Made by a program: the position numbers and the translations under genes
Shown: one piece after another, positions 1-61,569 of the stretch
How the letters are laid out: each line of letters starts with the position of its first letter
Numbering within the stretch: the stretch's first letter is position 1
The notes under the pieces: generated by a model
Seen by the model: the letters and a program-made list of their open reading frames with translations, nothing else
What the model was told of the DNA's origin: nothing
The model's database searches: none
NCBI GenBank assembly: GCA_947568535.1
Contig: CANOPF010000001.1
Span: 1-61,569, forward strand
Source of the DNA: an uncultured Clostridium sp.
GTDB lineage: Bacteria > Bacillota > Clostridia > TANB77 > CAG-508
Reading direction: 5' to 3'
DNA: 61,569 nt

Positions 1-19807: not shown

Positions 19808-20287
19808 ATGGGAATATTAAAAAACGAATACAAAAGTTTTTTAGATGACATAGAAAAAAATATAAAAAATAAAGAAGATTTAGAATATGTAAAAGGAAGA
19901 TTTGCTTCTTTTCTAGATATCGTATTAGACCAAATGGATTATATTATGGAATATAAAAAAGAAGAGATTGCTAAATTAGAAGATACACAAAATAAACTTA
20001 CTTCTCAAATAGGGCAAATGCAACAAGTTATTGATAACATAGAAAAGGATATCTATACAGAAGATGGTTTTGATTTCGAAATTGTTTGTCCATACTGTAA
20101 TTATGAATTTATTATTGATGTAGATGAAAATAGAACGGAAATTGAATGTCCAGAATGTCAAAATATTATTGAGTTAGATTGGTCAGGAGATATTGATGGC
20201 GAAAGTGAAGAAAATAATGGATGTTCAGGAGAATGTCATGGCTGTCATGGTTGTGAAGAAGACAAAGATGAAGATGATGATATGTAG
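19808..20287 (+). CDS. CD1247 N-terminal domain-like zinc-ribbon protein with acidic Cys/His-rich tail
   Basis: Coiled-coil N-terminus, CPYC...CPEC zinc ribbon and the tail GCSGECHGCHGCEEDKDEDDDM. It follows efp, which I recall (not checked here) is its usual position in Clostridia. Confidence 0.65.
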   Translation: MGILKNEYKSFLDDIEKNIKNKEDLEYVKGRFASFLDIVLDQMDYIMEYKKEEIAKLEDTQNKLTSQIGQMQQVIDNIEKDIYTEDGFDFEIVCPYCNYEFIIDVDENRTEIECPECQNIIELDWSGDIDGESEENNGCSGECHGCHGCEEDKDEDDDM

Positions 20288-20319
20288 TCACAAAGGGAGA
20301 GTATTCCTTTGTGGCTTTT

Positions 20320-20953
20320 TTAAAAGTAATCCAAAGGATTTACATATTTTCCATCAATGCGAAAACCTAAATGAAGATGTGGACCAGTTGTTGCTCCATT
20401 AGTAGGATTTCCGTCTTTATCAAAATATTGGTTTCCTTTAACGCCATACACATTTTTAGGACCGACACAACCAATAACTTGTCCTTGTTTTACTTGATCA
20501 CCAACATTTACGATAAAATGGGGATCACAATGACAATAACTAACTCGATAATGTCCAAAAGAAAGCGTAATTGTATATCCGCCAGCACCTAAAAATTGTC
20601 TAAAAGTAATTTCACCATCGTTAACTGCAATAAATTTACTTCCAGGAGGAGCAGGTATATCAATTCCAGAATGAGAAGAGGATGCACCGACTAGTAGGAG
20701 ATATACGTTTTCCAAAGAAAGAACTAATTCTAGTATATCCTGGAATAGGCCAAACGAATCCATTAGGATTAAAATCTAAAATTTCAGAATTAGTTTGGTG
20801 AGAATAAGATAGATTATTGGTATGAAAAATGGGAATGAAAAAAGTGATAAGGAAAAAGGATAGAATACATAAAATGAGTAAAAAAGTTTTAATGTTTTTT
20901 AAAATAAAATCACCTCGATTTTTATTAATGATTAAATAAATAGGAACATACAA
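20320..20953 (-). CDS. M23 family metallopeptidase, frame broken at an in-frame CGG
   Basis: The upstream ORF has a TM helix plus FVWPIPGYTRISSFFGKRISPTS. The downstream ORF continues GASSSHSGIDIPAPPGSKFIAVNDG...GPHLHLGF. A single extra C (complement of 20689) separates the frames. Confidence 0.85.
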
Positions 20954-21042
20954 GATATAACAATAGAATAAAATGATAACGAACTTAAATAAAGAAAATA
21001 AAAGATGGGGGAAAAATTAGCCTATTGTAAATAAGCTTGAAT

Positions 21043-21207
21043 TTATATACCTCTACTTGTTGGTGAAAAAATTCTAGTGTTTTCAGAGTACTCGTGCATT
21101 GGCATTTTTGCATCTTTTTTGGAGTGATGAGAATCAGTCTTTTGTCCAGCAGATTTCATATTTTGTAACCATAGCTCTCTTTTTGAAAGTTTTTTATTTT
21201 TTTCCAT
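21043..21207 (-). CDS. hypothetical small basic protein (54 aa)
   Basis: Unlisted ORF MEKNKKLSKRELWLQNMKSAGQKTDSHHSKKDAKMPMHEYSENTRIFSPTSRGI immediately downstream of tRNA-Trp. There is no convincing RBS. Confidence 0.2.
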   Translation of the reverse strand: MEKNKKLSKRELWLQNMKSAGQKTDSHHSKKDAKMPMHEYSENTRIFSPTSRGI

Positions 21208-21218
21208 AGAAAGTCCAT

Positions 21219-21293
21219 TGGCAGGGGTAGAAGGATTCGAACCCTCACAGGCGGTTTTGGAGACCGATGTGCTACCATTAACACTATACCCCT
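21219..21293 (-). tRNA. trnW: tRNA-Trp (anticodon CCA), CCA end encoded
   Basis: The reverse complement folds as AGGGGTA-TA-GTGT-TAATGGTA-GCAC-A-TCGGT-CTCCAAA-ACCGC-CTGT-GAGGG-TTCGAAT-CCTTC-TACCCCT-G-CCA. The loop is CU-CCA-AA and the discriminator is G73, typical of bacterial tRNA-Trp. Confidence 0.9.
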
Positions 21294-21310
21294 ATATAAA
21301 CTACTTATTT

Positions 21311-21339
21311 ATCTTAGCATAAAATTGTGTTATTGACAA
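21311..21339 (-). promoter_or_regulatory. sigma-A type promoter for tRNA-Trp
   Basis: On the minus strand: TTGTCA, a 17-nt spacer, TAAGAT, about 17 nt before the mature tRNA 5' end. Confidence 0.5.
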
Positions 21340-21455
21340 GAGAAAAGTAAAATTTTATTCAATTACTTAAGAAATTCTCTTTATATTATATTATGAATAT
21401 TCTACCATAATATGAATAAAATGAAAATAGTTTTTCCCTAATTCTTACAGAAATA

Positions 21456-21484
21456 TTGACTTTTTTTTAATAGGATAATATAAT
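21456..21484 (+). promoter_or_regulatory. sigma-A type promoter upstream of glyQS
   Basis: TTGACT, a 17-nt spacer, then TATAAT. Confidence 0.55.
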
Positions 21485-21539
21485 AAACGAAATGTATTAC
21501 TAGATGTTAAAACGTTTTTTGTTAAGATAAAGGAGTGAA

Positions 21540-22928
21540 ATGATTATGATAAAAACAATGGATACTTTAGTAGCACTTTGTAAAAATAGAGGGTATATAT
21601 ATCCTGGCTCTGAGATTTATGGGGGACTAGCTAATACATGGGATTATGGACCATTAGGTGTTGAATTAAAAAATAATGTGAAAGAAGCATGGAGAAAAAA
21701 ATTTATTCAGGAAAATTCCCACAATGTTGGTCTAGATGCAGCAATTTTAATGAATCCAACAACTTGGGTAGCCTCAGGACATGTGGGAGGATTTTCTGAT
21801 CCATTAATTGACTGTAAATCGTGTAAAACAAGACATAGAGCAGATAAATTAATTGAAGAATGGGCACATGAACAAGGAAAAGATATGATAGCAGATGGAA
21901 TGTCTGATAATGAGATGATAACCTTTATGAAGGAAAATAGAATTAATTGTCCAAAATGTGGAGCACATGATTTTACAGACATTAGGAAATTTAATTTAAT
22001 GTTTAAAACGTTTCAGGGCGTAACAGAAGATGCGAAAGCCGAAATTTATTTAAGACCAGAAACAGCACAAGGTATATTCGTGAATGTTAAAAATGTGTTA
22101 AGAACGACAAGGAAAAAGTTACCAATGGGTATTGCCCAAATTGGTAAATCGTTTAGAAATGAAATAACACCAGGAAACTTTACGTTTAGAACAAGAGAAT
22201 TTGAACAAATGGAATTAGAATTTTTCTGTAAGCCAGGAACAGATATAGAATGGCAAAAATATTGGAAAAACTTCTGCAAGCAATGGTTATTAAATTTAGG
22301 AATGACAGAAAAAAATATACGATTACGAGAACATTCACCAGAAGAATTATCACATTATAGTAAGGCAACAACCGATATTGAATATCAATTCCCTTTTGGC
22401 TGGGGGGAGTTATGGGGAATTGCTGATAGAACAGACTATGATTTAAAATCTCATATGGAAGTATCAAAAGAAGACTTCCACTATACAGATCCAGAAACAG
22501 GAGAGAAATATATTCCTTATTGTATTGAACCATCAGTAGGAGCAGATAGAGTAACATTAGCCTTTTTATGTGACAGCTATGAAGAAGAACAAATGCCAGA
22601 AGGAGATACTAGAGTTGTATTACATTTGCATCCAGTTTTAGCTCCATACAAAGTAGCAATTTTGCCTTTATCTAAGAAGTTATCAGAAAAAGCAGAAGAA
22701 GTTTATCAAAAATTGGCTAAGAAATTTATGTGTGATTATGATGAAACAGGAAGTATAGGAAAACGTTATAGAAGACAAGATGAAATTGGTACGCCATATT
22801 GTGTAACAATAGATTTTGATACACTAGAGGATGAATCAGTAACCATAAGAGATAGAGATTCAATGGAGCAGATACGATTGAAAATTGACGAAGTGACTCC
22901 ATGGATAGAAGAAAAATTAATTTTTTAG
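21540..22928 (+). CDS. glyQS: glycine--tRNA ligase (homodimeric class II GlyQS type)
   Basis: 462 aa. [49 protein letters not shown] and an anticodon-binding C-terminus. Confidence 0.93.
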
Positions 22929-22974
22929 ACAGGAAAATACCACTAAGAAAATGTGTTTCTTTAGTGGTATTTAT

Positions 22975-23157
22975 TTATACATTTCTTTCATATAAATCTT
23001 TAATAAATACATCCTTTTCTTCAAAATTATCAACAAAGCCAATTTTGGCTATTTGTTCATTCTCATTAAGTCCTTGAACCCAAACAGGTCTTTCTTGATA
23101 GTAAACATCAAATTTTTCATTATTGTTTAATATGGTATACATTCTTTCTAAATTCAT
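22975..23157 (-). CDS. sspH: H-type small acid-soluble spore protein
   Basis: MNLERMYTILNNNEKFDVYYQERPVWVQGLNENEQIAKIGF... fits the SspH pattern (..V.Y.G.PVW...). The ATG lies behind GGAGG; the track ORF starts 5 codons earlier. Confidence 0.7.
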   Translation of the reverse strand: MNLERMYTILNNNEKFDVYYQERPVWVQGLNENEQIAKIGFVDNFEEKDVFIKDLYERNV

Positions 23158-23371
23158 GAACAAAACCTCCATTTATGATTAATATTATTAAAAGTATATC
23201 CATAAAAGATAGAAATATAACGTTACGTTTATGTTTTTTAGAAAAAATTATGTATCATTTTATTTTTAATATCATTTTGTTGTTTCATCACAAGTATAAA
23301 CAGCAAAAAATAACATAAGTTGACTTATTATTTTATTTAGGATACAATAAAAAAATAAAGGAGGAAGTTTG

Positions 23372-25012
23372 ATGAAAATACAATATAAAAATAAGATACT
23401 GGAAGTAGAACACAAAATAAGTATACAAGAACTATTGCAAGACGAAATCGAAGAAAGTGAATATCCTGTGATAGGAGCAATTTTTAATCATGAATATGTG
23501 AATTTAGGTTATCCAATAGAACAAGATGGAGAAATAAAATTAATTGATATTTCATCCAAAGAAGGAACAAAAATGTATAGAAGAACAATTATTTATATTT
23601 TAGGTAAGGCCTTGGAAAAGATTTGTCCTGATAAAAAAATGATTGTTAATTATCAGTTACCCAATTCCATGTTTTGTGAAATAGAAGGAACAGAAATAAC
23701 CGATGAGTTAATAGAAAAACTAAATGAACAAATGCATCAAATAGTAAGAAGTAATCTACCAATTAAACAAGTCATTATGACAAGAGAAGAAGCAGAAGCA
23801 TTTTATCAACAAAACGACATTTCAAAAGGAAGATTACAATTAGATTTATCTGATAACCAAGAAATTTTTATGTATTATTGTGAAGATTACTATAACTACT
23901 GTTATGGGACAATAGCCAATCGAACAGGAGTTACCAAAGTATTTGAAATTATGAAGTATGAAGATGGGTTTCTAGTAAGATATCCAAGTTCAGACAAAGT
24001 TAATCAATTACCCAAATTAATCCAAACTAAAAAATTAGCTTGGGCCTTAGATGAATATGATGATATTCATAAAATATTAAATATAAATACAGTATACAAA
24101 TTAAATAAAGCAGTAGAAGAAGATAAGATTAACGATATTATTATGTTAGATGAAGCTTTACATGAAAAGAAAATAGCCAATATAGCTGATAAAATAGCAC
24201 AAAACAGAAAAGTAAAAATGATATTAATAGCTGGGCCATCATCATCAGGAAAAACTACATTTGCACAAAGATTAGGTATTCAATTAAGAATTAATCGAAT
24301 TAAACCAGTTACAATATCAGTAGATAATTATTTTGTAGAAAGAAAAGATACACCAAGAGATAAAAATGGAAATTATGATTTTGAATGTATTGAAGCAATT
24401 GATTTAGATTTATTTAATCAGCATTTAACAAGATTATTAGCAGGAGAGGAAGTTGAGATACCAGAATTTGATTTTCATGTAGGAACCAAGAGATATAAAG
24501 GGAAAAAGTTAAAATTAGAGCCAGATCAAGTTTTGGTTATAGAAGGGATTCATTGCTTAAATGATAAATTAACCAGTAAAATTCCTAAAGATCAAAAATA
24601 TAAAATATACATTAGTGCTTTAACCGTATTAAACATGGATCGATATAATAGAATCTCTACAACTGATACAAGACTAATAAGAAGAATTGTCAGAGATTAT
24701 CAATTTAGAGGTTATGATGCTAAACATACGATAGCTACCTGGCATTTAGTCAATACAGGAGAAGAAAGAAATATTTTTCCTTTTCAAGAAGAGGCAAACA
24801 GCATTTTTAATACCTCTCTTATTTATGAATTAGGTGTACTAAAAGGAGTGGTTATGCCATTACTAGAGGAAATCAAACAAAAAGAGCCAGAATATGCTGA
24901 AGCTAGAAGATTAATCAATATGCTAAAATACTTTCAAACAATTCCTTCTGAATATGTCCCAACAAATTCACTATTAAAAGAATTTTTAGGTGGTGGAAAT
25001 TTTAGTTATTAG
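23372..25012 (+). CDS. uridine kinase-family nucleoside kinase with N-terminal TGS/ThrRS-like domains
   Basis: The C-terminal half has the P-loop IAGPSSSGKTTFAQRL and a uridine-kinase fold (VIEGIH). The N-terminal half resembles ThrRS N-terminal additional domains. Confidence 0.7.
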   Translation: MKIQYKNKILEVEHKISIQELLQDEIEESEYPVIGAIFNHEYVNLGYPIEQDGEIKLIDISSKEGTKMYRRTIIYILGKALEKICPDKKMIVNYQLPNSMFCEIEGTEITDELIEKLNEQMHQIVRSNLPIKQVIMTREEAEAFYQQNDISKGRLQLDLSDNQEIFMYYCEDYYNYCYGTIANRTGVTKVFEIMKYEDGFLVRYPSSDKVNQLPKLIQTKKLAWALDEYDDIHKILNINTVYKLNKAVEEDKINDIIMLDEALHEKKIANIADKIAQNRKVKMILIAGPSSSGKTTFAQRLGIQLRINRIKPVTISVDNYFVERKDTPRDKNGNYDFECIEAIDLDLFNQHLTRLLAGEEVEIPEFDFHVGTKRYKGKKLKLEPDQVLVIEGIHCLNDKLTSKIPKDQKYKIYISALTVLNMDRYNRISTTDTRLIRRIVRDYQFRGYDAKHTIATWHLVNTGEERNIFPFQEEANSIFNTSLIYELGVLKGVVMPLLEEIKQKEPEYAEARRLINMLKYFQTIPSEYVPTNSLLKEFLGGGNFSY

Positions 25013-25064
25013 GAAAGAACAGCACAAAGATTGAGTTAACTAATGCAGTAGAAAAGAGGAAGAA

Positions 25065-25379
25065 ATGAAATCAAGAAATTTTGTAGAAATTGATGAAGCG
25101 TTTATTTGCGAAAATTGTGGAAAAAAAGTAGAAAAATTGGGATATTCATGTAGAAATCATTGTCCTTATTGTTTACATTCTAAACATGTAGATAAAAATC
25201 CTGGAGATAGAGAAGAACAGTGTCATGGTGATTTAGAACCGATAAGTCTAGAGATAGATGGAAAAAAGGGGTATGTTATTGTTTTTCGATGTAAAACCTG
25301 TAAAGTAATCCGAAAGAATAAAGCAGCTAAAGATGATAATATGGATTTAATGATTCATTTAAGTAGTAAACCGATTTAA
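25065..25379 (+). CDS. RNHCP domain-containing zinc-finger protein
   Basis: Literal motif CRNHCPYCLHSKH plus additional CxxC pairs (CENCG, CKTCK). Confidence 0.75.
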   Translation: MKSRNFVEIDEAFICENCGKKVEKLGYSCRNHCPYCLHSKHVDKNPGDREEQCHGDLEPISLEIDGKKGYVIVFRCKTCKVIRKNKAAKDDNMDLMIHLSSKPI

Positions 25380-25383
25380 AAGG

Positions 25384-25415
25384 AAAAATTGCCAAAGGTT
25401 TCTTTGGCAATTTTA
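25384..25415. terminator. bidirectional terminator between convergent genes
   Basis: ATTGCCAAAG-gtttc-CTTTGGCAAT flanked by an A-run and a T-run. Confidence 0.75.
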
Positions 25416-27863
25416 GATTTTACGATTCAAATTTCCATTGGTGTATAGTTTTCCTTCTAGACGTTTTCCCTCTTTTACTAATTGAACAATAGTATTGATC
25501 TGGGAGATATCTTCTTCTAAAATATCGATTCTAGCAAAGTCGATCGAAAAATCCTGAGGGCAAATAGAAGTGATTTTACTATTAAATAAAATGGTTACTG
25601 TTTGAACATTATCTGGTAGAATAGGAAAGCTTATATTTAGCCTATCTTTTACATAGTAAGTATTTGTGCTTTGACAGCGGGCACTACAGTTAGGATAACA
25701 TTTATCCGTTTCACCTAATAAGCAATAATTCATATTCATTAAGGGGAGTCTTCCATATACTATTAATTCTTTTGGTAAATCATTAGTATTACTTAAGAAT
25801 TGAATCGCTTGTTTATCTAATTCTGGTGATAGTGTAAATCGACTTATACCAAGTTCTTTTAATGCTAAAATGGTCTTTTGATTAAAAACATTAAAGGTAT
25901 AGTTTGTAACTAATGCAAAGTTTGTATTCAAATCGGAAAATAATTCCATCAATAGTTTAATATTACCGATGTTTGAAATGACAAATCCCTGTATATTGTA
26001 TTTTTTTACCGATTTTTCTGCACTAGCATAAAATAGGTTGTTATAGTTCCCTTTGATAATTGTTGGCATATAAATGTAAGTTTTAAAATTCTTGCTTAAT
26101 GTTTTCAAAATCGTCTCATATTTTTTGTCAGTAAAATATCTTAACGGAATGTAAATGGTATCAATTTGTGTACTTAAATTGGTGTAATCTAAGTTTAGAT
26201 GAAGTTGATTAAATAAAACAGACACTTGTGGATATAGACTATCTTTTTTTATCTTATTTTCTGCATTAGATAAGGAAATGGGTTTTCCTAATGTATAAGT
26301 GAGCGGATTTGTACAATGATAACGAGAACAATTAGCTATGGCATAATCCTGAACTTGTTCTAAAGCAGTTCGGCGAAGTTCATTTAAAAGACTAATTTTG
26401 GGAAGAAATAGATTAGGCTCTAAATCAACTTTTATCTGTTTAAATTCATAGGGGGTAGAGGCTGTTTTTGCAATTTGCTGGATAACTATTTGCTCATTTA
26501 ATGGTCTATTCTTAGCTTCTATTGGAAATTCATTTAGTTGATATTGAAGGTTCAAGTCTTTGTATAGGGCGATAGAATTAGCTGGAGTAATATGGATGGT
26601 AATAGGCTGATTTCTTTTAATGGTTATTTTGGCATTTAACTGTATTTTTCGGTATTCTTTTTGGTAACTTTGTTTGGCTAAAGTGGTTAATTCTTTAGAA
26701 GAAATTTTATAGATTTTATCATTACAAGAAATATTTCCTTTCATTCTTCCAATGGTGACAGTTTGCCCAATCTTTGTTTCTTGTATATTTTTATTGTTCT
26801 CCATTAATTCAGAAATGGTATATGTTCCAGATTCTTTTTCTATAGAAATGGTATCGCCAATTTTTATAGGTTCTTTTAATTTGATTGTAATCAGACCTTT
26901 TGTAGGATGATAATGTTGTACTTTTCCAAGGAATAATCCCATGTTATTCGGTTTATCTTTAAACACTAAATTTTTATTTGGCTCAGAACCTAGATGACCA
27001 GAGGAAGACATGCCACGGTTAAATACTTGCATTAATATCTTTCGGTCAGTTGAATCTATAACATAAGGTTCATTCGATGAAGCTAAATCAATATATTTTT
27101 TATATATTCGTGTGACAGTTGCTACATATTCAGGAGATTTCATTCTTCCTTCAATTTTTAGACATTTTACACCAGCTTTAAGAAAAGAAGGGATATATTC
27201 TAGACTGCATAAGTCACGAGTACTAAGCAGATACCCATAGTCGACTTTTTTCTGATTTTCCCATAATTCATAAGGAAGTCTACAAGGTTGAGCACATTTT
27301 CCACGATTCCCAGATCGACCTCCTAACATACTTGAAAATAGGCATTGTCCTGAGTAGGAAATACATAAGGCACCATGAGCAAAACATTCAATTTCAATAT
27401 GTGAGTTTTTATGAATATATTCAATTTCGTTAAGAGAAAGTTCACGGGAAAGAACCACTCGTTTAAAGCCAAGTTCTTGTAGTTGTAAAGCACCATTTAA
27501 GTTATGTACAGTCATTTGTGTACTAGCATGAATGGGTAAATCAGGAAAATATTTAATTAATTTCATAGCTAAACCTAAATCTTGCACGATAATGGCATGA
27601 ATACCATATTCATAGGCAGTTTTGGCTAGCAGAAAAGCTTTTTCTAATTCATCATCTTTAATTAAAGTATTTAGGGTTAAATATGTTTTTACACCACGAA
27701 TTTTCGCATAATGAATAACTGATTTTAAATCATTAAGATTAAAGTTGTGGGCAAAAGCTCTAGCATTAAAAAGATTAGAGCCAAAGTAGACGCTATTAGC
27801 ACCATTCTGTACAGCTGCTTTTAAACATTCAAAATCACCAACAGGTGAGAGTAATTCGATCAT
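25413..27863 (-). CDS. U32 family peptidase (long, multi-domain form)
   Basis: N-terminus MIELLSPVGDFECLKAAVQNGANSVYFG, E.FAHGALCISYSGQC and GRSGNRGKCAQPCR are U32 signatures. ATG 27863 lies behind AAGGAG. Confidence 0.85.
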   Translation of the reverse strand: MIELLSPVGDFECLKAAVQNGANSVYFGSNLFNARAFAHNFNLNDLKSVIHYAKIRGVKTYLTLNTLIKDDELEKAFLLAKTAYEYGIHAIIVQDLGLAMKLIKYFPDLPIHASTQMTVHNLNGALQLQELGFKRVVLSRELSLNEIEYIHKNSHIEIECFAHGALCISYSGQCLFSSMLGGRSGNRGKCAQPCRLPYELWENQKKVDYGYLLSTRDLCSLEYIPSFLKAGVKCLKIEGRMKSPEYVATVTRIYKKYIDLASSNEPYVIDSTDRKILMQVFNRGMSSSGHLGSEPNKNLVFKDKPNNMGLFLGKVQHYHPTKGLITIKLKEPIKIGDTISIEKESGTYTISELMENNKNIQETKIGQTVTIGRMKGNISCNDKIYKISSKELTTLAKQSYQKEYRKIQLNAKITIKRNQPITIHITPANSIALYKDLNLQYQLNEFPIEAKNRPLNEQIVIQQIAKTASTPYEFKQIKVDLEPNLFLPKISLLNELRRTALEQVQDYAIANCSRYHCTNPLTYTLGKPISLSNAENKIKKDSLYPQVSVLFNQLHLNLDYTNLSTQIDTIYIPLRYFTDKKYETILKTLSKNFKTYIYMPTIIKGNYNNLFYASAEKSVKKYNIQGFVISNIGNIKLLMELFSDLNTNFALVTNYTFNVFNQKTILALKELGISRFTLSPELDKQAIQFLSNTNDLPKELIVYGRLPLMNMNYCLLGETDKCYPNCSARCQSTNTYYVKDRLNISFPILPDNVQTVTILFNSKITSICPQDFSIDFARIDILEEDISQINTIVQLVKEGKRLEGKLYTNGNLNRKI

Positions 27864-28062
27864 GTTAAACTCCTTTCGTTTATTTTTCTTATATTGTATC
27901 ACAGAAAGAAAGTAATTTATAGAATAAAAGCAGATTTTTATAGTTTACTTCATATTGCTTAAAGCAAATAAGAAAAAAGGAATAACAGAAAAGAATCTAG
28001 TTGACGAAAAAATAGCCAAATGATAAAATGAAAATATAAATGAAATAGATGGGAGAAATGAG

Positions 28063-29052
28063 ATGAAAAATCAAAAGAAAATAATTAGTATTATGATATT
28101 TAGTGGTATTATCATGTTTAGTTTGTTTATGAGTAAGAGTTATGCTGTTAAGGAAGAAGATGAGGGAAATCGTACACAAGGACAAAATACTGTAAATGCC
28201 ATAAAAAAAGATAACAATACAGTAAAAGTCGAGGGAAGTCAGGCGAATAATGCTAATTTAAGTAATTTAGGAATTAAACCATATGATTTTACTGGTTTTA
28301 AGTATGGTACAACATCTTATGAAGTAAAGATACCAGAAAATACAGATATGATAGAGGTTTATGCTACTGCACAACACGAAAAGGCAACAATAACAGGTAC
28401 GGGAAAGAAAAAGTTAAAAAAGGGGAAAAATAACATAGAGGTTGAAGTAACAGCAGAAGATGGAACAAAAAAGATATATACTATTCAGATTATTCGTGGA
28501 GAAGAACAGGAAGAGAAGCAAGAAGGGTTGTCAAAATTGAGTATTTCTGGCTTAACTTTATCACCAGAATTTAACATGGATCAGTATACCTATATGGTTA
28601 GTTATGAAGGAGAAGAAACGCAATTAACAATACAAACAGAAACAACCAGTCAAGATTATACAGTAGAAGTAATAGGAAATTTTGGATTAGAGGAAGGCGA
28701 AAATATGATTACTTTATTAGTTGCCAAAAAAAATGGAGATCATGTAGCAACATATCAAATCATGGTATATAAGAGTTTACCGAAAGAAAAAGAAGTAATA
28801 CACAAAGAAGACGATGTATCTAAAAGCATGATAGGAGCAATGGTAGCAGTAGGAATCATTTTTTTCCTTATTATGATGATTAGAATAAAGCAGAAAAAGA
28901 GCCATTTTGTGGAAGAATATTCAGAAACATCTTTATATGATGAAAAGGCAAAAGAAGAGCTAGAAGACGAGAAGAACTCGTTAAAGGAAATGGATAAAGA
29001 AGAAAGGGAAAACAAGAAAAAGGGAAAATATAAGGGAAAGAGATTTAAGTAA
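28063..29052 (+). CDS. secreted cadherin-like beta-sandwich domain protein with C-terminal TM anchor and Lys/Glu-rich tail
   Basis: Signal peptide, then two repeats of the L..L.....L.P.F....T.Y...V...............G.N.I...V.AEDG....Y.I type, a TM helix IGAMVAVGIIFFLIMMI and a charged tail. Confidence 0.7.
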   Translation: MKNQKKIISIMIFSGIIMFSLFMSKSYAVKEEDEGNRTQGQNTVNAIKKDNNTVKVEGSQANNANLSNLGIKPYDFTGFKYGTTSYEVKIPENTDMIEVYATAQHEKATITGTGKKKLKKGKNNIEVEVTAEDGTKKIYTIQIIRGEEQEEKQEGLSKLSISGLTLSPEFNMDQYTYMVSYEGEETQLTIQTETTSQDYTVEVIGNFGLEEGENMITLLVAKKNGDHVATYQIMVYKSLPKEKEVIHKEDDVSKSMIGAMVAVGIIFFLIMMIRIKQKKSHFVEEYSETSLYDEKAKEELEDEKNSLKEMDKEERENKKKGKYKGKRFK

Positions 29053-29064
29053 AGGAAAGAGATA

Positions 29065-30162
29065 ATGATAGAAATGAAAGAATTATCAAGACAAGAGAAA
29101 ATAGGACAAATGATTATTATCGGAATGGATACAAATTATATAACAGAAAGAATCAAATCTATGATAACAGAATATAAAGTGGGAGGTATTATTCTATATC
29201 GAAAGAATTTTAATACATACCCAGAAATGTTGGCGTTAATTAGGCAATTGAAAGAACTAAATAAAGCTAATAAAATTCCACTGTGGATTGCTGTTGATCA
29301 AGAAGGTGGTAGAGTTAATCGTATGCCTAGGGAAATGTTGAATTTGCCATCAGCTAATCAAATAGCAACAAAAGGAGGAATAGAAGAAGTAGAAAAATCT
29401 GCTGAGATTATTGGGAAGATATTAAGACAGTCAGGATATCACATCAATTTTGCACCTGTATTAGATATCAAAAGATTTAGTGATCATCATGCTATAGGAG
29501 ATAGATGTTATGGAGAAAGTAAAGAAAGAGTAGCAGAGTATGGCATAGCTATGATGAAGAAGCTACAAGAACAAGGGATTATGGCTGTTTTGAAACATTT
29601 CCCAGGTCATGGTGCAACAAAGAAAGATTCACATTATTTTTTGCCAATGATAAGTCAAGCTATGTCTCAATTACAAAAAGAAGATATGTATCCATTTGAA
29701 CAGGCAATAAAAAATGGTGCAGATGCTATATTAGTAGGACATTTATTGATAAAAAATGTTACTGGAATTTATCCAGCTTCTTTATCGAGAAAATTTATTA
29801 CCCAAAATTTAAGAATGAAGTATAAATATAATGGATTAATTGTAACAGATGACTTAAAAATGAGGGCAATTAAATTTATTTATGGAACGGATTGGGCAGT
29901 GAGAAAAGCATTTGAAGCAGGAAATGATGTGATTATATTTCGTTTTAGTCAACAAGAAGAAAGAGAAGCCATACAAAAAGTAGTCAATTTAGTACAAGAA
30001 GGAAAGATCAAAGAAAATAGAATTAATCGAAGTGTTAGAAGGATTATTAAGATGAAGGAAAAATATCATATTTCTGATGAGGAGAAAAATGAAGGTGTTC
30101 AGCTAGAAGAGATAAATTCTGAAATTAAACGAATAAGAAGGATTTGTGGTTTAGACGATTGA
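29065..30162 (+). CDS. nagZ: glycoside hydrolase family 3 beta-N-acetylhexosaminidase
   Basis: DQEGGRVNR, KHFPGHG and VTDDL motifs. Confidence 0.85.
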   Translation: MIEMKELSRQEKIGQMIIIGMDTNYITERIKSMITEYKVGGIILYRKNFNTYPEMLALIRQLKELNKANKIPLWIAVDQEGGRVNRMPREMLNLPSANQIATKGGIEEVEKSAEIIGKILRQSGYHINFAPVLDIKRFSDHHAIGDRCYGESKERVAEYGIAMMKKLQEQGIMAVLKHFPGHGATKKDSHYFLPMISQAMSQLQKEDMYPFEQAIKNGADAILVGHLLIKNVTGIYPASLSRKFITQNLRMKYKYNGLIVTDDLKMRAIKFIYGTDWAVRKAFEAGNDVIIFRFSQQEEREAIQKVVNLVQEGKIKENRINRSVRRIIKMKEKYHISDEEKNEGVQLEEINSEIKRIRRICGLDD

Positions 30163-30175
30163 TTATTTATAACAA

Positions 30176-30212
30176 TAAAAAGCATGTAAGGCATTGCCTT
30201 ACATGCTTTTTA
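30176..30212. terminator. bidirectional terminator between nagZ and the YjcZ-like ORF
   Basis: Perfect palindrome AGCATGTAAGGCA-t-TGCCTTACATGCT flanked by AAAA and TTTT. Confidence 0.8.
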
Positions 30213-30232
30213 TTTGTTTTATGGTGTTAAAA

Positions 30233-30349
30233 TTAGCAACATCCGCCTCTGTTACCACCACAACAACAACAGATTAATAATATTAGGATAATAATCCAGC
30301 AACAATCATCACCAAATCCGAATCCACCGCATCCTCTATTTTCTGGCAT
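30233..30349 (-). CDS. YjcZ-like Gly/Cys-rich sporulation micro-protein (38 aa)
   Basis: Unlisted ORF MPENRGCGGFGFGDDCCWIIILILLICCCCGGNRGGCC with a strong RBS (GGAAGGGGG) and a terminator downstream. Confidence 0.6.
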   Translation of the reverse strand: MPENRGCGGFGFGDDCCWIIILILLICCCCGGNRGGCC

Positions 30350-30540
30350 AGTCTAGACCCCCTTCCCTAAAAGAAATATGTTCTGTTATTTGTTTTCTTT
30401 TGTTGTTTCCTTTGTATGATATATCATATGTGGTAGAAAAAATTGTGTTACAAAAATTTGGAAATTATTTTCTAACTATTGATTTCTAGAATAATTTGAG
30501 GTATAACAAGTATAATAAATTAAGAAAGGGACTGGTGTAA

Positions 30541-31635
30541 ATGGAAGAACAGATAGATAAACAAAGTGATAAACAACAAAGAGATGAATTAGCCAAATTA
30601 CAACAAGAGGTAAAACCAGCTAATAAAAAGGTAATTATAGTTAACTTTTTATTAATTATGATGATTTTTGTTGGATTATTTATTTATATGCTGAAAGTAG
30701 ATGGGATAGATAATATTATTCAATTAATACATCAGGTTGATAATAAATGGGTCATAGCGGGTTTGATTTGTTTGATGATTCACTGGTTTTGTGAAGCCAG
30801 TAATTTGCATATTCCCTTAAAAAAGATGTATCCGAATCAAACCTTTAGTCATTCATTTAAAGTATCTATGTTAGGTCAATTATTTAATAATATTACACCC
30901 TTTTCATCAGGTGGTCAGCCTATGCAAGCCTATGTATTAACTAAGACAGGGAAAAGAGTTAGTGATTCGTTATCAGCAATGGCAATGAAATTTATTATTA
31001 CCCAGATAGCTTTGGTCGTAACAACGATTGTTGTAGCTTTATTTGAATTTTCTTTTTTTGCTCATCTTATGCAAAACTATATATGGATTGCTGTTATAGG
31101 ATTTTTATTGAATATTTTAGCCATAATTGTGGTAATTTTAGCAGGTATACAAAAAAAGATGATTACTTTTTTTACTACGCCAGTAATTAAATGGTTAGGA
31201 AAAATGGGGGTATTCAAGGAGCCAGAAAAAACAATAGAAAAATTGGATATCAGTATTGATCATTTTAGAAAACAGTTTCTTTTTATGAAAGAGGAGAAAA
31301 AAATGGTCATAAAAATGTTTGTAGTAGCTGTTATACAGAGTCTCGCTTATTATTCTATTACGTATATGATCTATCGAGCTTTTGGTAATGTAGGAATTAC
31401 TTTTTGGCAGATTATTCCTATACAAGCATTCTTATTGTTAATCATGACTTTTATACCAACTCCTGGCTCAGGGCTTGGAGCAGAAGGAGGATTTTATCTA
31501 TTATTTAGTTCTGTATTTCAGGAGGGAACCATTCACATGTCAATATTATTTTGGAGGATGTATACCTTTTATTTACCAATAATTGTTGGTGCATTATTTT
31601 TAATACCAATAAAAAGAAAAGGAAGGAAGGCATAG
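30541..31635 (+). CDS. flippase-like (lysylphosphatidylglycerol synthase TM region, UPF0104) membrane protein
   Basis: About 8 TM helices. ITPFSSGGQPMQAY and TPGSGLGAEGGF motifs are typical of the family. Confidence 0.75.
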   Translation: MEEQIDKQSDKQQRDELAKLQQEVKPANKKVIIVNFLLIMMIFVGLFIYMLKVDGIDNIIQLIHQVDNKWVIAGLICLMIHWFCEASNLHIPLKKMYPNQTFSHSFKVSMLGQLFNNITPFSSGGQPMQAYVLTKTGKRVSDSLSAMAMKFIITQIALVVTTIVVALFEFSFFAHLMQNYIWIAVIGFLLNILAIIVVILAGIQKKMITFFTTPVIKWLGKMGVFKEPEKTIEKLDISIDHFRKQFLFMKEEKKMVIKMFVVAVIQSLAYYSITYMIYRAFGNVGITFWQIIPIQAFLLLIMTFIPTPGSGLGAEGGFYLLFSSVFQEGTIHMSILFWRMYTFYLPIIVGALFLIPIKRKGRKA

Positions 31636-31636
31636 A

Positions 31637-32291
31637 ATGGATACACTTATTGTTGCAGGGGGAGAAATAAATAGTGAAATTTTATCTCAGTGTATAAAAG
31701 AACATAAACGGACAAAATATTATTGCTGTAGATAAAGGACTAGAAATTTTGTATGATATGAAGATTAAACCTAATCATGTAGTAGGAGATTTTGATTCGG
31801 TGAGTAAAGAGATTTTACTGTTTTACCAAAAAGATAAGCAGATTATCTTTTATCCGTATCATCCAGAGAAAGATAATACAGATACCGATATAGCGTTAAC
31901 CTTAGCTATTCAATTAAAAAGTTCAAATATTACGATAATAGGAGCACTGGGAGGAAGAATGGATCATGCTTTAGCCAATATTCATATTCTAAAAAAGGCT
32001 TTAAGAGCTAATATTCCTTGTCAAATTTTAGATCACGATAATAAAATTTATTTGTTAGATAAAGAAACAAAATTAAGTAAAAGTAAATTATATGGTCAAT
32101 ATATTTCCTTGATTCCGTTGACTACTACGGTAGAGGGTGTAACATTGACTGGTTTTAAATATCCATTAACACATGCTTGTATGTCGATAGGTGAGAGTTT
32201 GGGCGTTAGTAATGAAATGATACACGATGTGGCTACTATTTCCCTAACTAGTGGTATTTTTATTGTAATTGAAAGTAGGGATTGCTTGTAA
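31637..32291 (+). CDS. thiN: thiamine pyrophosphokinase, frame broken at an in-frame CGG
   Basis: MDTLIVAGGEINSEILSQCIKEHK then CGG at 31709-31711. Skipping the C gives GQNIIAVDKGLEILYDMKIKPNHVVGDFDSV...DNTDTDIAL..., a complete TPK. Confidence 0.85.
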
Positions 32292-32306
32292 TGCAATCCC
32301 TACTTT
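32272..32306. terminator. bidirectional terminator between thiN and porB
   Basis: AAAGTAGGGATTGC-ttgtaat-GCAATCCCTACTTT. The thiN stop lies in the loop. Confidence 0.75.
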
Positions 32307-32308
32307 AT

Positions 32309-33256
32309 CTATTTATTTGTGATTTCTTCTAAATCTAATAGTTCTTGCCATCTAGCATCTACTTCTTTTTGGAATTCCTCAATCATCCATTCATTACCAG
32401 ATTTAAACATGTGTTTAAATCTTTTTTGTGGTTTTAGGAAATCTTCAATTGGTAATTTTTTGGCAGGTTTATAATTGATTTTGTATTTTCCTTCAATTAC
32501 TTCATATAGAGGCCAATAGCATGTTTCAACAGCTAATTTATTGATAGACATTAGTTGATCAGTTGGATATCCCCATCCTCTTGGACATGGTGCCATTACA
32601 TTTAAGAAAGTAGGCCCTTTTGTGTAAATCGCTTTTTCTGCTTTTTCATATAAATCTTTAAAGTTCAGGTAAGCCAAAGTTTGGGCAACATAAGGAAGGT
32701 GATGTCCTACCATGATTTTGGCTAAATCTTTTCTTGATTGCATTTTGCCAGGAATTGTTGTTCCTGCTGGAGATGTAGTGGTATCAGCAAATTTAGGTGT
32801 AGCTGAAGAACGTTGAATTCCCGTATTCATGTAAGCACCATTGTCATAACATACATATACCATATCGTGCCCACGTTCCATTGCTCCTGACAAGCTTTGT
32901 AGTCCAATGTCATAGGTTCCTCCATCTCCACCAAAAGCAATAAATTTTGTTTCCCCTTCTGGTAATTTTCCTTGTTTTTTCATGGATTGATAGGCAGCTT
33001 CTACCCCTGCTAATGTAGCACCTGCACATTCAAAAGCAGTATGAATAAAAGAATCTGTCCAAGCCGTATATGGATAGATGAACGTAGAAACTTCCATACA
33101 TCCTGTAGCACCTGCAATGACAGCATGGTCTTCAGCTTTTAAGGCTCGCATAATATGTCTAGCTACAGGGGGAGCTCCACAACCTGCACACATTCTATGC
33201 CCAGCAGTAAATCTTGAAGGCTTATTGGCTACAATTTCTTTTAGATTATAAGGCAT
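32309..33256 (-). CDS. porB: 2-oxoacid:ferredoxin oxidoreductase beta (TPP-binding) subunit
   Basis: CAGCG near the N-terminus and the GDGG.YDIG TPP motif. It is last in the four-gene operon. Confidence 0.88.
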   Translation of the reverse strand: MPYNLKEIVANKPSRFTAGHRMCAGCGAPPVARHIMRALKAEDHAVIAGATGCMEVSTFIYPYTAWTDSFIHTAFECAGATLAGVEAAYQSMKKQGKLPEGETKFIAFGGDGGTYDIGLQSLSGAMERGHDMVYVCYDNGAYMNTGIQRSSATPKFADTTTSPAGTTIPGKMQSRKDLAKIMVGHHLPYVAQTLAYLNFKDLYEKAEKAIYTKGPTFLNVMAPCPRGWGYPTDQLMSINKLAVETCYWPLYEVIEGKYKINYKPAKKLPIEDFLKPQKRFKHMFKSGNEWMIEEFQKEVDARWQELLDLEEITNK

Positions 33257-34452
33257 TATTGGTCACCTTCCTTTCTTCTTAATCCCAAATAACGATAAGG
33301 ATTATCTATTTTATGGTTTTTCATTATGGTTAATAAATCGTGAAAAACAGATTCAATATCATCTGTTTTGGTATCTCTACCACCAATACCATAAATGTAA
33401 TTGACAGCAGGTACATGAACATGATTGACATACATAGCAGAAGTTACATCTTCAAATAAAGCTCCACCAGAGGCATTTAAAGAATCTGCCCTATCTAGTA
33501 TGGCAATAGCTTTTAGATGAGATAATGCTTTGGTTACTTCTTCTACTGGGAATGGTCGAAAGACGCGGATTTTTAATAGTCCTGCTTTTATTCCCTTTTC
33601 TCTTAATTGATCGACTACAAATTTAGTTGTTCCAGCAGTTGAATTCATACAAACAATAGCTATTTCAGCATCTTCTAAACGATATTCTTCTAATAAACCA
33701 TAGCTTCTACCTGTCATTTTTTCAAAATCTTTGGCTACATCTAAGATGACTTGTTTTGCATTTTTCATAGCAATAGCTTGTTGAGCTTTATGTTCAAATA
33801 AGTAAGCTTGTAAATCTAATGGTCCAACAGCAATTGGTTCTTGTTTATTCAATAGATAATGGTCTGGTTTATATTCTCCAACAAATTCTTTTACTTTATC
33901 ATCTTCTACTAATTCGATATTTTCAATAGCATGGGAGGTAATAAAACCATCTTGACATACCATTAGTGGTAATCGAACATCTTTATGTTCGGCAATTCGG
34001 TGAGCCATTAAGGTGTTATCATAGGCTTCTTGATTGGTTTCTGAAAATAACATGATCCAACCAGAATCTCTTACTCCCATGGCATCTGAATGGTCACAGT
34101 GAATATTTAACGGACCAGAAACAGCTCGATTGACTAACGATAAGACAATAGGCAATCGTAAACTAGAAGCAATATAAATCATTTCCCACATTAAGGATAA
34201 TCCATTAGCAGAAGTAGCTGTCATTGCTCTACTTCCAGCAGCTTCTGCTCCAATACAAGCAGACATAGCACTATGTTCACTTTCTACAGCAACGAATTCT
34301 GTATCAACAGTTCCATTAGCTACGAAAGTGGAAAAATATTGAGGTATTTCTGTAGAAGGGGTAATGGGAAATGCAGCGACTACGTCAGGATTAATTTGTT
34401 TCATGGCAGTTGCTGCTGCTTCATTACCACTTAATCTTTCTCTTATACTCAT
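33256..34452 (-). CDS. porA: 2-oxoacid:ferredoxin oxidoreductase alpha subunit
   Basis: 398 aa. GNEAAA..........A.PITPSTEI N-terminus typical of POR/VOR alpha subunits. Confidence 0.88.
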   Translation of the reverse strand: MSIRERLSGNEAAATAMKQINPDVVAAFPITPSTEIPQYFSTFVANGTVDTEFVAVESEHSAMSACIGAEAAGSRAMTATSANGLSLMWEMIYIASSLRLPIVLSLVNRAVSGPLNIHCDHSDAMGVRDSGWIMLFSETNQEAYDNTLMAHRIAEHKDVRLPLMVCQDGFITSHAIENIELVEDDKVKEFVGEYKPDHYLLNKQEPIAVGPLDLQAYLFEHKAQQAIAMKNAKQVILDVAKDFEKMTGRSYGLLEEYRLEDAEIAIVCMNSTAGTTKFVVDQLREKGIKAGLLKIRVFRPFPVEEVTKALSHLKAIAILDRADSLNASGGALFEDVTSAMYVNHVHVPAVNYIYGIGGRDTKTDDIESVFHDLLTIMKNHKIDNPYRYLGLRRKEGDQ

Positions 34453-34477
34453 AATAAATTCCTTTCTTTTTTTATTT

Positions 34478-34762
34478 TTATTTCATTTCAATGGCACTAA
34501 ATGGACAAACTTTGGCACATACGCCACATCCTTTACAATAATCATAATTGAAATTTTCTCTTTGTGAATGTTGATTAACAGGAATGGCATCTTCTGGACA
34601 AACAGGAAAACATAGCCCACATTGTTTACATTTATCGCTTAAGAAAATAGGACGAATACTTCTCCAATCCCCTGTTTTAAATTCTCTAGCGTTTCCTGCT
34701 GTATAAATATCACCACCCATAGTTAGTTCTTCCATAGGTGTTTGATTATTGATTTCTGTCAT
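34478..34762 (-). CDS. porD: 2-oxoacid:ferredoxin oxidoreductase delta subunit (2x[4Fe-4S])
   Basis: CKQCGLCFPVCP and CKGCGVCAKVCP motifs. Confidence 0.88.
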   Translation of the reverse strand: MTEINNQTPMEELTMGGDIYTAGNAREFKTGDWRSIRPIFLSDKCKQCGLCFPVCPEDAIPVNQHSQRENFNYDYCKGCGVCAKVCPFSAIEMK

Positions 34763-35337
34763 ATCTTTTTTACCTCCTTTAATGCTAATTCCAAAGCCTT
34801 CATATTTCCATCGATGACTTCTGGTTTTTTGGCGAATTTATGTTTAAATGAATCTTTCATGTCTTCTAGCAAGGTTTCGTCTGACATGACACCACTTACT
34901 TTAACAATGGCTGCAAGCATAGGTGTGTTAGGGAAGTATTTACCTAAAGCTTCTTCTGAGATTTTTCTCGCATCGATTGTATAAATATTTCCTTTGTACC
35001 CTTTTAAAACAGAAGTTAAGTAATCTGCTGATTTGGTTGTATTGATGACAATGGCTCCTGTTTCTTTTAATCCTGCTGTTACATCTACTGCTTCTAATAG
35101 TGTGTCATCAACAACAACGACATAGTCTGGTTCATAGATGTTACTGTGAATAGTAATGGGGTTGCTACTGATACGATTATAGGCTGTAATAGGAGCCCCC
35201 ATTCTTTCAGGTCCATATTCTGGAAAACCTTGAATATATTTTCCTGTGTTGAAAGCAGCATCGGCAAGTAATAAGGATGCTGTTTTCGCACCTTGCCCAC
35301 CTCTACCATGCCATCTGATTTCGATTAAGTTATCCAT
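34759..35337 (-). CDS. porG: 2-oxoacid:ferredoxin oxidoreductase gamma subunit
   Basis: IRWHGRGGQGAKTAS N-terminus. It overlaps the porD start by 4 nt. Confidence 0.88.
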   Translation of the reverse strand: MDNLIEIRWHGRGGQGAKTASLLLADAAFNTGKYIQGFPEYGPERMGAPITAYNRISSNPITIHSNIYEPDYVVVVDDTLLEAVDVTAGLKETGAIVINTTKSADYLTSVLKGYKGNIYTIDARKISEEALGKYFPNTPMLAAIVKVSGVMSDETLLEDMKDSFKHKFAKKPEVIDGNMKALELALKEVKKI

Positions 35338-35574
35338 GTTGATAGCCTCCTTTTTCTTCTTTTTTATGAAATTAGTATATGCCTAAATGGAGTTGATGTC
35401 AAGAGAAAATGGTCGAATTGAACAAGGTGTCAGTTAAATTTTTTCACTATATTTTTGTTGATTTTTAGTGAAAAATAGAACAAAGGTTAAATAAAAAAAT
35501 AGAAAATTAGCTTTTATGCCTACTTTACAAATTATATTTTTCTGTTATAATAAGAAAAGAAAGGGGAATATGGT

Positions 35575-36291
35575 GTGAAAAAGAATGTCAAGAAGGTTAT
35601 TATTGTAGGAATACTTATTTTATTGAGTATTTTAGTCATAGGAGGGTATTTTCTCATTAAGGATAAAACGCAAAGAACGAAAATGTATCAGGAATTTGCC
35701 GAATTAGGTAAATTAATGAATACAGAAAATCTAACGAAAGAAAAATTGGAGGAAAAAACCAATACGAGAGTGGTAACTGGTCGATATGGAATACTTGAGA
35801 ATGCTGCCAAAACTTATGTGTCAGACTTGTTTACAATAACAGATGAGTTGAAAACATTATTAGAAGATAAAAAAATGTCTCAGCTTTTAACAGCTCATAA
35901 TTATCAAGAAGATGGACCAGAATTTGTTGAAACAAAGAAATATTTACATGAAATCAAACAAAAATTGCATGATAAAAAAATAGAAATGTTTTCCTTTTTA
36001 GAAGAAGATAAGATAAATTCTTATTTAGAAAAAGAAAGTCCTAATTCATCGATGAAAAAGTTATATCAAGAATTAGTTACAAAAGAAATTAACCTATCAG
36101 AAGTTGAAAAAAATGAAGTAGATGAATCCATTAATAAAGTAGTATCTACATTAGATATTGTTGAAGAGATTATTGATTTATTAATAGAAAATAAAGGAAA
36201 ATGGAAAGTACAAGATGAACGAATTTTATTTGATACAGATACATTAGTAACAATGTATAATGAATTTATTCAAAAACTAAGAATAATCTAG
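35575..36291 (+). CDS. membrane-anchored hypothetical protein
   Basis: GTG start, one N-terminal TM helix (VIIVGILILLSILVIGGYFLI), then a helical Lys/Glu-rich ectodomain. No recognisable family. Confidence 0.55.
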   Translation: MKKNVKKVIIVGILILLSILVIGGYFLIKDKTQRTKMYQEFAELGKLMNTENLTKEKLEEKTNTRVVTGRYGILENAAKTYVSDLFTITDELKTLLEDKKMSQLLTAHNYQEDGPEFVETKKYLHEIKQKLHDKKIEMFSFLEEDKINSYLEKESPNSSMKKLYQELVTKEINLSEVEKNEVDESINKVVSTLDIVEEIIDLLIENKGKWKVQDERILFDTDTLVTMYNEFIQKLRII

Positions 36292-36327
36292 AGAAAATTA
36301 GGTATAATGGATAGAAAGGAGTAAGAC

Positions 36328-37497
36328 ATGAAAGACACGACCATAACAGATTCAATCATTTATATAGGAGCAGATGATAAAGAAATCCGATTATTTGAAT
36401 CACAATATGAAGTGCCAAATGGTATGGCTTATAATTCTTATTTAATCAAAGATAAAAAAAATGTGGTATTGGATACCATTGATAGAAATGTTACCAATAC
36501 ATGGTTAGTTAATTTAGAAAAAGAATTGAATGGAGAAGAAGTAGATTATTTAGTTGTATCTCATCTGGAGCCAGATCATGCCTATAACATAGGTCTATTG
36601 GCTAGAAAATACCCAAAGATGAAAATTATTGGTAATGCAATGACGTTTAAGATGTTGCCCAATTTTTTTGATCTCGATATAACCCAGAGAAAAGTAGAAG
36701 TAAAAGAGGGAGAAACTTTAAATTTTGGTAAACATACTTTACAATTTTTTATGGCTCCTATGGTGCATTGGCCAGAAGTCATGGTAACTTATGATCACAA
36801 TGATAAAGTTTTGTTTTCAGCAGATGGTTTTGGAAAATTTGGAACACTGAATACGGAAGAAGATTGGGATTGTGAGGCTCGTCGATATTACTTTGGTATT
36901 GTAGGAAAATATGGAGCACAAGTGCAGGCATTATTGAAAAAGGTGGCTAAACTTGAAATCGATATCATTTGTCCATTACATGGTCCGATATTAAAAGAAA
37001 ATCTAGGACATTATATAGAAAAATATGATATATGGAGCAGTTATCGACCAGAAGATGAAGGTGTACACATAGCTTGTGCTTCAATCTATGGAAATACGTT
37101 AGCAGTAGCACGACAATTAAAAGAGATATTAGAAAGAAAAGGGGCTAAAAAAGTTGTTTTAACGGATTTAGTAAAAGAAGATATGGCAGAAGCAGTAGAA
37201 GACGCCTTTCGTTATGGAAAAATAGTATTAGCAGCATCTAGTTATAATGCAGGGGTGTTTGTACCAATGCAACAATTTTTAACAAAGTTAAAAGAGAGAA
37301 ATTATCAAAATAGAAAGGTAGCACTTATTGAAAATGGATCTTGGGCTCCATCAGCAGCTAAAACCATGAGGGAAATATTACAAGAGATGAAAGAAATAGA
37401 AATTATAGAACCATCTGTAACTATTCAATCAACCATGAAACCAGAGAATATAGAACAGATGGAAAAATTAGCAGAGGCAATAATGGGAGGTGAATAA
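36328..37497 (+). CDS. FprA family A-type flavodiiron protein
   Basis: Metallo-beta-lactamase-like domain with HLEPDH plus a C-terminal flavodoxin-like domain. A rubredoxin gene follows. Confidence 0.88.
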
Positions 37498-37498
37498 G

Positions 37499-37636
37499 AT
37501 GAAATATAAATGTACAGTATGTGGATATATTTATGATGACGAGAAAGAAAATACAAAATTTGTAGATTTACCAGAAGATTGGACATGTCCTTTATGTGGT
37601 GTTAGTAAGGACTTATTTGAAAAAATAGAAGACTGA
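37499..37636 (+). CDS. rubredoxin
   Basis: Unlisted 45-aa [48 protein letters not shown] with CxxCG...CPxCG. Confidence 0.9.
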
Positions 37637-37640
37637 AAAT

Positions 37641-37677
37641 AAAGAAGAAGAAAACTAAGATTTCTTCTTCTTTTGTT
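37641..37677. terminator. terminator after rubredoxin (shared with the convergent small ORF)
   Basis: AAAGAAGAAGAAA-actaaga-TTTCTTCTTCTTT followed by TG TTT. Confidence 0.7.
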
Positions 37678-37810
37678 TAGGTACAACGATACTAGATGGT
37701 TTTTCTTTGGTTGTTTTGGGCTTGGCAACATTTAAGTAGTTATGGACAGGAGAAATATCTAAGCTTTCAACATCACCAGTGACTACTTTTAATTCTTTCT
37801 TTTCTGCCAT
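37655..37810 (-). CDS. small basic hypothetical protein (51 aa)
   Basis: MAEKKELKVVTGDVESLDISPVHNYLNVAKPKTTKEKPSSIVVPKQKKKKS behind GGGGAGG. The longer track ORF has an implausible hydrophobic extension. Confidence 0.5.
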   Translation of the reverse strand: MAEKKELKVVTGDVESLDISPVHNYLNVAKPKTTKEKPSSIVVPKQKKKKS

Positions 37811-37986
37811 ATAAATCCTCCCCTTTTTATTTCTTAACGATATCGTATCATAGAAAAAGAAAAAGTGCAAGAACACAAAGGTAAAGCAAAAAAATATTGA
37901 CATAGAAGTGTTTTCATGGCATAATAATAAAAAGAAAAATTAAAAATTATTGTGAAGAGATTACCTGGAAAGGAATGAGAAGAAAA

Positions 37987-38595
37987 ATGGAAATCAATCA
38001 AATCAAGTCAATGATAGAAGCCATTCTTTTTTCAGCGGGAAGACCCGTGTCACAGAAAGAATTAATGTTAAGTTTAGAGATAGCAGAAGCAGATTTAGAA
38101 GCCATTATAGCTAAAATGCAAGAAGAATATAAAGAGTCAACAAGAGGGTTGGAAATTATCAAAATAGAGCAATCTTATCAGTTATGTACCAAAAAAGAAT
38201 TATATGACTATATTTATCCCATAATTGACAAGAGAAGTAAACCCAATTTATCCAACGCAGCATTAGAGACTTTATCTATTATTGCCTATAATCCTAAAAT
38301 AACTAGGGCAGAAATAGAAGCTATTCGTGGAGTATCTGCTGATGCTTGTGTCTATAAATTGTTAGAATATGGATTAGTAGAGGAAGCAGGAAAAGTAGAT
38401 TTACCTGGAAGACCAATGTCATATCAAACGACAGAAGAATTTTTAAGAATGTTTGGTTATGCTTCTTTAGAGGATTTGCCAGAATTACCAAAATATAAAA
38501 TGGACGAAAACCAACAGATTGTAATGGATGAATTCGTAGAAACAGAAAATGAAAATAAAGAAGAAATAGAAGTTTCTGTGAATAACAATGAATAG
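37987..38595 (+). CDS. scpB: segregation and condensation protein B
   Basis: IEAILFSAGRPVS, ALETLSIIAYNPKITRAEIEAIRGV and LPGRPMSYQTTEEFL motifs. Confidence 0.88.
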   Translation: MEINQIKSMIEAILFSAGRPVSQKELMLSLEIAEADLEAIIAKMQEEYKESTRGLEIIKIEQSYQLCTKKELYDYIYPIIDKRSKPNLSNAALETLSIIAYNPKITRAEIEAIRGVSADACVYKLLEYGLVEEAGKVDLPGRPMSYQTTEEFLRMFGYASLEDLPELPKYKMDENQQIVMDEFVETENENKEEIEVSVNNNE

Positions 38596-38610
38596 AAAAG
38601 GGGAGATAGT

Positions 38611-39891
38611 ATGAAATTATCACAGACAGGATTAGGAACAGTAAAATTAAATCATATTGATGAAATGTATCCAGGACAAAGTATTTTACTACAAACAGGT
38701 CAATTAGTACAATATGGAGCTGGGCTATTTGGATATAATACAATACCATTATTGGTAAGAAGAAAAATAGAACAGATTATTGTTGATACCTTAAATAAAT
38801 ACGGTTGTATCGAAGTATTATTGCCAACTTTACAACCAGATACGATATGGAAAAATTCGGGAAGATATAATCATTATGTAGAAGAAGGAACTATGCTAAT
38901 TACTGAATCAAATAAAGGAACATTTTGTTTAGCACCAACAGGAGAAGAAGCTATGTTAGAATTTGCTAGAGAAAAATTAAAATCCTATAAAAATTTACCA
39001 GTAACCTATTATCAAATTGGAGAAAAATTTAGAAACGAAATTAGAACAAGAGGATATCTGTTAAGAGGAAAATCTTTTCCTATGTTGGATGCCTATAGTT
39101 TTGATCAAGATGAAGAAGCTATGATCAAATCATATGAAAATGTGAGAAATGCTTTTATCGAAATATTTGAGAAAATAGGTTTAAAAGTGATTCCTATTGT
39201 TGCGGATAATGGAGCAATGGGAGGAAAAAAATCAGAGGAATTTATGCTAATTTCTAATCAAGGGGAAGATAGAATATTGTATAATGAAAAAACAGGAAGA
39301 GGATTAAATACAGAAATTTTAGAAAAAGATAATTATCAGGAATATTTAAAAGTAGAATATGGAATTGAAGATATCTCCGATTTTAAAGAAATGAGAACAA
39401 TGGAATTAGGGCATATCTTCCAATTGGGAACAAGATATTCAGAAATGATGAATGGAAAATTTACTAATCAAGAAGGAAAAGAAACATTATATTATATGGG
39501 ATGTTATGGCATTGGGGTAAGTCGAACTGTTGCAGCCTTATATGAGCAATGTTTAATCAAAGATGAAAAATGGGGACCTTGTGGTTTTTCTTTACCAGAA
39601 GAAGTTGCTCCTTATGTGATTCAAATTATTCCCAAAATGGATAAAGAAGAAAAAGTAAGGCAAGCGAACGAACTTTATGAAAAATTAAAAAAAGAAGGAA
39701 TTGGCGTTATTTTAGATGATAGAGAAAATATCAGTATAGGTAGTAAAATGAAAGACTGTAAAGTATTAGGTACACCATATATGGTGGTATTAGGAGATAA
39801 AGCAATAGAAGATCACATAGAAATAGAAAGTACTAGAACAGGGAAAAAAGAGATGTTAACAAAGCAAGAATTAAGTAAAAGATTTCAATAA
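38611..39891 (+). CDS. proS: bacterial-type prolyl-tRNA synthetase homologue lacking the INS editing domain
   Basis: Class II motifs FRNEIRTRGYLLRGKSFPMLDAYSF (motif 2) and GCYGIGVSRTVAALYEQ (motif 3). Only a short linker lies between them, giving 426 aa. Confidence 0.75.
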   Translation: MKLSQTGLGTVKLNHIDEMYPGQSILLQTGQLVQYGAGLFGYNTIPLLVRRKIEQIIVDTLNKYGCIEVLLPTLQPDTIWKNSGRYNHYVEEGTMLITESNKGTFCLAPTGEEAMLEFAREKLKSYKNLPVTYYQIGEKFRNEIRTRGYLLRGKSFPMLDAYSFDQDEEAMIKSYENVRNAFIEIFEKIGLKVIPIVADNGAMGGKKSEEFMLISNQGEDRILYNEKTGRGLNTEILEKDNYQEYLKVEYGIEDISDFKEMRTMELGHIFQLGTRYSEMMNGKFTNQEGKETLYYMGCYGIGVSRTVAALYEQCLIKDEKWGPCGFSLPEEVAPYVIQIIPKMDKEEKVRQANELYEKLKKEGIGVILDDRENISIGSKMKDCKVLGTPYMVVLGDKAIEDHIEIESTRTGKKEMLTKQELSKRFQ

Positions 39892-40007
39892 AAAAAGAAG
39901 GAGTTTCCTTCTTTTTTCACGTAAAGAACACAAAGAAAATATCAATTCATAACAATAAAACGATAAAATCAGCATATACTAAATAAGAAGAGAGGTGTAT
40001 AGGCTGA

Positions 40008-40673
40008 ATGAAACCAAAAAGGCAAAAGAAAAAAGTAGATAGTTTAATCAAGATAGAAAATTTTCTGGATTATAATCAGGCTGTACAAATAGAAGATAAA
40101 ACATTTAAAAAGTTAATGTTCATTTATAGGATTGCTATTAGAGAATTAGAAACAAAACTAAGTATTTTACAAGATGAGTTTAACGTATTTTATGATTATG
40201 ATTTAATTGACCATATTAATACGAGAATTAAGACACCAGAAAGTATTATGCAAAAGATGGAAAAAAGACATTTAAATCTTACGTATAAAGATATGATTGA
40301 AAACATTAATGATATTGCAGGAGTTAGAATCATATGTCCACGAAAAAAAGACATTTTTTCTATTAAAGATTTTATACAAAAGATGCCTAATATTCATATC
40401 ATGAAGGAAAAAGACTATATTACTTATCCAAAAAAAAGTGGGTATTCTAGTTATCATTTGATTGTAGAAGTACCTATCACACTATCACAACAAAATATCT
40501 ATGTAAAAGTAGAAGTCCAAATAAGAACGATAGCTATGGACTTTTGGGCCAGTCTAGAACACAAAATGAAATATAAACCAGAACAAGAGATTAGTACAAA
40601 AGAAGCAAGAGAATGGGTGAAGTGTGCAAAAATGATTAATCAATTAGAAAACAAAATCATGTTACTTAGTTAA
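40008..40673 (+). CDS. small alarmone synthetase (RelQ/RelP-type GTP pyrophosphokinase)
   Basis: RelA_SpoT synthetase motifs DIAGVRIICP, SGYSSYHLIV and VEVQIRTIAMDFWASLEHK, in a single-domain protein of about 220 aa. Confidence 0.88.
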   Translation: MKPKRQKKKVDSLIKIENFLDYNQAVQIEDKTFKKLMFIYRIAIRELETKLSILQDEFNVFYDYDLIDHINTRIKTPESIMQKMEKRHLNLTYKDMIENINDIAGVRIICPRKKDIFSIKDFIQKMPNIHIMKEKDYITYPKKSGYSSYHLIVEVPITLSQQNIYVKVEVQIRTIAMDFWASLEHKMKYKPEQEISTKEAREWVKCAKMINQLENKIMLLS

Positions 40674-40706
40674 TGCCAAAAAGGAAATTCCTTTTTGGCA
40701 ATTTTT
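40674..40706 (+). terminator. rho-independent terminator
   Basis: TGCCAAAAAGGA-aat-TCCTTTTTGGCA followed by ATTTTT. Confidence 0.8.
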
Positions 40707-40814
40707 GTCTATTTTGTTCAAAAAAATGGCAAACAAAGAAGGATTTATGTAAAATGCGTCGAATAATATAACTATATATTAAATAAAAATAGGTCGAAAG
40801 AAAGTGAGAGAGAA

Positions 40815-42596
40815 ATGCAACGTTATAGTGACGAAATCATAGAAGAAGTAAGACAAGCAAATGATATCGTAGATATTTTATCACAATATGTGCATTTAAA
40901 AAGAAGTGGTAGAAACTTTTTTGGACTTTGCCCATTTCATAATGAAAAATCTCCATCTTTTTCTGTATCACCAGATAAACAAATCTTCCATTGCTTTGGC
41001 TGTGGTGTAGGGGGCAATGTTTTTACTTTTTTAACCAAAATAGAAGGAATTAATTTTGTCGAAGCAGTTCGAACTTTGGCAGAAAGAGCAAATATACAAT
41101 TACCAGCATTAGAAGATAAGGCCGATTCAGCAAAGGAATTGTTGAAAACTAAGGTATATAAAGTAAATGAATTTGCAGCCAATTACTTCCATCAAAATTT
41201 GTATCAACCAGAATCGAAAATAGCCCAAGAATATATCAAACAAAGAAAGTTAACCAATGAAACCTTAAAAGTCTTTCAGATAGGCTTTTCAGGAAAATTT
41301 GATGAATTGTTTCAAGCTTTAAAAAAACAGGGATTTGATGATCCTGAGATTCTAGAATCGGGATTGGTTAATCGAAACGAAAGAGGACAATATATCGATC
41401 GTTATCGCAATAGGCTCATGTTTCCTATTTGTGATGTACGAGGTAGAGTTATTGCTTTTGGAGGAAGAGTATTAGATAATACTAAGCCTAAATATATTAA
41501 TTCATCAGAAAATATTGTGTATAGTAAAGGACGCAATTTATTTGGATTAAATGTTGCCAAAAAAGGAGATATTAAGCAAATTTTAGTAGTTGAAGGGTAT
41601 ATGGATGTTATTTCCCTTCACCAAAGAGGGATTACTAATGTAGTAGCACCATTAGGAACAGCACTTACACAACAACAAGGGTGGTTACTAAGGAGAAATT
41701 CAGAGAAAATCATATTAAGTTTTGATTCTGATGAAGCAGGTTTAACTGCTAAAATAAGGGCATTGGATATTTTACAAGATATGGGATGCGATATTCGAAT
41801 TCTACAAATGGAGGGAGCAAAAGATCCAGATGAATATATTATTAAATATGGAAAGGCAAGATTTTTTCCGTTGATGGAAAAAGCTTTATCTGTCATTGAA
41901 TTTAAAGTAAAAATGTTAAAACAGAATTTACATTTAGACAGTGTTAACGATAAAATTAAGTTTTTGAAAGAAATAGCCAAATTAATAGCTAAAGTAGATA
42001 ATACAATAGAAAAAGAGGTATATATCGAAAAGATTGCCAAAGAGTACCATATAGCGAAAGAAGCTATTTATGCAGAAGTTTATAAATTGATGGATAAAAG
42101 AGGCAAAGGAGAAAAAATTCTAGAAAAAACCAAACCAGTTATCCATCCCATAAAAAGACATGAACAAGATATTCCACAAGCCATAAAAAGACGAGAGGAC
42201 ACAATCATATCAATATTATTAACAGGAGATATCCACATATTTCAAGTCATTAAGCAAAATATAAAAATAGAAGATTTTAACGATCAGATTAATCAGAAAA
42301 TTGTTAGAAAACTGTATGAAGAATTCGAAAAAGGAAATAGTAATATAAATAGCATAATTGATATGTTAGAAGAGGAAGAGCAAAGTCATATTACAGAAAT
42401 TATGGCAAATGATGATGAGATTGCTGATGTAGAGAAGGCAATAGATGATATTATGCATAGTTATGAAAAAGACAAGTTAAATGAACGTAAATTTGAGATA
42501 TTGGCATTATTAGAAGGAAATTTAGAAACTAATCAGAAACAAGACCTAGAAAAGGAGTTAATGGAAATTGTGGTAAGATTAGCAAGAATTAAGTAG
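40815..42596 (+). CDS. dnaG: DNA primase
   Basis: Zinc-binding CPFHNEKSPSFSVSPDKQIFHCFGCG, a TOPRIM domain (VVEGYMDV) and a C-terminal helicase-interaction region. Confidence 0.93.
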   Translation: MQRYSDEIIEEVRQANDIVDILSQYVHLKRSGRNFFGLCPFHNEKSPSFSVSPDKQIFHCFGCGVGGNVFTFLTKIEGINFVEAVRTLAERANIQLPALEDKADSAKELLKTKVYKVNEFAANYFHQNLYQPESKIAQEYIKQRKLTNETLKVFQIGFSGKFDELFQALKKQGFDDPEILESGLVNRNERGQYIDRYRNRLMFPICDVRGRVIAFGGRVLDNTKPKYINSSENIVYSKGRNLFGLNVAKKGDIKQILVVEGYMDVISLHQRGITNVVAPLGTALTQQQGWLLRRNSEKIILSFDSDEAGLTAKIRALDILQDMGCDIRILQMEGAKDPDEYIIKYGKARFFPLMEKALSVIEFKVKMLKQNLHLDSVNDKIKFLKEIAKLIAKVDNTIEKEVYIEKIAKEYHIAKEAIYAEVYKLMDKRGKGEKILEKTKPVIHPIKRHEQDIPQAIKRREDTIISILLTGDIHIFQVIKQNIKIEDFNDQINQKIVRKLYEEFEKGNSNINSIIDMLEEEEQSHITEIMANDDEIADVEKAIDDIMHSYEKDKLNERKFEILALLEGNLETNQKQDLEKELMEIVVRLARIK

Positions 42597-42662
42597 GAGA
42601 GTTTGCAGAATAATGATGAAGAAAGATTATTTGGCGAACAAATAGAAAGGATGGATTAAATC

Positions 42663-43940
42663 ATGGCAAAGAAAAAAGAAGAAGTAGAAAATGTGGAAAG
42701 AAACAATACCAATAAAAAAGAAGAGATAAAAGCAACGGAAAAGAAAAAAGAAAGAATGGAAGAGGCAAGGAAAACTGTAAAAAAGAAAGCAGAAGATAAA
42801 CAAGAAGTTTCTTCAGAGCAAAACCATATAGAGATAGAAAAAAGTGAAGAAGCAGAAATGAAAATAAAAGAAGAAAAGGTGAATAGTATCCTAAAAAAGG
42901 CTAAAGAAAAAGGCCAAATAACCTATGGCGATTTAGCTACAGAATTAGATGGAGTAAATCCAGAGAAAATTGATCAAGTTTTTGATGCTTTTGAGGAATT
43001 AGGCGTAGACTTATTAGCTGATGAATTAGAAGAAGAACCCAATATTGAGGATTTAAAAGAAGTTGAAGATTTAAAGTTAGATGAGATAACCGATACTAGT
43101 TATGAAGGAATTAATGTTGATGATCCAGTGAGAATGTATTTAAGAGAAATTGGAAGAATACAACTTTTAACTTTTGATCAGGAATTAGATTTAGCTAAAA
43201 GAATTTTAGATGGTGATGAAGAAGCGAAAAAACAATTAGCAGAATCAAATTTAAGATTGGTTGTTAGTATCGCTAAAAAATATGTAGGAAGAGGCATGTT
43301 GTTTTTAGATTTAATCCAAGAAGGGAATATGGGACTAATTAAGGCTGTTGAAAAATTTGATTATACAAAAGGATTTAAATTCAGTACGTATGCGACATGG
43401 TGGATTAGACAAGCTATAACAAGAGCAATTGCTGATCAGGCAAGAACAATAAGGATTCCTGTGCATATGGTAGAAACCATTAATAAATTAATTAGAACAT
43501 CAAGGCATTTATTACAACAATTGGGAAGAGAGCCAAGTCCAGAAGAAATAGCTGTTGAAATGGAAATTTCTGTAGAAAAAGTAATGGAAATTCAAAAAAT
43601 AGCACAAGATCCAGTATCTTTAGAAACGCCTATTGGGGAAGAAGATGATAGTCATCTAGGAGATTTTATTCAAGATGATGATAGTCCAGCACCTCATGAT
43701 TCAGCAGCCTATACATTATTAAAAGAGCAATTAGAAGATGTAATGAATACATTAACACCAAGAGAGGCAAAAGTATTAAAATTAAGATTTGGATTAGAAG
43801 ATGGTAAAGCTAGAACATTAGAAGAGGTAGGACGTGAATTTGAAGTAACCAGAGAAAGAATTAGACAAATTGAAGCAAAGGCTTTGCGAAAATTAAGACA
43901 TCCTAGTAGAAGTAGAAAGCTTAAAGATTACATGGGCTAA
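42663..43940 (+). CDS. sigA: primary RNA polymerase sigma factor
   Basis: Charged N-terminal extension, then region 2 ([38 protein letters not shown]) and regions 3 and 4 ([12 protein letters not shown]..., [17 protein letters not shown]). Confidence 0.93.
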
Positions 43941-43985
43941 TAGAATTAGCATGTTTTGTGTTAGAAGCAAAAAGGAGAATAAAGG

Positions 43986-45050
43986 ATGGGGCAAATAATT
44001 GGTTTAGTAGAGAAAATTATTACTGTACAAGTTATGGATATATTAATAGCCATAGGAATTATTTTATTTTTTAGAATTTTTAGCAGTAGTTTTTCATATA
44101 TCATTATTAGCATGTTTAAATTAAAAGAAAATAAAGTAAAAAAAATTAAAGAAAATGCTTTTTATAGTCCATTACGAGTATTTTTTACCATATTGGGTGT
44201 GTATTTAGCCATTGTTTTCTTAAAAGAACCTTTAGGTTTGAGCAGTGAAGTTATGAGTATTATGTACAAAGCTTTTATTATCATTAGTACCATAGCATTT
44301 GCTAAAGGGCTAGCCAAAAGTTTTACACCGAAGTCATCTTTATATAAAACAATAAAAGAAAGTACAAATCATAGATGGGAAGATTCTATGTTTGACTTTG
44401 CTTTCAAATTGTTTCGAATTATTATTTATATTATTGCAGGGTTTATTGTTATTACAGCTTTGGGAATAAGGTTAGATGGATTAATTGCTGGATTAGGAAT
44501 AGGAGGAGTTATTATTACGTTAGCTGCTCAAGATACAGCGAAAAATCTATTTGGAGGGCTAGTCATTTTTTTGGATAAACCATTTGTAGTAGGAGACTGG
44601 ATTCAAATGGATGCTTATGAAGGTACAGTGGAAGATATTACGTTTAGAAGTACAAGGGTTAGAACATTTGAAAATTCTGTACTCAATATTCCCAATTCAA
44701 CTATTTCTAATGCTTCTATTATTAATTGGAGTAAAATGGAAAAGAGAAGGTATCGTACAAATTTATGTATTGAATTGGATACACCATTAGAAAAGTTAGA
44801 AAAATTTAAGTTAAGAGTACAAAATATGTTACAAGAAAGAGAAGCTATCTATGATGATTCCATTCTTGTTAAATTTGACCATATTACAGATAATGGGTTA
44901 AATGTGCTTATCTGTAGTTACACAGATTCAGTAGATTATACAAGTTATTTGACAGAAAAAGAAGATATTAATTATAAGATTATGAAGATTTTACAAGAAG
45001 AAGAAATTAAATTAGCTTATGATACAAAAACAGTACAGATAAAGAATTGA
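43986..45050 (+). CDS. mechanosensitive ion channel (MscS) family protein
   Basis: TM helices followed by NLFGGLVIFLDKPFVVGDWI and a GTVEDITFRSTRVRT beta-domain. Confidence 0.85.
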   Translation: MGQIIGLVEKIITVQVMDILIAIGIILFFRIFSSSFSYIIISMFKLKENKVKKIKENAFYSPLRVFFTILGVYLAIVFLKEPLGLSSEVMSIMYKAFIIISTIAFAKGLAKSFTPKSSLYKTIKESTNHRWEDSMFDFAFKLFRIIIYIIAGFIVITALGIRLDGLIAGLGIGGVIITLAAQDTAKNLFGGLVIFLDKPFVVGDWIQMDAYEGTVEDITFRSTRVRTFENSVLNIPNSTISNASIINWSKMEKRRYRTNLCIELDTPLEKLEKFKLRVQNMLQEREAIYDDSILVKFDHITDNGLNVLICSYTDSVDYTSYLTEKEDINYKIMKILQEEEIKLAYDTKTVQIKN

Positions 45051-45053
45051 AGT

Positions 45054-45090
45054 AATGGGTATGTGGCATCTAATGCTTACATACCCATTT
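45054..45090 (+). terminator. terminator-like hairpin after the mscS-family gene
   Basis: AATGGGTATGT, a 14-nt loop, then ACATACCCATT. The T tract is weak. Confidence 0.5.
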
Positions 45091-45186
45091 AAAGAGAATA
45101 ACAAATTGATAAAAAGAAAGACATATTTCACGATAAAGACACAATATGTCTTTATAATAAAAATAAAAATTATAGGAGTGATATAA

Positions 45187-45864
45187 ATGCCAGATAATTA
45201 TATTTTAGTGGTGGATGATGAATTAAGAATGAGAAAACTAATAAAAGATTTTTTAATGGCAAAAGGATATAACATAATAGAAGCAGAAGACGGAGAAAAA
45301 GCATTAGAAGTATTTCAAGAAAATAAAAATAAAATCAAATTAATATTATTAGATGTTATGATGCCTAAACTAGATGGATGGTCTGTTCTTCGTCAAATTA
45401 GACAAGAATCCAGAGTTCCTATTGTCATGCTTACAGCAAGGGGGGAAGAACAAGATGAATTATTTGGTTTTGAATTAGGTGTAGATGAGTATATTACTAA
45501 GCCATTCAGTCCTAAAATATTAGTAGCAAGAGTAGAAGCTATTTTAAAGCGATCAGAAAAGGATATTACCGAAATAGAAGATCATGCTGGAATTGAAGTA
45601 GATAAAGAAGGTAGAACAATAAAAGTAGAAGGAAAAGTTATTGAATTAAGTTTAAGAGAATATGAACTTTTAATTTATCTTATTGAAAATGAGAATATAG
45701 CTTTATCTAGAGATAAAATATTAAATAATGTATGGAATTATGATTATTATGGAGATTCAAGAACAATTGATAGCCACATTAAAAAGATAAGACATAAATT
45801 GGGAAAGAAAGGAAAATATATCAAAACGATGAGAGGCATTGGATACAAATTTGAGATAAAGTAA
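45187..45864 (+). CDS. OmpR-family response regulator
   Basis: Receiver domain (VVDDE...LLDVMMPKLDG...LTA) plus a winged-helix output domain (RTIDSHIKKIRHKL...IKTMRGIGYKF). Confidence 0.9.
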   Translation: MPDNYILVVDDELRMRKLIKDFLMAKGYNIIEAEDGEKALEVFQENKNKIKLILLDVMMPKLDGWSVLRQIRQESRVPIVMLTARGEEQDELFGFELGVDEYITKPFSPKILVARVEAILKRSEKDITEIEDHAGIEVDKEGRTIKVEGKVIELSLREYELLIYLIENENIALSRDKILNNVWNYDYYGDSRTIDSHIKKIRHKLGKKGKYIKTMRGIGYKFEIK

Positions 45865-45909
45865 AAAGAAGTTTTTTACTAGATTTGTGCCATAAGGAGG
45901 GATGAAAAA

Positions 45910-47412
45910 ATGGAGAGTTTTAAAGATGCATTAAAATCAGTAAGAGTCAAACTTTTTATGACACTATCTTTAGTCATTTTAGCTATTATTGTATTTCTTA
46001 TTGTCGTTAACAATATTGTTTTTGGGCAGTTTTATCTGTATAGCAAAACAAAGACATTAAAATCTGTATATGAAGTAATTAATAATTATTATAAGACATC
46101 GCAAGACATAGATTTGGAAAATCAATTAGAAAAAATTGCTATTAGCAATAATTTTGACATACTAATCAAAAATAATCAAAATGTCAATGTATATACTTCA
46201 AATAAAGACTTCTTTCATACATTAGGACAAATGAATGAAATGACTAGTCGATTTAATACCAATACAGGAGAAATAATTGAAAAAGATGAATCTTTTGTCA
46301 TTAAGAGAATGAAAGATAGTAAAAATGATATTACCTATATCTTATTGTCTGCTAGTTTAGATAATGGTTATTTATTATATATCAGGATACCCATAACTTC
46401 TATTCAAGAAAGTGTAAAAATATCTAATAATTTCTTATATTTAATGGCAGGATTTGCGATTTTAATTGCAGCAGTTATCGTATCTTATGTATCAAGGAAG
46501 TTTGGTGATCCAATTTCCGAACTAAATGATATTGCCAAAAAAATGGCTAATTTAGATTTTAGCCATAAGTATAAAATGAAAGATGCTGATGATGAAATTA
46601 ACCATTTAGGAAAAAGTATTAATGTCATGTCAGATAAATTAGAACGAACCATTAAACAATTAAGGAATACGAATATTGAATTAGAAAAAGATATTGAAGA
46701 GAAATCTAAAATTGATGAAATGAGAAAAAGCTTTATATCGGATGTATCTCATGAATTGAAAACGCCAATTGCTTTAATACAAGGCTATAGTGAAGGATTA
46801 TTGGAAAATGTAAATACAGATGAAGAAAGTAGAAAATTTTATGCAGAAGTCATTTTAGATGAAACCAATAAAATGGATCGATTAGTAAAACAATTACTAG
46901 ATTTGATGAAATTAGAATATGGAAAAAGAGAGTTTGAAGATAAAACATTTGATATTGTAGAATTAGAAAAAGAAGTTGTCAGAAAATCCCAACTCATGTT
47001 AGAAGAAAAACAAGTTAAAGTAGAATTACAAACGATAGAAGAAATTAATGTATTTGCTGATGACTTTTATATCGAACAGGTAATCAGTAATTATATTACC
47101 AATGCGATTAAACATGTTAAACAAGTAGATGGAGAAAAATATATAAAAATAGAAAATGTAGTAAATGTAGAAAAAAACAAAGTAAGAGTTAAAGTCTTTA
47201 ATACAGGAGATAATCTTCAAGAAGAAGATATAGCAAGAATTTGGAATCGTTTTTATAAAGTAGATACTTCTAGAAATAGACAAAATGGTGGAACAGGAAT
47301 AGGTTTATCTTTTGTAAAAGCCATTATGAACAATTATGGAAATATATATGGGGTTATGAATAAAGACAATGGTGTAGAGTTTTATTTGGAACTAGATTTG
47401 AAAATAGAATAG
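45910..47412 (+). CDS. sensor histidine kinase (2 TM, HAMP, HisKA, HATPase)
   Basis: H-box FISDVSHELKTPIALI, N-box YITNAIKH, and FNTGDNL and GGTGIGLSFV G-boxes. Paired with the regulator upstream. Confidence 0.9.
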   Translation: MESFKDALKSVRVKLFMTLSLVILAIIVFLIVVNNIVFGQFYLYSKTKTLKSVYEVINNYYKTSQDIDLENQLEKIAISNNFDILIKNNQNVNVYTSNKDFFHTLGQMNEMTSRFNTNTGEIIEKDESFVIKRMKDSKNDITYILLSASLDNGYLLYIRIPITSIQESVKISNNFLYLMAGFAILIAAVIVSYVSRKFGDPISELNDIAKKMANLDFSHKYKMKDADDEINHLGKSINVMSDKLERTIKQLRNTNIELEKDIEEKSKIDEMRKSFISDVSHELKTPIALIQGYSEGLLENVNTDEESRKFYAEVILDETNKMDRLVKQLLDLMKLEYGKREFEDKTFDIVELEKEVVRKSQLMLEEKQVKVELQTIEEINVFADDFYIEQVISNYITNAIKHVKQVDGEKYIKIENVVNVEKNKVRVKVFNTGDNLQEEDIARIWNRFYKVDTSRNRQNGGTGIGLSFVKAIMNNYGNIYGVMNKDNGVEFYLELDLKIE

Positions 47413-47647
47413 TGATAAAAAGGCTTGAGAATAGGGTTACATGCAAAAAGCATTTTTCTCAGGTCTTTTCTTTTGTCGAAATTTGCGATGAAAAGTGCTT
47501 TACAAATAAAAGAAAATATATTATGATATTTAAGAAAGTTGACTTTAAATCTAAAAAAATTAATTCACCAAAATTTTTTCGAAAAAATTATTTCTTGAAA
47601 TTTTCAAAAAAAGTAAAACAAATAAGAGTAATAAGGAGTGTGATAGG

Positions 47648-48217
47648 ATAGGAACGTTTAAATATAGCACATGGTATATAAATGGATTTAGTTTTGTAAT
47701 TTCCATTGTCTTATTTTTTATCTTAAGTATTTTTTATACTCATTTTAATTTTGAATCTCAAAAAGAAGTTTTAACCACAGGATTTGTCGCCAATCTTGAA
47801 AATCAAAGTAAAATCCCAAACATTGAATCACAACAAAAAGAACCAAAATGGTATTTAGAAATTCCTAATATTTGTTTATATGCTGAAATTGCAGAAGGAA
47901 CAACAAAGGAAATTATGGATAATTATATTGGACATTTTGAAGAAACACAAAAGTGGAAAGGGAATGTATGTTTAGCAGCCCACAATAGAGGGTATAAAAA
48001 TAATTACTTTTCAGAAGTGAAAACATTAAAAGAAGGTGATAAAATTATTTACCATTATGAAGGTAAGCTTAGAGAATATCTAGTAGAAAAAAATATAATT
48101 ATAAAAGATACAGACTTATCTTGTTTAGAAGATACACAAAAGAATAAGATGACACTAATAACCTGTGTAGAAAATGAGCCGAATTACAGGAGATGTGTTA
48201 AAGCAGTGGAACAATAA
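47648..48217 (+). CDS. sortase family transpeptidase, no canonical start codon upstream of its TM anchor
   Basis: The frame is open from 47564. It encodes TM helix FSFVISIVLFFILSIFY, then LAAHN (His), TLITC (Cys) and RRC (Arg). AAGGAG lies at 47633-47638. The only in-frame ATG/GTG/TTG is at 47915, so ATA 47648 is a guess. Confidence 0.65.
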   Translation: MGTFKYSTWYINGFSFVISIVLFFILSIFYTHFNFESQKEVLTTGFVANLENQSKIPNIESQQKEPKWYLEIPNICLYAEIAEGTTKEIMDNYIGHFEETQKWKGNVCLAAHNRGYKNNYFSEVKTLKEGDKIIYHYEGKLREYLVEKNIIIKDTDLSCLEDTQKNKMTLITCVENEPNYRRCVKAVEQ

Positions 48218-48242
48218 TAAAAAAGAAAGGAAGAATGAAAAA

Positions 48243-49607
48243 TTGAAGAAAAAAAATAGAAAGTTAAAGAAGGTACTTATCATCATAGCACTATTGGTTA
48301 TGAATGGACTAGGTGTAATTAATGCAGTATATGCATCTACCCCTATTAATTCAGCACATGTATATGCGATAGGAGATTGTGGACAATTATTAAAATATAA
48401 AGGAGTTATTGTAGTAACTGACTATGTACAATATACTGCACAGGGAATAAACTATCCAGCGTATTGTTTAGACAAGACCAAAATAGGAGCACAAGTAAAA
48501 CCATATGATGTTTCTATACAAGAAGCAATTAAAGATGTAGGTTTATGGAAGGTTATTATCAATGGATACCCATATAAATCAATACAAGAGTTAGGCGTAG
48601 CAAATAAAGAAGAGGCTTTTACAGCTACGAAACAAGCTGTATACTGTTATATCCATGAAAATAAACCAGAAGATTATGAAGGCATTGGAGAAGCTGGGAA
48701 TAGAACCTTGAGAGCATTGCATAAAATTGTAAAAGATGCACAAAATGAAAAAGATGCACAAAATGAAAAAGGAACTAAGATATCCAATACATTAGAAATT
48801 AAGCCATCAAATGTAGAATGGAAACAAGATGAATTAAACCCACAATATGTCTCTAAAACATTTTCTATATCAGCAGGAGCTCATATCAAGAATTTTAACA
48901 TAACCGTAATCAAAGAAAATGCACAAGATATAGGAGGAATTAAGCTAACAAATATACAAAATGTGGAAAAGAGTGAATTTGCACCAAATGAGCAATTTAA
49001 AGTGTTAGTGCCAATTAAAAATATGACAGAAGAAGCAACATTAAAATTAACAGTAGAAAGTCAGATTCAAACTAAACCAATCTTATATGGTGTAGCACCT
49101 AATAGTCAGAATCAAGATTATGCATTAACTGCTGCAACATATGAGGATGGTAGAGGAGAAAAAAGAGATGCATATCCAAAAAATGAAACAAAGATTATTA
49201 TTGTCAAACAAGATGAAAAAACAAAACAGAAGTTGGAAGGTGTAGAATTTGAATTATTAGATGAAAACAAAAAGGTAGTATATGCAGATTTAAAAACAAA
49301 CAAAGAAGGGAAAATACAAATTAATCATATTATTCCAGGTAAATATTATTTAAGAGAAACACGAACAAAAGAAGGGTATGAGAAATATGAAGAATTGATT
49401 GATTTAGAAATAGCATTACAAGAAGAATATACAGTAACAGTAAATAATAATCCAGAAGAAAAGCCAAAAGTAGAAATCGACAAGAAAACAAAAAATAAAG
49501 AAGTAAGTTCTGCTAATGTGAAAAAAGTAAAACAAAAAGAAGAAGAAAAGGAAGAAGAAATTCCTAATATAATCAAGAGAGAAAAATTACCAGTAACAGG
49601 TAAATAA
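48243..49607 (+). CDS. surface adhesin-like protein: signal peptide, thioester-like N-domain, SpaA/Cna-B type domain, terminal LPVTG
   Basis: TTG 48243 gives LKKKNRKLKKVLIIIALLVMNG...AS. YPAYCLDKT and ATKQAVYCY resemble Cys-Gln thioester domain motifs. LEGVEFELLDENKKVVYADLKTNKEGKIQINHIIPGKYYLRETRTKEGY is Cna-B-like. The ORF ends ...EKLPVTGK then stop. Confidence 0.7.
   Translation: MKKKNRKLKKVLIIIALLVMNGLGVINAVYASTPINSAHVYAIGDCGQLLKYKGVIVVTDYVQYTAQGINYPAYCLDKTKIGAQVKPYDVSIQEAIKDVGLWKVIINGYPYKSIQELGVANKEEAFTATKQAVYCYIHENKPEDYEGIGEAGNRTLRALHKIVKDAQNEKDAQNEKGTKISNTLEIKPSNVEWKQDELNPQYVSKTFSISAGAHIKNFNITVIKENAQDIGGIKLTNIQNVEKSEFAPNEQFKVLVPIKNMTEEATLKLTVESQIQTKPILYGVAPNSQNQDYALTAATYEDGRGEKRDAYPKNETKIIIVKQDEKTKQKLEGVEFELLDENKKVVYADLKTNKEGKIQINHIIPGKYYLRETRTKEGYEKYEELIDLEIALQEEYTVTVNNNPEEKPKVEIDKKTKNKEVSSANVKKVKQKEEEKEEEIPNIIKREKLPVTGK
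48732..48767 (+). repeat. perfect 18-bp tandem duplication inside the adhesin gene
   Basis: AAAGATGCACAAAATGAA occurs twice, in frame (KDAQNE KDAQNE). Confidence 0.9.
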
Positions 49608-49614
49608 TAAAAAG

Positions 49615-49652
49615 ACAAAAAAGAATAATAAATAATTATTATTCTTTTTTTC
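49615..49652 (+). terminator. rho-independent terminator after the adhesin gene
   Basis: AAAAAAGAATAATAA-ataa-TTATTATTCTTTTTTT. Confidence 0.75.
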
Positions 49653-49802
49653 AATTAAAAAATGAATAGAAAAAGCATAAAGATATGCATAATTGTTTTT
49701 TACCATAAAAAAATTTCAATCATATTGCTTTTGTTCTTGAAAAAAGAATAAAAAATGGATATAATAAGAACAATAATAAAAAATTAAAGGAGTCGATAAT
49801 TC

Positions 49803-51113
49803 ATGATAACTCAACTGCTTATGTTAATGGTATTAATAGCACTAAATGCATTTTTTGCTGCATCAGAAATAGCCTTTATTTCTTTAAATGATGCAAAGAT
49901 AGAAAAACAGGCAAAAGAAGGAAATAAAAAAGCGAAACAGATTGAAAAAATGTTGAAAAATCCAAGTGGTTTTTTAGCTACTATCCAAATAGGCATTACT
50001 CTAGCAGGTTTTTTATCGAGTGCATATGCTTCAGAAACATTTGCTGAAATGTTAGCCCCAGTATTATATCAATTTATGCCATTTATTCATATAGGCATAT
50101 GGAAGAACATTGCTATTATCCTCATAACCATAATATTATCTTTCTTTACCTTAATCTTTGGCGAATTAGTGCCAAAAAGATTTGCGATGAAAAATTATGA
50201 AAAAATATCTTTTGCTACCATAGGAATTATTCGAGCAATTTCTATGGTAACTTCACCATTTGTTAAGTTTTTAACTTGGGTAACCAATGGTGTATCTAAA
50301 GTATTTGGTGTTGGAGAAAATGAAGAGGAATCAGTTACAGAAGAAGAAATTAAAATGTTAATTGATCAAGGAGAGGAAAAAGGTACAATAAAAGAAGAAG
50401 AAAAAGAATTGATTAATAATGTATTTGCTTTTAATGACATTACTGTTTCCGAGATTATGAGGCACAGAAAAGATATTTTTGCTGTTGATATGAATATTAG
50501 TCATGATGAATTATTACAAGAACTTTCAAAAGAAGAGTATCGTTATAGTAGAATTCCCGTATATGAGGAAACGATTGATGAAATAAAAGGTATTTTATAT
50601 GTAAAAGATGTATTAAAAAATATCAATAAAAAAACATTCCGTATAAAGAATGTCATAAAAGATGCTTATTTTGTTTCACAAAATAGATTAATTAATGAAG
50701 TATTTAAAGAATTGCAAAAGAATAAAAAACAGATTGCCATTATTGTTGATGAATATGGTGGCACATCAGGTTTAATTACTATGGAAGATATTTTAGAGGA
50801 ATTGGTAGGTGATATTTATGACGAATATGACAAAGAAGAAAAAGAATATGAACAAATCGATCCCAATACTTATCTTTTAAGTGGTAGTATGACTATTAAT
50901 GAAGTGAATAAGTTATTGGAGGCTAACATTCCTGAGGGGGATTATGATACCATTTCTGGATATCTACAAGATAAATTAGGAAGAATACCAGAAGAAGAAG
51001 AAAAACCAGTAATTGATACAGAAAATGTAACATATAAAATAGAAGAATATGAGGATAAAAGAATTCTTAAAGTAAAGGCTTGTAAAAATAATACAGAACA
51101 GATGGGATTCTAG
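49803..51113 (+). CDS. HlyC/CorC (CNNM) family transporter: DUF21, CBS pair, CorC_HlyC
   Basis: N-terminal 4-TM DUF21 (AASEIAFISL), a CBS pair region (RIPVYEETIDEIKGILYVKD) and a C-terminal transporter-associated domain. Confidence 0.85.
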   Translation: MITQLLMLMVLIALNAFFAASEIAFISLNDAKIEKQAKEGNKKAKQIEKMLKNPSGFLATIQIGITLAGFLSSAYASETFAEMLAPVLYQFMPFIHIGIWKNIAIILITIILSFFTLIFGELVPKRFAMKNYEKISFATIGIIRAISMVTSPFVKFLTWVTNGVSKVFGVGENEEESVTEEEIKMLIDQGEEKGTIKEEEKELINNVFAFNDITVSEIMRHRKDIFAVDMNISHDELLQELSKEEYRYSRIPVYEETIDEIKGILYVKDVLKNINKKTFRIKNVIKDAYFVSQNRLINEVFKELQKNKKQIAIIVDEYGGTSGLITMEDILEELVGDIYDEYDKEEKEYEQIDPNTYLLSGSMTINEVNKLLEANIPEGDYDTISGYLQDKLGRIPEEEEKPVIDTENVTYKIEEYEDKRILKVKACKNNTEQMGF

Positions 51114-51129
51114 AAAGGAAAAAGAGAAA

Positions 51130-52860
51130 ATGAAAAAAAGGTATATGGTTATGCTTGCCATGATTTTACTAATATTTATGGTAGTCGTTTTTATTATTAT
51201 TCATCATGGTGTCATGGAAATGGGGAAAAATTATGAGATAGAAAAAGTGAATCAATATAATTATTTTAGATTAAAACAAAATGATTCATATGGTGTTATT
51301 GATAAAAAGGGAAGTGTTATCGTAAAGCCAATGTATAGTGAAATCATTATACCAAACCCAGAAAAGGATGTTTTTGTATGTTATCAAGGAGAAGATATAA
51401 ACATACTAAATAAACAACAAGAAGAAATATTAACGGAATATAGCCATGTTCAACAGATTCGATTAAAAAACGTATCGAGTGATTTAATGTATGAGAAAAG
51501 TGTATTAAAATATAGTAAGGAAGGAAAATATGGTTTAGTAGGATTAGAAGGAAAAGAAATAACAAAGCCTATTTATGAAGAAATTGATAGTTTGCCATAT
51601 AAAGAAGGAGAATTATTAGTAAAACAAAATGGTAAATATGGTATTATTAATATAAAAGGGAATAGTATTGTGCCTATTCAATACGATAAAGTAGCGGTTG
51701 ATGAATTTTATATGAACGAAGAAGGGTATCGTTATGCAGGATATATTGTATCCATTAAAACGCAAGATGGCTATCGCTATGGATATTTAAATAGCAAAGG
51801 AAAAGAAGTGCTACCAATAGAATATAATGAAATTTCAAGAGTAGTAGAAATTAAAGAGAGTGAGAATGTCTATCTCATTTGTGCAAAAAATGGACAATAT
51901 GGAGTGAGGAAAAATGGAGATGAACTTCTTGAAAATGGATATCAATCTATTCGCTATGATGCCATAAATCAAATATTTGTTATGGAAAAAAATCAGAAAT
52001 ATGGCATCGCAGATTTTGTAGGAAAACAAATTGTTCCTATTGAATATAATCAAATCGATATTATAGGAATGTTTTTGTATGCACAAAATGAACAAGGAAC
52101 AACGGTTTATCATGCTAATGGAGTACAAGCTAATATTAGTGCTAATGTAGCGATATTAAATACCAATAATGAAAAGTATAAAATAAAAATTAATCATAGG
52201 GATAATCAAACCCAATATGGAGTGATGGATAAAGAAGGAAAACAGTTAATTGAAGAAAAATACAATTACATTGAATATTTGCATGATAATTATTTCATTG
52301 CTAGTGAAGAAAATGGGAAATTAGGAGTGTTAGATGATAAAGGTATAGTTAAAATAGAAATCGATAAAGATTCTGTACAAAAAATTCAAGATACAGATTT
52401 AATACAAACTACTTATTCATCAGGAAAAATTATGCAAATATATAATAAAGACATGGAAATGATTGGTGAGATGCAAAATGCTATCATGGAAGTAGAAGAT
52501 CATTATATCAAAATGTATAATGGAATAGAAGTAAAATATTTTAATCAACAAGGAAAAGAATTAAAGAACATAGAAGTATATCCAAATAATCAATTATTTG
52601 TAAAAAAACAAGGAGAACAATATGGTTTCGTGGATGCTAATGGAAAATTAGTCGTAGATTATCAATATGATCAAGCAGAAGAATTTAATATTTATGGTTT
52701 TGCTGGTGTCAAAAAAGCAGGAAAATGGGGAGTTCTTAATGAACAAGGGCAAGAAGTTGTCGCTCCAATTTATGAGATGAAAGAAAGACAAATACCATTT
52801 TTTATAGGAAGTTATTATCGAGTAACGTATGGATTTGGCGAATTTTATTATACAAATTAG
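51130..52860 (+). CDS. WG (KWG-type) repeat-containing protein with N-terminal TM anchor
   Basis: Many repeats of the YG(V/L/I)(I/V)(D/N).KG..(I/V)V(K)P.Y..I type across 576 aa. Confidence 0.8.
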   Translation: MKKRYMVMLAMILLIFMVVVFIIIHHGVMEMGKNYEIEKVNQYNYFRLKQNDSYGVIDKKGSVIVKPMYSEIIIPNPEKDVFVCYQGEDINILNKQQEEILTEYSHVQQIRLKNVSSDLMYEKSVLKYSKEGKYGLVGLEGKEITKPIYEEIDSLPYKEGELLVKQNGKYGIINIKGNSIVPIQYDKVAVDEFYMNEEGYRYAGYIVSIKTQDGYRYGYLNSKGKEVLPIEYNEISRVVEIKESENVYLICAKNGQYGVRKNGDELLENGYQSIRYDAINQIFVMEKNQKYGIADFVGKQIVPIEYNQIDIIGMFLYAQNEQGTTVYHANGVQANISANVAILNTNNEKYKIKINHRDNQTQYGVMDKEGKQLIEEKYNYIEYLHDNYFIASEENGKLGVLDDKGIVKIEIDKDSVQKIQDTDLIQTTYSSGKIMQIYNKDMEMIGEMQNAIMEVEDHYIKMYNGIEVKYFNQQGKELKNIEVYPNNQLFVKKQGEQYGFVDANGKLVVDYQYDQAEEFNIYGFAGVKKAGKWGVLNEQGQEVVAPIYEMKERQIPFFIGSYYRVTYGFGEFYYTN

Positions 52861-52935
52861 CACACTTTCTGTTTAAATTCATATTTTTTAGTAAATACTT
52901 AAAATAGTGAAACATAGGTTAAAGAAGGTGTTAAT

Positions 52936-53805
52936 TTGAAATTAGGAGTAGCTTTATCTGGGGGAGGAATTAGAGGTATTGCTCATGCAGGAGCCTTAAA
53001 AGCGATGGAGGATAATGGAATAAAAATAGATGTGATAGGAGGTACTAGTTCGGGGAGTTTAGTAGCCTCCTTATATGCTATGGGATATTCTCCTTATTAT
53101 ATTTATATATTATTTAAAAGGTATGCTAAAGATCTGGTAGAGATTAATTCTTCTCCTATTATTTCTGGAATTGGAAATTTTATGATGAATAAAAAAGTCA
53201 ATTTATTGGGGTTAAAAACAGGAGAATCATTAGAAAAAGCATATAACGAAATAGCTATGAGAAAAGGAATTCGAAAAATACAAGACATAAAAAAAATACC
53301 AATAGTTATTCCAACTGTTGATGTTAAAGAATCAAAAGAATATATTATCACTAATCAAATTCCAGAAAAAAGTGTAGATGAATCACAATATATTACAGAT
53401 ATATCGGTAGGAAAAGCGGTAAGGGCGAGTAGTTGTTTTCCAGCCGTTTTTTGTCCTTGTGATTTTAAAACACATAAGTTTTTAGATGGAGGAGTACTAG
53501 ATAATATACCTGTGACAGAAGTAAAAAAACAAGGAGCAGATAAAGTTATTGCTATTAATTTCAAAGCAGATGATATTAATGACGATAGTAATGTAATGGA
53601 TATTGTTATGAGAACTATTGATATTATGGGTAACAAAATTTCAGAGGAAAGTTTAGCAGAAAGTGACTTAGTATTGACTATTTCAACCGATAAAACAGGT
53701 CTTTTAGATGTGGAAAAATTAGATAAATGCTATCACTTTGGTTATCAAGCCACAATAAGAAAGTTAGAAGATATCAAAAAGATTTTACAAAATAACGAAA
53801 GATAA
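52936..53805 (+). CDS. patatin-like phospholipase
   Basis: GGGIRGIAHAGALKAM, GTSSGS (the GxSxG nucleophile) and LDGGVLDNIP (Asp of the dyad). TTG start. Confidence 0.88.
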   Translation: MKLGVALSGGGIRGIAHAGALKAMEDNGIKIDVIGGTSSGSLVASLYAMGYSPYYIYILFKRYAKDLVEINSSPIISGIGNFMMNKKVNLLGLKTGESLEKAYNEIAMRKGIRKIQDIKKIPIVIPTVDVKESKEYIITNQIPEKSVDESQYITDISVGKAVRASSCFPAVFCPCDFKTHKFLDGGVLDNIPVTEVKKQGADKVIAINFKADDINDDSNVMDIVMRTIDIMGNKISEESLAESDLVLTISTDKTGLLDVEKLDKCYHFGYQATIRKLEDIKKILQNNER

Positions 53806-53855
53806 GAAATATATTTGAATATAATAGATAGAAAAGAACGAAAGGAAGAAAAACG

Positions 53856-54998
53856 ATGGAAATAAGATATTTTGATCATGCTGCTACAACTAGAGTAAAA
53901 AAAGAAGTTTTGGAAGAAATGTTGCCCTACTTTAACCAAAACTATGGAAATCCATCTTCTCTTTATTCCATAGGAAGGATTTCTAAAAAGGCGATAGAGG
54001 AAGCCAGAAAAAGAGTATCTACTTTAATTAATGCTCATCCCAATGAAATTTATTTTACAGGATGTGGATCAGAAAGTGACAATACGATAATTAAAGGAGT
54101 AGCTTATGCTAATCGTCAAAAAGGAAGACATATCATTACTTCCCAAATTGAGCATCCCGCTGTACTTCATACCTGTCAAACTTTAGAAAAGCAGGGATTT
54201 GAGGTGACTTATTTAAAAGTTAATCAGGAAGGTGTTATTCATTTAGAAGAATTAGCTAATTCTATTCGAAATGATACAATCTTGATTACTATTATGTTTG
54301 CTAATAATGAAATTGGTACAGTTCAGCCTATTGAGATGATTTCCAAGATAGCTAGAATGCATAATATTATTTTTCATACAGATGCTGTGCAAGCTTGTGG
54401 AAATGAGCCAATTGATGTAAAACGAATGGGAATCGACAGTCTATCTTTATCCGGTCACAAATTATACGCACCAAAGGGAATTGGTGCATTATATGTAAAA
54501 AATGGCATTTCTTTTGAAAGATTTATCGATGGAGGGCATCAAGAAAAAAACAAAAGAGCAGGAACAGAAAATGTTGCAGGAATTGTCGGATTAGGAAAGG
54601 CGTGTGAGTTAGCTAATATACAGTTAAAAGAATATAGACAACATTTAAAAGGACTAAGAGATTATTTTATTACACAAGTAAAAGAAAAAATAAAGGATGC
54701 TGTGTTAAATGGAAGTATAGAAAATCGATTGCCAGGAAATGCAAATTTTTCATTTCCTTTAGTCGATGGAGATGCCTTATTACTAAATTTGGATGGAAAG
54801 GGAATCTGTGCTTCAGCAGGTTCTGCTTGTACATCTGGTTCCTCAGCTCCTTCTCATGTTCTATCAAGTATAGGATTGTCAGAGGCATTGGCACAGGGGT
54901 CACTAAGAGTAACATTTGGTGAGGAAAATACAAGAGAAGATGTAGATTATTTAGTAGACAGTTTATGTGAAATTGTACCAAAACTTAGAAAGCATTAG
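53856..54998 (+). CDS. nifS: cysteine desulfurase (NifS type, class V aminotransferase)
   Basis: YFDHAATT, SGHKLYAPKGIGALYV (PLP lysine) and GSACTSGS (active-site Cys). Confidence 0.9.
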   Translation: MEIRYFDHAATTRVKKEVLEEMLPYFNQNYGNPSSLYSIGRISKKAIEEARKRVSTLINAHPNEIYFTGCGSESDNTIIKGVAYANRQKGRHIITSQIEHPAVLHTCQTLEKQGFEVTYLKVNQEGVIHLEELANSIRNDTILITIMFANNEIGTVQPIEMISKIARMHNIIFHTDAVQACGNEPIDVKRMGIDSLSLSGHKLYAPKGIGALYVKNGISFERFIDGGHQEKNKRAGTENVAGIVGLGKACELANIQLKEYRQHLKGLRDYFITQVKEKIKDAVLNGSIENRLPGNANFSFPLVDGDALLLNLDGKGICASAGSACTSGSSAPSHVLSSIGLSEALAQGSLRVTFGEENTREDVDYLVDSLCEIVPKLRKH

Positions 54999-56563
54999 TT
55001 GTTTTCTAATAAAGAAATAGCACATTTAATACCATCTACAGCAGCAGACATAATACCACCAGCATAACCTGCGCCTTCTCCACAAGGATATATACCTTCA
55101 ATGTTAGACATGAAATTTTGCTTTCTCATTATTTTAATAGGTGAAGAACTTCTTGTTTCAAGACCTGTTAAGATGCTATCAGGGTGAGCAAAATTTTTAA
55201 GTTTAGTATCAAAGAATTCAATTCCTTGTTTTAACGTATCAGCAACAAAATCAGGTAAAATATCGTGTAGATTAGATAAAGTAAATCCAGGTTGATAGGT
55301 AGGGATAACTTTACCAATTTGCTTGGATTTTTGATGGTTTAGAAAGTCTTCTACTCTTTGTACAGGAGCAAAATAATGAGACCCACCTAGAGAAAATGCC
55401 TTTTCTTCTAAATCTTGTTGAAAATAAATACCAGCTAAAGGGGAATTAAGAGGAAAATCTTTTGGTGTTACATTGACTAAAATAGCAGAATTAGCATTTT
55501 GTCCATCCCTTAAAAAATTACTCATTCCATTTGTTACAATTGTATGGGGTTCACTAGAAGAAGCCATAACAACTCCACCAGGACACATACAAAAGGTATA
55601 ACAACAACGTCCATTAGGGGCATGATAAGACAACTTATATTCTGCTGGAGGTAGTTGTAATTTGGTTAATGTACCATATTGTGCTTCATTAATCCAGTTT
55701 TGCAAGTGCTCAATACGAACGCCAATAGAAAAGTTTTTAGCTTCCATTTGTAATCCTTTGTGATAAAGTTTTTCAAATGTATCTCTTGCACTGTGCCCTA
55801 TGGCTAGAATGACATGATTGCTGTTTATGGTTTTTTCTTCATGGTTACTCATAGTTTGTAAGTTAACAATCTGTTGATTTTTAATACCGAAATCAATAAC
55901 TTTGGTATTAAACAGGAAAGTTCCACCTTTTGAGATAATATAGTCTCTCATATTTTTTATGATATGGATTAGTTTATCTGTGCCTATATGTGGTTTAGAA
56001 AGATATAGAACTTGTTCAGGAGCACCAAAATAAACAAATTCTTCTAAAACCTTTTGGCAAAATGGGCTGTGAATGCCACTGGTTAATTTTCCGTCAGAGA
56101 AAGTACCAGCACCTCCTTCTCCAAATTGAACATTAGAATGAGGATTAAGTTTTCCCTTTGTTAAAAATGTATGAACGCTTTGGCTTCTGTTTTCAATAGG
56201 TTGACCTTGTTCAATAATAATGGGCTGAATGTTGTTTTGGACGAGAATAAGGGCAGAAAAAAGACCAGCTGGTCCAGCTCCTACGATAATTGGACGAGAA
56301 GTTAAATGAGAATTTGTTTGGATATTAGGCATTTCAAATTTTTTTATTTTTTCTAATGCAGGATATTGATTTTCATTTTTTACCACAAGATTAATGGCAT
56401 ATGTATAATGAACATCATCTTTTTTTCGTGCGTCGATTGATTTTCGTGCTATGTGCCATTCTAAAATATCTTCTTTTTTTATGTGATGTTTTTTTATTGC
56501 GATGTCAAAGAGTTCGTTTCTAGTGACTTCTTTTCTAATTTTAATATTATTAATTCTTAACAT
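54995..56563 (-). CDS. NAD(P)/FAD-dependent oxidoreductase (uncharacterised FAD-dependent dehydrogenase family)
   Basis: IIVGAGPAGLFSAL dinucleotide-binding motif and C-terminal GIYPCGEGAGYAGGIMSAAVDG. Its 3' end overlaps the nifS stop by 4 nt. Confidence 0.8.
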   Translation of the reverse strand: MLRINNIKIRKEVTRNELFDIAIKKHHIKKEDILEWHIARKSIDARKKDDVHYTYAINLVVKNENQYPALEKIKKFEMPNIQTNSHLTSRPIIVGAGPAGLFSALILVQNNIQPIIIEQGQPIENRSQSVHTFLTKGKLNPHSNVQFGEGGAGTFSDGKLTSGIHSPFCQKVLEEFVYFGAPEQVLYLSKPHIGTDKLIHIIKNMRDYIISKGGTFLFNTKVIDFGIKNQQIVNLQTMSNHEEKTINSNHVILAIGHSARDTFEKLYHKGLQMEAKNFSIGVRIEHLQNWINEAQYGTLTKLQLPPAEYKLSYHAPNGRCCYTFCMCPGGVVMASSSEPHTIVTNGMSNFLRDGQNANSAILVNVTPKDFPLNSPLAGIYFQQDLEEKAFSLGGSHYFAPVQRVEDFLNHQKSKQIGKVIPTYQPGFTLSNLHDILPDFVADTLKQGIEFFDTKLKNFAHPDSILTGLETRSSSPIKIMRKQNFMSNIEGIYPCGEGAGYAGGIMSAAVDGIKCAISLLENN

Positions 56564-56659
56564 GGCATATCCTCCTGTACTTCATATAGTTAATTATAGC
56601 ATATACCATTAAATTATGGTATAATAGAAAGAAATTTAATAAAAAAGAAGGAGAAGGAA

Positions 56660-57382
56660 ATGGAAGAAAGTTGGGATAATCGAACAGAGCTTTTAATAGG
56701 AAAGGAAGCGTTACAAAAATTAATCCAAGCCAAAGTAGTGGTTTATGGAATTGGAGGAGTTGGTTCATTTGTAGTGGAAGGATTAGTAAGAGCAGGAGTA
56801 GGACATATTGTTTTGGTAGATAAGGATAGGATTGTTTGTAGTAATGTAAATCGACAAATACAAGCAACATGTCACACAATAGGCAAGAGAAAGATAGATG
56901 CTATGAAGCAAAGGGTTCAAGAAATAAACCCAAAAATAAAAATAGATGTTTATATCCCACAAGAAATAGCGGGAGGAGAAGAAAACTTAATTAATGAAAG
57001 TTTTTCCTATGTAGTAGATGCCGTTGATACAATAAAAACTAAAATTAAACTAGTAGAGAAGGCTGTAGAAGTACAAGTGCCAATTTTATCTTGTATGGGA
57101 ACAGGAAATAAATTGGATCCAACAAAATTTGAGATTACCACAATAAACAAGACGTCAGTTTGTCCATTAGCAAGAGTGATGAGAAGAGAGTTGAAAAAAA
57201 GAAATATCCATCAAGTTAAAGTGTTATATTCGAAAGAAGAACCAAAATCAACTAACCAGCAAGCAATTGTTGGAAGTATATCTTTTGTTCCTTCTGTAGC
57301 AGGGCTTATTATAGCGGGAGAAGTGATTAATGATATTATTCATCATAATAAAAATTATTCAGAAAGTAGGAGAAAGAGTTAA
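56660..57382 (+). CDS. tcdA: tRNA threonylcarbamoyladenosine dehydratase (ThiF/TcdA family)
   Basis: VVVYGIGGVGSFVVEGLVRAGVGHIVLVDKDRIVCSNVNRQ and DAVD motifs. Confidence 0.82.
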   Translation: MEESWDNRTELLIGKEALQKLIQAKVVVYGIGGVGSFVVEGLVRAGVGHIVLVDKDRIVCSNVNRQIQATCHTIGKRKIDAMKQRVQEINPKIKIDVYIPQEIAGGEENLINESFSYVVDAVDTIKTKIKLVEKAVEVQVPILSCMGTGNKLDPTKFEITTINKTSVCPLARVMRRELKKRNIHQVKVLYSKEEPKSTNQQAIVGSISFVPSVAGLIIAGEVINDIIHHNKNYSESRRKS

Positions 57383-57569
57383 ACAGAGTATGAAAATTTT
57401 ATCTATTATTTTTTATTATATGAATTAGGATTGGGAATTTTATGGTTATTAACCTTATGTTGTCTATTGAACATAAAATAAAATGAAGATTTTATTAATT
57501 TTTAAGAATGCTTTAATTTTTTTAATAATTGATATATAATGTAAATAATAAAAATAAATGGGGAAATAT

Positions 57570-58202
57570 ATGAGAAAGAAAATAATCAATTATAGTATAA
57601 AAATATTTTGGATTTTTGTTATTGGTAGTGTATTTGGTTTTTTTGCTGAAATGCTTTATGCTCTAGTATATACAAGGACATTAGAAATACGAAGAGGTCT
57701 AATTTATGGACCATTTATACAAATTTATGGCATGGGAGCGGTAGCTTATTATCTTTTAATTTCTAAGATACAAGAACCTAAAAAGGCCTTTTTTTCAGGT
57801 ATGATTATGGGAGGAAGTTTAGAATATTTATGTTCATTTTTTCAAGAGATTTTTTTTGGTACGATTTCTTGGGAATATTCTCATTTATTTATGAATTTAA
57901 ATGGCAGAACTTCTTTGTTATATTGTGTATATTGGGGCATTATTGCTATCTTATATTTAAAGATAATTTATCCAGTTTTTCAAAGGATGGAAGTATTCAT
58001 TAATCATAGTATAGTTAGAGTTATTACACTATTTTTTATGTTATTTATGACTTTTGATATTGTCATTTCTTGTATGGCAGGTAATCGTCAGCAGGAAAGA
58101 CGTGAAAAAATACCAGCAGAAGGACCAGTAGATGAATTTTTAGATAGAGTATATCCCGACCATTTACTAGATAGAATTTATCATAATAAGAAAGAGGTAT
58201 AA
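57570..58202 (+). CDS. putative ABC-transporter type IV (DUF1113) membrane protein
   Basis: A polytopic membrane protein of about 210 aa with a GPF..IYG motif. ATG 57570 is preferred over 57558. Confidence 0.6.
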   Translation: MRKKIINYSIKIFWIFVIGSVFGFFAEMLYALVYTRTLEIRRGLIYGPFIQIYGMGAVAYYLLISKIQEPKKAFFSGMIMGGSLEYLCSFFQEIFFGTISWEYSHLFMNLNGRTSLLYCVYWGIIAILYLKIIYPVFQRMEVFINHSIVRVITLFFMLFMTFDIVISCMAGNRQQERREKIPAEGPVDEFLDRVYPDHLLDRIYHNKKEV

Positions 58203-58322
58203 ATAAGAAGAGGTTTTCTCTTTAGATTTCACAAAGACTAAATGGTTATTAAAAATTGGAGTTCTAACCTTTTAGTTAAAAGAATACAATTAAACAAAAG
58301 TATACGTATGGGGGTTTGCTTT

Positions 58323-58499
58323 ATGAAAGACATATCAATCGAAGAACGTGCTATTAATTTAGCACAATATATAATAGATTCAAAAGATACAGTAAGAGGT
58401 GCAGCAAAAAAATTTGGGATTTCAAAATCAACTGTACACATGGAAGTTACAATTCAGAATGGTTTGAAAATTGGACAGAAAATTCTTGAAAACGTATAA
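58323..58499 (+). pseudogene. spoIIID: sporulation transcriptional regulator SpoIIID, 5' part only (homology ends after the HTH)
   Basis: MKDISIEERAINLAQYIIDSKDTVRGAAKKFGISKSTVH matches the SpoIIID N-terminal HTH (..IKER.I.I..YI...K.TVR..AK.FGVSKSTVHKD). The following MEVTIQNGLKIGQKILENV stop lacks the conserved C-terminal basic region (...RH.RGG.AT). Confidence 0.6.
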
Positions 58500-58567
58500 A
58501 GTAAGTGTTTTTTTAGCGGCTAGAACCAGCTATGATGAAGTTTAGGATTAGTTATTAAATAGAATTA

Positions 58568-58606
58568 GAAAAATAAAGTGCTTTTTAGAAGCATTTTATT
58601 TTTTGA
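58568..58606. terminator. terminator-like hairpin
   Basis: AAAATAAAGTGCTT-ttta-GAAGCATTTTATTTT (one G-U or mismatch). Confidence 0.55.
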
Positions 58607-58624
58607 TAAAATGATGAAAAAGTC

Positions 58625-58653
58625 TTGACATATATTGTGGCACGTGTTAAAGT
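58625..58653 (+). promoter_or_regulatory. sigma-A type promoter
   Basis: TTGACA, a 17-nt spacer, then TAAAGT, ahead of the ORF starting at 58674. Confidence 0.5.
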
Positions 58654-58673
58654 ATATAGCAAGGAGGAATAGT

Positions 58674-59165
58674 ATGAATATAATAAATGATATTAGAGAA
58701 AGACAAGAACAATTAGTAGCTATGATCAATACAACATTTGAGGAACTAATCAAAAAGGTAGAGAATTTACCAATAGAAGATAATAACTATCAAAGAGAAT
58801 ATGAAAGTATTTATCCAATAACCAATACAAAAGTACTAAAAGGAAAAAAACCTATAGCAGTAAAGATGGGAGATCAACGTATAATTACTCCTACTTGGAA
58901 AAAAGTAGTCGAGAATATTTTGAAAGAGGTTATCAAAGATGAACATATGAAAAAGAAAGTATTGAGCCTACGAGATATATTGTTAGGACGTGTTCGTACA
59001 AGAATTTCTAAATATTCGGATAATATGCGTAGCCCTATAGAATTATGTAAGGAATTATATATTGAAACTCATTATGATACAGAAACATTAATGAACTTTT
59101 TACTACAAATTTTAACTGAAATACATTATGATTATCATCATGTAAAAGTAATTATCAAAAATTAA
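58674..59165 (+). CDS. hypothetical protein (163 aa)
   Basis: ATG lies behind AAGGAGG. The product is helical and Lys-rich with no recognisable family. Confidence 0.6.
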   Translation: MNIINDIRERQEQLVAMINTTFEELIKKVENLPIEDNNYQREYESIYPITNTKVLKGKKPIAVKMGDQRIITPTWKKVVENILKEVIKDEHMKKKVLSLRDILLGRVRTRISKYSDNMRSPIELCKELYIETHYDTETLMNFLLQILTEIHYDYHHVKVIIKN

Positions 59166-59412
59166 AAGCAGATATATCAAAAGGTTATCAATGGGATGGT
59201 TTTACACTATTAATTATAGATACTTTTGTTAGATTTAAATATTATACAAAATGAATATGATGATGTATGCTACACATCTTGATAGTAAAAGTTACTAACA
59301 AAAATATAAAACAAGCGAGCACCTGTATAAAAATAATTACAATTGTATTGAACAATATCACTTCTTATGATATAAATATAACATAAAGAATAAAATGTAG
59401 TAGGTGGAGAAA

Positions 59413-60273
59413 ATGAATATATTAAACAATTGGTTATTATATGTGTCATTGTATTTAGTTTTAGCAACAGTTTTTACACAATTTTATAAAATTACAACAA
59501 AGACACTAACGAAAGCAGGCTCTTTAACTGTTTTATTAGAACTTATGGCAGGAATTATAGTGCTTTTTTTATGTCCGTTTTTTGAAATCAAGTTTTCTAC
59601 AGATATAAAAGTATATATATCATTAGGATTTGCAATTATTTTTTATGCAATAACAGATAGATTAAATACTACTGTACGAAAAGAAATAGAAGCATCAACT
59701 TTCAGTATACTAAAACAGATATCAACTGTATTTATGATAGTTGCAGGAATACTATTCTTTAAAGAGTCTTTTCTATGGAATAAAATGATAGGAGCTACAT
59801 TAATCATTTTTAGCAATATTTTAATTTTTTACAAAAAAGGTAAGTTTAAGTTTGATAAATATGTATTGCTTGGAGTATTATCTAATTTATCTTTTTCAAT
59901 AGCTATGTTTTTAGATGTAAGTATTTCTGATAATTTTAATTTGCCAATATATGTTGCAATTACTTTAATAGTACCAGCAATCTTAATTTTTATATTTGAT
60001 AGAATAAAATTTTCTGAAATTAAAACAGAATTTAAAAATGGAAACAAAAAAGCTATGATAATTACCTCTTTCACATGGGGATTAAGTATATTTAGTCAAT
60101 TAAGAGCATATCAATTAGGGAATGTTACAACAATAGCTCCGTTATGTGCATTAACAGTTATACTGAATGTTTTAGTTGGATATTTGTTTTTAAAAGAAAA
60201 AGATAGTTTATTAAAAAAAATATTTGCTGCTATTTTAGTAATTATAAGTGTTATTTTGATAAAATGTAAATAA
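59413..60273 (+). CDS. EamA/DMT family transporter
   Basis: Ten predicted TM helices in two EamA-like halves. ATG 59413 lies behind GGTGGAG. Confidence 0.75.
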   Translation: MNILNNWLLYVSLYLVLATVFTQFYKITTKTLTKAGSLTVLLELMAGIIVLFLCPFFEIKFSTDIKVYISLGFAIIFYAITDRLNTTVRKEIEASTFSILKQISTVFMIVAGILFFKESFLWNKMIGATLIIFSNILIFYKKGKFKFDKYVLLGVLSNLSFSIAMFLDVSISDNFNLPIYVAITLIVPAILIFIFDRIKFSEIKTEFKNGNKKAMIITSFTWGLSIFSQLRAYQLGNVTTIAPLCALTVILNVLVGYLFLKEKDSLLKKIFAAILVIISVILIKCK

Positions 60274-60391
60274 TATTATATATATTTAGTATAGAATTTT
60301 TACATAAAAATATAATAATACTAATAGATAAATTTAACATTTTGCTTGATAAAATCAAGATTTAAGTGTTATACTATCAATAGTAGATTGT

Positions 60392-60427
60392 ACCTCGGAT
60401 AACCTACCAGCCGAGGTCATTTTTTTA
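60392..60427 (+). terminator. rho-independent terminator
   Basis: ACCTCGG-ataacctaccag-CCGAGGT followed by CATTTTTTT. Confidence 0.7.

Positions 60428-61569: not shown

What the first reader, a model, noticed from the sequence alone, without database searches (positions are those of the whole stretch)
58323..58520. spoIIID loses homology right after its helix-turn-helix, suggesting a second split mother-cell sporulation gene
Residues 1-39 (MKDISIEERAINLAQYIIDSKDTVRGAAKKFGISKSTVH) align well with SpoIIID. The next 19 residues and the stop do not resemble the conserved KD.TERLP...RH.RGG.AT C-terminal half, which is needed for DNA binding. Downstream DNA is accessory in character.

Taken with the PBP case, the core segment of this window would be flanked by insertions in two genes expressed in the mother cell.
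Basis: partly seen in the sequence, partly recalled or inferred. Interest (0 to 1): 0.7.

Follow-up and report, generated by a model that had tools for sequence, protein, structure and literature searches.

The report
Mobile element splits sporulation gene spoIIID
The sporulation regulator gene spoIIID of this uncultured gut Clostridium is cut in two by an 11.8-kb mobile element with its own site-specific recombinase, and related elements sit at the same codon in many gut species, adding a new and very early target to the known 'excise the DNA to finish the spore' switches.

Summary
Window 58323-58499 encodes only the first 39 residues of SpoIIID, followed by 19 unrelated residues.

A 78.7-kb contig of the same organism (99.86% identical over 10.3 kb) shows the missing half 11,845 bp downstream, directly after a 509-aa large serine recombinase (LSR). 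Joining the two ends at the shared CTGTACA gives an 86-aa protein. It passes the NCBIfam SpoIIID equivalog cut-off and aligns without gaps to PDB 2L0K.

The case is not isolated.
- At least 116 of 120 related LSR clusters, and 75 of 80 metagenome loci, sit directly upstream of a spoIIID 3' half that starts at the same codon.
- 32 complete elements measure 3.8-11.8 kb. Their only universal genes are the LSR (31/32) and a 57-63-aa acidic protein, p60 (32/32).
- 25 of 32 also carry a MobV relaxase, so they are Tn4451-like mobilizable elements, not prophages.
- The reconstructed attP is a 52-bp imperfect palindrome centred on CA (window 58437-58438).

The detached gene halves and the LSR are both under strong purifying selection. 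The LSR has a sigma-A-type promoter and p60 a conserved sigma-E-like one.

The most likely mechanism, which is inferred and not shown, is mother-cell excision that rebuilds spoIIID, as in skin and gin. I found no report of spoIIID as a target.

The parts
58283..58290 (+). Candidate -10 box (AATACAAT) of the spoIIID promoter. [quoted passage not shown]
   Evidence: Read directly from the sequence. The assignment to sigma-E is inferred from the C. difficile and B. subtilis consensus (PMC3789822) and was not tested.
58323..58438 (+). 5' segment of spoIIID: codons 1-38 plus the first two bases (CA) of codon His39. It carries most of the helix-turn-helix and breaks inside the recognition helix.
   Evidence: Pfam PF12116 positions 4-43/82. 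Gapless alignment of the rejoined protein to PDB 2L0K residues 5-80.
58412..58463 (+). attL: host B arm (58412-58436), predicted crossover dinucleotide CA (58437-58438), element P' arm (58439-58463, CATGGAAGTTACAATTCAGAATGGT).
   Evidence: Comparison of attL and attR in 32 complete elements. Only CA is always shared, and it lies at the centre of the 52-bp palindromic attP.
58439..58499 (+). Foreign tail of the truncated ORF (MEVTIQNGLKIGQKILENV plus stop), encoded by the left end of the element. The same tail type occurs in related elements (HKDVTLKNGK...).
58439..61569 (+). Left 3.1 kb of the 11,845-bp intervening element. The rest lies beyond the window end and is seen in L002 10310-19023.
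58671..59165 (+). First cargo gene, a 164-aa protein of unknown function. It has its own TTGACA-type promoter. Homologues occur in L108 and L012, but it is not a core gene of the family.
59413..60273 (+). Cargo: EamA/DMT-family transporter.
   Evidence: Pfam PF00892, E = 9e-17.
60991..61569 (+). Cargo: Phd/YefM antitoxin (60991-61245) and ParE toxin (61261-61569). A 17-nt palindrome lies upstream at 60919-60959.
   Evidence: Pfam PF02604 and PF05016; inverted repeat I2.

Best explanation
spoIIID, the first mother-cell-specific transcription factor made under sigma-E, is interrupted inside the codons of its DNA-recognition helix by an 11,845-bp non-phage integrative element.

Shown:
- The element was inserted by a large serine recombinase (LSR) at a CA dinucleotide, the first two bases of His39.
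- The LSR gene lies at the far end of the element, immediately upstream of the detached 3' half of spoIIID.
- Related elements occupy the same site in spoIIID in many gut species.

Inferred:
- The LSR is made constitutively from a sigma-A-type promoter.
- A conserved 57-63-aa acidic protein (p60), encoded just upstream of the LSR and preceded by a sigma-E-like promoter, acts as the recombination directionality factor.
- When sigma-E becomes active in the mother cell, p60 switches the LSR to attL x attR recombination.
- The element leaves as a circle and an intact 86-codon spoIIID is rebuilt behind its own promoter, so the mother-cell programme (sigK and later genes) can continue.
- The forespore keeps the element, so it is inherited vertically.
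- In most family members a MobV relaxase also allows horizontal mobilisation.
For: Structure of the locus:
- Same-organism contig L002 carries spoIIID-5', cargo, the LSR and spoIIID-3'.
- A shared CTGTACA lies at both junctions. Joining them gives an in-frame 86-aa protein that scores 125.7 bits against NCBIfam TIGR02844, where the cut-off is 111.5.
- The rejoined protein is 95-97% identical to intact orthologues and aligns without gaps to 2L0K.
- Empty sites with the same synteny exist in related species (L013 and L113, ~80% nt identity).

The LSR:
- It has the complete Resolvase, Recombinase and Zn_ribbon_recom domains.
- It is 100% conserved in 7 contigs.
- Its dN/dS against relatives is 0.07-0.10, the same range as within the family.

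The family:
- At least 116 of 120 LSR clusters read through into spoIIID codons, or were verified next to spoIIID by DNA.
- 75 of 80 metagenome loci have the spoIIID 3' half 14-161 nt after the LSR.
- Of 32 complete elements, 28 rejoin to a complete SpoIIID ORF and 2 more are still open at the contig end.
- The reconstructed attP is a 52-bp imperfect palindrome centred on CA.
- The detached 3' halves have dN/dS of 0.02-0.16, equal to intact alleles.

Candidate control elements:
- p60 is present in 32 of 32 complete elements and is, with the LSR, the only universal gene. Its pI is 4.4.
- The block TAATATT-14-[A/C]ATAGTAT is conserved in all 36 distinct p60 upstream sequences.
- The LSR promoter TTGATT-17-TAAAAT with TG, preceded by a terminator, is conserved in 4 of 5 aligned relatives.

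Precedents: in C. difficile skin the LSR CD1231 is sigma-A driven and the 72-aa RDF CD1234 is sigma-E/SpoIIID driven (PMC5025042). The non-phage gin element uses GirC with the 6.5-kDa GirX (PMC5595907).
Against: - No excision product was observed. The exact rejoined protein is absent from the 15-billion-protein collection.
- No conspecific empty site was found; all 9 contigs carrying the identical cmpB neighbour also carry the split allele.
- The RDF role of p60 is inferred only from its size, charge, position and co-conservation.
- The sigma-E-like match is weak on its own. About one match per 1-2.5 kb occurs by chance, and most family members have AATA rather than CATA in the -10 box.
- The best-studied relative by gene content, Tn4451, needs no RDF (PMC5704250).
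- The window's copy has the most divergent attP (15 of 59 mismatches to the consensus against 2-11 for the others).
- Its LSR lacks the C-terminal tail of its relatives (509 aa against 526 or more).
- The element lacks the MobV relaxase found in 25 of 32 relatives.
- The host is uncultured, so its ability to sporulate has not been demonstrated.
Confidence: 0.68

Rival explanations
1. Plain insertional inactivation. The element is an integrative mobilizable element that uses the highly conserved recognition-helix codons of spoIIID as a convenient attB, because the gene is dispensable in vegetative growth. Carriers are asporogenous or poorly sporulating, and no developmentally timed excision occurs.
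For: - 25 of 32 family members carry a MobV relaxase, and some carry TnpV, like ordinary Tn4451-type IMEs.
- Serine-recombinase IMEs commonly disrupt dispensable genes (PMC5704250).
- LSRs are more similar between hosts than host genes are. For L108 against L100 the LSR is 92% nt identical, while sipL is 69%. This indicates horizontal spread.
- No excised form was seen.
- Decayed copies exist (L126, L199).
Against: - The detached 3' halves in five lineages have no stops or frameshifts, and their dN/dS of 0.02-0.16 equals that of intact alleles.
- 28 of 32 elements rejoin to a complete ORF.
- The split allele is fixed in at least 9 samples of this lineage.
- Neighbouring sporulation genes (yabG, sipL, yunB, spoVE) are intact in carriers.
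- A conserved small partner protein with a non-sigma-A promoter is hard to explain if excision were irrelevant.
Confidence: 0.15
2. Excision occurs but is not developmentally programmed. As with TnpX of Tn4451, the LSR alone catalyses both excision and integration at a low stochastic rate in any cell, so only the fraction of cells that has lost the element can complete sporulation. p60 would have another role.
For: - The gene content resembles Tn4451/Tn4453: LSR, Mob_Pre and TnpV.
- Excision and integration of Tn4451 need no RDF (PMC5704250).
- The LSR has a constitutive-type promoter.
Against: - p60 is the only gene besides the LSR present in all 32 complete elements. It is 76-97% conserved by tblastn while the cargo turns over.
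- Its promoter block is conserved and is not sigma-A-like.
- Stochastic loss from the germ line would not keep the element fixed in all sampled contigs of the lineage.
- The LSR is only ~30% identical to any plasmid- or phage-borne LSR, so behaviour like that of TnpX cannot be assumed.
Confidence: 0.12
3. The two gene pieces are expressed separately and their products complement each other, so no DNA rearrangement is needed.
For: In the window's lineage the 3' half has its own ATG three bases after the LSR stop codon and lies in the same frame as the LSR. 13 of 32 elements have such an ORF.
Against: - The break lies inside the recognition helix (STVH|KD).
- Only 13 of 32 elements provide a start codon for the 3' piece.
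- In most relatives the LSR ORF overlaps the 3' half in another frame.
- From prior knowledge (Himes et al. 2010, not re-read here), both the HTH and the C-terminal basic region of one SpoIIID monomer are needed for DNA binding.
Confidence: 0.02
4. This is a genuine short SpoIIID variant or a decayed paralogue, with the real gene elsewhere.
For: A second copy elsewhere in the genome could not be searched for.
Against: - The locus is syntenic with intact spoIIID in relatives (thiF-cmpB-spoIIID-zf_Tbcl in L013 and L113).
- The missing half lies 11.8 kb downstream, in frame after excision in silico.
- None of the roughly 7,900 homologues inspected shares the short C-terminus, except conspecific copies.
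Confidence: 0.02

Closest known systems
skin element in sigK (B. subtilis SpoIVCA; C. difficile CD1231 with RDF CD1234)
   Same: - An LSR-bearing element splits a mother-cell regulator gene.
- The recombinase gene sits next to one junction.
- In C. difficile the LSR is sigma-A driven and a small acidic RDF gives the timing (PMC5025042). This is the same promoter layout as predicted here.
   Different: - The target is spoIIID, not sigK.
- The element is not prophage-like.
- The LSR shows no close relationship to known ones: about 30% identity is the best match to annotated phage or plasmid LSRs.
- Excision has not been shown.
gin element in gerE of Bacillus cereus ATCC 10987 (GirC with GirX)
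   Same: - A non-phage intervening element in a small HTH transcription-factor gene of the mother cell.
- A ~58-kDa LSR paired with a ~6.5-kDa partner (PMC5595907).
- Horizontal spread is suspected.
   Different: - gin has 31 genes and three recombinases, whereas this family is 3.8-11.8 kb with one LSR.
- The host clades differ (uncultured gut Clostridia against Bacillus).
- GirX function is shown in vitro, whereas the role of p60 is only inferred.
SPbeta in spsM (SprA/SprB), vfbin in spoVFB, vrin in spoVR, yin in yabG
   Same: The same principle applies: an element with a serine recombinase inside a mother-cell sporulation gene, with precise att sites that restore the ORF (PMC4191935, PMC10747680).
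   Different: Those elements are prophages or prophage-like, and their targets are late (sigma-K period) structural or enzymatic genes. Here the target is an early regulator and the element is a small mobilizable element.
Tn4451/Tn4453 family of integrative mobilizable elements (TnpX, TnpV, TnpZ)
   Same: - Small clostridial elements with an LSR, a Mob_Pre (MobV) relaxase and, in some, TnpV. In the family here MobV is in 25 of 32 and TnpV in 10 of 32.
- The crossover is a 2-bp core.
   Different: - Tn4451 inserts with low specificity and needs no RDF (PMC5704250).
- This family is strictly specific for one site in spoIIID.
- It always carries p60.
- The window's copy lacks MobV and TnpV.
fdxN element and XisF in Anabaena heterocysts
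   Same: An LSR-mediated excision in a terminally differentiated cell rebuilds a gene. The NCBIfam XisF model gives a partial hit (153.6 bits).
   Different: The score is far below the family cut-off of 375. The organism, the target and the accessory factors (XisH and XisI) are unrelated.

Membership tests
SpoIIID (NCBIfam TIGR02844 / Pfam PF12116) | A full-length match of about 80 residues covering the HTH and the C-terminal basic region, at or above the equivalog cut-off. | tested here: met
   The rejoined 86-aa protein scores 125.7 bits (cut-off 111.5) over profile positions 4-79/80. The window ORF alone covers only Pfam positions 4-43/82, so the gene as it stands in the window is not a complete SpoIIID.
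Sporulation-gene intervening element (skin/gin type) | Insertion inside the coding sequence of a mother-cell-expressed sporulation gene. | tested here: met
   That spoIIID is mother-cell and sigma-E dependent comes from established knowledge in B. subtilis and C. difficile (PMC3789822, PMC5025042). It was not tested in this organism.
Sporulation-gene intervening element (skin/gin type) | The element encodes a site-specific recombinase next to a junction. | tested here: met
   A 509-aa LSR ends 44 nt before the attR core.
Sporulation-gene intervening element (skin/gin type) | Short identical cores at attL and attR, such that excision restores an intact ORF. | tested here: met
   CTGTACA is shared at both junctions and CA is the family-wide core. 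The rejoined ORF is intact in 28 of 32 elements, with 2 more still open at the contig end.
Sporulation-gene intervening element (skin/gin type) | Excision occurs during sporulation, in the mother cell only. | not testable with these tools
   No read-level or culture data were available. The exact rejoined protein is not in the assembled collection.
Sporulation-gene intervening element (skin/gin type) | A recombination directionality factor under sporulation control. | tested here: inconclusive
   The candidate p60 is universal in the family (32/32), acidic and ~6.7 kDa, and is preceded by a conserved sigma-E-like block. It has no Pfam, NCBIfam or PHROG match, and no functional test was possible.
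Large serine recombinase (phage-integrase type) | An N-terminal resolvase catalytic domain with the Ser nucleophile, a recombinase domain, and a zinc-ribbon with coiled-coil domain. | tested here: met
   PF00239 (3-149), PF07508 (171-279) and PF13408 (296-359). The YARVST motif is at residues 6-11. PHROG 95 integrase matches at E = 4e-121.
Large serine recombinase (phage-integrase type) | An attP of about 50 bp with imperfect dyad symmetry around a non-palindromic 2-bp crossover. | tested here: met
   The reconstructed family attP has 18 of 25 arm positions symmetric, counted by eye on the call-72/73 consensus, and is centred on CA. The window's own attP is the most degenerate copy.
Tn4451-type integrative mobilizable element | A MobV (Mob_Pre) relaxase for mobilisation. 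| tested here: not met
   It is absent from the window's element, which carries a TrwB/FtsK-like ATPase and a 237-aa protein instead. It is present in 25 of 32 relatives (PF01076, E = 1.6e-43).
Prophage or prophage remnant | Phage structural, packaging or lysis genes. | tested here: not met
   - PHROGs hits are limited to the integrase and two families of unknown function.
- IMG/VR holds no close relative; the best match is ~30% identical.
- The best match among annotated phage LSRs is ~31%; one unannotated faecal contig reaches 45.7%.

The most novel reading that the evidence does not exclude
A large, horizontally spreading family of 4-12-kb mobilizable elements has made spoIIID dependent on DNA excision in many uncultured human-gut Clostridia. 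spoIIID is the regulator that, in the model organisms, itself licenses skin excision and sigK transcription. The switch must therefore be thrown by sigma-E directly through the p60 factor, which would make it the earliest programmed DNA rearrangement in the mother-cell cascade. In this genome it acts together with at least one more LSR element, in spoVD, so several independent mobile elements would gate sporulation in series.
Probability: 0.5. Interest if true: 0.75.

Novelty: new member of a known kind. Interest (0 to 1): 0.62.

Why it matters
The interrupted sporulation genes listed in the papers read are sigK, spsM, spoVFB, spoVR, gerE and yabG. Most act late.

spoIIID is a different kind of target. 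It is the first mother-cell transcription factor after sigma-E. In both B. subtilis and C. difficile it is required for skin excision. An element inside spoIIID therefore cannot use the known regulatory logic, and it places a mobile element at the top of the mother-cell hierarchy.

The family is abundant in gut metagenomes: more than 100 LSR clusters, and 80 loci from one scan. It is strictly site-specific, and its minimal core is an LSR, a ~60-aa partner and a ~52-bp attP. This gives three things:
1. A tractable system for asking why mobile elements target mother-cell genes.
2. A marker that genome annotation pipelines will mis-call as a spoIIID pseudogene, so that sporulation capacity of gut MAGs is under-scored.
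3. A new LSR with a candidate RDF and a well-defined attB/attP pair, of possible use as a genome-engineering tool.

Tried and rejected
- C-terminal half inside the window: tblastn found nothing.
- Exact look-up of the rejoined protein in the 15-billion-sequence collection: absent.
- Look-up of the 164-aa cargo protein: not on record.
- Conspecific empty site: all 9 contigs with the identical cmpB neighbour carry the split allele. The nearest intact alleles (P0001/L113, L013) come from other species at about 80% nt identity.
- Genome-contig scan with the rejoined protein: only full-length matches made the top 80, so it could not be used to count split alleles.
- Similarity of the element to known records: no plasmid DNA match. 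Plasmid and annotated phage LSRs are at most ~33% identical, and one unannotated faecal contig reaches 45.7%. IMG/VR matches are ~30%.
- Rfam on the whole L002 locus: no family.
- The 164-aa left-end protein as a core or RDF candidate: rejected, because it is absent from all 80 metagenome loci.
- Contigs in the attP (excised) configuration: a regex could not separate attP from attR, because the P' arm mimics the first ~10 nt of the B' arm. P0192 turned out to sit next to a divergent spoIIID 3' half.
- An attL remnant upstream of the cargo island in L012: none found.
- Decay of the window's LSR: 26 deviations at conserved columns suggested it, but dN/dS of 0.07-0.10 shows normal purifying selection on a longer branch.
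- A sigma-E-type match upstream of spoIIID in the window with my scoring scheme: none at the threshold used.
Full report
**1. The observation**

The ORF at window 58323-58499 encodes 58 residues. Pfam SpoIIID (PF12116) matches at E = 8e-16, but only over profile positions 4-43 of 82. tblastn with B. subtilis SpoIIID aligns residues 5-42, and similarity ends after ...GISKSTVH. The remaining 19 residues are unrelated. No C-terminal half is encoded anywhere in the 61.5-kb window.

The genes downstream are accessory in character: an unknown 164-aa protein, an EamA transporter and a Phd/ParE toxin-antitoxin pair. The upstream genes are ordinary chromosomal ones such as thiF and cmpB-like. The centre of the window holds housekeeping genes, including rpoD, dnaG, proS, efp, holB and scpB.

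**2. The missing half**

An identity look-up of the ParE toxin returned contig ERZ14231475 NODE_246 (locus L002). It is 99.86% identical to the window over 10,309 nt, with L002 position equal to window position minus 51,260.

In L002 the truncated spoIIID is followed by this gene order:
- the 164-aa gene, EamA and Phd/ParE;
- NUDIX, an NT5C-like gene, a peptidase S66 fragment, HAD and an AraC-type HTH;
- a 109-aa ORF, a 641-aa TrwB/FtsK-like ATPase, a 237-aa ORF and a 57-aa ORF;
- a 509-aa large serine recombinase (LSR) with Resolvase, Recombinase and Zn_ribbon_recom domains.

The spoIIID 3' half (VHKDVSERLKKINPSLAKEVRIILDENKAERHMRGGMATKLKYSHLKEK) begins 44 nt after the LSR stop codon.

Both junctions carry CTGTACA (window 58432-58438; L002 7172-7178 and 19017-19023). 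The element is 11,845 bp long. Joining the two ends gives an 86-codon ORF. Its product:
- passes the NCBIfam SpoIIID equivalog TIGR02844, with 125.7 bits against a cut-off of 111.5;
- is 95-97% identical to intact SpoIIID proteins of relatives;
- aligns without gaps to residues 5-80 of the B. subtilis structure 2L0K.

The break lies inside the recognition helix (STVH|KD).

**3. Not an artefact, a short variant or a stray paralogue**

The truncated allele is seen in contigs from at least 9 different assemblies. The identical LSR occurs in 7 contigs.

Related species keep the same gene order, thiF-(PAP2)-cmpB-spoIIID-zf_Tbcl, with an intact spoIIID. Their DNA is colinear with the element-less reconstruction straight across the junction, at about 80% nt identity (L013; L113).

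No conspecific empty site was found. The exact rejoined protein is not in the 15-billion-protein collection. In the sampled population the element therefore appears to be fixed.

**4. A large family, always at the same site**

The LSR has more than 100 cluster representatives at 87-91% identity. In most of them the ORF runs through attR into spoIIID in the +1 frame. The tails end in ..ST* or ..STQRC.., which is the +1 translation of GTA CAY AAA GAT GT. By regex, 112 of 120 show this signature. Four more are consistent with it by eye or were verified by DNA.

Look-ups of five further cluster representatives (P0139, P0215, P0165, P0211 and P0192) all showed the spoIIID 3' half directly after or overlapping the LSR gene. 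In L108 both ends lie in one 8.5-kb span.

A metagenome scan gave 80 loci, with these results:
- 75 have the 3' half 14-161 nt after the LSR. Of the other five, four lack downstream sequence and one (L199) is a decayed copy.
- 30 also contain the 5' half.

Together with L002 and L108 this makes 32 complete elements of 3,832-11,845 bp. In-silico excision gave the following outcomes:
- a complete SpoIIID ORF in 28;
- an ORF still open at the contig end in 2;
- not scored at the N-terminus in 1;
- a decayed copy in 1 (L126).

**5. The att sites**

Across the family the sites read as follows.
- attL is the host B arm ending in GT[A/G/T], then CA, then a conserved P' arm (CAmmGAwGTAACAyTCmAGAACGGTAA).
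- attR is a conserved P arm (CTACCGTTACGAAAAGTAACAwCrGTA), then CA, then the host B' arm (yAAAGATGT...).

Only CA is always common to attL and attR. The reconstructed attP is a 52-bp imperfect palindrome with 18 of 25 arm positions symmetric, counted by eye on the consensus, and it is centred on that CA. This is the typical anatomy of an LSR site. It places the crossover on the first two bases of the His39 codon, at window 58437-58438.

The window's own attP is the most divergent copy, with 15 of 59 mismatches to the consensus against 2-11 for the others.

**6. Core and cargo**

Clustering all ORFs of the 32 complete elements showed that only two real genes are universal:
- the LSR (31 of 32);
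- a 57-63-aa acidic protein, p60 (32 of 32, pI 4.4), which is 76-97% identical between elements by tblastn.

p60 was found in 64 of the 80 metagenome loci. All 16 loci without it have less than 1.7 kb of sequence upstream of the LSR. It has no match in Pfam, NCBIfam or PHROGs.

Frequent but non-universal genes are:
- a Mob_Pre/MobV relaxase (25 of 32, E = 1.6e-43);
- a sigma70-r4-like HTH protein (21 of 32);
- a 179-aa protein that I read by eye as ToxN/AbiQ-like (20 of 32; no Pfam hit);
- TnpV (10 of 32).

The remainder is variable cargo of toxin-antitoxin, abortive-infection and defence type, such as AbiEii and SLFN/AlbA_2.

There are no phage structural genes and no close relatives in IMG/VR, in phage records or in plasmids. 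The family is therefore best described as small integrative mobilizable elements of Tn4451-like make-up that are strictly specific for spoIIID. The window's copy lacks MobV and TnpV.

**7. Evidence for retained function**

- The detached 3' halves from five split lineages have dN/dS of 0.02-0.16, the same as intact alleles at 0.015-0.19.
- The window's LSR sits on the longest branch of the family, with 26 deviations at columns conserved at 97% or more. Its dN/dS of 0.07-0.10 nevertheless equals that of the rest of the family.
- LSRs are more similar between hosts than host genes are. For L108 against L100 the LSR is 92% nt identical, while sipL is 69% and veg 84%. This points to horizontal spread.
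- Carrier loci keep intact yabG, veg, sipL and yunB next to spoIIID.

**8. Regulatory signals (suggestive only)**

An intrinsic terminator lies upstream of the LSR gene. It is followed by a sigma-A-type promoter, TTGATT-17-TAAAAT with an upstream TG (L002 17362-17390). This arrangement is conserved in 4 of 5 aligned relatives.

Upstream of p60 the block AGTAATATT-14 nt-[A/C]ATAGTAT-~22 nt-GGTGAG-TTG is conserved in all 36 distinct upstream sequences from 67 loci, while the sequence further upstream varies. Its architecture is an ATA-type -35 box, 16 nt from the ATA to the -10 box, and a CATA-type -10 box. This is the architecture described for sigma-E promoters in C. difficile (PMC3789822). 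The match is weak on its own, with about one chance hit per 1-2.5 kb. The -10 box of spoIIID itself in this window (AATACAAT, 58283-58290) is of the same AATA type.

This layout parallels C. difficile skin, where the LSR CD1231 is sigma-A driven and the 72-aa RDF CD1234 supplies mother-cell timing (PMC5025042). It also parallels gin, with GirC and the 6.5-kDa GirX (PMC5595907).

**9. Mechanism proposed**

Shown:
- an LSR element is inserted at a defined CA within spoIIID;
- the att sites are precise;
- the recombinase and both gene halves are intact and under selection;
- there is a family-wide partner protein.

Inferred:
- in the mother cell, sigma-E drives p60;
- p60 turns the constitutively made LSR towards attL x attR recombination;
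- the element is excised and spoIIID is rebuilt behind its own promoter;
- the forespore chromosome keeps the element.

In B. subtilis and C. difficile, SpoIIID is itself needed for skin excision (PMC6957869, PMC5025042). The trigger here must therefore act upstream of SpoIIID.

The rivals are plain inactivation in hosts that no longer sporulate, and RDF-independent stochastic excision as in Tn4451 (PMC5704250). Neither is excluded, because no excision product could be observed with these tools.

**10. Comparison with what is known**

The published interrupted sporulation genes found in the literature search are sigK, spsM, spoVFB, spoVR, gerE and yabG (PMC4191935, PMC5595907, PMC10747680). 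Five full-text searches returned no report of spoIIID as an insertion target. One paper only notes phage-encoded spoIIID-like genes (PMC5027557).

I therefore class this as a new member of a known kind, the LSR-type sporulation-gene intervening elements. Its notable differences are:
- an early regulatory target;
- a non-phage, Tn4451-like mobilizable backbone;
- a recombinase ORF that usually crosses attR;
- very wide distribution in gut metagenomes.

**11. The companion claim**

At the other end of the window a second LSR (4003-5745, 23% identical to the first) is followed by the last ~100 residues of SpoVD (5892-6197; TIGR02214 positions 539-632 of 636). The dcw genes murE, mraY, spoVE and murG follow. 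The 5' half of spoVD was not recovered within 10 kb.

Noticed in passing
window 4003-6197 (and window 1-259): A second large serine recombinase (4003-5745, 580 aa, 23% identical to the spoIIID-element LSR) is followed directly by the C-terminal ~100 residues of SpoVD (5892-6197; TIGR02214 positions 539-632/636). After that come pyrBI, murE, mraY, spoVE and murG. This looks like another intervening element, in spoVD, a gene not on the list of interrupted sporulation genes in the papers read. Window 1-259 is the 3' end of a third LSR (551 aa in L120). The 5' half of spoVD was not found within 10 kb upstream.
   Followed up: partly
L023 7924-10267 (CAKOVK010000001.1): A 225-bp direct repeat (97% identical) of the spoIIID promoter plus the first ~41 codons flanks a ~2-kb insert encoding an HTH protein and two small proteins. 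The left copy ends in a genuine P' arm of this element family. The right copy is an intact spoIIID. No recombinase is present. This looks like a remnant in which the split was resolved by duplication, by an unknown mechanism.
   Followed up: partly
L002 17390-17398, just after the -10 box of the LSR promoter: TGTAACAGA is conserved in 4 of 5 aligned relatives and matches 8 of 9 positions of the C. difficile SpoIIID box KRTAACARK (PMC5025042). It also resembles the GTAACA motif of the att arms. It could let rebuilt SpoIIID, or the LSR itself, regulate the recombinase promoter. This is speculation only.
   Followed up: no
L100-L112 and most LSR relatives; L002 18971-19023: In nearly all relatives the recombinase ORF runs across the attR crossover and ends in spoIIID sequence in the +1 frame. 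The last residues of the enzyme would therefore differ between the integrated and the excised state. In the window's lineage an earlier TAA stops the LSR at 509 aa, leaving it in frame with the spoIIID 3' half and separated from it by only that stop codon.
   Followed up: partly
L126 and L199: These are decayed family members. L126 has stops or frameshifts in both spoIIID halves. L199 has a frameshifted LSR with no attR and no spoIIID 3' half. So not every insertion is maintained.
   Followed up: partly
L012 6214-9935 (CANPIU010000040.1): A homologue (68% identical) of the window's 164-aa left-end cargo protein, together with a 932-aa helicase-like protein, sits between cmpB and an intact spoIIID. 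There is no recombinase and no attL remnant. The same cargo gene therefore occurs next to spoIIID outside a recognisable element.
   Followed up: partly
window 60919-60959 and 60528-60589: A 17-nt near-perfect palindrome lies immediately upstream of the phd/parE operon and is a likely autoregulatory operator. A separate hairpin with 21-nt arms lies in the 700-nt non-coding stretch between the EamA gene and the toxin-antitoxin pair.
   Followed up: no
L108 18840-20582 and L109 14665-16407: Another 580-aa LSR lies next to an mreB/mbl-like gene in a different carrier species. Several LSR elements per genome may be common in these gut Clostridia.
   Followed up: no
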